In this document: one piece after another, positions 1 to 64,000 of the stretch | How positions within the stretch are numbered: position 1 is the stretch's first letter | Layout: each line of letters opens with the position of its first letter | NCBI RefSeq assembly: GCF_964213995.1 | Contig: NW_027590139.1 | Span: 992,001 to 1,056,000 of the forward strand | Reading direction: 5' to 3' | DNA from: Mustelus asterias | Taxonomy: Eukaryota | Length of the DNA stretch: 64,000 nucleotides | Notes under the pieces: generated by a model | Told to the model about the DNA's origin: nothing | The model's database searches: none | What the model saw: only the letters and a program-made list of their open reading frames with translations | Translations under genes and position numbers: made by a program

Positions 1-264
1 CGCAAATTTACTGGACATTTATCACATCTCGGTTTGTTGGAGCAAGTTTACGCAAATTACCTGCTATATTTCCAACATTAGAGCAGTGAGTAAATTCAGC
101 AAAGGTACGTCAGTGAGCTTTAAGAACTTTGGGACGACATGAGGTCGGGTAAAATGTTCTATAAATGCAAGTTCCACCAAAATGTAAGTTGTAATTCTTT
201 GGAAGCGCTGCGATTAATGTGAATATAGTCACTCTTCTCTCTGATCATAGCAGCATAAAATCAT

Positions 265-735
265 AGCATCACTACAGTTCAAAAGGAGGCCATTGGGTCC
301 AAGAGGTCTGCAGTGGTTCTCCAGCAGAGCATCCTACCTGGGCCCAGCCTTCACCCTATCCCGACAACGACACATATTCACAGGTTAATCCCCCGAACCG
401 ACACATCATTGGACACTAACAGGAAATTTAGCATAGATAATCCACCTTGGGCCTGGGAAGGATGCTTTGCTGGATAGCTGGTGCAGACTTGATGAACCGA
501 ATGGTCTCCTTCTGCACTGTAGGGATTCTATGATTCTAGGTTGCACATCATTGGACGCTGAGGGGCAATTTATCATAGCTAATCCACCTAACCTGCACAT
601 CCTTGGACTGTGGAAGGAAACTGGAGCACTCGGAGGAAACTCACATGGATATGGGTAGAATGTGGAAACCACACACAGTCACCCGAGGTTGGAATCGAAC
701 CCGCTTCCCTGTCGCTGTGAGGCAGCAAAGCTAAT
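265..735. mobile_element. Cluster of degenerate HE1/V-SINE fragments in both orientations
   Basis: Motifs 'aatggtctccttctgcactgtagggattctatg' and 'aaccacacacagtcacccgagg...gaggcagc' are shared with fuller copies at 47583-47893 and 58863-59203. Confidence 0.7.
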
Positions 736-1629
736 TGTATCTCTCATTGATAACCACACTGGATTTTTTATTCTTCCCTTGTGTGAGAGTGATCACTATT
801 ATGACAGGAATACTTCAGACGTCAGATCTGTTTCTTTTTTTTAACTTGTCTAGTTTAAACATATTAAATGCTCAATCAAATTAATATCTGCCTGTTCACA
901 GATGCGTTATTAATTGTGACATCAGAAATTTCCGAGCTAATTCTGAAATGGAATGTATCATTTTCTTTTAATTAAATACAACTGGTGTAATGAATGTTCA
1001 AAAAGTTTCTATTCATTTTGAACCAACTGTTAATATTCTTAAAATAAACCGCTATTTTGAGTTGAAACTGATCAATAAGTGACGGTTTATCTGGTTTTGC
1101 TGTCATGAACATTTCATTGTAACCAGTGAGGTGTTTATGTAAATAAATACAAAAATAGAAATTCCAAATTAGATTGTTGACTGACAAAAACACAACAAAT
1201 ATTTCCCCACAAACACAGCACAGAAATAGAGACAACCATGCAAATCAATCAACGGATTCCAGTAATGATTGTTTTTCAACATTATTTATTCGTCAGTTAT
1301 GTGAAGAAAAACATCATGATGATATCTATGTTCAGAATTAGGAAATAATTCCTCTCATCCCGAAATATAATGACACTGCAAATGTGTTCGTAGAAATTTC
1401 CTGTGTTTCATCTCTTTCTCTGTCTTTCTCCTTTCTGGTTTTGTATCTTGTCTCTCGACGATGGTTCATCGTCTTCACTCCACAGCACTAAGTCAATGTC
1501 TGCCCAATGTATTGTCTCAGCCGGAGTTATAAGCTTCTCAAAGAATGTAATTCAATGAATTGGAATCCGTGAGTGAAATTTACTCTAAAAGATCTCTTGA
1601 GCGTCCTATGATCTTGAAACGCTTGAGAC

Positions 1630-2220
1630 ATTTTCTTCTGTATCTGACCTCGGCTGTCCCGAGTGATAAGGATTCGATGTGGCAGTATCGAAGGATCTTT
1701 CCCCAGATTTAGCCGGTGGTGTCCCTGTCCTTGGAGTATTTGACTGGACAGTGTCGAGGAATATTCACTCTGCATCTAAACTCACTGTACCCGCCTTTTG
1801 AATGTTTGATATGACTTTGTCAAGGAAGATTAAATCCGTATCTAATCTCTGCTGTACCTGACCTGGGTGTGTTTTATGGAACTGTGGAGACGGTCTTTCC
1901 CCTGTAACGAGCACTATTGTAAACCTGCGTCCCGAATCTCTAAAGGAAGAGTGCAGAAGAGGTTTTACCTAGAAGAGAATCCATACTCTTTCTGCCTTCA
2001 TTTTGTTTGAGCAGACTTTATAGAGGGAGTTTCATTCTGTTTCCAGACAGTATACTGTTCTGGGAATGTTTGATTTGGATAGTGTAGAGGGAGATTCACT
2101 TGTATCTAACTCATGCTATTTCTGCCTTGGGAGTGTTTAATTTTCCAATGCAGAGGGAACTTTGCATTCTGCAGCTAACCCCATGTTACTCCTGTCCTGT
2201 AAGTTTTTGATGGGACAGTC
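1630..2220. repeat. Degenerate ~65-bp tandem repeat
   Basis: Recurring 'ggacagtgtagaggga...ttcactctgtatctaac...ctgt...ctgggagtgtttgat' units. Confidence 0.65.
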
Positions 2221-2259
2221 GGCCCTCTCTACAAATTTCAAGGGGATTGAAGCAGTCTC

Positions 2260-3970
2260 TTTATATTACAGTAAATTTACCCTGTGTCAGCTTATATTAT
2301 GAGGCCATGCCTTTGTTTATTTTTCACTAGACCCTAACTCTTTTTATATTGCACGTAGAATTTTATATTGCCTGTCTCTACTCATATTAAACTGGATGTT
2401 TTATCTGTTTATACTAAATTAGACGCTGTCCCTGTTTATATTATACATCACCATGTTTCTGTTTATATTAAGCGAGACGTTGTCTCCGTTTACATTAATT
2501 TAGATATGTCTCTGCTTGTATCAAACTAGATGTAATCTTATTTCTGCAATTGATCGTGTCCACGTTTATATTGCATTGGACATGGTCTCAGTTTTTACTG
2601 CACTAGTCAATGCCAGTAATGATGAAAGTCGTTGGGGGAACACAATTCTCTGCATCCTTCTGCAGGTGCAAACTGTATGAGGTTTTGGGCACTGGAAAAG
2701 AAGAAGAGATATCTGAAACCTACTTCTGCTGACTGCATTGAAAATGGATACCAAGCCCTGTGTAGCATGCACTGTCAACAAAGAACAAAAAACAAAGACA
2801 ATTACAGCACAGGAAAAGGCCCGTCGGCCCTCCAAGACTGCACCAACCAAATACTGTCGATCCAATACTGCCCGTTTCTGGATCCTGCCTGAAAGCAATG
2901 TTTTTATCCCAATATGTTATCTCTTCTTCTCGCAGAACCGTGTAGTAATACAGACATAATTCAAACAGAGGCATAGTTAAGTGCAGGAATAACACTGACA
3001 CGGTCTAGTGAAATATATACAGGGTCAGTATCAAATATTAAATATCCAGAGAGAGTGTCCAGTGCAATATAAACTGAGTTCTGGTCTAGCAGAGTAACAG
3101 AGCCAGACTGTATTTTAATATAAACAGGGGCCTGATCCAATAAAATAGAAATGAGTTAGTGCCGACTGCCATGTGGGGATGGTCAAATATCAAATACTTG
3201 TATTTCCAATAACACCCACATCCCATGATAGAAACATTAAAAATATATTTATGACATTGTCAAGGAAAAGCAAACGGAGACAGTGTCTAGTGCAGTTTCA
3301 CTGGATATAGGAGCTTGTGCGATATGAACTGAGACAGAGTCGAGTAATTAATGATACTGGAGCGAGACTTGTCTGCACTGAGATGGAGCCAAGTGCATTA
3401 GTAATAACTACTGATACACGACTTAGCCAGATTTAAACTGAGACCGAGTCCAGTGTGTTAGTGATAATTACTGATACAGTACCTAGACTGATATAAACTG
3501 AGACACAGCCCATTTTATTCGTGGTAATTGCTGATACAGGACCAAGACTGATACACACAGAGATTCGGACGATGCAGCAATTAGGAGGTATTGCAACGTA
3601 CAATGAAACTGAGACATGACAGTCTTAAATAATCAAATCCATGGACTGGTGAAGCATTGACTTAAACAAGACCTAAACTATTAAAATTTAATGAACTATT
3701 AGCATAACAACTGTGACAGTACCATGTGTAATGCATGAATACAGTATTTCCAGTTTAGTATACAGTGGTAAATGTTCTGAGGCAGTAAGAATTAAGACAC
3801 GGCCTCTTGTCAGATTAGAAGAGACATGGCTAAGTGCAACCATAACTTAGAAATTATAATATTAACAGGGCCTCTGCCTCGTATCTGAACACCTGAAATT
3901 GAGCCGAGTGCAGGAAAAAAATTAGATAGGACCTCATGGAATGTGATCCAGGTGTAATACAGACAGGGTC
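2260..3970. repeat. Degenerate ~30/60-bp minisatellite arrays in opposite orientations
   Basis: 'tttatatt..actaga/actgga' units at 2260-2620; complementary 'tctagtg..atataaac/aactgagac' units at 2940-3970; clear 60-bp period at 3361-3560. Confidence 0.55.
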
Positions 3971-4279
3971 AGTGGCGAGTTGAATATAAGCAGGGATATG
4001 ATCGGTTTAAAGTTATTTCATGAGATTTTGGCGTCACTGATGAAGTCAACTTTTGTTACCAAGCCCTAATTTCCTTTGAGAATGTGGTGGCAAGGTTTGG
4101 GAAGCTGGTGGGTGGGGTGTTCTTCGAGACAGCTACTTTTTCCAGAATGGCATTGAGCCTTTTGAGTGGCATGAGTCAGGCAAGTAGAGAATATTCAATC
4201 ATCTGTGTTGGAACAGACTTGGAGGGCAGAAGGGCCTGTTCATGTGCTGTACTGTTCTTTTTTCTTTATTCATACTCCT

Positions 4280-4900
4280 CACCTTTTCCTTGTAGATGTT
4301 GGATAGGGTTTGGGAATTCAGGTGGTGAGCTGTTCGCCGCAGAACTCTTGGCATCTGACCTGCTCTTTTAGCCAACTGATTTAAATGCCTGTTCCAGTTC
4401 AGATTTTCACGAAGTATAATGCCCAGGATGTTGATATTGAGGGATTCTGCGCTCGTAATATTGCGTAGTGTCAAGGGGAGAAGGTTGGAATCTCCCTTAC
4501 TGGAGAGGGTCATTGCCTGCCACTTGTGTGGCATAAGTGTTACTTGTCACTCATTATTCCAAGGCTGAATGTTTTCGAAGTCTTGCTTCATATGGATGCA
4601 GACTGTGTCAGTACCTGAGGAGTCGGAACTGGTGCTAAACTTTGTTCAATCATCAGTGAACATCCCACATATGAACTTTAATGATGGCTGAAGCTTGGGG
4701 GTAGGTCACTAACCTGAAGAATTTCTGCAAAGCCCTGTGACTGAGATGGTTAACCATTAAAAACCACAACCATCTTCCTTTGTGCTCCAGCCAGTGGACT
4801 GTTTCCCCCTGATTCCCATTAACTGCAGTTTCGCTCCGGCTCCTTGATGCTGCAAGCCGTCAAATGCTGCATCGATGTCAAAGGCACGGACTCTCAATTG
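4280..4900 (-). mobile_element. Degenerate CR1-group LINE RT fragment
   Basis: Minus-strand ORF pieces (DIDAAFDGLQHQG; HKWQAMTLS; LNWNRHLN) homologous to the + copy at 55800-56695. Confidence 0.6.
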
Positions 4901-5199
4901 ACCTTTTAAATTAAAATTTCTATCTATATTTGGACTCATTTTAAATCATTTCTGGAATCGAGTGATCCTGGCGGAACAAAAATTGTGCAATTTGGTGTGC
5001 GTGTGTTTTGTGAAATGTATCATGTTTTATAGAAATTAATTTCAAAATGATCAATTGGATCCTTCCATTTGCAGTACATGATGGACACATAATAAACGCA
5101 TCCAATTCAGATTGGCTTTCTTTACATATGTCACCTTTTCTCATGATTGAAGAGGACAATTTATGAAAGGTTAGTTCTGCCACAAGTGCTGCCCACTAA

Positions 5200-5510
5200 G
5201 CTACCTTTGTCATTGTGTGTTATCGTTTTTGCATCATGAATGGATATTAGGAGATTGGTGTAGAGCCAGTTATCACCAAAATCCTATAGTCCTTTCCGTG
5301 CAGACGGTGTTGAATGTCTTAGCGAGATTGACCAAAGTACCTTAAAGATATGGACACATATGGAAAATGGAGAAGTTGTCGGCTGGAGTAAATGTTCCAA
5401 CACAGTCACTACACTGCACATCAGGAACACCCGGTCTGCAAGCAGATGATGTGTTTCAAGTGTGACCCGAGCAAAGATCTTTCCCGTGACGCTATGACTG
5501 AGATATGTCT
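5200..5510 (-). mobile_element. RTE-like LINE fragment
   Basis: Translated 'VTGKIFARV...LADRV' resembles the pre-RT region of RTE-clade elements. Confidence 0.45.
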
Positions 5511-5586
5511 GTAGCTGGAGCATTCTCTTACATTGACTTACGTTGCAAAAAATGTGATGAATTTGAATCATACATCTCTTGTGGAA

Positions 5587-5885
5587 TGGTGGCACAGAGA
5601 TTAGCTCTGTTGCCTCACAGCGCCAGGGCCACAGGTTTGGTTCCCAGCTTGGGTCAGTGTCTGTGCGGAGTCTGCACAGTCTCCGTGTATGTGTGGATTC
5701 CCTCTGGGTGCTCAGTTTCCTCCCACAGTCCGAAAAGGCATGCAGGTAAGGTGCACTGGCCAGGCTAAATTCTCCCTCAGTGTACCCGAACAGACGCCGC
5801 GATGTGGCGACTCTGGGATTTTCACAGTAACTTCATTGCAGTGTTAATGTAAGCCTACTTGTGACATTAATAAATAAACTTCAAT
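5587..5885 (+). mobile_element. tRNA-derived V-SINE (HE1-like head and core, alternative 3' tail)
   Basis: A/B-box-like head 'ggtggcacag...ggtttggttccc', V-SINE core, tail ending 'cttgtgacattaataaataaa'. Confidence 0.7.
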
Positions 5886-7414
5886 CCTTAAATCTTCGAG
5901 CAGATAAGGAGAATGTCATAAATGTTCAGAAAAATAGTAATTATTTTCACCAATGACCGTCCATTAACAATTTAATAAATGCATTCACCAGTTCTCATTC
6001 ATTCATAAAGATTAATATATTTAACATTACTTTATGGAAGGTGGGCGACACTGTGCAGGCCAGCATTTATTCCCCATTGCTAATTGCATTCGGTAAGTTG
6101 GTGGTGAGCCATCTTCTTGAACCGCTGCAAAACCTGCAGTGTAGGTACTTCCATGGTGCTGTTAGGGAGAGTGCTCATGGATTCCGACCCAGCGACAGTA
6201 GAGGAACGGTAATATATGTTCAATTCAGTTTGATGGGTGTCTTGGAGGGGAATTTCCAGGCGGGGTTGTTCCAATTCATTAATTATCATCAATTCATACA
6301 GATAAACAATTATTTCACAAATTATATTCAGCATTTTGAAAAAAGCAAAATACTAAGGATTCTGGAAACTGAACAAAAACAATAAATTCTGGAAAATACC
6401 AAAAGGCCTGACAGCATCTGTGGAGAGAGAATAGAGCCAACGTTTTGAGTCAGGAATGGACTGCCTGCAGGGATAGTGGAGTCAGAAACTTTAGGAATAT
6501 TTAAGAAGCCATTGGATAGGCACATGGATACTTCGGGATGCAAGGGAGGAAATAGCTTGATGTGGGTTTCAGACAAAGCTTGGCACAACATCGTGGGCCG
6601 AAGGTCGGTTCTGTGCTGTACTGTTAAAAAAAAAGGATAATGAACAGTTATCCAGCAGCTTCATTGACAAGTAATCACCTCATCATCACACAGAAAGTCC
6701 TGATACGTAGCTGGAGTGTGTGTGATGATTTTCAAGGTGATGATATAAATGAAACTACCTGTACCTCATGTGAAGTTACTGAATCTTTAAATCCCGATTC
6801 ATTATTACACTGTTTTGAGAAGTAAGGTAACACTTGTAGCTGTCCAGTGAGTCTCACAATATTTCTGTTGCTACCTTATTTACTTTTCACCCTGTTACCT
6901 TCACTAATTTGGGTGAGGGCATGTTGAGTGATTTGTTGCACGTGAAAGAACCACATGTTTCAAATATTACAATCCTCCCTCCTCAAACTAATGATGTTCA
7001 CTCTTTTTATCTTGGATATGAAGATTCAGCATCAGCAGAGAAATGAACCATCCGAGCCGCAGGAATATCTCGTCCTTCTCTCCGTGAGAATCAGCTTGCT
7101 AACTCTCGATAAACTCGGGATGGATTTCACCCAGACATTCTGGAAGAATTAGAGGTATTAGACTGACACAAATCTGATGAAGGAGCTGATTCAATTTATG
7201 AAATAACCAAGCACAAATATGGGATTGTAGAACAGCATCTTTCAATGCCATCTATCAATGCATCCATCAATCTATTCATTGATTCCTCAATCAAAATACT
7301 CAGGCATCAAACTGCCATTCATCCCACTATCATTCATTCAAATGTCATTCATTCCTACATCAACACAGTAACACATTTATTGTTTGCGTCAGTTCTGACA
7401 TAATATTAATTTAA

Positions 7415-7740
7415 TTGATCCAGTGATCCAGAGGCCCAGGACAATGATGTGGGGACAGGGATTTAAATCGAAGCATTGCAGCTGGTGGAATTTTAATTCA
7501 ATTAATAAATCTGGAACAGATACTAATGGTGACCTTTGGAGTCTCTCTAATTCCCCATTGGAGGAAATCTGCCATCGCTACCTGGTCTCACAAGGATGTG
7601 ACTCCAGGCCGACAGCACAATAGCTGACTCTTTAATATCTTCAGAAGTGGTCGAGAAAACCAGTCAGTTCAAGGGAATTTGGGAGAGGCAAAAAATGCCG
7701 GTCTTTTCAACAAACATCCCATGGAAAGATAAAGGGAAAG
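7415..7740 (+). mobile_element. Deu-type SINE (SacSINE1-like), degenerate
   Basis: 'gcagctggtggaatt..aattcaat...ggaaatctgcc...tgtgactccag' shared with 36910-37205 and 26700-27005; family name assigned from recall. Confidence 0.5.
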
Positions 7741-9429
7741 AAAATACAAACATACATGTTCATGTATCGTCTCTCTGGGACATCTCTCAGTTTGTCTGTA
7801 ATTCTTTCTATCCATCTATCACCATATCCTGATGTGTTGGAAAAATCATCATTGTTGCTAACAGGGTGCCAGAGAAGCTGCATGGAATTCCTTTCATTAG
7901 AGATGGGAAAAATTCATCTAGATTTACAACTTTAAAAAATTCAAGTGCCTGCAGTACTGTTGCTGGGTAGATTTATTTATAAATAGGCCTGATTGACAAT
8001 GTGAAGGGTTTTAAGTTGGCTTGCAGCCAAGCGGTCAGTACAGAGGAAACAGATCTTTGATCTACTGCACAAACACCCCCAGATGCTTCCTGTCAATCAC
8101 TTTGAGCATTTGACAGTAGCCTGGATTGCTGCCAAATACTGTGTGGGACAGATTAGTGTGAACCTGAATGGACAAATTGGGATTCAGCCATTTAAAGAAT
8201 AAATGTTTCATTCGCACAAGAAAGACACATTTTAAATCGAAATCATTCTATTCAAATATTTTCATTCAGTGTCCTGTTCATTATGTGATTACATAGTATC
8301 GCAAAACAATAAAGTGACCAGATGCTTTTTCATTTGTATAACTTCCAAGTAAATGCCATTCCAATAATTAAAGTCTGTTTGCGAACCACTTCATAAAATG
8401 ACAGAGAGAGATGTTAATCGTTCCAATTCCCCAGTCAATTGAGATCAGAACAATGGCAAAAAATGCTTCGAAATAATATTAAAAGAACATCATAAAACTG
8501 ACATGAATAGCGGGGATTGCTGGAATATTCTGAAAGTTATGTATCTCATTTAAACAGCAGCGTCTCTTGTACCTGATTAGCACCGTGTTCCATTGTACAG
8601 CATAATCTGATTCCTGTTATTGAAGAGTGCCTCTCATAGCTGCCAATGAGTGGAGAAATGATCAGTTCATAACCTGATTCAATGGAAGATAAAACATTTA
8701 ATTTTGTGATATTGTGCCATGTGCCGCAAAGTCCTGATATCCTGTGTTCCCACTACCAGTGAATGTTAGACAGCCAGTGGCCAATAGAGTGAGCTGCAAT
8801 GATCTGGACGCTGAATGAAGAATTTAATGATCTCCGTGTCCGTTCCGATTCATTAGCTTCTCTGTCGAAAGTCGATGTTAATTTTATGTTTCTCCGTCAC
8901 CTCACTATTTAATTATCAGGAGGGCGGGATTCGTATTATTTTCAAAGGGCTGTCTTCGCGATTGTGGTAGTTTGACAAATATAAGCAGAAATATTTTATT
9001 GTGTGAGAGTTTCTTCTCATCTCCAATCCCAAATTATCCAGTGATAGCCATCCACACTGTAAATAGAATCATTTTGTTCATCCCCCACATTTAATTAGAA
9101 ATCGATAACAATTCTTCTGATAAAGTATGCTTTATTATTGTAATGTGACAGAGACCCCCAGAATTGTTGCAACACAGACTGACGGTCTCTTTATATTCCA
9201 AAAATGTAATTTCATCATTTTTAGATTTGTGTTCTTCTTGGGGCGTGGTAATAATAGCACCATACTTACAATGGAATTAGTTATTTAAATAAAGAAATGA
9301 TGAACTGCAATATCACCATCAGAAATAATGGAGACAATACAATGGACATATTCAGCCAAACAAATATCCAGACACAGATAAAATGTCCATTTTAATATTA
9401 GTCTATTATAAATCTCGGAGTCCATTCTA

Positions 9430-9560
9430 TTGGGGGTGTGGAAGGGACGTGAGTCCAGTCGCCGCCTCCAGCAGGGAATCAACAGGCGGCGCCTGGAAAG
9501 CCGCCCCCTTCTGCCGGGTATTTAAATACCGCTCACTGGGACCGGAATCCAACAGTCCGG
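9430..9560 (+). promoter_or_regulatory. VH promoter: GC-rich tract and TATA box (TATTTAAATA 9519-9528), no octamer seen
   Basis: TATA lies ~90 bp upstream of the leader ATG; CpG-rich segment in AT-rich surroundings. Confidence 0.75.
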
Positions 9561-9617
9561 GAGCTGGTTTGTTCACTGAGTTCCTGACACAACCATTTCC
9601 CCCAAATCACCAGAAGG

Positions 9618-9663
9618 ATGAGGTCGGCGATTTCTCTCAGTTTGTTGCTGACTTTCTTCTCCG
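9618..9663 (+). CDS. IGHV: IgH V leader exon (MRSAISLSLLLTFFS-G)
   Basis: ATG at 9618, hydrophobic signal peptide, phase-1 donor gtgagt at 9664. Confidence 0.95.
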
Positions 9664-9795
9664 GTGAGTAGTATTTTTTCATTGTCCAAGTCTCTCACTG
9701 TTACTGTCTCAGTCTTAGTCTATCTCTGTAATATTCCAGAGTAAAAAATCATTACACCAGGATTAATCCTCGGGTTTTTTGATCTACTTTTACAG

Positions 9796-10100
9796 GTGTC
9801 CAGTCGGAGGTTGTGTTGACTCAGAATGAGGCAGAGACCGGGCGTCCAGGAGGCTCCCTCAAACTGACCTGTAAAACCAGCGGTTTCACTCTTGGCAGCA
9901 CCTGGATGGGTTGGATCCGGCAGGTTCCCGGGCAGGGCCTGGAGTGGCTGGTTAGCTACTATAGTTCATCCAGCAACAGCTACGCCCCAGGAATTAAGAA
10001 TCGATTTACTGCGTCCAAAGACAATTCAAAGAGCACCTTCGTTTTGGACATGAAGAGCCTGAAGATTGAAGACACGGCCATCTATTACTGTGCAAGACAC
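9796..10100 (+). CDS. IGHV: IgH variable segment exon (germline, open)
   Basis: Acceptor tacag; EVVLTQ...LTC...[13 protein letters not shown]...[10 protein letters not shown]. Confidence 0.97.
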
Positions 10101-10139
10101 CACAGCGAGAGGAACCAGGGCTACACCCGAACAAGAACA
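10101..10139 (+). other. VH 3' RSS, 23-bp spacer
   Basis: CACAGCG-23 nt-ACAAGAACA. Confidence 0.95.
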
Positions 10140-10486
10140 GCTCGAGAGGGAATTCAGCAACTTCCATCATAACCTGAAGGTAAATATCTGTTTTAAATGT
10201 AACATTAACGACAGTGGTCAGAACCGAACCATAATCGTGTTGAAAAGAAGTAACAAAGAAAGCATTTAACGGTAAAATTTAACAAACTCACCACTTTAAC
10301 GGGGTGAGCTTTTCACTGACTTTATATTTTTTGTAGTTTCAGCAAGTACATCACTGGACATATTACTCGTTTTAATATTTCTGATAGATTGTGTTATATA
10401 AACAGTTGCCTGCATTTTAAATGAGAGCAGAACTAATGGTCCATTTGAAGTGAATATTGAGCGGCAGTACAGAACAGAATGAGTGC

Positions 10487-10566
10487 AGTTTTTGTGTGGG
10501 TGCGTGTCACAGTGATACAGCAGTGGGTCACAGTGCTGAACACAGCGACATCCTCATACAAAAACC
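10487..10566 (+). other. IGHD: DH1 segment (10515-10528) with 5' RSS12 and 3' RSS22
   Basis: AGTTTTTGT-12-CACAGTG / atacagcagtgggt / CACAGTG-22-ACAAAAACC. Confidence 0.95.
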
Positions 10567-10876
10567 TCAGAAAAAAGACTTTGCTTAAATATGTGATCAG
10601 TGCCACTGCCGAATGCTAAACAAAATGAGGAATAGACAAAATAATAGGTAGAAGCAGCATTGTTTTTTAAAAGATATAAAATACTTCAACTTTATTGTTA
10701 TTGATTTACATGCTGAATGTGCACGGAGAGTGTAAAAGTTTCTAATCCCCTTTATCAATATCATGACCAGTAAAAATTGAAATATCTCACTGACTCACTC
10801 TTAAACGACATGGAAACAGACTTTTGAAATCGCAGTGAAATGACCTATCTGCATTTTACGGTTAATAATCTGCCGC

Positions 10877-10944
10877 TGTATTTGTCATGCTGTGTCTCAC
10901 TGTGATACCTGGGTGGCACAACATTTACTGTCAATGCAAAAAAC
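10877..10944 (+). other. IGHD: DH2 segment (10905-10916) with RSS12 on both sides
   Basis: TGTATTTGT-12-CACTGTG / atacctgggtgg / CACAACA-12-GCAAAAAAC. Confidence 0.9.
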
Positions 10945-11271
10945 CCCTCAGCACTAATTGATTGAGGCTGGATCAGTGTCACTTTTAAATTCCAACTTTA
11001 ATCGCAATACAGTATTATTATGTCCAGCACTGACCACATGATAAGAATGAATATGGAAAATCTGTGATAATTACTCAATTATCGGTTGGTGTTTATCAAT
11101 AACATGTTCATGTGTTCCTCTGTGAAATATAAAACATTAGGGTCATTTATGAATGGAGAATGGTATCCAGAAATACAATTATAATTTAATGAACATTAAT
11201 TGACTTTGCTTTTCCTCTGGTTTGTGAATATTTAAAATAATGGTGGTTTTGTATCTATTTTGTGCAGGGAC

Positions 11272-11310
11272 GGTTATTGTACGACACAGCCCAGGGAATG
11301 TGACACTGTG
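11272..11310 (+). other. JH 5' RSS, 23-bp spacer
   Basis: GGTTATTGT-23-CACTGTG. Confidence 0.95.
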
Positions 11311-11358
11311 ACTACTTCGACTACTGGGGACAAGGAACCATGGTGACGGTGACTGCAG
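11311..11358 (+). CDS. IGHJ: JH segment (YFDYWGQGTMVTVTA)
   Basis: WGxG motif; donor gtaag at 11359. Confidence 0.97.
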
Positions 11359-11667
11359 GTAAGAGCGATGCACTTATTGAATAATTGGTTTACATGTGTC
11401 TTTGTTTTATATTTTTGTCTATACTAATAATCAATTTGTTTACTTAAATGTGGGTTTGGTGGATTGTGAATTTTTACAATGCTTCCTGTGATTCTGCTGC
11501 AAAGGGGTTCTAGAATTCTGCTGTTTCTTGACAATAGGTGCTGCTGAGCGATTCAATCCCTAATTATTGTGATTTTGTGATTATCTTTTGAGGCTACTGT
11601 GTGGCTGGGTTACTTTAAAAGCCTGACGTCTGTTAAACAATTCAGCGTTTCGGTCATGTTTAATCTC

Positions 11668-11685
11668 GGTGACATCTAGTGGCTG
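11668..11685 (-). promoter_or_regulatory. CTCF-like motif
   Basis: Reverse complement reads CAGCCACTAGATGTCACC. Confidence 0.5.
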
Positions 11686-14600
11686 CGGGTTGTACCATCT
11701 ACTGCACAAGTGTTTGAAATCTAAGCCAATATTTTAAAAAAGTTCTAAAATGTCTATATTAATCCAGTGAACATGTTCCACTCACTCACAATGCTGGTGA
11801 TGCTATGCAATATTTCTGCTTATTTTAAACATTAATTACTTTGGTGATGGGCGGATTGGCTGGAATTTATATTAAAAATTTCTGTCAATGTTACATTTGA
11901 ATCTGTTGAAAGTGTTTGTAGAATTGAGCTGCTTCTGCAGGAAGCGGGGTTCAGCTTCTCAGTGATGCGTTTTTTCTGGTGAGGAGATTATGTATCTGGA
12001 TGACTTTAAATAAGTAAAGTTTGTGAAATAGTTGGGTGTTTCTGCATTGTTTCTGCATTGCTTAAACCCTCGGTGAGACTGAGCTGTTACACGCTTTGTG
12101 ATTGAATACGAACAGTCTGCGGGTTTGCAACTGCTTGACGCATGACTACAGGCAGAAATCAGGCAGGCTTTATTCTGTTTGTATTTTTAAAATCTTAAGT
12201 GATAATTGCAGGTTAAACTAAAGTACGGTTTATGCCACTCGTTCAGAACATAGTTTGTCACTGCATTCGCAATTTGGGGTACCTGCAATGCTAAATCTCG
12301 GAGACGTTTGATGGCTGGAGCTTTTACCATCCAAATGTTTAAATATGTTTGATACATGACCCAATATGAATTAAATGTGATAAAGTTTCAATACTAATTT
12401 GTTGGACACATTCCACCACCTCGCAATGCTATTGCTATTGTACTAGATTTCTGTTCAGTTTAATAGTTGGTTAAGAGCTCGTTTGCTAGATTCGACATTG
12501 AGATTTTCTTGCAATGTTCTGTTGAATGGATAATTGAGCTGCTTCTCCGTGAAATGGATTCATTCCCTCATGGATGTGTTTTCGTGTGTTTCTGTTGAGG
12601 AGACTCTGGTTCGGCCACTATGAATGTTTAAAATTTGTGAAATGGTTTGGTGTTTCGGCATTATTTCTGCATTGTTTTAGCTCGGTGGCACTGAGTGGTT
12701 AGACGTTTTCTGGTTGAATGCAAACAATCTTTGAGTTTGAAAATCCTTGGAGGGAGAAAACGAGCAGGTTTTGGAAAGAAACTAAAATAAAGATATCACA
12801 GCATTTTTATAAATGTTAACTAATGCTGACAAATTAAAGTAACCTTTCGACTTTTATCGAAAAATCATGACTTACAATGCTCATTCGGAAACTAAGTCGT
12901 TGCTGCAAACACAAACTTCTCATTAACAAGTTTAATTGCAAAGTTAATATAAACCAAACAATTATTAATCGGTAATATAACTCCATATTCACCTAAGATT
13001 ATTTTATATTAATATAATTTAGCATTAATCCCCTTTAATAGTTCTGTTGTGCTTTTCACTAACATGACCAGAAAATTTTCCAGACTGGAAATATTTATTG
13101 ATAATTCCAGAAATGACTTCAATGATAACATGCTGTTTCCACCGCAGCGCTCAATTCAACAAGATACTTTGCATTAATCGTTATATCCCAGATTAGTTCG
13201 CATTCACTGGAATACGTGTTTTGCACAATAAGACGTTTCTTTTTGGCAATTTTGGTATCCGATTTTTACATTTTTTTTCAGTGAAGTCGCAACCAGATTA
13301 TTTCTTCCAACTAATTTGTCATTGGATACCGAGATAATTAATTACTAATCTCATCTAAAAAATTGTGAAATGGTTTGGTGTTTCTCAATTGTTTTTGTAT
13401 TGTTTCAACTCATTAATACTGAGCAGTTACACGTTTTCTGGCTAAATGAAAATTCTTGTCGGGATAAAGCAAACAGGTTTCGGAAAATTAAAATAAATAG
13501 ATGTTAGGGCATTTTATTCATGTTAACTGATGCTTACATATTAATATACATCATGAATTACATACTGTGTCACTGTATCTCTCTTAGGGACATTACACTA
13601 CCCTGAATCTGTTATATTTGAGGTGCTCTTTTTCGGAAAAAATACATTTTTGCCCAGTTTTCGGGATTTGAGACAGACAGGGAGAGATAGTTAAAAGACG
13701 AAGGGAGTTTTGAAAGGAACGTCAGGTTAATTTAAAAATTTTCATTTTTGTTGTTGTTGTAATTTGACCTTTGATCAATTAGATTCAAACAGTTTGAATA
13801 CATTTGACAGCGTGAACAGAGTTTTCTGACAGGTGGAATTCGCTGACACTCAAGTAATTGTTCACATAATTGTGTTTAAATTGTAGTAAAGTGTCAACAG
13901 AAACTGGCTAGAAATTGACAAGTAAATACTTGAAATTCAAAAAGATTAATTTATATAAAAATATTATAATATCATAAATATTATAAAGATAATATTAGCT
14001 CTGCACTTAATAATAGCATAATGTCTCCCATTACTGCTGAACTCAGGCTAGAATTATGGGACGAATAAATGACAGAATAGAAGAATTGATTCTATCTGAA
14101 CCTGATGTTTAATTCTTATTAAATATTATAATGAAGAAAAAGTCTGGACTTATATTCTGCACCATGTTTTAGTGTTAGAGGAGATTTGAATCAATTGTCC
14201 TCTTTGTGTTTGCACTGTTTAATTCAGATCTTCTTTAATTAAACAATATGTTCACTAATTAAGTTATATGGATGGTCTAAATTACTAAATCGAGGAAGCA
14301 GTATTATTGATTTCAAACTGCCAGTCCGTTACAGTCTATACAAATTCAGAAGTACGCATTTTTAACACGTTTCTCTGTTACAATAAGACATTGGTAGTAA
14401 ACGTGAAAAGTAAAATATTACAATGTGATTAGATTTAAGTAAATGAATGACAGATGTCTGAATGTTTTCATTCAGTAATTTGAAATTATTGTTTAACATT
14501 GTCTAAGACTTAATTGTAACCTAATTATTTAACAATGTTAAAGGCAGAAGCACGTTTTGAATGATTGAAAACTCATTTTATTAGAGCGCAAATCAGCTGA

Positions 14601-15211
14601 CAGGAGAATTAACTGACAATTAACAATAACTTAAAATATAATATTGATGCTGATTAATTTAAAACAAAAGAACCTGAATACTGTACAGGCGTGCAAAATA
14701 CAATTAGTTTTAGAGAATATTTAATTGTATCGAAAATGAATTCAGAAACAAAACATTTCTTTACACAGCTATGCTCAGCTCGATAAAGTGTTTTGCCTTG
14801 CTTATTTTGTTCACTCTATTTAATTAAGAAATTAACTCGAATCAGATAATGATTTTCAATGTAAATGTTTCCCGATTTGTTTAATTCTGACTGTGTCACT
14901 GCATCTCTGTTAGGGACATTGAACTGTCCTGAACCTGTTATTTTTGATTGCTCATTTTCAGCAAAATTACATTTTTACATAGTTTTCGAGAAGTGAGACA
15001 GAGAAATAATTAAAAGTCGAAAGGAGTTCTGAAATGAATATCAGTTTAATTTAAAATAGGTTATTGATTTTCTGTTGTTGTAAGTTGACCATTGATCAAT
15101 TAGAATCCAACAATTTGAATGAAATTGACAGATTGAACAGATCTATCTGCTGGGCACTCGATTGTTGCACCGTTTATGTCTGTTCTGTTTCTGTGCGCGT
15201 GGTCACTGTGT

Positions 15212-17675
15212 TAGAACATAGAACATAGAACATTACAGCGCAGAACAGGCCCTTCGGCCCACGATGTTGCACCGACCAGTTAAAAAAAAACTGTGACCCT
15301 CCAACCTAAACCAATTTCTTTTCGTCCATGAACCTATCTACGGATCTCTTAAACGCCCCCAAACTAGGCGCATTTACTACTGATGCTGGCAGGGCATTCC
15401 AATCCCTCACCACCCTCTGGGTAAAGAACCTACCCCTGACATCGGTTCTATAACTACCCCCCCTCAATTTAAAGCCATGCCCCCTCGTGCTGGATTTCTC
15501 CATCAGAGGAAAAAGGCTATCACTATCCACCCTATCTAAACCTCTAATCATCTTATATGTTTCAATAAGATCCCCTCTTAGCCGCCGCCTTTCCAGCGAA
15601 AACAATCCCAAATCCCTCAGCCTCTCCTCATAGGATCTCCCCTCCATACCAGGCAACATCCTGGTAAACCTGCTCTGCACCCTCTCCAAAGCCTCCACAT
15701 CCTTCCTGTAATGTGGGGACCAGAACTGCACACAGTACTCCAAGTGCGGCCGCACCAGAGTTGTGTACAGTTGCAACATAACGCTACGACTCCTAAATTC
15801 AATCCCCCTACCAATAAACGCCAAGACACCATATGCCTTCTTAACAACCTTATCTACTTGATTCCCAACTTTCAGGGATCTATGCACACATACACCTAGA
15901 TCCCTCTGCTCCTCCACACTATTCAAAGTCCTCCCGTTAGCCCTATACTCAACACATCTGTTATTCCTACCAAAGTGAATTACCTCACACTTCTCCGCAT
16001 TAAACTCCATCCGCCACCTCTCGGCCCAACTTTGCAACCTGTCTAAGTCTTCCTGCAAACTACGACACCCTTCCTCACTGTCTACCACACCACCGACTTT
16101 GGTGTCATCAGCAAATTTGCTAATCCACCCAACTATACCCTCATCCAGATCATTAATAAATATTACAAACAGCAGTGGCCCCAAAACAGATCCCTGAGGT
16201 ACACCACTTGTAACCGCACTCCATGATGAATATTTACTATCAACCACCACCCTCTGTTTCCTATCCGCTAGCCAATTCCTGATCCAATTTCCTAGATCAC
16301 CCCCAATCCCATACATCTGCATTTTCTGCAGAAGCCTACCATGGTGAACCTTATCAAACGCCTTACTAAAATCCATATATACCACGTCCACTGCCTTGCC
16401 CCCATCCACCTCCTTGGTCACTTTCTCAAAAAACTCAATAAGGTTAGTAAGGCACGACCTACCTGCCACAAAACCATGCTGACTATCACCTATCAATTCA
16501 TTACTCTCCAAATAACTATAAATCCTATCCCTTATAATTTTTTCCAACATCTTGCCGACAACAGAAGTGAGACTCACCGGTCTATAATTCCCGGGGAAGT
16601 CTCTGTTCCCCTTCTTAAACAATGGGACAACATTCGCTAACCTCCAATCTTCTGGTACTATACCAGAGGCCAACGACGACCTGAAGATCAGAGCCAGAGG
16701 CTCTGCAATCACTTCTCTTGCCTCCCAGAGAATCCTTGGATAAATCCCATCCGGACCAGGGGATTTATCTATTTTCAGACCCTCCAGAATATCCTGCACA
16801 TCCTCCTTATCAACTGTAATACTGTCTATTCTACTCCCTTGCAACCCAGTGTCCTCCTCAGCTATATTCATGTCCCCTTGCGTGAACACCGAAGAGAAAT
16901 ATTGGTTCAATGCTTCACCAATCTCCTCCGGTTCCACACATAACTTCCCTCTGCCATCTATAACTGGCCCTAAACTTGCCCTAACCAACCTTCTGTTCTT
17001 GACATACCTATAGAACGCCTTAGGATTCTCTTTAACCCTATCCGCCAAAGTCTTCTCATGTCCCCTTTTAGCCCTTCTAAGCTCGCTCTTCAACTCCCTC
17101 TTAGCCAATCTAAAGCTTTCTAGTGCACTACCCGAGTGCTCACGTCTCATCCGAACATAAGCCTCCTTTTTCTTTTTAACCAACAAAGAAACTTTTTTGG
17201 TGCACCACGGTTCCCTAGCCCTACCAATTCCTCCTTGCCTGACAGGGACATACCTATCACAGACTCGCAGTAGCTGCTCCTTGAAAAAACTCCACATGTC
17301 GGACGTTCCCAGTCCCTGTAATCTCCTAGTCCAACCTATGTTTCCTAATTCTCTCCTAATAGCCTCATAATTACCCTTCCCCCAGCTAAAACCACTGGCC
17401 CGAGGTTCATGCCTATCCCTTTCCATCACTAAGGTGAACGTAACCGAATTGTGGTCACTATCACCAAAATGCACACCAACTTCCAAGTCTAGCACCTGGT
17501 CTGGCTCATTTCCCAGCACCAGATCCAATATAGCCTCACCTCTAGTTGGCCTGTCTACATACTGAGTCAAAAAACCTTCCTGCACGCTTTGAACAAAAAC
17601 TGACCCCTCTAACGAGCTAGAGCTATAACAATTCCAGTCAATATTAGTCAAGTTAAAATCCCCCATAACAATTGC
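15212..17675 (-). mobile_element. 5'-truncated CR1 LINE with intact partial ORF2 (15306-17666: C-terminal part of APE endonuclease plus RT)
   Basis: GDFN, SDH, PQGSVLGP and FADD motifs; (TTCTATG)n 3' tail at 15212-15232; located in the J-C intron. Confidence 0.95.
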
Positions 17676-18049
17676 CCTATGTTGGCACCAAGAATCTGCC
17701 TGACTGGTTATAAACCTTTTGGTTCCTTCCCCTGTATTTCAGGGAGTGAAAATTGATTTATTTCTTCAATAAACTTGTACCTGTGAGAAACGTGACAGGT
17801 TGACTTGATGTTTGACTCGGCGTCTCAGAAATGAGATCCCTGAAGCACATTGTGACAGTTAGAGAGAGCAGAAACGTCAGGCTGTAGAAAGAGATTTGGT
17901 TGATTTTTAACCAGTGATATACCGGCTTTGGGAACTTTGGATGAGCAAATGCAAAGGGAGGTTTACTGTATTGTATTCTATACTATAGCAGTCCCTGACC
18001 TGTTTAGTAGAACAGTTGCAGGGTCAAATTCGTTTGCATCTTATTCTTA

Positions 18050-18540
18050 ATTTCTAAAGGCAATTTAGAGTCGCTTGCAAAGCAAGAATTTTAAATATGT
18101 CCCTACATAATTGTTCCTTGGGAAAGAATTGATATTAAGTATCCTTGAATAACTGCAGTGCATATGCTGCAGGCATCCGCCGTGCTGTTAGGCAGGATGT
18201 TCCAGGATTTTGACCCAGCGACTGTGAAGGAACTGAGATATTGTTTCAAGTCAAGATGGTGTGTGTCTTGTAGGGGAGCTTGCAGGTGATAGTGTTCATA
18301 TGTGGCTGCTGCCCTTGGCTTGTTAGGATGTAAAGGCAGCGGGTTTGGACAGTGTTTTCTCTGGAGTCTTGGTGAGTTGCTGCAGTGCATCTTGTATAAA
18401 ATACACACTGCTGTCACTGCTTGTTAGTGATAGAGAGAGTGAATAGGGTGACTGAGGGGGCGGGTAATCTTGTGGGTGGCTTTGTCCTGGATTGTGTCAA
18501 ATTTCTTCAGTTTTTACAAGTTTCGCTCATTGAGGAAAGA
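18050..18540 (-). mobile_element. Degenerate CR1-group LINE 3' end
   Basis: YKMHCSNSPRL and 'FTVAGSKSWN' tail shared with 56560-56690 and 58140-58240. Confidence 0.55.
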
Positions 18541-18709
18541 GGAAATTATTCAATTGTGACTGACTTGTGAAAGATTTAAATGTTTTTCCAACCCTTGGCC
18601 TGAGGTCCGTATTGTGCTCACTTGTCACTCCCATTTACTGTGTGAGTGGGTGAGTGTGTATGTGAAGTGAGGGTGTTTTTCCAGTCTGAATCAGCCAGAT
18701 AGAGACTTG

Positions 18710-20006
18710 CACACATCACACACTCTCACACACATAAATACACACATACACATTCTCATAGTCTCTCACACATGCCCACATACATATTCACACTTACTTT
18801 CTCTCTCATCCGATCTCTCTCACACGCCCATACACATTCTCTCTCTCACATAAACTCTCTCAAATACAAATACATACATACTCTCGCTCTCTCAATCAGT
18901 CTCTCATACCACCATACACAAAAGCACTCACACGCACACCCCCGACACACATTCTCTCTTACGCACAGCCACACACTCTCACATAAGCACAGTCTCACAC
19001 TCTCGCATACGCACTCTCACATGCATTCTCTCTCCCACACTCTGTCACACACGCTCAAGCTGTCTCACATTTATTCACACACGCTCTCACAATTCCTCTT
19101 GCACACACGCATCTCTCTCTCTCTCTCAAGCACACGCATATATTTCTATATCTCTTGCACACACTATCTCACACCTGTACATTCTTGCTCTCACACACTG
19201 GCTCTCTCACAAACACTCTCTCACAAGCAAAGACTCACGCACGCACTCTAACACACACTCTTCCGCACAGACACAGTCTCTCACATAAGCACAGTCTCGC
19301 GCACACATTTTCCCTCACACACACACACATGCACTATCCCTCTCACATTCCCTCTTCCGTGCTCTCACTCCATCTCACACTCATTTGCATGCTCGCTCTC
19401 TCTCTCATACGGACACTTGCACACGCATTCTCTCACACAGGCGCATTTTTCTCTCTCTTTCACCCGCTCACTCCCTTACACATTGTCTCACACACGCACA
19501 ATCTCGCTCTCAAACACTGTCTCTCACAAACACCCTCTCTCTCTCACACGCACACAGTCTCTCCGTCTCTCACACATGAACACACATGTATACACAATGT
19601 ATCTCTCTTAAACACGCCACTTATCACAGACACATGTTCTCGCAACCGTTATTTCACTCACACACACTCACGCATCCACTCTGTCTAATTTTCACAGTTT
19701 TTCTCACTCACACACACTCTCCCCGCCCCTCCACGCACGCACACACACACACGCACACACATATACTTTGAAGAACAGAAAAATACTCTCACACACATAA
19801 AAAATAACTCTTGAAACACACACTGTCTCTCGCACACACGCATTCTCTATCTCACATATCCTTTCTCTCACGCGCACTCTCTCCTCTTGTACACACAGAC
19901 CACTTTCTCAAACACGTGCAAAACACTCATGTGTCTGACACTCTAACACACATAAACCATACACAACGTCTCTCTCGCACAAAAAATCTCTCTCTCTGTC
20001 TCACAT

Positions 20007-20042
<36 letters not shown>

Positions 20043-20625
20043 ACAGACACACGCACACACACACACACACTCAAACACATTGCTTCTATCACCCACACAC
20101 ATTGCGCATATCTTTCTCACTCACACACAATCCCATGCACACTTTCACACACTCATGAACATATTAATTTGCTTTCCAATAGGCACTCCCTCTCACACAC
20201 ACTGTCTTTCACATGAACACAACACTCTCTCCCACACACACACACACACACACCCTCCCTCAAGCACACACACTATCTTTCATAGATACCGTGTATCTCA
20301 TATAGACACACTCCTTTTCACATAAACACACACTCAATCACACACCGAAGTACTCTCTCACACAGACTGCCCACACACACACTTTCAAGAAGAGACACAC
20401 TCTCACACACCAAGAATAACTTTCCAATCACACATTCTCTCTCTCACACACGTTATCTCACACACCCTTTCTCTCACGCACACTCTCCCCTCTTGCACAC
20501 ACAGCCCACTGTATCACACACGTGCAAACACAGTCTATCACACACAGGCACCCTCACACATACATCCACCCTCTCTCTCTCTCACACACATCCAAACACC
20601 CTCACACACTTTCCATCTCACATAG
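18710..20625 (+). repeat. CA/CT-rich low-complexity tract
   Basis: Long imperfect (CA)n/(CT)n mosaic. Confidence 0.95.
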
Positions 20626-20659
20626 TCAGAGTGATTGTCCTTGACATCATAAATAGAAG

Positions 20660-20955
20660 CATAGGATCCTACAGTGCAGAAGGGGGCATTCAGCCCATCG
20701 AGTCTGCACCAACAGCAATCCCACCAAAGCCCTATCCACATAACCACATGTATTTACCCTAACTAGTCCCTCTGACACTAAGGGGCAATTTAGCACGGCC
20801 AATCCACCGAACCCGCACATCTTTGGAATGTGGGAGGAAACAGGAGCACCCGAAGGAAACCCAAACAGACACGGGGTGAACTTGCAAACTCCACACAGAC
20901 AATGAGCCAAGTCGGGAATCGAACTGTAAGGCAGCAGTGCTAATCACCGTGCCAC
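20660..20955 (-). mobile_element. HE1/V-SINE
   Basis: Head-core-tail match to the other copies in the window. Confidence 0.8.
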
Positions 20956-21544
20956 CCCCCGCCCCCCAACCCCCCGGTAGCATTTGAATGAGGATGGGAT
21001 CGAGGAGCCCGAGTAAAACTCAAGTCAATAAGAATCGGCGGGAAATTCTTCTCTGTTCGGAGTCATACTTAGCACAAAGCAAGATGGTGTTGGTTGTTGG
21101 AGGTCAAACATCTAAGTTCAGATTTCACTGCAAAAGTTCGGCAGGGGATTGTCCTGGGACCAACAATCTTCTACTGCTTCATCAAAGACATTCCATCCAA
21201 CATGAGGTCAGAAGTAGAGATTTCCATGTGTTACACCGGACAGAAAGACACAATAAGTAAGAAGGGACTTGGCTGAGACCAAGGCCGCCTGGCTCCCCAA
21301 TACTGGTGTAAACTTGCTGTTTGATTCCTGTGCGAGCCATTCTGGTTTCGCTGTAAGCTTCCCTTCCAGCTCCCTCAGTCTGTCTATTTATTAACTGATA
21401 CGTGATTCTTAAAGAAAGACACCGACATTAACCAGCTGCCCGGTGATCTACACTGCTGCCTGACTTTACACAGCCCTGTTACAGAAAGCTGATCAATGGA
21501 GACAATCGGGAAAAGATCGATGGAGAGGAAGAGGTGGAGGTGGC

Positions 21545-23140
21545 CCACTGACTCTCTCACCCCCGCCCACACTTCCTCACTCACCCTCAATCTCTCATCC
21601 TCACTCAAAGAACTTCACTCACTCACCCTCACTTACCCACCATCCTTCGCTGAAACACTCTCACTCACTCATCCCCTCTCACTCATCCCCGCTCACTCAT
21701 CCCCACTCACTCTCCCTTGCTCACTCATCCNNNNNNNNNNNNNNNNNNNNNNNNNNNNNNNNNNNNNNNNNNNNNNNNNNNNNNNNNNNNNNNNNNNNNN
21801 NNNNNNNNNNNNNNNNNNNNNNNNNNNNNNNNNNNNNNNNNNNNNNNNNNNNNNNNNNNNNNNNNNNNNNNNNNNNNNNNNNNNNNNNNNNNNNACTCAA
21901 CCTCACACACTGAGCCTCACATACTCACCCTCACACACTCACCCTCAGAAACTCACTGATCCTCATTCACCCTGAGTCACTCACCCTCACACCCTCACTC
22001 ACTCACAAACATTCGCTCACTCACTCTCACCCATCCTCACTCACTCACCCACACTCACTCACACACCCTCACTCAACCTCACTCATTCAACCTCAATCAC
22101 ACATCCTGAGTCACTCATCCTCACACCCTCACTTACTCACTCACATTCATTCACCCTCATTCACTCACTCTCACACCCTCACTCACACACCCGCATTCAC
22201 TCACTCGCACTCACTCACCCTCAGACACCCTCATTTACTCACCCTCATTCACGCACTGTCACTCAGCCACCCACACTCACACACCATCACACACGCAACC
22301 TCACTCACCAACCCTCAGTCACTCACTCAGAGCCTCAGTCACTCACCAACACTCATACTCACCCTCATTCACTCACCCTACTTACCCACCCTCACTCGCT
22401 CGGTCTCACTCACTCACCGCACTTACCCACCCTCACTCATCCAGTCTCACTCACTCTCACTCACCCTCACTCACTCTCCCCACTTACCGACCCTCACTCA
22501 CCCAGACTCACCCCCACACACTCAAGCTCAATCATCCTCTCTCTTTCACTTACGCCACCTGACCCATTCAAACTCACTCAGACTCACGCACCTACATTCA
22601 CTCACACACCCTCACATACTCACCATCACTCAACTTCACCCACCCTAACTCACAGATGCTCAATCACTCATCCTCACTCAAACACCTTCACTCACTCATC
22701 CTCACTCACCCACCCATCCGCATTCATTCTCCCTCACGCACTCTCACACACCACCCCTAACAATACACCCTGACTCACTCACTCTCTCACCCTCACTTAC
22801 TAAGTCATATTCACTCCCTCACCCTCATTCACTCGCTCTCACTCACCCACCTTCGCTAACCTTCACGCATCCTCACTCACTCACCCTCATTCATTCATTC
22901 TCGCTCACCGACACTCACTCACCCACCTTCACTCACCCCCCCCCTCACACACCCTCATGTACTCACGCCCTCTCACCCTCACTCACACTTACTCACTCAC
23001 CCTCAATTACTCATCCTCACTCAAAGAATTTCATTCACTCACCCTCACTTATCCACCTTCCGTCACACACACCATCACTCATCCACTCTCACTCCTTCAA
23101 TCACTCACCCTCACGCACACACATTCTCTTACTCACACTT
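21545..23140 (+). repeat. (CTCA/ACTC)n-rich degenerate repeat containing an assembly gap (N 21731-21894)
   Basis: Repeated ctcactcacc units; run of N. Confidence 0.9.
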
Positions 23141-23269
23141 GCTAAACCTATGTGTGGAGGTCTGCAACGAGAGAGAAGAAAGATCTCAAGCGGCAGTTTG
23201 GTGTTCAAATGTGGGAGCTGCCCTGCGAATGCAGAGAGCTGGAGGGAATCCCTGGGGGCTCAGGGCCAG

Positions 23270-23960
23270 GGACAATGGCAAAGAGCCGGGGAGAACAGGA
23301 GGCGTGGTAAAGGGCAGAGAGCAGGGGGTGGGGGGGAGGGCAGAGAACCTGGGGAAAGGGCACACAGCCGGGCAACAGGGCAGAGAGCCGGGGGAAAGGG
23401 CAGAGAGCCAGGAGAAAGGGCAGAGAGCCAGGAGAAAGGGCAGGGAGCCGGGGGAAAGGGCAGAGAGCCAGGAGAAAGGGTAGAGAGCCAGGAGAAAGGG
23501 CGGGGAGCCAGGTGAAAGGCAAAGAACCAGGGGAAATGGCAGAGAGACGGTGGAAAGGGCAGAGAGATGGGGGAAAGGGCAGAGAGACCAGAGAACGGGG
23601 AGAGAGCCAGGAATAAGGGCAGGGACGCCGGGGAAACGACAGGGAGCCTAGGAAAAGGGCAAGAGAGCCCAGGGGTAAGGGCAGAGAGTCAAGGGGAAAG
23701 GGCAGAGAGCCGGGGGAAAGGACAGAGAGCCAGGAGAAAGGGGAAAGTGGATAGGGAGCAGGGACACCGGGCAGAGATCCGGGGGAAAGGGTAGGGAGCT
23801 GAGGGAAAGGGCAGATAGCCGGGGGAGAGGGCGCAAAGCTGGAGGGAAGTGTAGAGAGCCAGGTGGAAGTGCGGAGAGCCGGGTGAAAGGGGAAAAGAGC
23901 CACAGGGAATAGCAGAGAGCCAGGGGAAAGGGCAGAGAGTCGGGGAAAATGGGCAGAGAG
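23270..23960 (+). repeat. Purine-rich ~20-bp minisatellite (GGGCAGAGAGCCRGGRGAAA)
   Basis: Dozens of tandem units, strongly G/A-skewed on the sense strand. Confidence 0.9.
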
Positions 23961-24288
23961 TGGGTGATCGACGGGCGGAGTGAGGATGTGCAAAATAGAG
24001 CGAGCACCACAACCAGATCATCTGTAATCTCAGTGAATAATGGAGGAGACTTCAGGGCCCGAATGGCCAACTCTTGCTATTAATGTATGACCCTTCAATT
24101 AGTCAATGTTGCAATTATTTGAATTTGTAATCACATTGAGAGTTTCCTGGTCATTCAGTAAGTATTCATTCCGAAGGTAGTTTTGAAGCAAAGTCACTAG
24201 TCTTCGTTTTGTGGAGTGAGAGGCAGTGAGTTGGAGAGAGGAAGGGGCATCAGTTAGTTTGTACACAGGCAATATCCAAAACTACAAT

Positions 24289-24405
24289 GTGGAGATGCCG
24301 ACGTTAGGTTGGGGTGGGCACAGTAAGGAGTCTGACAACACCAGGTTGAACTCCAACAGGCTTATTTGGAATCGTGAGCTTTTGGAGCTCTTTCATCAGG
24401 TGAGT
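24289..24405 (-). mobile_element. Penelope-like short 3' remnant with degenerate hammerhead
   Basis: Reverse complement of the 31255-31379 family; core reads TCACCTGATGA..GAGCTCC.AAAGCTC. Confidence 0.6.
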
Positions 24406-24938
24406 GGCTGACATGAATGAAGAGACAACTTCTTCATCACAAAGTGCTGTTGTTTGAGAAATAGCTCGTGCCTGAAGTAATGGAGAAACTCTTTACACTT
24501 CTCTGTTAATCTAATGAATGGTATGTCATTACAATGACATCAAAATGTTTTTGTCTTTCCAATCTGATAGAGGTCGAGACAGTGATGTGAGTTTCTACAA
24601 AGATGGCGATTCTCAAATGATAGGAGTAACAGAAGCTGAAAGGTGTATGTAGGTCTTAACCGGGAAATATTACGTTAAGTTCATAATTCTAGACAAATCG
24701 TGATGTAGAAACATAGAAAATAGAAGCAGGAGTAGGCCATTCGCCCCTTTGACCCTGCTCTACCATTCACTTTGATCACAGCTCATCAATATCCTGACCC
24801 CGTCTACTACCCATATCCATTGATCCCTTTAGCCCCAAGAGCTATACCTAATATAGAAACTTACTTGTATAAATATGTTTGACTAATTAATAAACGCAAG
24901 TAAGAGTCTAACTTGTTGAATCGACTGTTCTTTCCCAG

Positions 24939-25238
24939 CGACACCGTCTCCGCCCACTCTCTACAGCCTCGTCTCTTCCTGTCAGCAACACAACTCCGCT
25001 GGCTCCATCACCTACGGCTGTTTGGCGATGGACTACTCTCCAGATGTCTCCAAACTGACCTGGAAGAAAAATGGGCAGCTGATCGCCACTGGATTTAAGA
25101 CTTATCCATCAGTGAGAAACACGAAGGGAACCTATACCCTGAGCAGCCAGTTAACCATCACCCAGTCAGTGGGAGAGTGCAGCAAAATCGACTGTGAGGT
25201 TCGACACAGCGACTCAGTCAAGAGCATTGGAATGCAAT
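24939..25238 (+). CDS. IGHM: IgM constant exon Cmu1
   Basis: (A)[14 protein letters not shown]...[10 protein letters not shown]...WKKNG...SSQL...CEVRH; AG/GT boundaries; 300 nt. Confidence 0.96.
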
Positions 25239-25384
25239 GTAAGTGTTGTGGAACTTGGGCAAGACAGGAACGCGCCGATTGAACTGTATAAGGCCTTAGT
25301 TATAACTGATCTGTAACATTCTGAAAAAAATTGAATTATGCAAACTCCAAGTAAGTGTCTCCTGACTGAAAAGTTGTTCAGAAC

Positions 25385-26110
25385 CAAAGAACAACAGGAC
25401 TGTTACTGAGCAGAATGAGGCCATTTAGCCCATCCTGTCTGTGCTGGCCAAAAGGGAGAAGAAATAAACTAGCCTAACATTTTGAGCCCATTTTCCAGCC
25501 CTTGCGCCGTAGCCGTGCAGGTTAAAGCACCTGAGATGCAGACGTAATGACCTTTTAAATGACCATGCTCCCTGGTAATTGAGCCATCCACTTGGGGAAT
25601 GAATTATTTCTGCCTACATCCCTTATAATTTTGTGAACCACAATTACGTCACGCCTCAGCCTCCTCTTTTTCTAAGGAGAAAAACTCCTGCCTGTCCAAT
25701 CACGCCTCATGGCTGCAATTTTCAGTCCCTGGCAACATTCTTGTCAGCCTCATCTCTCTTCAGAGTCATTACATCATTCCTGCAACGTGGTGACCAGAAC
25801 TGTACAGCAAACTCCAAACGTGGCCTAACTAGCGTTTTATACATCTCCATCATTACACCACTGTTTTTGTATTCAATCCCTCACATAACAGAGGAACTAA
25901 TCCGATATGCTTTCTTGATCAACTTTTCCAGCTGCCCTACCATCTACAAGGACCTGTGGACATGCACTCTAAAGTCTTGCATTTCCTCAATCCCTCTTAA
26001 CATTCCAGTTTATTGCCTTGCGTTGTTTTCCCTCCCCAAATGCATTGTGTGGCACTTTTGACGGTTGAAATCCATTCGCCATTTCCCTGCCAATTCAACC
26101 AAACCATGAA
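25385..26110 (-). mobile_element. Old CR1 LINE 3' fragment in the Cmu1-Cmu2 intron
   Basis: 'gaccagaactgtacagcaaactccaa' is the reverse complement of the LEYCVQFWSP region. Confidence 0.65.
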
Positions 26111-26212
26111 TATAATTCTCAAATCGGCAGCTATGGTGCTAAAATAAAAGAACTAATTTTAATTGCTGTCAATTGAATCTTCAAGTAACGTCAAAACATG
26201 TGTTTGTTAAAG

Positions 26213-26533
26213 GCGACATCCCCCCAACCGTTATCCGCCCAAGCGTTATCCTCACCGTGAGTTCCAGTGAAGAAATCACAAGCAGAAAATTTGCAACCAT
26301 CGTCTGTTCAATCATCGATTTCCAGCCAAAGTCAATGACGGTGAAGTGGCTGAAGAATGGACAACTCATGGATTCAGGAATTGTCACCTCTCCCGCCTGT
26401 GAAGTGAACGGGAACTTCTCGGCCAGCAGTCGGCTGACAGTCTCCGCTCAGGAATGGTTCAGCAAAGTGGTCTATACCTGCCAGGTCACTCATCAAGGAT
26501 TCACTCAGAGTCAGAACATCAGCGGATCTCTGG
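26213..26533 (+). CDS. IGHM: IgM constant exon Cmu2
   Basis: [21 protein letters not shown]...WLKNG...YTCQVTH; phase-1 junctions. Confidence 0.95.
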
Positions 26534-26699
26534 GTAAGAGACTCAAACCGAGGATAAAATATACCATTCCGATGTTAATCGAAATTAGGGATCTATTACA
26601 GTTAGTACAAAGATAGAACAACTTCTAATTTGCTGTCATGTGGTTTGCTGCATTGGGACAGTGCCCCATTCAGAATTTCATCACAACAGCAATTTTTGT

Positions 26700-27005
26700 T
26701 ATTCCTTCATGAGATGTGCATTTATTTCCCATCCCTGAGGGCACTTAAGTGTCAACCACATTGCTGTGGATCTGGAGTCACATGCATGCCAGGCCAGATA
26801 AAGACAGCAGATTTACTTTTCTAAAGGGCATTCGTGAACCAGGTGGGTTTTTACAACAATGGCTTCATGATGATCATTTGACTTTTAATGATAGATTTTT
26901 ACTAAATTCAAATTTCACCATCTGCAGTGGTGAGATTCGAATCTGTGTCCCCAGAGTCGTGCCCTTGGTTACAAGACCATTGGCAACACCACCATGCCAC
27001 TGCCT
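26700..27005 (-). mobile_element. Deu-type SINE in the Cmu2-Cmu3 intron
   Basis: Reverse complement of the 36910-37205 family. Confidence 0.55.
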
Positions 27006-27453
27006 CCCCTTGAAATAGTGTTCCCTTCCATTTTGAAGTAATATAGTAAGCGAGGTGGTCTTGATGTCAGCTTTTTCCTGAGACAGCTGGTAAGATTTGG
27101 AGAGACAGTCGGTGTCGGACTGTTTCACAGGTCACAGCATAGGGGTAAAATATTGGGAAGTGCATCCACCCGACTTATAAACTAACTGCCAGTACTTGGA
27201 TCCTGAGTTCAGGAATGGTATATTTGTTGGGGAATACTGCAATGTTGATTCATGAGAATGAAACCGCTGCTAAAATACTTGAACAAAAAGAGAATAATTT
27301 CACAGAGCAGGCTGGTTTTCCATCCTCCATAGAGGTTGAAAGGTGATAGTTAGAGGTTGATATATCGAAGGCAACTTCGTCTCCTTCAGGCTGAAGACTG
27401 CTGTCCTGCTTCTGAAGAGGGAACTAGGGTTGATTTTCATTTTTCATTCACAG

Positions 27454-27762
27454 ATCCTCCCCAGTGCCCTGATACCACAGTGACGATACAGCCACCACCA
27501 ATTGAACAGGTCTTACTGGAGGCAACAATAACCTTAACCTGCATCATTTCTAATGCTCCTTATGGAGTTAATGTGTCCTGGATCCGAGACAGGAAGTATT
27601 TGAAATCAGAGATTGCCGAAAAGCCTGGAGCGGATCCTGACAGCGTGGTCAGCAACTTAAACATCTCGACACAAGCCTGGCTGAGTGCGGCTGTGTTTGA
27701 CTGCGTGGTGAGCCATCAGGATCTGCCGACTCCTTTAAGAAAATCCATCCACAAGGAAACAG
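27454..27762 (+). CDS. IGHM: IgM constant exon Cmu3
   Basis: [17 protein letters not shown]...NISTQAWLS...[11 protein letters not shown]; AG/GT boundaries. Confidence 0.96.
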
Positions 27763-28263
27763 GTGAGCTGAGAGATTGAAGGAATAAATGCGTCACTGTG
27801 TCTATTTCCAGTGTAAGTGGACTGGTCAATATTCAGTATTCAGTGCATTAATGGTCTCCCCTGAGTGGAAACTCTACTAACTAAAAACTGGGGGTTGTAG
27901 ATATTTTTACGGGGAAATTTGATGTGTTGATGAATGAAAAGTGAACTGAAGGCGATGTTATTGGGTTTAGATCGAATAACGAGGGAGGAGCCTGATGTGG
28001 AGCATAAAAACCAGAAAACCAAACAAAAAGCCGATCAGTTGGGCCGAAAAGCCTGATTCTGTGCTGTAAAATTTCTGAAACTTCCCAGTCCAGCCCCCTG
28101 AGTTATTTGAGAAAATAATTGTGTTCACCTCTGCTCCAAACTGGAAGTCAAAAATGGAAACATTTAAAATCGAAACGAAGCACATTTTTCTGATATCGAG
28201 CCAGTGGTTACATTCTCTCCGGAATTCTCCAGTTTATTGACATTTATTGTACATTTTCTGCAG

Positions 28264-28655
28264 ATCCAAATCCGCGGGAACCGTTCGTCTCTGTCCTCCT
28301 GCCCTCGGCAGAAGAAGTCTCCGCTCAGAGATTCGTCTCCCTCAGCTGCTTAGTGAGACGTTTCTCCCCGCGAGAGATCTTCGTCAAGTGGACCGTCAAC
28401 GACAAGCCGGTGAATCCTGGGAACTACAGGAACACCGAGGTGGTCGCGGAGAGCGGGAATAGCTCCTTCTTCATGTACAGTCTGTTATCCATTGCAGCAG
28501 AGGAATGGTCCAGCGGTGCTTCTTACTCCTGTGTGGTGGGACATGAAGCCATCCCCTTGAAGATCATCAACAGAACAGTTGACAAATCCAGCGGTAAACC
28601 CAGTTTTGTGAACATTTCCCTTGCACTGATGGACACCGTTAATTCATGTCAATGA
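28264..28655 (+). CDS. IGHM: IgM Cmu4 plus secretory tailpiece; internal donor for the membrane form after 28593
   Basis: ...[21 protein letters not shown]|[20 protein letters not shown]; penultimate Cys, N-glycan site NIS; G|GTAAA donor. Confidence 0.97.
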
Positions 28656-28670
28656 GAATCACTCGGTTAC

Positions 28671-28697
28671 ATTAAAAACTTCAATAAAAAGAATAAA
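28671..28697 (+). terminator. Secretory poly(A) signals
   Basis: ATTAAA 28671, AATAAA 28683 and 28692. Confidence 0.8.
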
Positions 28698-30300
28698 ATC
28701 TTTTTCCTCCAACGATAAATGAAATACCCAATTGCTTAATTGATTGGTTTTCAATTTTACTTCCACTATGTATCTTTGGTTTGAGTCAGGTATTTCCACG
28801 TCTCGGGCTCAAGCCTTGTTGAACCAGTGCACCCAGCTCAGATACACCCTGTGTTAGAGACAGAGTAGAGCACATTCATTACAGTATTCTGCAAAATATC
28901 TTCACCGACTTTCCTCCCACTGAGGAGAAATCTGACAATTTCAACATTTCTGACAAACAAACACAATTTAGATCTCGGTGTTCCTGCTTCTCTCATTGTC
29001 CATGCCTTTACCATTGATGTCAGCTTTAAGCTGCTGCACCACACCCACTGGGAACTGAAGTGAGGGTCACACTCAAACATGGAGCAACAATCCCCCCCAT
29101 CAGAGAGAGGGGAGAGTGAAATTGTGAACATACCGGATTCCTACTCACCCAACAAAGAGAGGGGAGAGCAGTAGCTAACCCATGTACCACCACTTCCTCA
29201 ATGAAAAGAGGAGGAATGTCATTATTTAATCCACTCACCTCCACCTCGTCAGTGGTTAGAACCATCAGGCACATTGCTTCACCGGGTAGAGAGAGGGAAA
29301 TTATGAGCTCACTCTCCTCCCTCTTTGCAAGTAACGTGTTTGGAAGGGACCAGCTCTCTACTAGAAGAACCCAGTTGCCAACAGTACAAATTAGCTTCTG
29401 GCTTATTTGCTGCAGAGTTTGAAGTATCATTATCCTAATCAATGTGATGCATATATACTTATGCAACATAATTTTAAAATGTTTCTGCACTCTTGTTCCT
29501 GTTAGTCATGTCCTGGCATTGATTTCCCATAATGCAAATTGAAACAAATGGTTGAATCTTCCCCGGTTTTTACTGTTCTGTCCCTGATGTTTCTGAGATG
29601 CATCAATGAATGATTTCATTCGTTCTCCTGATATCTCCGTGCCACTCACATAAACTACATTCATACAGCAAAACATTGAAAATATGCTCCATTATTCGTA
29701 TTGTTTGGATCATTTTCAGTTAATGATTGCGGTGAAACTTGGAGCAACAGCTAAAAAATACACACACTGGCAATACTCCACAAAACTGTCACAATTATAA
29801 ATACACACATAAGCGCACACACACACACTCACACTCACACACATACACACAGACACACATCGACACAAATGCACAACTACACACACAAATACACATACTC
29901 ACACATATGCACACAAATACAGAAAGACACATGTAAATATACACACACAAACGCATGCATATACCCCCACACACATACATATACAGAAATAGGGACAGGC
30001 ACATTCAAATACAGACACAGAAACACACAAATACACAACAGATACACTTTCACACACCATAGGTACACTCAATACTTGCACAGACGAACACACATGCAGA
30101 GAAACAAGAATGCACACACAAATGCACTCATGGGCAAAACATGCACAACCAAAAATACACACTTACACAAATACACCCACACAAAATTACACCCAGACAC
30201 AAACACATCCGTACACAAATATACATAGGGACACACCCATTCTCTCTCTCTCTTTCTCTCTCTCTCACACACACATACACACGCACACACACACACACAC

Positions 30301-30690
30301 ATAAGAACATAAGAACATAAGAAATAGGAGCCTGCCCCGCCATTCAACAAGATGATGGCTGATCTGAAGCGAATCAGTTCCACTTACCCGCCTGCTCCCC
30401 ATATCCCCTAATTCCTTTATCGATCAGAAAACTATCTACCCGTGATTTAAACATATTCAACGAGGAAGCCTCCACCACTTCAATGGGCAGAGAATTCCAG
30501 AGATTCACTACCCTCTGAGAGAAGAAGTTCCCCCTCAACTCTGTTCTGAACCGGCCCCCCCTTATTTTGAGGCTGTGCCCTCTAGTTCTGGTTTCCCTTC
30601 TAAGTGGAAAGAATCTCTCCACCTCTACCCTATCCAGCCCCTTCATTATCTTATATGTCTCTATAAGATCACCCCTCATCCTTCTAAACT
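30301..30690 (-). mobile_element. CR1 3' end fragment, same subfamily as 48489-50765
   Basis: RGDLIETYKIMKGLDRV...GEQAGKWN; (TAAGAACA)n tail. Confidence 0.9.
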
Positions 30691-31254
30691 CACATACGAA
30701 CACATAGACACGCGCTCTTGTACAAACAGACACTAAAACAACAACATACACACACATAATCAAATATGTCCAAACGCACGCATGTACACATGAAACAGAC
30801 AAGTACATACACATACACATACGTGAGTAGGTACAGACCCAAACACAAACACATACATGCATAGACACAATACAGACAGATACACACGCATGCAGACCCA
30901 CATAAATACACAAGCACATACTTAGACTCAAATAAATACATATATTAGCACACGTTCACGCTGATAGGAATATAGATATAAAGACACACAATGTTATACA
31001 CATTCACAAACATATATGGAAATATATATAAACAAATCACCAGACTGCATATAGAAGAATAGACAAACATGTAGACGCAAACATTAACATGCTCATAGAA
31101 CAGAACACCATAGCACACATTACTACACATCGAAACACAAATATACATCAACACACCGTTATAAAGAATGTCAACACGTGTATACATACACTGACATGTT
31201 AACAGGCGTGCACACAGACACATGGAGAAACAGACGCACACAGAAAGGGAAACA

Positions 31255-31379
31255 GTAAGTAGTCACCTGATGATGGGGCAACGCTCCGAAAGCTCGTGCA
31301 ACCAAATAAACCTGTTGGACTTTAACCTGGTGTTGTGAGACTACTTACTGTGCTGACCCCAGTCCAACGCCGGCAACTC
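31255..31379 (+). mobile_element. Penelope-like short insertion with 16-bp TSD
   Basis: TSD cacagaaagggaaaca at 31239-31254 and 31380-31395; short inverted 5' piece; hammerhead core. Confidence 0.75.
31264..31298 (+). ncRNA. Minimal type I hammerhead ribozyme
   Basis: CAC-CUGAUGA-(U)GGGGC-AAC-GCUCC-GAAA-GC-UC^GUG: intact core, stem II, palindromic AGCU stem III, CAC/GUG stem I. Confidence 0.65.
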
Positions 31380-32246
31380 CACAGAAAGGGAAACAAACAT
31401 TATTAGAGTGACAGAAATTAACACATAGCAATAGGCATAAACACGCATTAAGAATGGCATTAATATATATTCATAGACTTCACACAATAATAGAGTCATA
31501 TATACACAATGACAAAAGAATAAAATATGCGCACAGATGCAGACACACAACTACACAAATCAACAATCACTGGCAAATGTACGCGCACATTAACACTCAT
31601 AAACACATATTAACTCAGAGCCAAAGATTAATGCAGAGCACGAGATGCTCATGCATACGCACACAAATGCAAAATCTTCAATACAAACGGTAGGCAAATG
31701 ATGAAAGTACAATTTAAACGTGACTTTTTAATGGAGATATCCACAGATTTATTATCCCAATGTACAATGAACATATAAACACGCTGAGAAACTGAATTAA
31801 GCTCACGATCTACTAAATATTTCCACCATAAAGAAGCACAGATCGGAAATTACATCCCAACTCTTAAACAACAACATTCACAGTTTACAGATCAGTAACC
31901 ATCTGTGAAAACAATCATTGATCAGTGAACGTTCCTCGATATCAGTGATAATATTCTTCAATAAGGGATAGTTCCGAATTGTTAAAAAATCAACTGATTT
32001 TCGAGAAAACATCTTCAGTGCTTTTTGACATGGACTGTCCAAGGAATGTCAATAAAGATCAGGTGTGAAAATAGTTACGGAGATCGGTTACTGAGTGCCC
32101 TGAGCTTAAGAATAGGTATACATTGAAAATTAGGTTCAAGAATAAATGAACAGTTTAAAAAGGAGAACGGGGAAAAGAAAAATAACAATAAGATTAGCTG
32201 GATAAATAAAGTAATCTAATTTCATATCCTGGTCTCCGTCCCCTAG

Positions 32247-32374
32247 ACTCCACCGACCGCATCTGGATTGAAGACAATGAGGATGATAACAGTAACATCT
32301 GGACAACGGCTTCCACATTCATTGTCCTGTTCTTCCTGAGCATTTTCTACAGCACTGCGGTCACTCTGGTGAAG
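32247..32374 (+). CDS. IGHM: IgM TM1 exon
   Basis: Acidic spacer followed by IWTTASTFIVLFFLSIFYSTAVTLVK (CART motif); AG/GT boundaries. Confidence 0.96.
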
Positions 32375-32513
32375 GTGAGATGATTGAATGCACTCACATA
32401 TCAAACTGACAGAATGGATTTGAAAAATCTCTCAATGTTCCACTGATTAAAAACTCTAACTTTAATGTCCCGCATCATCAACATCTGATCATTATTGTAT
32501 CTTTCTTTTACAG

Positions 32514-32522
32514 ATCAAGTGA
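32514..32522 (+). CDS. IGHM: IgM TM2 exon (IK*)
   Basis: Pyrimidine tract ctttcttttacag followed by ATC AAG TGA. Confidence 0.9.
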   Translation: MK

Positions 32523-32974
32523 TGGGTTGAATTTTGGATGCTGCAGATTTCCCTCAGCTGATTATTATGATCTCTGTATGACACAAATACAATATCTGCT
32601 CTCGGTGACTCTATCAGTAAAATTCTCTCAGTTTATCATTCTGAATCTGTAACTGAGACAATCGTAGATGGTATTTCAGTTTTCAGAGTGAAAAGTACGA
32701 GGCATTTTTTGTTATAATGTAATTGTGGTTAACAGTTTCCCCATCGTTTAAATATCATGTATAAATAAGAAACTTTTCTCATTCCATTTCCATATTTGTT
32801 AATTCCTCCTTCTATTAAGGTCCTGTTTTCTCTTTCTGGTGTATGTGACAGATGTACAAATATTGACGGATTCCCTGTGCATGTGTTGTGTTCTCAATGT
32901 GAAGCTCGATCGTTAAATTCACTTTTCTAACTTTAAAAAATAATGTCGCTGTAAAATATTCTCTGAATTTTTAA

Positions 32975-32980
32975 AATAAA
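32975..32980 (+). terminator. Probable membrane-form poly(A) signal
   Basis: AATAAA ~450 nt after the TM2 stop. Confidence 0.6.
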
Positions 32981-33152
32981 TATTGAATGAAAATTTAACC
33001 ATCTCTGGCTTGGCTTAATTCCGTTTTCCAAAGCCCATCAACTCCGCCCCATATTCCATATTATACGGTTTCCCCTCTTTCCCAGACATGTCTGTTGGCC
33101 CAGTTCTGTGCGGGATGTGTTTGAACTCAAGGCTGTTCAGTGAAAGAGTCAC

Positions 33153-33170
33153 TGCGCCACCCAGTGGCCA
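33153..33170 (-). promoter_or_regulatory. CTCF-like motif 3' of the IgM cluster
   Basis: Reverse complement reads TGGCCACTGGGTGGCGCA. Confidence 0.6.
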
Positions 33171-33689
33171 ATCCGTTTAAAGACACCTTCATCTCTGCCT
33201 TTTTATAATAAAATCCAGAGACAGAGCGAGTGAAGAATGAGGAGAACCTCGGTGATTTCACTCATAAACTGGTCTGTCACTGACCGAGTTTCAGGTAATT
33301 CTAAAAAGCAAAGGCTCTGTTTCATCAGAGGCCGATGCAGGACAGTGTGTGGCAGAAGATAGTTTCATTTACACTGCCCCTTAAAAAAACTATCAGTGTC
33401 GCTGCAGCGTGGGTTAACAGTGTGAATCTCTCTATATTTCGTCCGATGAAATACTTACAAGGCAGACATGCCACAAGCTAGATAGAGAACACATCCAGAG
33501 CAGAGGTGCAAACCATGAGGTGAAACCAAGAGACTGGGGTGCATTTCACATAAGCAGATAATAGATTACAAATTTCCAAATTAAGGCGAATGCTATGGGA
33601 TAATTTGAGATGACCAATACTGTATTTAACTACAGACTAGAGACAATTCAAGTGTTGTCATTTTGGTCTGAGTTTAGGTAACCTCATCT

Positions 33690-33860
33690 CACTGTACACC
33701 AGTGCATTGACACTGAGGAGAGAATGTTCACTCCCTCTAAATGTGGGAAGGGTGTCACTCATTCGTCCCATCCGCTGAGATCCAGTGATTTCAGAAATAA
33801 CTATATTGATTGTATTTTACTTTTAATCACAGCCAGGACTGAATCCCATTCTTTGGAGTC
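33690..33860 (+). pseudogene. C2H2 ZNF remnant
   Basis: Decayed 'cactgaggagaga..ttcac...tgtgggaagggt.tcactca' followed by the ZNF 3' motif 'ccaggactgaa'. Confidence 0.55.
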
Positions 33861-34627
33861 TGTTTCTACTGCTGATGATAAACTCCAGGCCAGTTGTATG
33901 TTTTTAATCTTCTGGTTAAAAGTTAAATAAATCAGCTGTATGTTAAGCTGAGTGTCAATTTTTTTTTATATCTCCAATATGTTAGGAGTTTTTGAGATGC
34001 TCTGCCCATTCCCTCTTTCCTCCATCCTCACTTCCAATAACAAGTGTAAGCAACTCATAGAGCTTCTTTAAGATTGAGAACATCCAATGAATTACCTCTA
34101 CTACTTCCAACAGCCCACCAGAAAAATACTGCTTCTAAAGTTCCTCATTGTCTGAGCTCTGAACCTGCATCTTCCTCTGCGTTCTGTCACCATTTAATTG
34201 GGACCATCAGTGGTGGTGTTTTTAACCCAGCATTCCCCATGGTTGAGAGTATCCCCTTTCCACAGCACAGGAGAGCAGTGGGCAGGCCTGGTTCTGCCCT
34301 GTGTTTGGAGCATCCGCAGTGTCAGCCATGACTATGAACAGACATTTCTCTCTCGGATCCATGATGGGTAAAAGGTGGGATGGCGGGAGCAATGGATTTG
34401 GTGGGTGGATAGAGATTCTCTGGAAACCTGCTGTGTAAACTGCAAATCCCAAATGAGAAGCTACTGAGTGGACACAAGGGGAATTATCCCGGTGACAAAG
34501 CTGGAGCAGGAGGAGAGAATGTTGTGAATTTCTATCCTGGATGGATTTCGGAAACTCCTTTTACAGGGGGTTAGAAGAGGAGGATTTACACACGGTAATC
34601 CCAAACTGAAGAAAGGTTCATTTCTGC

Positions 34628-34880
34628 AGGGTGGCACAGTGGTTAGCACTGCTGCCTCACCATCTGTGTGGAGTTTGCACATTCCACCTGTGACTTTAGG
34701 GGTTTTCTCCAGGTGCTCTGCTTTTGTCCCACAGTCAAAAGATGTGCAGGTTAGAGGATTAGCGGGGTAAACGTGTGGAGTTGCTGGCGGTGGGCCTGGG
34801 TAAGATGTTCTTTTGCAGAGTCAGTGCAGACTCGATGGGCTGAATGGTCTCCTTCTACACTGTAGGGGGTTCTATGATTC
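34628..34880 (+). mobile_element. HE1/V-SINE, internally deleted
   Basis: ggtggcacagtggttagcactgctgcctcac head; ttctatgattc tail. Confidence 0.8.
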
Positions 34881-35529
34881 TTCGGATACAGGTCTTCAAA
34901 TGGGATGGACAGGTAAGTATGGACAGAATGTTTCCACTGAGACATGAATACACAGTAAATAGTAGTAAATCCAACTATTTACACCCAGGCACCAAATCCA
35001 GGGACCACTGGCACCATGACATCAAACTCAAGGACCACTTACAACGAGACACCAAATTTAAGCAGCAATAAAAGGACATCTATGCAAGCAGCCAGTGCCA
35101 CAATAAAATAAAGCTGCTTACAAACTGCGGAGAACATGTTTTTAAAAAATACATTTCTTAAAGGCACACTGGCGTCACTTTCCTGAAAACATAAAAGGTG
35201 CAACCTTCCCCAACAAAAATTCTATTTGTCAAAAGAGTCTGATGAGTTTGACACTGCAATCTTCCCAAACTCTGTCAATTTCTTTAGCAATTGGGAGATT
35301 TGTGTCCATGGGGGAGCGGGTGGTGTGGAGCTTTTGCATGCCAGAGAAGCCATCAAAATCAACGATGACAATTGCAAAGATCAGAACATTTCAAAGGCTC
35401 TCACATGCAGTACGTGTGGTGGAGTTTTAATAAACAAGATTCCAAAAGGGTTAATTGAGCCAGAAAATAACAGATTTCTTCTGCAATATCGTTCTACAAT
35501 GGATGGTTCACAGGAACTCCAGATGTGTG

Positions 35530-36736
35530 TAAAGTGAAACACATTGACGAAGGGAAGGCGGTAGATGTGGTTTATAAGGATTTCAGCAAGGCGTTTGATA
35601 AGGTCCCCCATGCAAGGCTTCTAGAAAAAGTGAGAGGGCACGGGATCCAAGGGGCTGCTGCCCGATGGATCCAGAACTGGCTTGCCCAAAGGAGGCAGAG
35701 AGTGGGTATCGATGGGTCTTTTTCTAAATGGAGGTCGGTCACCAGTGGTGTGCCCCAGGGATCTGTTCTCGGACCCTTGCTGTTTGTCATTTTCATAAAT
35801 GACCTGGATGAGGAAGCGGAGGGATGGGTTGGTAAGTTTGCCGATGACACAAAGGTTGGTGGGGTTGTGGATAGTCTGGAGGGATGTCAGAAGTTACAGA
35901 GGGACATAGATAGGATGCAAGACTGGGCAGAGAAGTGGCAGATGGACTTCAACCCAGATAAATGCGAAGTGGTCCATTTTGGCAGGTCAAATGGGATGAA
36001 GGAGTACAATATAAAGGGAAAGACTCTTAGTACGGTAGAGGATCAGAAGGACATTGGGGTCCGGGTCCATAGGACTCTAAAATCGGCCCCACAGGTGGAG
36101 GAGGTGGTTAAGAAGTCGTATGGTGTGCTGGCCTTTATCAATCAAGGGATTGAGTTTGGGAGTCCGGGGATAATGATGCAGCTATATGAGACCCTCGTCA
36201 GACTCCACTTGGAGTACTGTATGCAGTTCTGGTCGCCTCACTATAGGAAGGATGTGGAAAAGATTGAAAGGGTGCAGAGGCGATTTACAAGGATGTTGCC
36301 TGGATTGAGTGGCATGCCTTATGAGGATAGGCTGAGGGAGCTCGGGCTTTTCTCCTTGGAGAGACGTAGGATGAGAGGAGACCTAATAGAGATGTATAAA
36401 ATGTTGAGAGGCATAGATCGGGTGGACTCTCAGAGGCTTTTTCCCAGGGTGGAAATGGCTGCTACGAGAGTACACAAGTTTAAGGTGCTGGGGTGTAGGT
36501 ACAGGTGAAATGTTAGGGGGAAGTTTTTCACACAGAGGGTGGTGGGTGAGTGGAATCGGCTGCCGTCGGTGGTGGTGGAGGCGAACTCAATAGGGTCCTT
36601 TAAGAGACTCCTGGATGAGTACATGGGACTTAATAGGATGGAGGGTTATAGGTAGGCCTAAAAGGTAGGGACATGTTCGGCACAACTTGTAGGGCCGAAG
36701 GGCCTGTTTTGTGCTGTAGTTTTCTATGTTTTCTAT
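35530..36736 (+). mobile_element. 5'-truncated CR1 LINE (RT ORF 35525-36508)
   Basis: DFSKAFDKV, PQGSVLGP, FADD; ttctatg tail. Confidence 0.92.
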
Positions 36737-36909
36737 TACAGTTCAATTTGTCACACCCACAAGTAGAACAGTCAAACAGAACAAGCTTGTGGTTTCTTTC
36801 CTTCTGCTGTCTGAGAGAAGAAGCAAAAACCGTGTTAAATATTAATCTCTGAGCTCGATATCCAGGTCAAAGCTTTTGGTGTAAGATTTCTTATGAGTTT
36901 AGGGGCACC

Positions 36910-37205
36910 CAGTGGCGAAGTAATATTGAACAAGTAATCCAGAAACCCAAAGTCATGTTCTGGGGACCTGGGTTCAAATCCCACCATGGCAGCTGGTGGA
37001 ATTTGAATTCAATAACAAAAAAATCCGGAAATAAACTTTTAATGAAACCATTGCCGATTGTCATAAAAAACTCTTGTCCTTTAGGGAAGGAAATCTGCCA
37101 CCCTTACCCGGTATATTCCACATGTGACTCCAGATCCACAGCGATGTGGGTCTTTAAATGGTCCAGCAAGCCATTCAGTTCAAAGGCAATTAGGATTGAG
37201 CAATG
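36910..37205 (+). mobile_element. Deu-type SINE
   Basis: B-box 'gggttcaaatccc'; core 'gggaaggaaatctgcc...catgtgactccagatccacagc'. Confidence 0.6.
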
Positions 37206-37545
37206 AGTATGGACAGAGTAAATAGTCAGAAACTGTTCCCACTCAAGAGAGCACCAAGAACTAGGGCACAGATTCAAAGTATTTAGCAAAGGAGTAAGAG
37301 TGATGTGAATAAAAATGTTTCACTCAGAGGTTGGTTGGAGTCTGGAACAAATTCACTGAGAAGGTCGTGGAGGCAGGTTCTATTGAGGTATTGAAAAGAA
37401 AATTAGATTGCTATCCGAAAAGAAAGAATGTGCAATGTTACGGGAATAAGGCAGGGAAGTAGCACTGGGTACAATGCCCTTTCAGAGACCCAGGACAGAC
37501 TCAATGGGCTGAATGGTGTCTTTCTGCACTGTGAGGATTCTGTGT
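37205..37545 (+). mobile_element. Old CR1 3' end
   Basis: 'aactagggcacagattcaaa...ttcactcagagg...tggaac' matches the CR1 C-terminus and UTR. Confidence 0.55.
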
Positions 37546-38023
37546 TTCTGTCAGCACAGACTCTACATCATCAGCATTGGAACTGAAACTCCCATCATTA
37601 CATCAACACCAGAACCACGATGGAATTTCAGAAAACTGGGAAATCTTCCGAAAGGCAATGACACCAACATCAGGTGGGTTTCACCAAGCACCCAATGTCT
37701 TCAATAGATTGATAGGATTGATGAAAGTTCAGAGTTTAATCCGGGAGAAGATGAATCAGAGAATAGAAATAATCTTGAGTAAGAAAAGGCCCAAATAATG
37801 GCACTGTCAAAAACAGGAGATCAATCATTCTCCTCTTATTATTGGAGAAATCCAAAACACTGTGTTTGAATCAAAGCTGATTTAATCAACATTTACAAAC
37901 AACATCACTGCACACACCAGCTTTCATGCTTATTAATCAGCAGCAACAAACTCCAACTCTGAGAATGAACATGGTTCAGTCCTGGATGTGATTAACAGCA
38001 GATTCTAAATCCAATCCCTTCAG

Positions 38024-38899
38024 TTACTTGTGAACTCGCTGGTGCCTCAGCTGTGTGGATGAACGACTGAATCTCTTTCCACACACTGAGCAAGGAAATG
38101 GCCTCTCCCCGGTGTGAACTCGCTGGTGTGTCAGCAGGGTGGACGACTGAGTGAATCCCTTCCCACACACTGAGCAGATGAACGGCCTCTCCCCAGTGTG
38201 ATTCCGCTGGTGATTAAGTAGGTTGGACATCCAAGTGAAGCCTTTCCCCCAGAAAAAGCAGGTGAAGGGTCTCTCCCTGTTATGAGTGAGTTGGTGCATC
38301 AGCAGATCCGTCTGGCTTTTAAAGTACTTCTCACAGTCAGGACATTTAAACAGCCTCTTATCAGTATGAACAAGTTGGTGTGTCAGTAGGTCGAATGAAC
38401 GGGTGAATCCCTTCCCACACACGGAGCAGGGGAACAGTCTCTCCCCAGTGTGAGTGCATTTATGGTTCAACAGATCATTTTTCCTTCTTTAGTTTTTCTC
38501 ACAGTCAGAACATTGGAAAGGTCTCTCCTCACTGTGGATTCGATGGTGTGACAGGAGGTGGGATGAGTTTGTGAAGTCTTTCCCACAGACGGAGCAGGTG
38601 AATGGTCTCTCCCCAGTGTGAACACGCCGGTGTCTTAGAAGGTGGGATGATTTAGTGAATCCTTTCTGACACACAGAGCAAGTGAATGGCCTCTCCTCAG
38701 TGTGACTGCGGTGATGAATATGTAACTCAGATGGGTAATCAAATCCCTTCCCCCAGTCTCCACATTTCCACGGTTTCTCACCAGTCAGACAGCACTTGTG
38801 TTTTGACAGGTTTGATGAGCGACTGAAACCTCGTCCACACACAGAACATGTAAACACCTTCTCCCCATTGTGAACGGTGCTTTTTGATTCCATGTTCAA
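38024..38899 (-). pseudogene. C2H2 zinc-finger gene 1, ~10 fingers, in-frame TAA at 38489-38491 and several Cys losses
   Basis: The two ORFs are in the same frame; HTGERPF linkers; acceptor AG at 39001-39002. Confidence 0.85.
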
Positions 38900-39409
38900 A
38901 AGTTGATGATGTTCAGGCCCTGATGAGTTGAGTGTCTGTCAGATCCTGATGTGATGTTTGATCTGAGTTTCCCACCTACAAATCATCTTCTTCTAATATG
39001 CTGTAAAATTAATTCAAAATGGAGAAAAAAACAGTGATAAACACAAAGGTAGGTTGTGAAATTGAGCGGAATGAATCCGGTAATTTGTGGAGCCGGCACA
39101 AGGAAAAAGTGACCACGAAAGCTGCTGGATTGTGATTAAAAACTCAAATGGTTTGCAAATGTCCTTCAATTCAGGAAACCTGCCACCCAGTCCAGATCTA
39201 CACAAGAATTCAACCTTAATGGGAGGAGAAAGATAGAGATGAAACAGGGAGGGAATGAACAGTAAGGACTGTATACATCTACAACTGGACAAGAACTTTG
39301 ACAGAACCTGCCAAACCACAACCTTCACCAACTCAAAGGATGCAGGAAAACTATCACCTCCAAATGTCGCTTTCAATCTCAAAACAACTTGTAATCCTGA
39401 GGTAACCTG

Positions 39410-39620
39410 TAACCTCCTGCATTTAAGGGGCAATTTAGCCTGGCCAATCCGCCTAACCTGCACACCTTTGGGGTGTGGGAGGAAACCGGAGCACCTAAAG
39501 GAAACTCATGCAGTCACAAGGAGAACATGCAAACTCCACACAGACAGTCACCCAAAGCTGGAATTGAACCCGGGTCCCTGGTGCTGTGAAACAGCAGTGC
39601 TGACCACTGTGCCACCCTGT
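39410..39620 (-). mobile_element. HE1/V-SINE
   Basis: aaactccacacagacagtcaccc...gcagtgctgaccactgtgccacc. Confidence 0.75.
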
Positions 39621-40159
39621 GCCACTGTACTATTGTTGCTCAGAAATAAGTTTTAGGATTTTGGCCGAGTGATTGTGAAGGCAGAGCAGTAAACTACCAA
39701 GTCAGAATAGTGTGCGATTCAAAAGAGTAAATGCAGGTAGTGGGGTTTCCACGGACAAACTGCCCTTATCCATGTTGGAGAAGAGGTTTGTAGTTTTGGA
39801 AGCTGCTGTCAAAGGAGGTTTAGCCAATTGCTGGTAATTCTAGTAATGTCCATGTTCCAGTTATTAATTTGAAAATTTTCTAAATGTAAATTTAATGAAA
39901 ATCCCCAACAGAACTACTATTTCCTTACTTGAAACACAGCTTTAAATGGTCCGTTTGGTTCTAGATTCAGTTCCGTGAGTAATGCCTTCAACTAAACAAA
40001 ACCAAACTCTGCAGCTGCTGGAAATCTGAAATGAAAAGAGAAAATGTTGGAAATACTCATCAGGTTAGACAGCATCTATGGAGACAGAAACAGAGTTAAT
40101 GTTTGCAGTCACTGACGCTTCTCTAATAAAACACATACCAATAGCTGCTGTTTAACGGG

Positions 40160-40900
40160 GCCGTGGATCCCACAATCCCCTGTGCCCCAGAAACAGCTCT
40201 ATCCATCACACACATTTCCCATTATGGCAGTTCTATGTCAAGAGGGCGAGCTGTTTAAAAGTCATTAAGTTCCATTTTTGCATGTTGATGTTCATTAAAG
40301 ATAAGGATCGATTTCCCCCTCATGATGTATCAATTTCAGATACTTTGGTTGAGAATTTCCATTCCCCTACTTTCTGGTGGATAATGAATGCCTTGAGTAC
40401 TTAGATTACAGTATAATTTGATTCCTAATTTTATTGACTGCACCCCTATCCCTAATTTTCACATCGCAGCAAAAAAAGCTCACTGTTCACAAACGAGGAG
40501 TTTCGATGGCGTGCGCTTTACCCACCATTCCTCGCGGTGGGGAATGTCCCCTATCCACAGCACGGGAGCGTTGTGGATGCGCAGTCCGGCAGTGTGTGGC
40601 GCATGCGTAGCGTGGATGATGGCAATGGCGAGCGACATTCCTCTGTCTCATCAGCAACCGGTAAGGATGCGGATACATGGAGGGAGGATTGGAACCGGCA
40701 GATGGACGGAGAGGGTTTCTAAATATCTGCTGAAGGTCTCAAACCTCTAATAGTAATCCGCAGGTCCCGTGTTTGCAGCTTTGGGTCTTTTTCCCGGGAC
40801 GAGGCTCAGGTTAACAGCCGCCATCTTGATTCAGCAGGGAGCGGAGCGCATGCGCTGGTGTCTTGATGACGCAACAGTGAGTGGGTGGGGCTTCAGCGTT
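40160..40900. promoter_or_regulatory. CpG-rich, probably bidirectional promoter between divergent ZNF genes
   Basis: ZNF143-like TACCCACCATTCCTCGCG 40519-40536; NRF1 GCGCATGCG(C) at 40599 and 40846; YY1 GCCGCCATCTTG at 40817; donor G|GTAAG at 40660. Confidence 0.7.
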
Positions 40901-41029
40901 TTCTGCTCCCAACCGGGTCCTAGTGCCCGGAATGCAGAGCAATCTGAGCAGCAGGTTTTTAACAACTTCACCCATTCCCAGGCTGCAGCTAATGTTTGCA
41001 GCCTTGAGGAATCCATGGGCCATGTATAT

Positions 41030-41191
41030 ACAGTAAGAAGTTTAACAACACCAGGTTAAAGTCCAACAGGTTTATTTGGTAGCAAAAGCCACACGTGTGG
41101 CTTTTGCTACCAAATAAACCTGTTGGACTTTAACCTGGTGTTGTTAAACTTCTTACTGTGTTTACCCCAGTCCAACGCCGGCATCTCCACA
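41030..41191. mobile_element. Fold-back Penelope-like insertion with 12-bp TSD
   Basis: Perfect 130-bp palindrome 41030-41159; TSD ccatgtatatac at 41020-41031 and 41192-41203. Confidence 0.8.
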
Positions 41192-41209
41192 CCATGTATA
41201 TACTCCAGA

Positions 41210-42220
41210 AGTTGTTTATTCCTGTTTGGCGCAAGAGTGGTAAGGGAATTGTGGCCAAGCCATGGCTTACAAGGGAAATTAGAGATAGTATCAGATTCAA
41301 GGAAGAAGCATACAAATCGGCAAGAAAAAGCGATAGGCCCGAGGATTGGGAGCAGTTTAAAATTCAGCAAAGGAGGACCAAGGGATTGATTAAAAAGGGA
41401 AAAATGGAGTATGAAAGTAAGCTAGCAGGGAATATAAAAACTGACTGTAAAAGTTTCTGTCGATAAAGAGAAAAAGATTGACAAAAACGAATGTTAGAAA
41501 TGGGAGAATTCATAACGGGGAATAAAGAAATGGCCGACGAATTAAATTTGTACTTTGCTTCAGTCTTCACAAAGGAAGACGTGAATAATATACCAGATGT
41601 GCTGAGAGAAACATGTTTTAGTCAGGGGCTGAAGAAAATCAGCATTAGTCAAGAAATGGTTTTGGGGAAATTGATGGGATTGAAGGTGGATAAATCTCCA
41701 GGTCCAGATAATCTTCATCCCAGAGTACTTAAGGAAGTGACCCTGGAAATAGTAAATCCATTGGTGGTTATTTTCCAAAATTCTTTGGACACTGGAATAG
41801 TTCCTGCAGATTGGAGGGTAGCTAATGTAAGCCCACTATTCAAAAAGGGAGGGAGAGAGAAAACAGGGAACGAGAGACCAGTGAGCTTAACATCGGTACT
41901 GGGGAAGTTGCAGGTGTCTATTATCAAGGATTTCACAACTCGGCATTTGGAAGGCAGTGGTATAATCAGACAAAGACAGCATGGATTTACAAAAGGGAAA
42001 TCATGTTTGACGAATCTATTGGAATTTTGTAAGGATGTAAGTAGTAGAGTTGACTGAGGAGAACCAGTGGATGTGGTTTATTTAGACTTTCAGAAGGCTT
42101 TCGACAAGGTCTCACATAACAGACTATTTTGTAAAGTTAAAGCACATGGGATTGCTGGTAATGTCTTGAGATGGATAGAAAGCTGGTGAGCAGATAGGAA
42201 ACAAGAGCTGACATAAATGA
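41210..42220 (+). mobile_element. Degenerate CR1 ORF2 fragment
   Basis: KSPGPDNLHPRVLKE, RPVSLTS, QHGF; contains stops. Confidence 0.85.
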
Positions 42221-42549
42221 GTCTTTTCCATGGTGCTGGTGTCCTTGTGTCTCTCTCGGTTAAACAATCTGTTCAAGCCTTGTCGACACAAAGAGCTTGT
42301 GTATTGTTTCTCAGTGAGGGAATCAAGGTTAATGGGGCAATGTGGAAAAGTGGAGTTGGGGATTATATTAGATCAGCCATGATCTTATTGAATGAGATCA
42401 AACAGTGTCATCACTGATCAGTCAAGAGGTGTTGTGGACCAGGCCCAATTTAAGATTATTAATTAGACTCACAATGTGGCTCACTTATGCTGACTAGAAG
42501 ATCCATATATCCCGACTCGGGGTCTGGTTCACTCCAGGCAAAAGCAACT

Positions 42550-43100
42550 TTCCAGGAAGTCTTGCTACAGCTGTACAAGGGATTGTTAAGACCACACCTG
42601 GAGTATTCTGTACAGTTTTGGGCTTCTTCCTTCAGAATGATATACAAGCATTGGAAGCAGTTCATAGAAAGTTCACGAGGCTGATTCCTGGGATGAAGGG
42701 TTGTCTTATGAGGAAATGCAGAGCATGTTGAACCTTAACTCAGTGGAGTTTAAAAGAAAAAGTAGCGACATTATTGAAACAAATAGGATTTTGAGGGGGT
42801 TTGGTAGGAGCTGCGAGGTGGATGTTTTCTCTCATGAGGAAATCTACAACAGTTTAAATAGATGGAGATGAGGAGGAGTTTCTTCTCTCAGAGGGTTGTT
42901 AGTCTTTGGAATTCTGTTCCACAGAGAGCAGCGAAGGCTGGGTCATTGAATGTATTCAAGGCTGAGTTGGACAGATTTTTGACCAACAGGAGAGTCAAGA
43001 GGAATGGGTAACTGGCAGAAAAGTGCAGTTAAAGCCAGATCAGGTCAACCATGGTCTCACTGAATTGCAGAGCAAGCTTGATGGGGTAAATGGCCTCCTT
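42550..43100 (+). mobile_element. Old CR1 3' end
   Basis: LLQLYKGLLRPHLEYSVQFW followed by a CR1-type UTR. Confidence 0.75.
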
Positions 43101-43661
43101 TTTACTCCCATTTCTTATGATCTCTGACTCCAGGACAGCAAACAATGAGCATGGATCTCGGAGCGTGTATATTAGGTAGAGCAAAGTGAGAATGGAGGGA
43201 GTGTGTGTGGAATGGAGATTTACAGATTTTGGGGAATGAGAGAGGAAAGAATGTTCCATGGAAACTCGAATTGTCTGTTCTGAATGTCTATCCTTTACTG
43301 ATACTAATGATCTTTGTAAACTCCTTCTCCAGAATATTAGAAGGCGAGGATTTGCCTCAACTCAAGATCTGACAGAATCTGCAATTCACTTGACCTGAAT
43401 ATCATCGGACATTGAATCTAAAAGCAGAAATATCGGTCTGTTCTGTCTGCCTCAAATTTCAGTGTGATTGGAAAAGCACCGAGATGTACACACACCCAAG
43501 TGAGAGTGTTCCAGTGCACTGACTGGAGAAAGCTTTAATTAGCGATACAGCTCCACAAGCACATTAGACCGTTCACAGCGTGCAGAGACTGTACAGGTGT
43601 TCTGTGTGGACGAGGCTTCAACTGACCATCCAACCTGGAGAGACACAAGGACACCAGCGCC

Positions 43662-44714
43662 ATGGAAAAACCATGGAAATGTGGGGACTGTGGGAAGAGA
43701 TTCCAATCCCCGTCTGCACTCGAGAAACATTGACGCAGCCACACTGGGGAGCGCCCATTCACCTGCTCCAAATGTGGGAAGGGATTCACTCACTCATCGG
43801 CCCTCCTGACACATCAGCGAGTTCACACTGGGGAAAGGCCGTTCATCTGCTTTGTGTGTGGAAAGCGATTCTGTGATTCATCGGCCTTATTGGCACACCA
43901 GCATGTTCACACTGGGGAGAGGCCATTCACCTGCTCTGAGTGTGGGAAGGGATTCAGTCAATCAGCCAACCTGCAGACACACCAGCATGTTCACACTGGG
44001 GAGAAGCCATTCACCTGCTCTCAGTGTGGGAAGGGATTCAGTCAATCAGCCAACCTTCAGGCACACCAGCGAGTTCACACTGGGGAGAGGCCATTCACCT
44101 GCTCTCAGTGTGGGAAGGGATTCACTCGGTTGTCCAACCTGCAAACACACCAGCGAATTCACTCTGGGGAGAGACCGTTCACCTGCTCTGACTGTGGGAA
44201 AGGATTCAGTGATTCATCCAACCTGCTTACGCACCAGCGAATTCACACGGGGGAGAGGCCGTTCACCTGTTCTGACTGTGGGAAAGGATTCACTAATTCC
44301 TATAACCTGCTGAGACACCAGCGGATTCATACTGGCGAGAGGCCATTAACCTGCCCTGCTTATGGGAAGGGATTCATTAATTCCTACAACTTGCTGATAC
44401 ACCAGCGAGTTCACACTGGAGAGAGGCCATTCCCCTGCTCTGTGTGTGGGAAGGGATTCACTCAGTCATCCAACTTGCGGACACACCAACGAGTTCACTC
44501 TGGAGAGAGGCCGTTCACATGCACTAAGTGTGGGAAGGGATTCATTCAGTTATCCCATCTAACGACACACCAGCGAGTTCACACCGGGGAGAGACCATTC
44601 ACCTGCTCTGTGTGTGGGAAGCGATTCACACAGTCATCCACCCTGCTAACACACCAGCGAGTTCATAAGTTGGATTCTGCTGTTATTGCTGCTGTTAATC
44701 ACATCCAGGACTGA
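43662..44714 (+). pseudogene. C2H2 zinc-finger gene 2, ~12 fingers, in-frame TGA at 43731
   Basis: ATG 43662 ([10 protein letters not shown]) is in frame with ORF 43854-44714; the stop replaces the Arg of HRRSH; acceptor AG at 43331-43332. Confidence 0.8.
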
Positions 44715-46979
44715 ACCATGTTCATTCTGACAGTGGGTGAAGTGGGAGGGTCGGAGGGTTTCTTTCTGCTGGACTGGCCGGTCGCACGACTTTGCTTCCA
44801 ATGGGCTGATGTTCTTTGAGCCTGGGAGAGCACATTTCCACTGAAATGATTCACAAAAGCTGACAAATTCATTTAATCCTGGATAGTAAATAGTGTTTTT
44901 CCTACCACTACAGCTAGATCCAAAATAATACTTTTGTCTCAGTTCCATTGAGTGTCTCTCCAGTGCCTCCATGTCCTAAATGGAGATCACTAATTTGGCA
45001 GAGCTCCCAGTGTTGTGTAACCCTGGTTTTAAACAAGCTGAACATAATCTTCCCGCTTTTAAATTCTATCCCTCTGGAACGGAACCCTATGTATGGGCCC
45101 CACACTTTAGGAAAGATGTGAAGTTCTCAGGGTGCAGAGGGGATTTACGGGAAGGAAACCAGGAATGAGGGACTTCAGTTAGTTGGAGAGGCTGGAGTAG
45201 CTGAAATTATTCTCTTTAGATCACACAGTAATAGGGACAGGCCATTTGGTCCATTGAGTCCAGGCCAACTCTGTAGAAAAAACATTCAGTCCCATTGCCC
45301 TGTTCTAGTGCCATAATCTGCAGATTTATTCCCCTCAAGCATCCATCCAATTTCCTTTTGGTATCGTTCAGCCTCTGCTTCCACCCCCTCATATTCAGCG
45401 AGTTTCAGTTCATTATCAGGGTCTGTGATAAAATGTTCTTCCTTACATCCCCTCTGCATCTCTTCGCCAAACCTTAAATCTGTGCCACCTCATCCTTGAA
45501 CAACCAGCCAATGGCAACAGCTTTTCTTTCTATCTGATCTAAACCTGTCATAAATTTCTACACCTCTATCGAATCTATCAAACCAAGAGAAATGTTTGTC
45601 TCTTCCAAATTTCACACCTGGACATGACTGTGATGGATTTTGTAAATTTATTTTGTAGTGTATTGGAAAAGAAGTTGCAGGCAGTAACTCAAACTAGATC
45701 TCACATCAAAATCTGACTGAGTCACTGTTCAACAGGACCTGGATATTGAGTTCCAGATCATTACCACTCACTGTGTAAATGTTTTTCCTCCAACCTCCTC
45801 TGTAGATCTTGCTCAAAATCTTAAAACTGTGTCCGAAGCTGATGAGAACAGCTTTTCTTTATCTATCTTCTAAAACCTGTTATAAATGTGTACACCTTCA
45901 TCAAATCTCCCCTCAATCTACTTTGCTCCAAGGAGAACAACCCCAGTTTCTCCAGCCTAACATTGTTGTTAAAACCCCTCATCCCTGGTATTATTCTGGT
46001 AAATCTCCTCTGCACCTTCTCAAGGGCCCTCACTTCCTAAAGTGTGGTGATCAGAAATGGACTCATGAGTTGGGGGTCTAACTGGTCCCAGAGGAAACCA
46101 ATGCAGACAGGAGCATAACATACAAACTCCACACAGTCACCGAAGGCCAGAATTGAACTGGCAGTGTGAGTCAGCAGTGCTAACCACTGTGCCAAAAGCA
46201 GGAGGTCATTTGATCCATCGTGCTTATGCCAGCTATCCGATTAATCCCATCGCTCTGCAATTTTCTTAGCGTTTACCCATTTAAAGCCCCCTCCCTTTAT
46301 CTGCAGTGACAAAGTTTAATAATAAAACCCCAGTCTAAATAACATGTATCTGACTGACAAATGTTGAAGTGTTTGTTTGGAGCCACAAGTTTCAAGTTTC
46401 CATCTGAGCTTCGGGAACCTTTCTGCCTGTCTTGCTTCTTGTGTCAATGACAGCCGGGCGACAGAGCTGAGGGCTGAATTTAGCTGAGAATAACAGGGCC
46501 TGAGTCCCAGTTGGGAACCTGGGTGTCACGCTAAGAGTGAGGCAAAAGGTGCTGGGGAACTGACTGGAAAAGGCCTTTAACTAATTGGGGCATGGGAGGG
46601 GTGACTGGGACATGGTGATATGACCCCCAGGGTTCAGTGTCCCTGTGTCCAAAGCAAGGGACCATGGGAACAGATTACAGAGGAGCTGAAGAGAAACATT
46701 GTTCACACCTTTTTACCCTTGGCTTTGATCTGAAATAATTTTGTGTTTTTAACCATGTTCTGCTTCATGAATAAACTATCAGAAATAACATTTTATTTAG
46801 CTGGGCTTTTCATGACTAAGTTTATGTATTTTAGAGAAAGTGGGTGAGAGAGGTTGGCAGGCTCATTCTCACCTTCGAAGGTAATTGGTAAAGAGGGCGA
46901 GGAGGGAGATGAGATTGTATTTTTTTGAGGCACCAAACACACACAGCTCGGTGTACGGAACCAGTAGAAATGGCAGAAT

Positions 46980-47225
46980 TCATAGAAACCCTGCAGTGCA
47001 GAAAGAGGCCATTTGGCCCATCGAGTCTGCACCGACCACAATCCCACCCAACTCCTACCCCCATATCCCTACATATTTACCCGCTAATCCCTCTAACCTA
47101 CGCATCCCAGGACACTAAAGGCAATTTTTTTATCATGGCCAATCAACCTAACCCGCACATCTTTGGACTGTGGGAGGAAACCGGAGCACCCGGAGGAAAC
47201 CCACGCAGACACGAGGAGAACGTAC
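46980..47225 (-). mobile_element. HE1/V-SINE lacking its head
   Basis: Near-identical to 58863-59100. Confidence 0.8.
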
Positions 47226-47582
47226 AAACATACAAACAGATTTCTACCATTACACAAGTTACAAACTTTATCTTACACTCAAATATTCTCAGTGAGTTCA
47301 CAATCCATGCAAACCAATAGGTGAAATGTGGTCAGACACCCCACACTCTGAAACTAAGTGACAGATGTCACCGAATATAACTTCTCCGGATTTCTCATCA
47401 TTTCCCCAGATGGTTGTCAAACTGTGAGCCAACTGATCTCACTGAAATTCCGTCTTCCCGTGAGCATTTCCAATCTCACACTCTCGAAGATCACACTTTG
47501 GAACCTTCTCCCAAACAATGCATTCTCTTGGATGCCTTCACCAAGGATTCACCACCAGGATTTCAACTTCTTTCTTAATGAA

Positions 47583-47893
47583 TCATAGAATCCCTACAGT
47601 ACAGAAGGAGACCATTCGGCCCATAGAATCTGTACCGACCACAATCCCACCCAGGCCTTACTCCCGTAACCCCGCACATTTGCCCTGCTAACCCGCCTGA
47701 CACTTGGGTTAATTTTAGCACAGCTAATCAACGTAACCCGCACATCTTTGGACTGTGGGAGGAAACCAGAGCACCCGGAGGAAACACACACAGACACGGG
47801 GAGAATGTGCAAACTCCACACAGACAGTGACCCGAGGCCGGAATCAAACCCGGTTCCCTGGTGCTGTGATGCTAACCACTGTGCCACCATGCC
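47583..47893 (-). mobile_element. HE1/V-SINE, near full length
   Basis: tRNA-like head, core and CR1-like tail present. Confidence 0.85.
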
Positions 47894-48289
47894 ACTCCAC
47901 AGTGTCTGTATTCATTTGGCCCAGATCTCCATGTGCATTCAAGGTTCCAAACAATCTCTCAGGTATGCAGCCACGCTAACAGAATACACTTGCTTTACTT
48001 GGATGAAGGTGTCAGCAACCTTTTGATCACCTCGGATCCCAAATGGCCAGTATACAGGAACAGCAAGTAATTGGGAAAGCTAATAGAATGTTATTGTTCA
48101 TTGTGAGGGGAAATGATTACAAAAGGTTATGCTCCAGTTGTACAGGCAATTGGTGAGGCCACATCTGGAGTGTTGTGTACAGTATTGGTCTCCCTACTTA
48201 AGGAAAGATGTAAATTTATTAGAAGCAGTTTTGAGAAGGTTTTCTAGACTAATACCAGGAATAGACGGGTTGTCTGATGAGGAAAGGTT

Positions 48290-48381
48290 CGTAAGAAGTC
48301 TCACAACACCAGGTTAAAGTCCAACCTGGTGTTGTGAGACTTCTTACTGTGCTTACCCCAGTCCAACGCCGGCATCTCCAC
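48290..48381. mobile_element. Fold-back Penelope-like insertion inside an old CR1, 13-bp TSD
   Basis: 25-bp stem 48291-48315/48323-48347; TSD atgaggaaaggtt at 48277-48289 and 48382-48394. Confidence 0.8.
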
Positions 48382-48488
48382 ATGAGGAAAGGTTGGACAG
48401 GGTCAGCTTGTATCCACTGGAGTTTAGTAGAGTATGAGGTGATTTGATCAAAACCTGAGGGTCTTGACAGGGTGGATGTGGAGAGAAA

Positions 48489-50765
48489 AAGAACATAAGA
48501 ACATAAGAAATAGGAGCAGGAGTAGGCCATCTAACCCCTCGAGCCTGCCCCGCCATTCATCAAGATCATGGCTGATCTGAAGCGAATCAGTTCCACTTAC
48601 CCGCCTGCTCCCCATATCCCTTAATTCCCTTATCGATCAGAAATCTATCTACCCATGATTTAAACATATTTAATGAAGTAGCCTCCACCACTTCAATGGG
48701 CAGAGAATTCCAGAGATTCACTACCCTCTGAGAGACGAAGTTCCCCCTCAACTCTGTTCTGAACCAGCCCCCACTTATTTTGAGGCTGTGCCCTCTAGTT
48801 CTGGTTTCCCTTCTAAGTGGAAAGAACCTCTCTACCTCTACCCTATCCAGCCCCTTCATTATCTTATATGTCTCTATAAGATCACCCCTCAGCCTTCGAA
48901 ACTCCAACGAGTACAAACCCAATCTGTTCAATCTCTCCTCATAAGCTACACCCCTCATCACCGGTATCAACTTGGTGAACCTTGTCTGCACTCCCTCCAA
49001 GGCCAATATATCCTTTCGCAAATAAGGGGACCAAAATTGCACACAGTACTCCAGTTGCAGCCTCACTAGTGCCTTGTATAGTTGCAGCAAGACCTCCCTG
49101 CTTTTATACTCCATCCCCTTCGCGATAAAGGCCAACATTCCATTCGCCTTCTTGATCACCTGCTGCACCTGCAGACTGAGTTTTTGCGATTCGTGCACAA
49201 GGACCCCCAGGTCCCTCTGCACAGTAGCATGATGTAATTTTTCTCCATTTAAATAATATTCCAATTTACTATTATTTCTTCCAAAGTGGATAACCTCACA
49301 TTTGCCAACGTTATATTCCATCTGCCAGATCCTCGCCCACTCGCTCAGCCTATCCAAATCTCTCTGCAGACTTTCCGCGTCCTCCACACAATTCGCTTTC
49401 CCACTCATCTTCGTGTCATCAGCAAACTTTGATACCCTACACTCAGTCCCCTCCTCCAGATCATCTATGTAAATGATAAACAGTTGAGGCCCCAGCACCG
49501 ATCCCTGCGGCACGCCACTGGTCACCAACTGCCAACCAGAAAAGCACCCATTTATCCCAACTCTCTGCTTCCTGTTAGATAGCCAATCCCCAATCCACGC
49601 CAACACCTTACACCCAACTCCATGTACCCCAATCTTCTGCAGCAACCTTTTGTGAGGCACCTTATTGAATGCCTTCTGGAAATCTAAAAACACCACATCC
49701 ACCGGTTCCCCTCTGTCAACCGCACTAGTCACATCTTCATAAAGATCCAGTAAATTCATCAAACACGACTTTCCCTTCATGAATCCATGCTGCGTCTGCT
49801 TGATCGAACCATTCTTATCCAGGTGCTCTGCTATTTCCTCTTTAATGATGGACTTCAGCATCTTCCCAACTACGGACGTTAAGCTAACCGGCCTGTAGTT
49901 ACTCGCCTTTTGTCTACTTCCTTTTTTAAACAGCGGCGTAACAGTAGCTGTTTTCCAAAGAGCTGGCACTACCCCAGATTCCAGCGAATTTTGATAAGTA
50001 ACTACTAATGCATCTGCTATTACCTCAGCCATTTCTTTCAGTACCCTGGAATGCATTCCATCCGGGCCCAGGGACTTGTCTACCTTCAGTCCCATTAGTC
50101 TACCAAGCACTACCTCTGTAGTAACAGTAATTGTATTAAGGACCTCGCCTCCCACCAACTCTTGATCTCCAATATTCGGTAAACTATTTGTGTCTTCCAC
50201 CGTGAAGACCGACACAAAGAACTTATTTAAAGTCTCAGCCATTTCCTCGTTTTCCACTATTAAATCCCCCCTCTCGTCCTCCAAGGGTCCAACATTCACT
50301 CTAGCCACTCTATTCCTTTTTATATATTTGTAAAAACTTTTACTATAATTTTTTTTATTTTGAGCTAGTTTAGTTTCATAATCTATCTTTCCTTTCTTAA
50401 TCGCTTTCTTAGTCGTTCTTTGTTGTTTTTTAAAGCTTTCCCAATCCACTAATTCTCCACTATTTTTGGCCACTCTGTACGCATCTGTTTTTATTTTAAT
50501 ACTCTCCTTTATTTCCTTCGTTATCCACGTCTGGTTATCCCTTTTCTTACAGTCCTTCTTTATCACCGGAATATATTTTTGCTGAGTACTTAAAAAAATC
50601 TCCTTAAAAATCCTCCACTGTTCCTCAGCTGTCCTACCTACCAGTCTGCTCGCCCAGTCTACATTAGCCAATTCTGCCCTCATCCTATCGTACTCCCCTC
50701 TGTTCAAGCAGAGGACACTGGTTTGGGACCCTACTTTCTCACCCTCCATCTGTATCAGAAATTCT
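48489..50765 (-). mobile_element. 5'-truncated CR1 LINE with open ORF2 part (48587-50749)
   Basis: 720-aa ORF with PQGSVLGP and FADD; (TAAGAACA)n tail. Confidence 0.95.
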
Positions 50766-51384
50766 TTTGATGTTTTCTTTTAATGGAGAATCTAGAACTG
50801 GCAGGAGTGGAGGAAATATTTACAAATAAGAGATTGCTCATCTATGACAGAGATTAGAAATGTTTTATCTTAGATGGCTGTGAGTCTCTGGAACTCTTTC
50901 TCAAAAGAAAGTGGAAGCATTGTCTTTGAATATGTTAAAGGCACAGCCAAATAGATTCTTGATTAATGAGGGACTGAAAGGTTATTAGGGATAGCCTGGA
51001 CCGTGGGATTCAGGCTAAAATCAGATCAGCCATGATCTTATTGAATTGTGGAGCAGGCTGGAGGGACTGAGTGGCCTGCTACTAGTTCATTTGTTCATAT
51101 ATTCTTATGCCTCTTTCCCTGGAAATCTCTCTCTTGGGAATGTCCGTCACACAGCTTTTCCATTCGCACTGATGTTTGAAATCTTTTTGAACAGGGCATC
51201 AGTGTTCCTCTGACATTTGATCGCTGATGATAGTCATCATGAATGAATCAAGATATTTCTGACTGAAAATTCTTCCATTCTAATCCCTTGTAAATAAAAA
51301 CATCTATCAAAACAATGAATAGAAGCACAGAATAGAAATTTGAAACTGATGTTTGATTGACACGTAACATTCTCCTCCCTTTCT

Positions 51385-51848
51385 GGAAAGCATTCTTTCT
51401 GGTTGTATCACAACTTGGTATTGCTCCTGCTCTGTCCAAGACCACAAGAAATTACAAAGGATCATGAATGAAACCCAATCCATTTTGCAAAGAAGCCTCC
51501 TATCCATTGACTCTGTCTACGTTTCCCACTGTCTCGAAAAAGCAGCCAGCATAATTAAGGACCCCACGTACCCCGGACATTCCTTCTTCCACCTTCTTCC
51601 ATCGGGAAAAAGATGAAAAGGTTTGAGGACACGTACCAACCGACTCAAGAACAGCTTCTTCCCTGCTGCCATCAAACCTTTGAATGGAACTACCTTGTAT
51701 TAATTTGATCTTTCTCTAAATCCTAGCTATGACTGTAATACTACATTCTGCACCCTTCCCTTTCCTTCTCTTTGTCAGTAAAACGTACAAGAAACAATAC
51801 TTCTCACTGTCTACTAATACATGTGACAACAATAAATCAAATCAAATC
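51385..51848 (+). mobile_element. Rex1/Babar-like LINE 3' fragment
   Basis: ESILSGCITTW-like translation; tail aataaatcaaatcaaatc. Confidence 0.5.
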
Positions 51849-52169
51849 GAATTTCAAACTATAAACATCTGCTTCCTCCCTATCAATTGTAAGCCTAATT
51901 CTTTTGACCATCTTCCTTATTTTTCCCCAGTTCTCCCCCAAGGAAGCTACTGACTCTGGGGTTCAGTTTCACACTGAATTATTCCACTCCCCAGTATGTC
52001 ACCCAGGTGTCCAAATGTTTACACCTGAATTTAACAAACTGTTTGGCTAAGGCGGCGTCGCTATCAATTCCAGTGACTACCCAGATGTACATTATGTCCG
52101 GATGGGGTCACTTCGCCTCCTCCCCCATCCCATCCATCGCAGTCCCAGGTGTTTGGAGACTGGGCTCCG

Positions 52170-52499
52170 GCCGAGTAATGGCGGCCGTAACTCCCACAAT
52201 CCACCGCGCTGAGGAAATCGCTCTATTCGCTGAGTGGCACTGCGCATGATTAACAGAGAGAAGTGCTACGCATGTGCAGAGGATAGTGTTTCCCATTGGC
52301 CAACAGCTGAGAGCGACCCGGGGTCAAAGTGTCTCCCAGTCACTTCCGCTGCCCCATTGGTTTCATGAGGGGCATTAACCAATGGGAAGAGTTGGAGGAC
52401 TGGAAGACGCTTGGTCCTCCAGCCAATCGGAGTGCGGGCTTTGTGACAATGCAGATTGGATTTCAGACAGACTGAAACATCCTCCTGTCATCAACATCT
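52170..52499 (+). promoter_or_regulatory. CpG-rich promoter and non-coding exon 1 of ZNF gene 3
   Basis: ZNF143 consensus match CTCCCACAATCCACCGCG 52191-52208; ETS CACTTCCG 52341; four CCAAT/ATTGG boxes 52294-52427; GT donor at 52500. Confidence 0.7.
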
Positions 52500-52705
52500 G
52501 TCAGTAAAACACTTTGTTTTCTTCTCCTTTCTTTTTTCTCATTCTGGGGTTAAATTGGTGACTTGCAGCAACTGAAGGGAAAGGAAGTGAATCCAGGGAG
52601 CTGCAGACTCTGGAAAGGTTGGCCCAGGTCTCTCCCTCTTAAAGACATTGCCATCCTTTGCTTCCTCAACTTGGCACATTTATTTGTCTGGTTAAGAGGA
52701 TGGTC

Positions 52706-53022
52706 GGCCTTTTGGCTAAGATCAAGTGTAGTTATGCGGATGCTGCATTTGGTTGAGGTCATTGGGTTGCATTTAAGCTTCATTTTCATATGAAGCAATT
52801 TTTAAAAGTGGCATCTCGGCCTTTTGGCTAAGATGCAAATGAGACCAGGCCTTGGAGGAGGAAATCTCCGCCTACTCCAATCAGCTTGGCTCATGTAGAT
52901 CAGGCCCAAGACAGGGGAGAGGATTGCATGCCCTGTCTTGTCAGCCTGGATCGGAAATGTCTCAACTTGTTGAGACTCTGAATTGGATTTGATTTGATTG
53001 ATTGGAAAAGTATTTTTAAAAA
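52706..53022 (+). mobile_element. U2 snRNA-headed structured insertion with 26-bp flanking direct repeat
   Basis: U2 nt 9-37 at 52704-52732; second U2 stem-loop I at 52814-52834; direct repeat at 52680-52705 and 53023-53048. Confidence 0.7.
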
Positions 53023-54264
53023 TTATTTGTCTGGTTAAGAGGATGGTCTCTTTCCCAATGTTCACAATTTAAAGGGGTGATTTCCCGAGGAAATAGCTGA
53101 AATTTAAGGGGCAGTAAATTAATATAGGACAGAGATGTGTGCAGTCTTGTAATATGATACAAATTAGATATATTATGCATGGTCCAGTAATAAAGTTCAT
53201 TTTTTATTATTTTTAGTTTTGTTAATACTGTAACTAAGTAGTTTATTTTCAGTAATCGGGTTATTATATCACACAAGGAGTCCATTCAGCAACTCAAGTC
53301 CATGCTAACTCTCTGTAGAGCAATCCAGTCAGTCCCATTCCCCCTTAAGTTCATAAGATATAGGAGCATAATTAGGCTATTTGGCCCATCGAGTCCACTC
53401 CGCCATTCAATCATGGCTGATATGTTCCTCATCCCGTCTGTATCCCTGTTCCCCTGCCAGTCTATTTTGACTGCCCATCTAATTTCATTTTGAAATATTG
53501 AATGTATCAAAATGCACCACCCTCATAGCCAAAAAATTGATATTCAAGAACGTTCACTGTCGAAATAATGTTCTATCTCATAGCCTTGCTGTACTTCTAA
53601 TTATTAAACTGGTCCCCTATGTTACATACATTTTACTTCGCTAAGTATATTTAGGCATTTAGACTAGCAGCCTGCATGAAGATATCTCAGTGCTGGAGAA
53701 GAAGCAGTGAGCATGGATTTGTTGATCAGCATGAATCAACACCTTCAGGAGAATTGGAAGGGTGTATTATACATACAGCAGAGTGAGGATACAGGGATAG
53801 GGTGTGGGATGGAGATGTACAGATTCAGAGGAACAAGAAAGGAAAAAATGTTCCACGGAAACTAGAATTGTCTATTCTGAATTTCTGTTTGATACTGACA
53901 GTGATGACTTTTGTAAACTCATTTTACAGGAAGTTATAAGGGGAAGATTTGCTGCCAGCGATCTCAAAACATGTTAATGCTTAATAGAGTCACTCAAATT
54001 ATCAGAACCTGAATATCGTCAGACTTTGAATCGAGAAGAAGAAATATTTATCTGTTTTTTCTGTCACATCAGTGTGACTGGAAAGGCACCAAGAAACACA
54101 GGCCTGAGTGAGAGTGTCCAGTACACTGACTGTCAAAAGACCAGTTACACAGACTGCAAAAATATCACATCATTTACAGCGGGGACAGACAGTGCACATG
54201 CTCTATGTGTGGATGAGGATTTAACTGATTGTTAAACCTGGAAAGACACAAGGACATCCACACC

Positions 54265-55479
54265 ATGGAGAAACCGGGGAAAGATGAGGATTGTGGTAAG
54301 GAATTCCATATCCCGTCTGCACTGCAAACTCATCAACATATTCGCACTGGGGAGAGACTGTTCCCCTGCTCCAAGTGTGGGGAAGGAGACTGCTCCCCAT
54401 CTGCCCTGAAGATTCATCAATGCAGCCACACTGGGGAGAGGCCCTTCATCTGCTCTGAGTGTGGGAAGGGTTTTCTCCAGGCAGCCGACCTGTGGAATCA
54501 CCAAGCAGTTCACAGTAGGGAGAGGCTGTACACCTGCTCTGAGTGTGGGAAGGGATTCACTCAGTTATCCCACCTGCTGACACACCAGCAAGTTCACACT
54601 GGGGAAAAACCATTCAACTGCTCTGAGTGTGGGAAGCAATTCAATCATTCATCTGAACTTTTGAATCACCAACAAATCCACACCGGAGAGCGACCATTCA
54701 CCTGCTCCGACTGTGGAAAGGGTTTCACTCAGTCATCTCACCTGCAGATACACCAGCGAGCCCACACTAAGGAGAGGCCTTTCAACTGCTCTGAGTGCGG
54801 GAAGTGTTTTATTCAATTATCACACCTAGTGACTCACCAGGGAGTCCACAGGGGGGAGAGGCCGTTCCCCTGCTCCGAGTGTGGGAAGCGTTTTATTCAG
54901 TTATCACATCTAGTGACACACAAAGGAACACACACAAGGGAGAGGCCATTCAGCTGCCCCGAATGTGGGAAACGTTTTATCCAATCGTCACACCTAATGT
55001 CACACCAGGGAGTTCACAGCAGGGAGAGGCCATTCGTCTGCTCCGAGTGTGGGAGGCGTTTTATTCAATCATCCCACCTAGTGTCACACCAGGAGGTTCA
55101 CACCAGGGAGAGGCCATTTACCTGTTCCGAGTGTGGCAGGGGATTCATTCAGTTATCTGACCTGCAGAATCACCAGCAAGTTCACACCGGGGAGAGGCCG
55201 TTCACCTGCTCTGAGTGTGGGAAGGGATTTACTCGTTCAGCTAACCTGCAGGCACACCGACGTGTTCACACCAGGGAGAGACCATTCACCTGCTCTGAGT
55301 GTGGGAAAGGATTCGCTCTTTCATCTTATCTGCAGAGTCACCAGCAAGTTCACACTGGAGAGAGGCCGTTTATCTGCTCTGAGTGTGGAAAGGGATTCAT
55401 TCAGTCATCCCACCTGCAGACACACCAACGAGTTCACAAGGATTCACAAAGGGATTCACTCAGTCATCCCACCTGCTGA
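54265..55479 (+). CDS. C2H2 zinc-finger protein 3, 13 canonical fingers plus 1 degenerate, no effector domain in this exon
   Basis: Kozak accATGg at 54265; uninterrupted ORF; acceptor AG at 53928-53929; upstream promoter. Confidence 0.85.
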
Positions 55480-55799
55480 GACACCAGTAAGTTCACAAGT
55501 GATGACAGGGGTTGGATTCTGCTGTTATTGCTGCTGTTAATCACATCCAGGACTGAACCATGTTCATTTTGACAATTGGTGAAGTGGGAGGGTCGGAGAG
55601 TTTCTTTCTGCTGGACTGGCCAGTCTCACAACTTTGTTTCCAGTGGGCTGATGCTCTTTGAGTCTGGGAGAGCACATTTCCACTGAAATGATCCACAAAA
55701 AAAAAGCTGATGAATGTGCCAACTCGACACAGCCACCCAAGGTCGGAATCGAACCCGGTCCCTGGGGCTGTGAGCCAACTGGTCTAACCACTGTGCCAC

Positions 55800-56695
55800 C
55801 CAGATCATGGACCCCTGGCAAAACTGGAATCAATGGATATCAAGGGGCAAACTCTCTGCTGGTTGGACGTGTACTGGCAATTAGGAAGATGGTTGTGGTT
55901 GTGGAGGGTCAGTCATCTCAGCTCCAGGACATCAATGCAGGGATCTCTCAGGGTCGTGTCCGAGGCCCAACCATCTTCAGCTGCTTCATCAATGACCTTC
56001 CCTCCATCATAAGATCAGAAGTGGGGATATCCGCCAATGAATACACAATGTTCAGCACCATTTGTGACTCCTCAGATACTGAAACAGTCCATGTCCAAAT
56101 ACAACAATATCCAGGCTTGGGCTGACAAGTGGCAAGTAACATTCATGCCACATAAGTCCGAGGCAATGACCATCTCCAACAGGAGAAGATCTAACCATCA
56201 CCCCTTGACATTCAAGGGTATTACCATCACTGAATCCCCCTTCCATTATCAACATCCTGCGGGGGTTACATTGACCAGAAACTCATAGACACTGTGGCTA
56301 CCAGAGCAGGTCAGAGACTGGCAGCCCTGAGGAGAGTAACTCACTTTCTGACTCCCCCAGCCAAAGCCCGTCCACCATCTACAAGACACAAGTCAGGAAT
56401 GAGATGGAATACTCTCCACTTGCCTGAATGAGTGCAGCTCCCAACAACACTCAAGCTCAAAACCACCCAGGGCAAAGCAGCCCCACTTGATCAACACACT
56501 AACCACAAACATTCACTCCCTCTACCACCGACGGACAGGAGCAACAGTGTGTACCATCTACAAAATGCACTGCAGGGACTCACCAAGACTCCTTAGGCAG
56601 CATCTTACAGACTCAGGAACATTACCATCTAGAAGGCCAAGAGCAGCAGATACATGAGAATATCACCACCTGGAGTTTCCTCTCTAAGTCACTCA
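55800..56695 (+). mobile_element. Degenerate CR1-group LINE (RT to 3' end), continuing at 58136-58285 after the LTR
   Basis: QG..GPTIFSCFINDLP; WADKWQVTF. Confidence 0.75.
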
Positions 56696-58135
56696 TGTCA
56701 GGAAAACAGAGATAGTTTTAAGTGATCTATGTTTCTATTGTTAAATATTAGAAATAAAGTATAGATTTAAGTAAGTTTGATTTAGTGTTTCTGTGTAGGA
56801 AGAGGAGAACTTTGGTTGGATTCATGTTGAACAAAGGTGTTTGCATGTGTGGGGGATAGGTTTCAATTGAAATTGTATTCCTGTTGTGCTGAGAGAGTTT
56901 ATGGCGTGAAAAATAAACGTGAAGTTGGAGAAATAATGCATTGTTGCATAGCAACCAGGGGCACCTTGAGGGTGAGAAGGTTTTTTGAGTGTAGTATTAG
57001 TTGAATTTATAGTCTTTGGTCGTGACTTTTAAGGGGCGTCTTGACAAATACATGAATAGGATGGGAATAGAGGGATATGGTCCCCGGAAGGGGAGGGGGT
57101 TTTAGTTCAGTCGGGCAGCATGACCGGTGCAGGCTTGGAGGGCTGAAGGGCCTGTTCCTGTGCTGTAATTTTCTTTGTTCGTTGTTCTATAGCAGTTGGG
57201 GTGAGGAAACGAGAGAGTGAGCAGCTCTCAGCTCTACTAGAAGCAGGAAAGCCATACAATGGAGTAATGTGTCCGAAAGCAAGCTCCAGAGGAATTAAAG
57301 GACAGTTCGTTTGAGAAACCCGGGAATGGAAAAGAAGTTTCAGGAATATTTAAGTAAAAAAGGAACAGCATTGTCTTTGGAACAGGATACTATTCATGGA
57401 AGTTAAACTCAGACCTGGGAAGAAAAGAACTGATGAGGTTGGCGAAAGAGAAGCCGCATATCTGAAATAGTGGGAAGGTTTGATGTCCTTAAATCCAGAT
57501 TTTGAAGCAATTGTATTCTGTTACGGACTGATGATCTGAGTTTATGCAGAATTTTGGAAGCATGTTGCAATTCAAGGCAAAGGAATTCTGAGAGTTAAAA
57601 ACCTAGAGGCAGCTTCTTGCTAAAAGAGTGGAGAGAAAGCCTTGTTTGAAAGAACAATTGGAAGACCTGGAAGTGAGAAAGTTGCTTTGGAAGGAGATAT
57701 TAACACGTGTCTTTTTGAGAGCCAAGTTTGGAAACACTCGTGACAATCATCTGGGGGGAAATTTGAGGAGAAATCCACAGAGGATCGATTGAGTTGCATC
57801 TGCCACTTGGTTTCAGAGTGGGGCTTGTCTGATCACAGCCAACCTGTGGGTTTAAAGGAACCATGTGTTTACTGAGAACATTATAGCATAAGGAATTTTA
57901 AATCTATGTTATTCTTGAAATCTGGATACATTTGTGAAGGTAAGTGTGAGTCAAGGAGTATTTTGTTATCGTCAAACTCTTCGTGTTTAATAAATATTTT
58001 GTTAAAAGCTAATTGGCAGTCCTGTGATTCTGTTCCTTTATGTTTTCTACAAAAAGTAAAAGTTGCGGTCTTTTGAGCCAGTGTTCCATCCTGGAATCAT
58101 CCTGTCCAATTATAACATCAACTGGGATCGTAACA
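56696..58135 (+). mobile_element. Solo LTR (TG...CA, 4-bp TSD CTCA) with nested CR1 3' end at ~57020-57190
   Basis: TGTCA...TAACA termini; CTCA at 56692-56695 and 58136-58139; the host LINE tail resumes afterwards; AATAAA ~57989. Confidence 0.7.
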
Positions 58136-58862
58136 CTCACCATCTTGACTTCAAAATATATCGCTGTTCCTTCGCTGTCACTCGGTCAAAATCCTGGAGC
58201 TTCCTCCCAAACAAGTGTGGGTGTCCCTATGCCACAGGGATTGGCCAGGATTGACAAAGACTGCTGGAGGCAAGGCTATTGGTTAATATAACTTTTTATT
58301 GCACCTTCTTCTAAATATGTACAGCACAAGGCTCAGCATAGAACCATCTCTCAGCAAACTCTTATCATCTGATCTTACATCACTGGGTAGAATATTTACA
58401 AATTTAACATTGACCCTTTACACTGCACCAAGTCTTCAGTCAGCCTCCTAACATCCCCTCAGTGCCAGTTGTCTGATTTATCAATTGATGTTTCTGAGAT
58501 TCACCTTGGGACACTCTCCTACATTGAAGGTCTGATGTAAACAAAAGTTATTTTTTAAATCTCATTGTAACAGACTGAGGAAGTCAGGATTAAAACAATA
58601 TCTGGGTAAATGGAGTTAGGTCACAGATCAGCCATGACCTCAGTGAATGAGAGAACAGGCTTGAGGGATAAATGACCTCCTCCTGTTCCTGGTAAACTTG
58701 GACTCAGACACCAGCTGATGAATGGAAAGTGATGGGAGACCTGGGGAGAAGAGACTTCATCAGAAACCAGCACTGGAGCAGAGTTAGAGAGTGGGAGAAG
58801 CCTGGGAGAAACTACACAGGAACTGGAGTTGGTTGTTCAGCTCTTCCAGTCCGCTCTGTCAT

Positions 58863-59203
58863 TCATAGAAATCATAGAAACCCTACAGTGCAGAAGGAGG
58901 CCATTCGGCCCATCGAGTCTGCACCGACCACAATCCCACCCAGGCCCTACCCACACATATTTACCCACTAATCCCTCTAACCTACGCATCTCAGGACTCT
59001 AAGGGGCAATTTTTAACCTGGCCAATCAACCTAACCTGCACATCTTTGGACTGTGGGAGGAAACCGGGGCACCCGGAGGAAACCCACGCAGACACGAGGA
59101 GAATGTGCAAACTCCACACAGACAGTGAACCGAGCCGGGAATCGAACCCGGGACCCTGGAGCTGTGAAGCAGCAGTGCTAACCACTGTGCTACCGTGCCG
59201 CCC
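58863..59203 (-). mobile_element. HE1/V-SINE, full length, young
   Basis: gggcggcacggtagcacagtggttagc head, B box ggttcgattcc, (ttctatga)n tail. Confidence 0.9.
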
Positions 59204-59329
59204 AGTTAGACCCTGGCTGAACAATCAGATTGGCAAGATTTATTTGATTCTATTCTGTAGATTAAGCTGCAGCTCAGTTTTTTGGGAAATTAACATCAGC
59301 AGAAACAAACTCCAACTATCACAATGGGA

Positions 59330-60325
59330 ACATGTGAATTAGGAGCAGGAGAAGGCCACTCGGCCCCTCGAGCCTGCTCCACCATTCAATAGGGTCCCGG
59401 CTGATGTGATTGTAGCTTCAACTCCACTTTCCTTCTTACCCCTCACACCCTTTGACTCTCGTCAATCAAGAATCTATTAAATTCAGACTTCAGAATATTC
59501 AGTGAGCCAGCCTCCACCACTCTCTGTGGAAGAGAATTCCACACTGTAACAACCCTCTGAGAGAAAAGGTTTCTCCTCATCCCAGTCTTAAATGGGAGAC
59601 CCCGTATTTTTAAACTGTGCCTCTAGTTCTCCTCTCTCTACAATCAACATCCACTCTGTCAAGTCCCCTCTGAATTTTATGTTTCAATCAGATCCTCTCT
59701 CATTCTTCTAAACCCCTTTAGATACAGGCCGAACATGTCCAACATTTCCTTGTATGATAACACCCTCATCCCGTGAATCAGTCAACTAAACCTTCTCTGA
59801 ACTACTTCTCACACAAGTCCTCTCTTAAGTAAGGAGACCAAAACTGTACACCGTGCTCTAGATGTGGTCTCACCAATACCCTGAACAAATGCAGCAAAAC
59901 ATCTCTGCAATAAACAACAATTCATTTACCTTTCTAATCATTTGCTGGATCCACACACTAACTTTTCCTGATTACGGTACCAGGACACCCAGATCCCTCT
60001 GTACCTCAAAGTTCTGCAATCTCTCTCTGTTTAAATAATCAGCTGCTTTTCCATCCTTCCTGCCAAATGGACAAGTTCACATTATCCAAAAATCTTGTTC
60101 CAGTTGCCAACTTTTTGCCCACTCACTGACCCTATCTATATCGCTTTGCAGGCTTGTTATGGTCATTCACATCTCACTTTCCTACCTACCTTTGTGTTAT
60201 CAACAAATTTTGATCCTGTCATCCACATCATGAAAATAGTTTGTCAATAGTTGAGGGCCCAGCACTGGTCCCTGTGGCACTCCACAGGCTACACTTTGCC
60301 ATCCCAAAAATGACTTGTTTCTCCC
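59330..60325 (-). mobile_element. Old CR1, continuing at 61607-61915; host of the young CR1
   Basis: CR1 UTR and decayed RT motifs on the minus strand on both sides of the insert. Confidence 0.75.
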
Positions 60326-61606
60326 TCAGCATGGTTTTGTGGCAGGTAGGTCGTGCCTTACTAACCTTATTGAGTTTTTTGAGAAAGTGACCAAGGAGGT
60401 GGATGGGGGCAAGGCAGTGGACGTGGTATATATGGATTTTAGTAAGGCGTTTGATAAGGTTCACCATGGTAGGCTTCTGCAGAAAATGCAGATGTATGGG
60501 ATTGGGGGTGATCTAGGAAATTGGATCAGGAATTGGCTAGCGGATAGGAAACAGAGGGTGGTGGTTGATAGTAAATATTCATCATGGAGTGCGGTTACAA
60601 GTGGTGTACCTCAGGGATCTGTTTTGGGGCCACTGCTGTTTGTAATATTTATTAATGATCTGGATGAGGGTATAGTTGGGTGGATTAGCAAATTTGCTGA
60701 TGACACCAAAGTCGGTGGTGTGGTAGACAGTGAGGAAGGGTGTCGTAGTTTGCAGGAAGACTTAGACAGGTTGCAAAGTTGGGCCGAGAGGTGGCGGATG
60801 GAGTTTAATGCGGAGAAGTGTGAGGTAATTCACTTTGGTAGGAATAACAGATGTGTTGAGTATAGGGCTAACGGGAGGACTTTGAATAGTGTGGAGGAGC
60901 AGAGGGATCTAGGTGTATGTGTGCATAGATCCCTGAAAGTTGGGAATCAAGTAGATAAGGTTGTTAAGAAGGCATATGGTGTCTTGGCGTTTATTGGTAG
61001 GGGGATTGAATTTAGGAGTCGTAGCGTTATGTTGCAACTGTACACAACTCTGGTGCGGCCGCACTTGGAGTACTGTGTGCAGTTCTGGTCCCCACATTAC
61101 AGGAAGGATGTGGAGGCTTTGGAGAGGGTGCAGAGGAGGTTTACCAGGATGTTGCCTGGTATGGAGGGGAGATCCTATGAGGAGAGGCTGAGGGATTTGG
61201 GATTGTTTTCGCTGGAAAGGCGGCGGCTAAGAGGGGATCTTATTGAAACATATAAGATGATTAGAGGTTTAGATAGGGTGGATAGTGATAGCCTTTTTCC
61301 TCTGATGGAGAAATCCAGCACGAGGGGGCATGGCTTTAAATTGAGGGGGGGTAGTTATAGAACCGATGTCAGGGGTAGGTTCTTTACCCAGAGGGTGGTG
61401 AGGGATTGGAATGCCCTGCCAGCATCAGTAGTAAATGCGCCTAGTTTGGGGGCGTTTAAGAGATCCGTAGATAGGTTCATGGACGAAAAGAAATTGGTTT
61501 AGGTTGGAGGGTCACAGTTTTTTTTTTTTTTAACTGGTCGGTGCAACATCGTGGGCCGAAGGGCCTGTTCTGCGCTGTAATGTTCTATGTTCTATGTTCT
61601 ATGTTC
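60326..61606 (+). mobile_element. Young 5'-truncated CR1, near-identical to 15212-16480
   Basis: ORF matches the 15306-17666 ORF from QHGF to the end except one residue; (TTCTATG)n tail. Confidence 0.95.
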
Positions 61607-61930
61607 CTCTCTGTTTCCGATTAGCTCATCAATCCTCTATCCATGCTAATATAAAGAATCAACATGGATAAAATGCTAATATGCCTTATGCTACGAATTC
61701 TTATTAAGTGTGGTAAACATTGATGTGGCACCTTGTCAAATGCCTTCTGGAAAACTAAATACACCACATCCACAGGTTCCACTTTATCCACATTGCTTGT
61801 TACTTCCTCAAAGAATCCAACACATCAATTAACAGGATGTCCCTTGCACAAAACCATGTTGACTCTGCCTGATTGCACGGAGATTATCTGTGTCCCATCC
61901 CAGTCTCCTTAATAACAGAATGAACATGAT

Positions 61931-63315
61931 TCAGTCCTGCATGGGATTAGCAGCAACAGCAGAATCCAACCCCTGCAGTGACTTGTGAACTTGCTGGTGT
62001 CTCAGCAGATTGGCTGACCGAGCAAATCTCTTCCCACATACGGAGCAGGTGAACGATCTCTCTCCCGTGTGAACCTGCTGGTGTCTCAGCAGGTGGGATG
62101 ACTGAGTGAACCTTTTCCCACACATGGAGCAGGTGAATGATCTCTCCCCAGTGTGAATTTGCTGGTGTCTCAGCAGGTCCTTCGTGCTTTTAAAGCTCTT
62201 CTCACAGTCAGAACATTTAAAAGGTCTCTGATCAGTGTGGACCAGTTGATGTGCAATGAGCTGGGGTGGCTGAGTGAATCGTTTCCCACATGTGGAGCAA
62301 GTGAAGGGTTTCTCCCCAGTGTGAATTCGCTCGTGTATCAGAAGCTGGGCTGAATCAGTGAATCCCTTCCCACACACACAGTGCAAATGAATGGCTTCTC
62401 CCCGGTGTGAACTCGCTGGTGTCTCAGACAGTGGGATGAATGGGTGAATCCCATCCCACACACCGAGCAGGTGAACGGTTTCTCCCCGGTGTGAACTCGC
62501 TGGTGTCTCAGACGGTGGGATGAATGGGTGAATCCCATCCCACACACCGAGCAGGTGAACGGTTTCTCCCCAGTGTGAACTCGCTGGTGTCTCAGACAGT
62601 GGGATGAATGGGTGAATCCCATCCCACACACCGAGCAGGTGAACGGTTTCTCCCCAGTGTGAACTCGCTGGTGTGTCACCAAATCCTGTTTACTTTTAAA
62701 GCTCTTCTCACAGTCAGAACACTGAAATGGTCTCTTATCAGAGTGAACTCGCTGGTGTGTTTGCAGCTGGGATAAACGTCCGAATCTCCTCTCACATACG
62801 GAGCAGGTGAATGGCTTCTCCCCAGTGTGAGTGCGCTGATGGACTTGTAAATCATTTTTACTTTTAAATCTCTTCTCACAGTCAGAACACTGAAATGGTC
62901 TCCGATCAGTGTGAACAAGTTGGTGTGTCAGAAGGTGGGATGACTGAGTGAATCCCTTCCCACACACTGAGCAGGTGAACGGTCTCACCGCCATGTGAGT
63001 GCGCTGGTGTCTCAGGAGGTCCTTTGTGCTTTTAAAGCTTTTCTCACAATCAGAACACTGAAACAGTCTCTGATCGGAGTGAACCTCCCGGTGAATCAGG
63101 AGGCTTGATAAAGCATGACATCCCCTCCCACATTCGAGGCAGGTGAACGGCCTCTCACCAGTGTGAACACGCCGGTGTGTATAGAGGCTGGATGAGTAAG
63201 CAAATCCTTTCCCACACTCAGAGCAGGTGAACGGCCTCTCTCCAGTGTGAATGCGACGATGAATATCCAATTCGGACGGGTAATTGAATCCCCTCCCACA
63301 GTCCACACATTTCAA
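61931..63315 (-). pseudogene. C2H2 zinc-finger gene 4, ~16 fingers, frameshift in a (CA)5 run at ~62371-62380, usual start ATG not seen
   Basis: Overlapping ORFs 62338-63315 and 61931-62629 switch frame at CTVC-VG; acceptor at ~63676. Confidence 0.75.
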
Positions 63316-64000
63316 TGGTTTCTCTGTGCTGCGGGTGTCCTCATGTGACTCCAGGTTGGATGATGAGTTGAAGCCTCGTTTACACAGAATATGTGTCGGG
63401 TCACTACTCAGTTAGAATGATGTGATTATTTTTCAGACTTGTTAAACCACTTTCCACATTCAGCACATTGGAAACTCTCAGGTGTGTTTGTGTGTCTAGG
63501 TGCTTTTTCAGTCACACTGATGTTTGAAATCTTTGCCCGCAGACAGAATGAACATTTCTCCTTCTGTAGACAAAGGCTGATGATATTCAGTTTCTGATGA
63601 ATCAAATCACTGAAACAGATCTTGATGTGAAGTTTGGTTTGAGTTTCACATCTGTAAATCCTGCTTCATAATACCCTGCAAAAACAGTTTACAAATACCA
63701 TCACTGTCAGTGCAGGATAGAAATTCTGAACAGACAATTCATAGTTTCTCTGGAACATATTTTCCTCTCTTGTTCCCCCAAATCTATAAATCCCCGTCCC
63801 ACACACTCTACCTCCTCCCCTGGACTGAAATCCAAACCCATCTCAACATCTCCACCATTTCTTCCCTCCACTCCCAGTTTTCTCCCTCCCTCTCCTCTGT
63901 CTGGGTTCAGTTCTTGATGTGGAAATCTCACTAACTGTCCTGGCTGGAGACAGTACACATCTCTTTAACCAGTGCTTAACCCTCTCTCCACTCACATTGT

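Follow-up and report, generated by a model that had tools for sequence, protein, structure and literature searches.

A U2-headed SINE of Mustelus asterias: its conserved predicted fold, its likely Tx1 partner and copies joined to U2 promoters

The window analysed here is a stretch of 64,000 nucleotides of the Mustelus asterias genome (contig NW_027590139.1, positions 992,001 to 1,056,000 of the forward strand), in which an initial annotation had described five consecutive hairpins inside a U2-headed element. With good confidence, these hairpins are read as the conserved predicted fold of a SINE for which a Keno-type Tx1 LINE is the likely copying partner; its RNA likely comes from source copies joined to a U2 promoter. 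The initial annotation had not placed the hairpins in such a SINE, which is the context that explains them.

The element in the window and its family

The window element is a U2-headed SINE of about 320 nt, and its parts, from 5' to 3', are the following.

52680-52705, forward strand: left target site duplication (TSD), 26 nt, whose final 2 nt overlap the start of the element; 100% identical to 53023-53048
52704-52732, forward strand: first U2 head, corresponding to U2 nt 9-37, a 100% match to the U2 genes of the same genome
52705-52769, forward strand: hairpin H0, predicted to form between the U2 head and an inverted U2 11-37 copy (52742-52769)
52777-52796, forward strand: hairpin 1, with a loop that is long, short or deleted, depending on the subfamily
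52797-52807, forward strand: A/U tract, similar to an Sm site but without the closing G (from column counts; the Sm pattern is unmatched)
52811-52836, forward strand: hairpin 2, the second U2 head, with stem-loop I lengthened by changes in both arms
52833-52840, forward strand: octamer, overlapping the 3' arm of hairpin 2
52840-52893, forward strand: hairpin 3, a module with a 1x3 C/UCA internal loop
52898-52952, forward strand: hairpin 4, a module with a C/YCA loop and an upper loop that defines subfamilies A-E
52959-52976, forward strand: hairpin 5, likely from the U2 hairpin at nt ~68-84 via F2, by F2-to-U2 alignment
52977-53004, forward strand: U/G-rich linker, homologous to the F2 stretch ahead of F2's Sm-like site
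53005-53022, forward strand: 3' end, made of AAAGTA, a T run and a short A tail, like the last bases of the Tx1 partner; no AATAAA precedes it
53023-53048, forward strand: right TSD, identical to the left one

The first 8 nt of U2 are absent from this copy; many others begin at U2 +1, and their 3' end is a short A/T tail. The second head matches U2 at 23 of 24 positions, and the A/U tract between the two heads may be the former tail of a 5' monomer. No open reading frame of at least 120 aa runs across the element, and neither U2 promoter motif was found on its contig. Two near-identical loci, on contigs C669 and C71, have the same TSD and the same flanks. From splice sites placed by eye, the copy appears to lie in sense orientation in an intron upstream of a zinc-finger reading frame at 54265; devoid of a promoter, it is probably an inert insertion.

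The surroundings have features of their own. C2H2 zinc-finger arrays built of 84-bp repeats occur on both strands (38029-38277, 43740-44665, 54265-55479 and 61984-63300), and a CCAAT-rich, promoter-like stretch lies at ~52160-52450, upstream of the 54265 frame. On the reverse strand, positions 48587-50749 hold a 720-aa open frame with reverse-transcriptase-like motifs, a LINE of CR1/L2 type as judged by eye.

How large is the family? A first look at the 3.68-Gb genome gave 2,626 candidates, with 94-97% identity for the best dispersed copies. Exact matches to an internal 26-mer number 4,543 (0 for the reversed control); since the 26-mer is exact in 53 of 75 copies chosen independently of it, the family can be put at ~6,400 copies as a rough estimate. 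At 58 of 83 loci there is a TSD of 7-26 nt (median 12), some of the 7-nt calls being due to chance, and at the other 25 none was found. The features of the SINEU class are thus all present: a U2 head (9-37 exact), a length below 500 bp, a non-coding body, an A tail, a TSD and many copies of one structure.

As for transcription, the window copy contains five T4-T5 runs and no match to a B-box pattern. Among at least 18 sequencing runs, searched as contigs only, the fraction of element words was 0.32-0.50 in six runs from three organisms and at most 0.11 in ten, values that give no evidence of expression or of range.

The fold, its conservation and its ancestry

The five hairpins lie exactly where they had been placed. 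The segment 52777-52976 folds at -86.7 kcal/mol, against -58.3 +/- 4.2 for its shuffles (z = -6.73; none of 200 was as stable), and its minimum-energy fold includes all five. The description of the second U2 head, with an extended stem altered on both arms relative to U2, and of the octamer at 52833-52840 proved correct as well. An additional hairpin, H0, had gone unreported; its pair probability exceeds 0.5 in 96 of 103 copies, and its loop differs between subfamilies. Of the 13 differences between its inverted arm and the exact complement, 10 are A>G or C>T (counted by eye), changes that still allow G-U pairing in RNA. The U2 segment in the head is the one that pairs with the branch point in splicing, and H0 is predicted to bury it. 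Only one weak match to the Sm pattern was seen in the window copy, at 52986, and the main family has no canonical one at the U2 position.

Conservation was judged on 107 aligned units, partial units and duplicate loci being excluded. In 18 sampled units the folding z-score ranged from -3.7 to -9.6. In the full-length RNA, H0, hairpins 1-3, the upper part of hairpin 4 and hairpin 5 have pair probabilities above 0.5 in 83-105 of about 107 copies. For hairpin 4, therefore, the upper part stands as first drawn, whereas the bottom four pairs are weakly predicted (above 0.5 in 33 of 107). An alternative suggested by RNAalifold, in which the 3' arm of hairpin 3 pairs with the tail, is ruled out, exceeding 0.5 in 1 of 107 copies. 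Over the alignment, 98.0% of cells pair, against 28-39% when the partners are slid, for a structure derived from these same sequences.

The initial annotation had proposed selection on RNA structure, and the substitutions agree with it. Unpaired columns are fourfold more variable than stems (15.6% against 3.9%), and the pair is kept by 15 of the 21 stem variants common to at least five copies, against 39 of the 124 rare ones (p = 0.001). Subfamilies differ wholesale in their upper loops but keep the stems and the C/(U/C)CA loop. In hairpin 3 the lone C of the internal loop is present in 100 of 107 copies, and the opposite U, C and A in 107, 107 and 106.

The claim that hairpins 3 and 4 share a motif holds in the form that the family has, ARGY-C-(6 bp)..(6 bp)-YCA-GCYUGG, but the exact CAGGCC match is partly private to the window copy; across the family, position 52848 is A in 101 of 107 copies and position 52845 is T in 98 of 107. 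Above the loop, hairpin 3 has the six pairs UA, UA, GC, GC, AU and GC; hairpin 4 has CG, AU, AU, GC, AU and CG; and the module of F2, a related family described below, has CG, AU, AU, GC, AU and UA. Between hairpins 3 and 4, four of the six differ on both strands (in this comparison, 7 of 91 hairpin-3 rows were mis-captures of hairpin 4), and despite these two-sided changes neither the lone C nor the YCA strand is altered in any of the three modules. Inside the family, two-sided covariation is weak, affecting 4 of 70 pairs and equalled by 242 of 500 shuffles. As the aligned sequences stand, the clearer compensation is between paralogous modules and not within the family.

Three of the 107 copies are hyper-mutated from A to G: their A>G changes number 15, 9 and 8, and each has a single T>C. 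Hyper-mutated copies lie at L022:1152-1486, L096:1079-1419 and L069:1490-1827. The rate is lowest after G, which is the neighbour-base preference of the editing enzyme, and the pattern fits A-to-I editing of a folded RNA before it was copied.

Where did the hairpins come from? Where the main U2 array ends there is a simpler element, in which a U2 head is followed by a single module, a single hairpin, an Sm-like site and a 3' part resembling U2; its score on the U2 model is 45.5 bits. This element is a member of a second family, F2, of ~225 nt and 2,074 candidates (L240-L269; query L222:256-420; C24:43078855); 30 copies of F2 show 91-96% identity to the majority sequence derived from them. At L222:~1040, some 600 nt downstream of this array-end copy, a THAP-like reading frame begins, as seen by eye.

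None of 500 shuffles aligned as well as the F2 body does to U2 38-191, and one of 500 as well as its module and hairpin do to U2 38-85, an alignment that places the UCA at U2 nt 48-50; the 3' arm of the F2 module aligns to U2 nt ~40-67. In turn, the main family from hairpin 4 to the tail aligns to F2 better than any of 500 shuffles. Through these two steps hairpins 4 and 5 trace back to U2, to nt ~40-85, by the F2 link only: compared directly with U2 38-191, the 3' body of the main family is not above shuffles (198 of 500). The counterpart of hairpin 5, at U2 nt ~68-84, we take to be stem-loop IIb. The linker (52977-53004) aligns as a descendant of F2 in the same way. Hairpin 3 is probably a duplicate of hairpin 4, with a modest sequence match (17 of 500 shuffles as good). 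F2 is older than the main family, whose 5' part, which holds H0 and hairpin 1, is likely a later addition. For hairpin 1 no match above shuffles to U2 38-191 or to U4 was found, and a U4 origin was rejected for every part (193 and 279 of 500 shuffles).

Targets, the likely Tx1 partner and the U2 arrays

Target preference was assessed at 35 of the 58 sites with a TSD, those with a duplication of at least 10 nt beginning with A. On average 4.2 of 11 positions match the U2 site, against 2.72 expected, a value reached in none of 5,000 resamplings; A occupies position -3 in 25 of 35 and a pyrimidine position -1 in 31 of 35. Read from these sites, the preference resembles the Keno site, U2 nt 37/38. 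An L1-type TT/AAAA target was rejected, TT occurring at -2/-1 in only 3 of 35. Three antisense insertions (L008, L054, L096) place a SINE within another copy, at the U2-like site in the inverted arm of H0.

A LINE inserted in one of the U2 arrays at nt 37/38, with a 21-nt TSD, encodes a CCHC ORF1, an endonuclease, a reverse transcriptase (RT) and a zf-RVT domain. Over the RT region it shares 47% identity with a zebrafish protein that bears the name transposon TX1 149 kDa, and full-length copies carry a U2 head. In PMC4494074 and PMC4640811, the LINE with an AP endonuclease that inserts at this U2 site is Keno. The partner is thus likely a Keno-type Tx1 LINE, placed by its site and by the endonuclease and RT match. 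A 23-mer from its tail occurs 320 times, and the LINE also inserts widely outside U2.

How close are the two elements? Among 30 unselected Tx1-tail loci, six tails abut a SINE in the same orientation and two more loci hold another Tx1 piece that does; several of these neighbours have shared TSDs. At the SINE density of about one per 0.6-0.8 Mb, almost no abutment is expected by chance. The common target and these mixed stacks point to a SINE that is likely mobilised by a Tx1-clade LINE. An unbroken ORF2 was found in none of seven dispersed near-full-length Tx1 copies, nor in the array copy at L073. The SINE does not align to the Tx1 UTRs above shuffles (120 and 30 of 500), and an origin from the 5' or 3' UTR was rejected; an 8-mer that hairpin 5 has in common with the beginning of the Tx1 3' UTR is, by estimate, no more than chance would give. 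The UTRs themselves fold weakly (z = -2.4 and -1.6).

The U2 genes of this genome lie in arrays on contig C24, and a second gene family, U2-II, forms a ~449-nt repeat on C21 that scores 170-175 bits and is ~90% identical to the main U2, with a different spacer. In what follows, U2 promoter elements are candidates judged by position and consensus. At L219-L224 (C21:28.05-28.08 Mb), half of the eight U2-II junctions are interrupted by Tx1 or SINE. One of them, on the minus strand of L220 (6532-6215), carries a complete SINE that meets the U2-II spacer at +1 and is followed by U2 38-185; the joint is seamless because the SINE head is identical to U2 1-37. This copy is 96.9% identical to its nearest sampled relative and has stem mismatches, so that it need not be the present source. 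In the main arrays a SINE stands behind the U2-I promoter motif at one of 62 places, most of which were judged by spacing: at L178 the promoter and U2 1-39 lead into a damaged SINE, after which come a truncated Tx1, another SINE and finally U2 38-191, these parts being separated by the U2 TSD. The head variant of the window copy was found directly behind the U2-I promoter at 0 places, and four promoter-like places outside the U2-I arrays have no SINE directly behind them.

A 22-mer across the U2-II junction occurs at 15 places, eight in the array (four U2, three Tx1, one SINE) and seven dispersed (six SINE, one Tx1); direct repeats flank three dispersed units with junction DNA, L186, L225 and L226. 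The six dispersed SINEs with U2-II upstream DNA have different head-loop variants, from which we infer that several subfamilies stood behind the U2-II promoter and that read-through RNA of the array was retroposed.

The arrays also bear traces of their own turnover. At L073 (C24:44.81-44.94 Mb), an 8,035-bp repeat of 16 units carries in each an intact U2 gene and a broken Keno-type Tx1 within a promoterless U2 remnant, the LINE having been amplified together with the array. At L215 and L216 (C24:43.02-43.05 Mb), at least six U2 array copies share one rearrangement at the Keno site, a short head repeat after nt 37; such rearrangements are possibly insertion scars spread by homogenisation.

Stacking is frequent: at 23 of 83 loci there are 2-6 units with one and the same TSD between them. 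When 39 adjacent pairs were typed by the hairpin 4 loop, 24 stood in one order and none against it, 10 were of the same type and 5 could not be typed. From 5' to 3' the order is A, A2, B, C, D, E, with the most diverged, D and E, lying 3'; it was read from the same data on which it was tested, and by a nearest-neighbour proxy of age the 3' unit is older in only 15 of 21 arrays. From the one-way order, it appears that new copies insert at the 5' TSD of those already present. In the available account of Kojima 2015 (PMC4494074), tandem SINEU-3 copies sandwiching a TSD are noted and no ordering is described.

A proposed cycle, its rivals and related elements

How could elements without a promoter be transcribed? 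The likely answer lies in the copies found in U2 genes, immediately downstream of the promoter. In the proposed cycle, the Tx1 protein would insert the SINE at U2 nt 37/38. The U2 head of the SINE equals the first 37 nt of the target, so that the joining would rebuild a promoter-driven, full-length source gene, whose RNA would be made by the U2 promoter. Tx1 would then scatter copies to relaxed, U2-like sites, most of them, including the window copy, without a promoter. What of the fold? There is about an even chance that H0 and hairpin 2 would lock away the splicing segments of U2 and that the C/YCA module, present twice, would be a protein-binding or stability element selected in the source copies.

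A bolder version, rather doubtful when its parts are taken jointly, would make the RNA a counterfeit snRNP. The source RNA would start at the U2 promoter and run through the A tract into U2 38-191, gaining an Sm site, a cap and export and re-import; H0 and hairpin 2 would disable the splicing segments, and the C/YCA loops, from U2 nt 48-50, would recruit Tx1 proteins. Reverse transcription would start at the internal A tract, the resident U2 head would help to draw the next insertion to its 5' side, and the stack would be a dated record of subfamilies.

Several other readings compete with transcription from promoter-fused copies under selection for the fold. The SINE could be mobilised by Tx1 and yet be transcribed from an internal promoter, such as the octamer, or from a flanking transcript, the U2 fusions reflecting target preference only. 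The octamer is intact in 97 of 107 copies, there are thousands of copies against few that are promoter-fused, and flanking transcription was proposed for crocodilian SINEU in Kojima 2015 (PMC4494074). However, many dispersed copies start exactly at U2 +1, six carry U2-II upstream DNA, the T4-T5 runs and the missing B-box match speak against Pol III, and the octamer is conserved no better than its neighbours, which makes this reading unlikely. Slightly less likely still is that the hairpins of the SINE are unselected by-products of fold-back copying, tandem duplication and A-to-I editing, which turns A-U into G-U. H0 is indeed an inverted copy of the head, two-sided change affects only the 4 of 70 pairs mentioned, hyper-edited copies exist and six of the shared stem variants are A>G. 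Yet the bias toward keeping the pair persists once A>G changes are set aside (9 of 15 against 21 of 105, p = 0.002); in G-C pairs the pair-keeping C>T occurs 133 times and the pair-breaking G>A 46 times, in copies that are not independent; upper loops are swapped wholesale with the stems retained; and the internal loop is kept in hairpin 3, hairpin 4 and F2 despite two-sided changes in the stems.

The initial annotation had also offered a variant snRNA and a ribozyme. For the window copy the former fails: it has a TSD and no U2 promoter motif on its contig, and it scores 22.6 bits against a cut-off of 46. Could the copies instead be retropseudogenes of a functional, U2-derived variant snRNA of the host, whose fold is selected for a host job? 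This is very improbable. The strongly conserved fold, the existence of copies fused to U2 promoters, the Sm-like site retained by F2 and the U2 score of its array-end copy would suit it, but successive subfamilies replace one another, the copies fused to promoters break up U2 as insertions at the Tx1 site and form no stable gene array, the branch-point segment is predicted to be buried, and the main family lacks a canonical Sm site at the U2 position. The least credible reading, hardly to be entertained, makes the structured region a self-cleaving ribozyme by which the element would be released from a longer transcript, on the pattern of R2 and its SIDEs. A compact multi-hairpin fold in a non-LTR element dependent on a host transcription unit invites the comparison, but the hairpins stand in a row without a multiway junction, and no cleavage would be needed because the 5' end of the element coincides with the U2 start site. 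Rfam returned nothing at gathering score in the window and, at E <= 10, one sub-threshold U2 match and chance matches, none of them a ribozyme; the hammerhead core that had been reported absent is indeed missing from the window copy and from all 107 copies searched.

Set against known systems, the SINE, with its likely Tx1 partner, works like the crocodilian SINEU and, living off a host RNA gene, like the SIDEs of R2; it belongs neither to the crocodilian families nor to the internally deleted LINEs. As described in PMC4494074, SINEU-1, -2 and -3 likewise have a U2-derived head, repeated U2 pieces, an A tail, internal oligo-T and tandem copies sandwiching the TSD, with a Tx1 partner inferred from the common target and Tx1 families with snRNA heads; F2 resembles in design SINEU-3, an altered U2. 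There, Kojima 2015 found no SINEU outside crocodilians and gave Mariner-N4_AMi as the target. Here, in contrast, the target is the U2 gene, judged by likeness to U2 nt 37/38 and by the copies in U2 genes, and promoter-fused copies, transduced promoter DNA and a conserved multi-hairpin body are present, unlike in SINEU as described there. The SINE and the crocodilian SINEU presumably arose independently. Among the papers listed by literature searches, none deals with a U2-headed SINE in a cartilaginous fish.

The comparison with LINEs gives a similar picture. Keno, as presented in PMC4494074 and PMC4640811, shares with the partner LINE the AP-type endonuclease and the U2 site, which the SINE also uses, with shared TSDs; unlike Keno, the SINE lacks an ORF, and apart from its last ~12 nt no Tx1 UTR sequence can be detected in it. 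The SIDEs of R2 and the hybrid SIDEs of R2/R1 (PMC3414825, Eickbush and Eickbush 2012) are also non-autonomous, sit in a multicopy RNA gene at the site of the LINE and rely on the host transcription unit. They are built from LINE ends with a ribozyme, whereas the SINE consists of U2-derived and unassigned sequence with no known ribozyme and would start at the host start site. The identity of a SIDE, that is, an internally deleted LINE, was rejected on the same UTR alignments as above (120 and 30 of 500 shuffles).

These features matter beyond one family. Kojima 2015 (PMC4494074) left open the transcription of U1- and U2-headed SINEs without an internal promoter, and the architecture seen here, with SINEs fused to U2 promoters at +1 and dispersed copies carrying upstream DNA, would answer it. 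The F2 intermediates show a stepwise remodelling of a spliceosomal RNA into a structured mobile RNA, and the ordered stacks offer a relative clock for subfamilies.

The internal loops of hairpins 3 and 4 share, in the predicted fold, the geometry of the C-loop, an asymmetric 1x3 loop with a lone C opposite three bases in a hairpin, described as a protein-binding motif in PMC9516175 and PMC2952876. The first loop base has to suit the trans WC/Hoogsteen pair, and by the rule given in the former a C-G closing pair requires C there, which fits only the CCA variant (9 of 107 copies in hairpin 4 and 2 of 30 in F2). Lastly, extra U2 5' fragments, extending to nt ~48-59, precede SINE, F2 or Tx1 copies at L057, L152, L153, L226, L228 and L242, and they are like the 5' extensions of the crocodilian SINEU-2.
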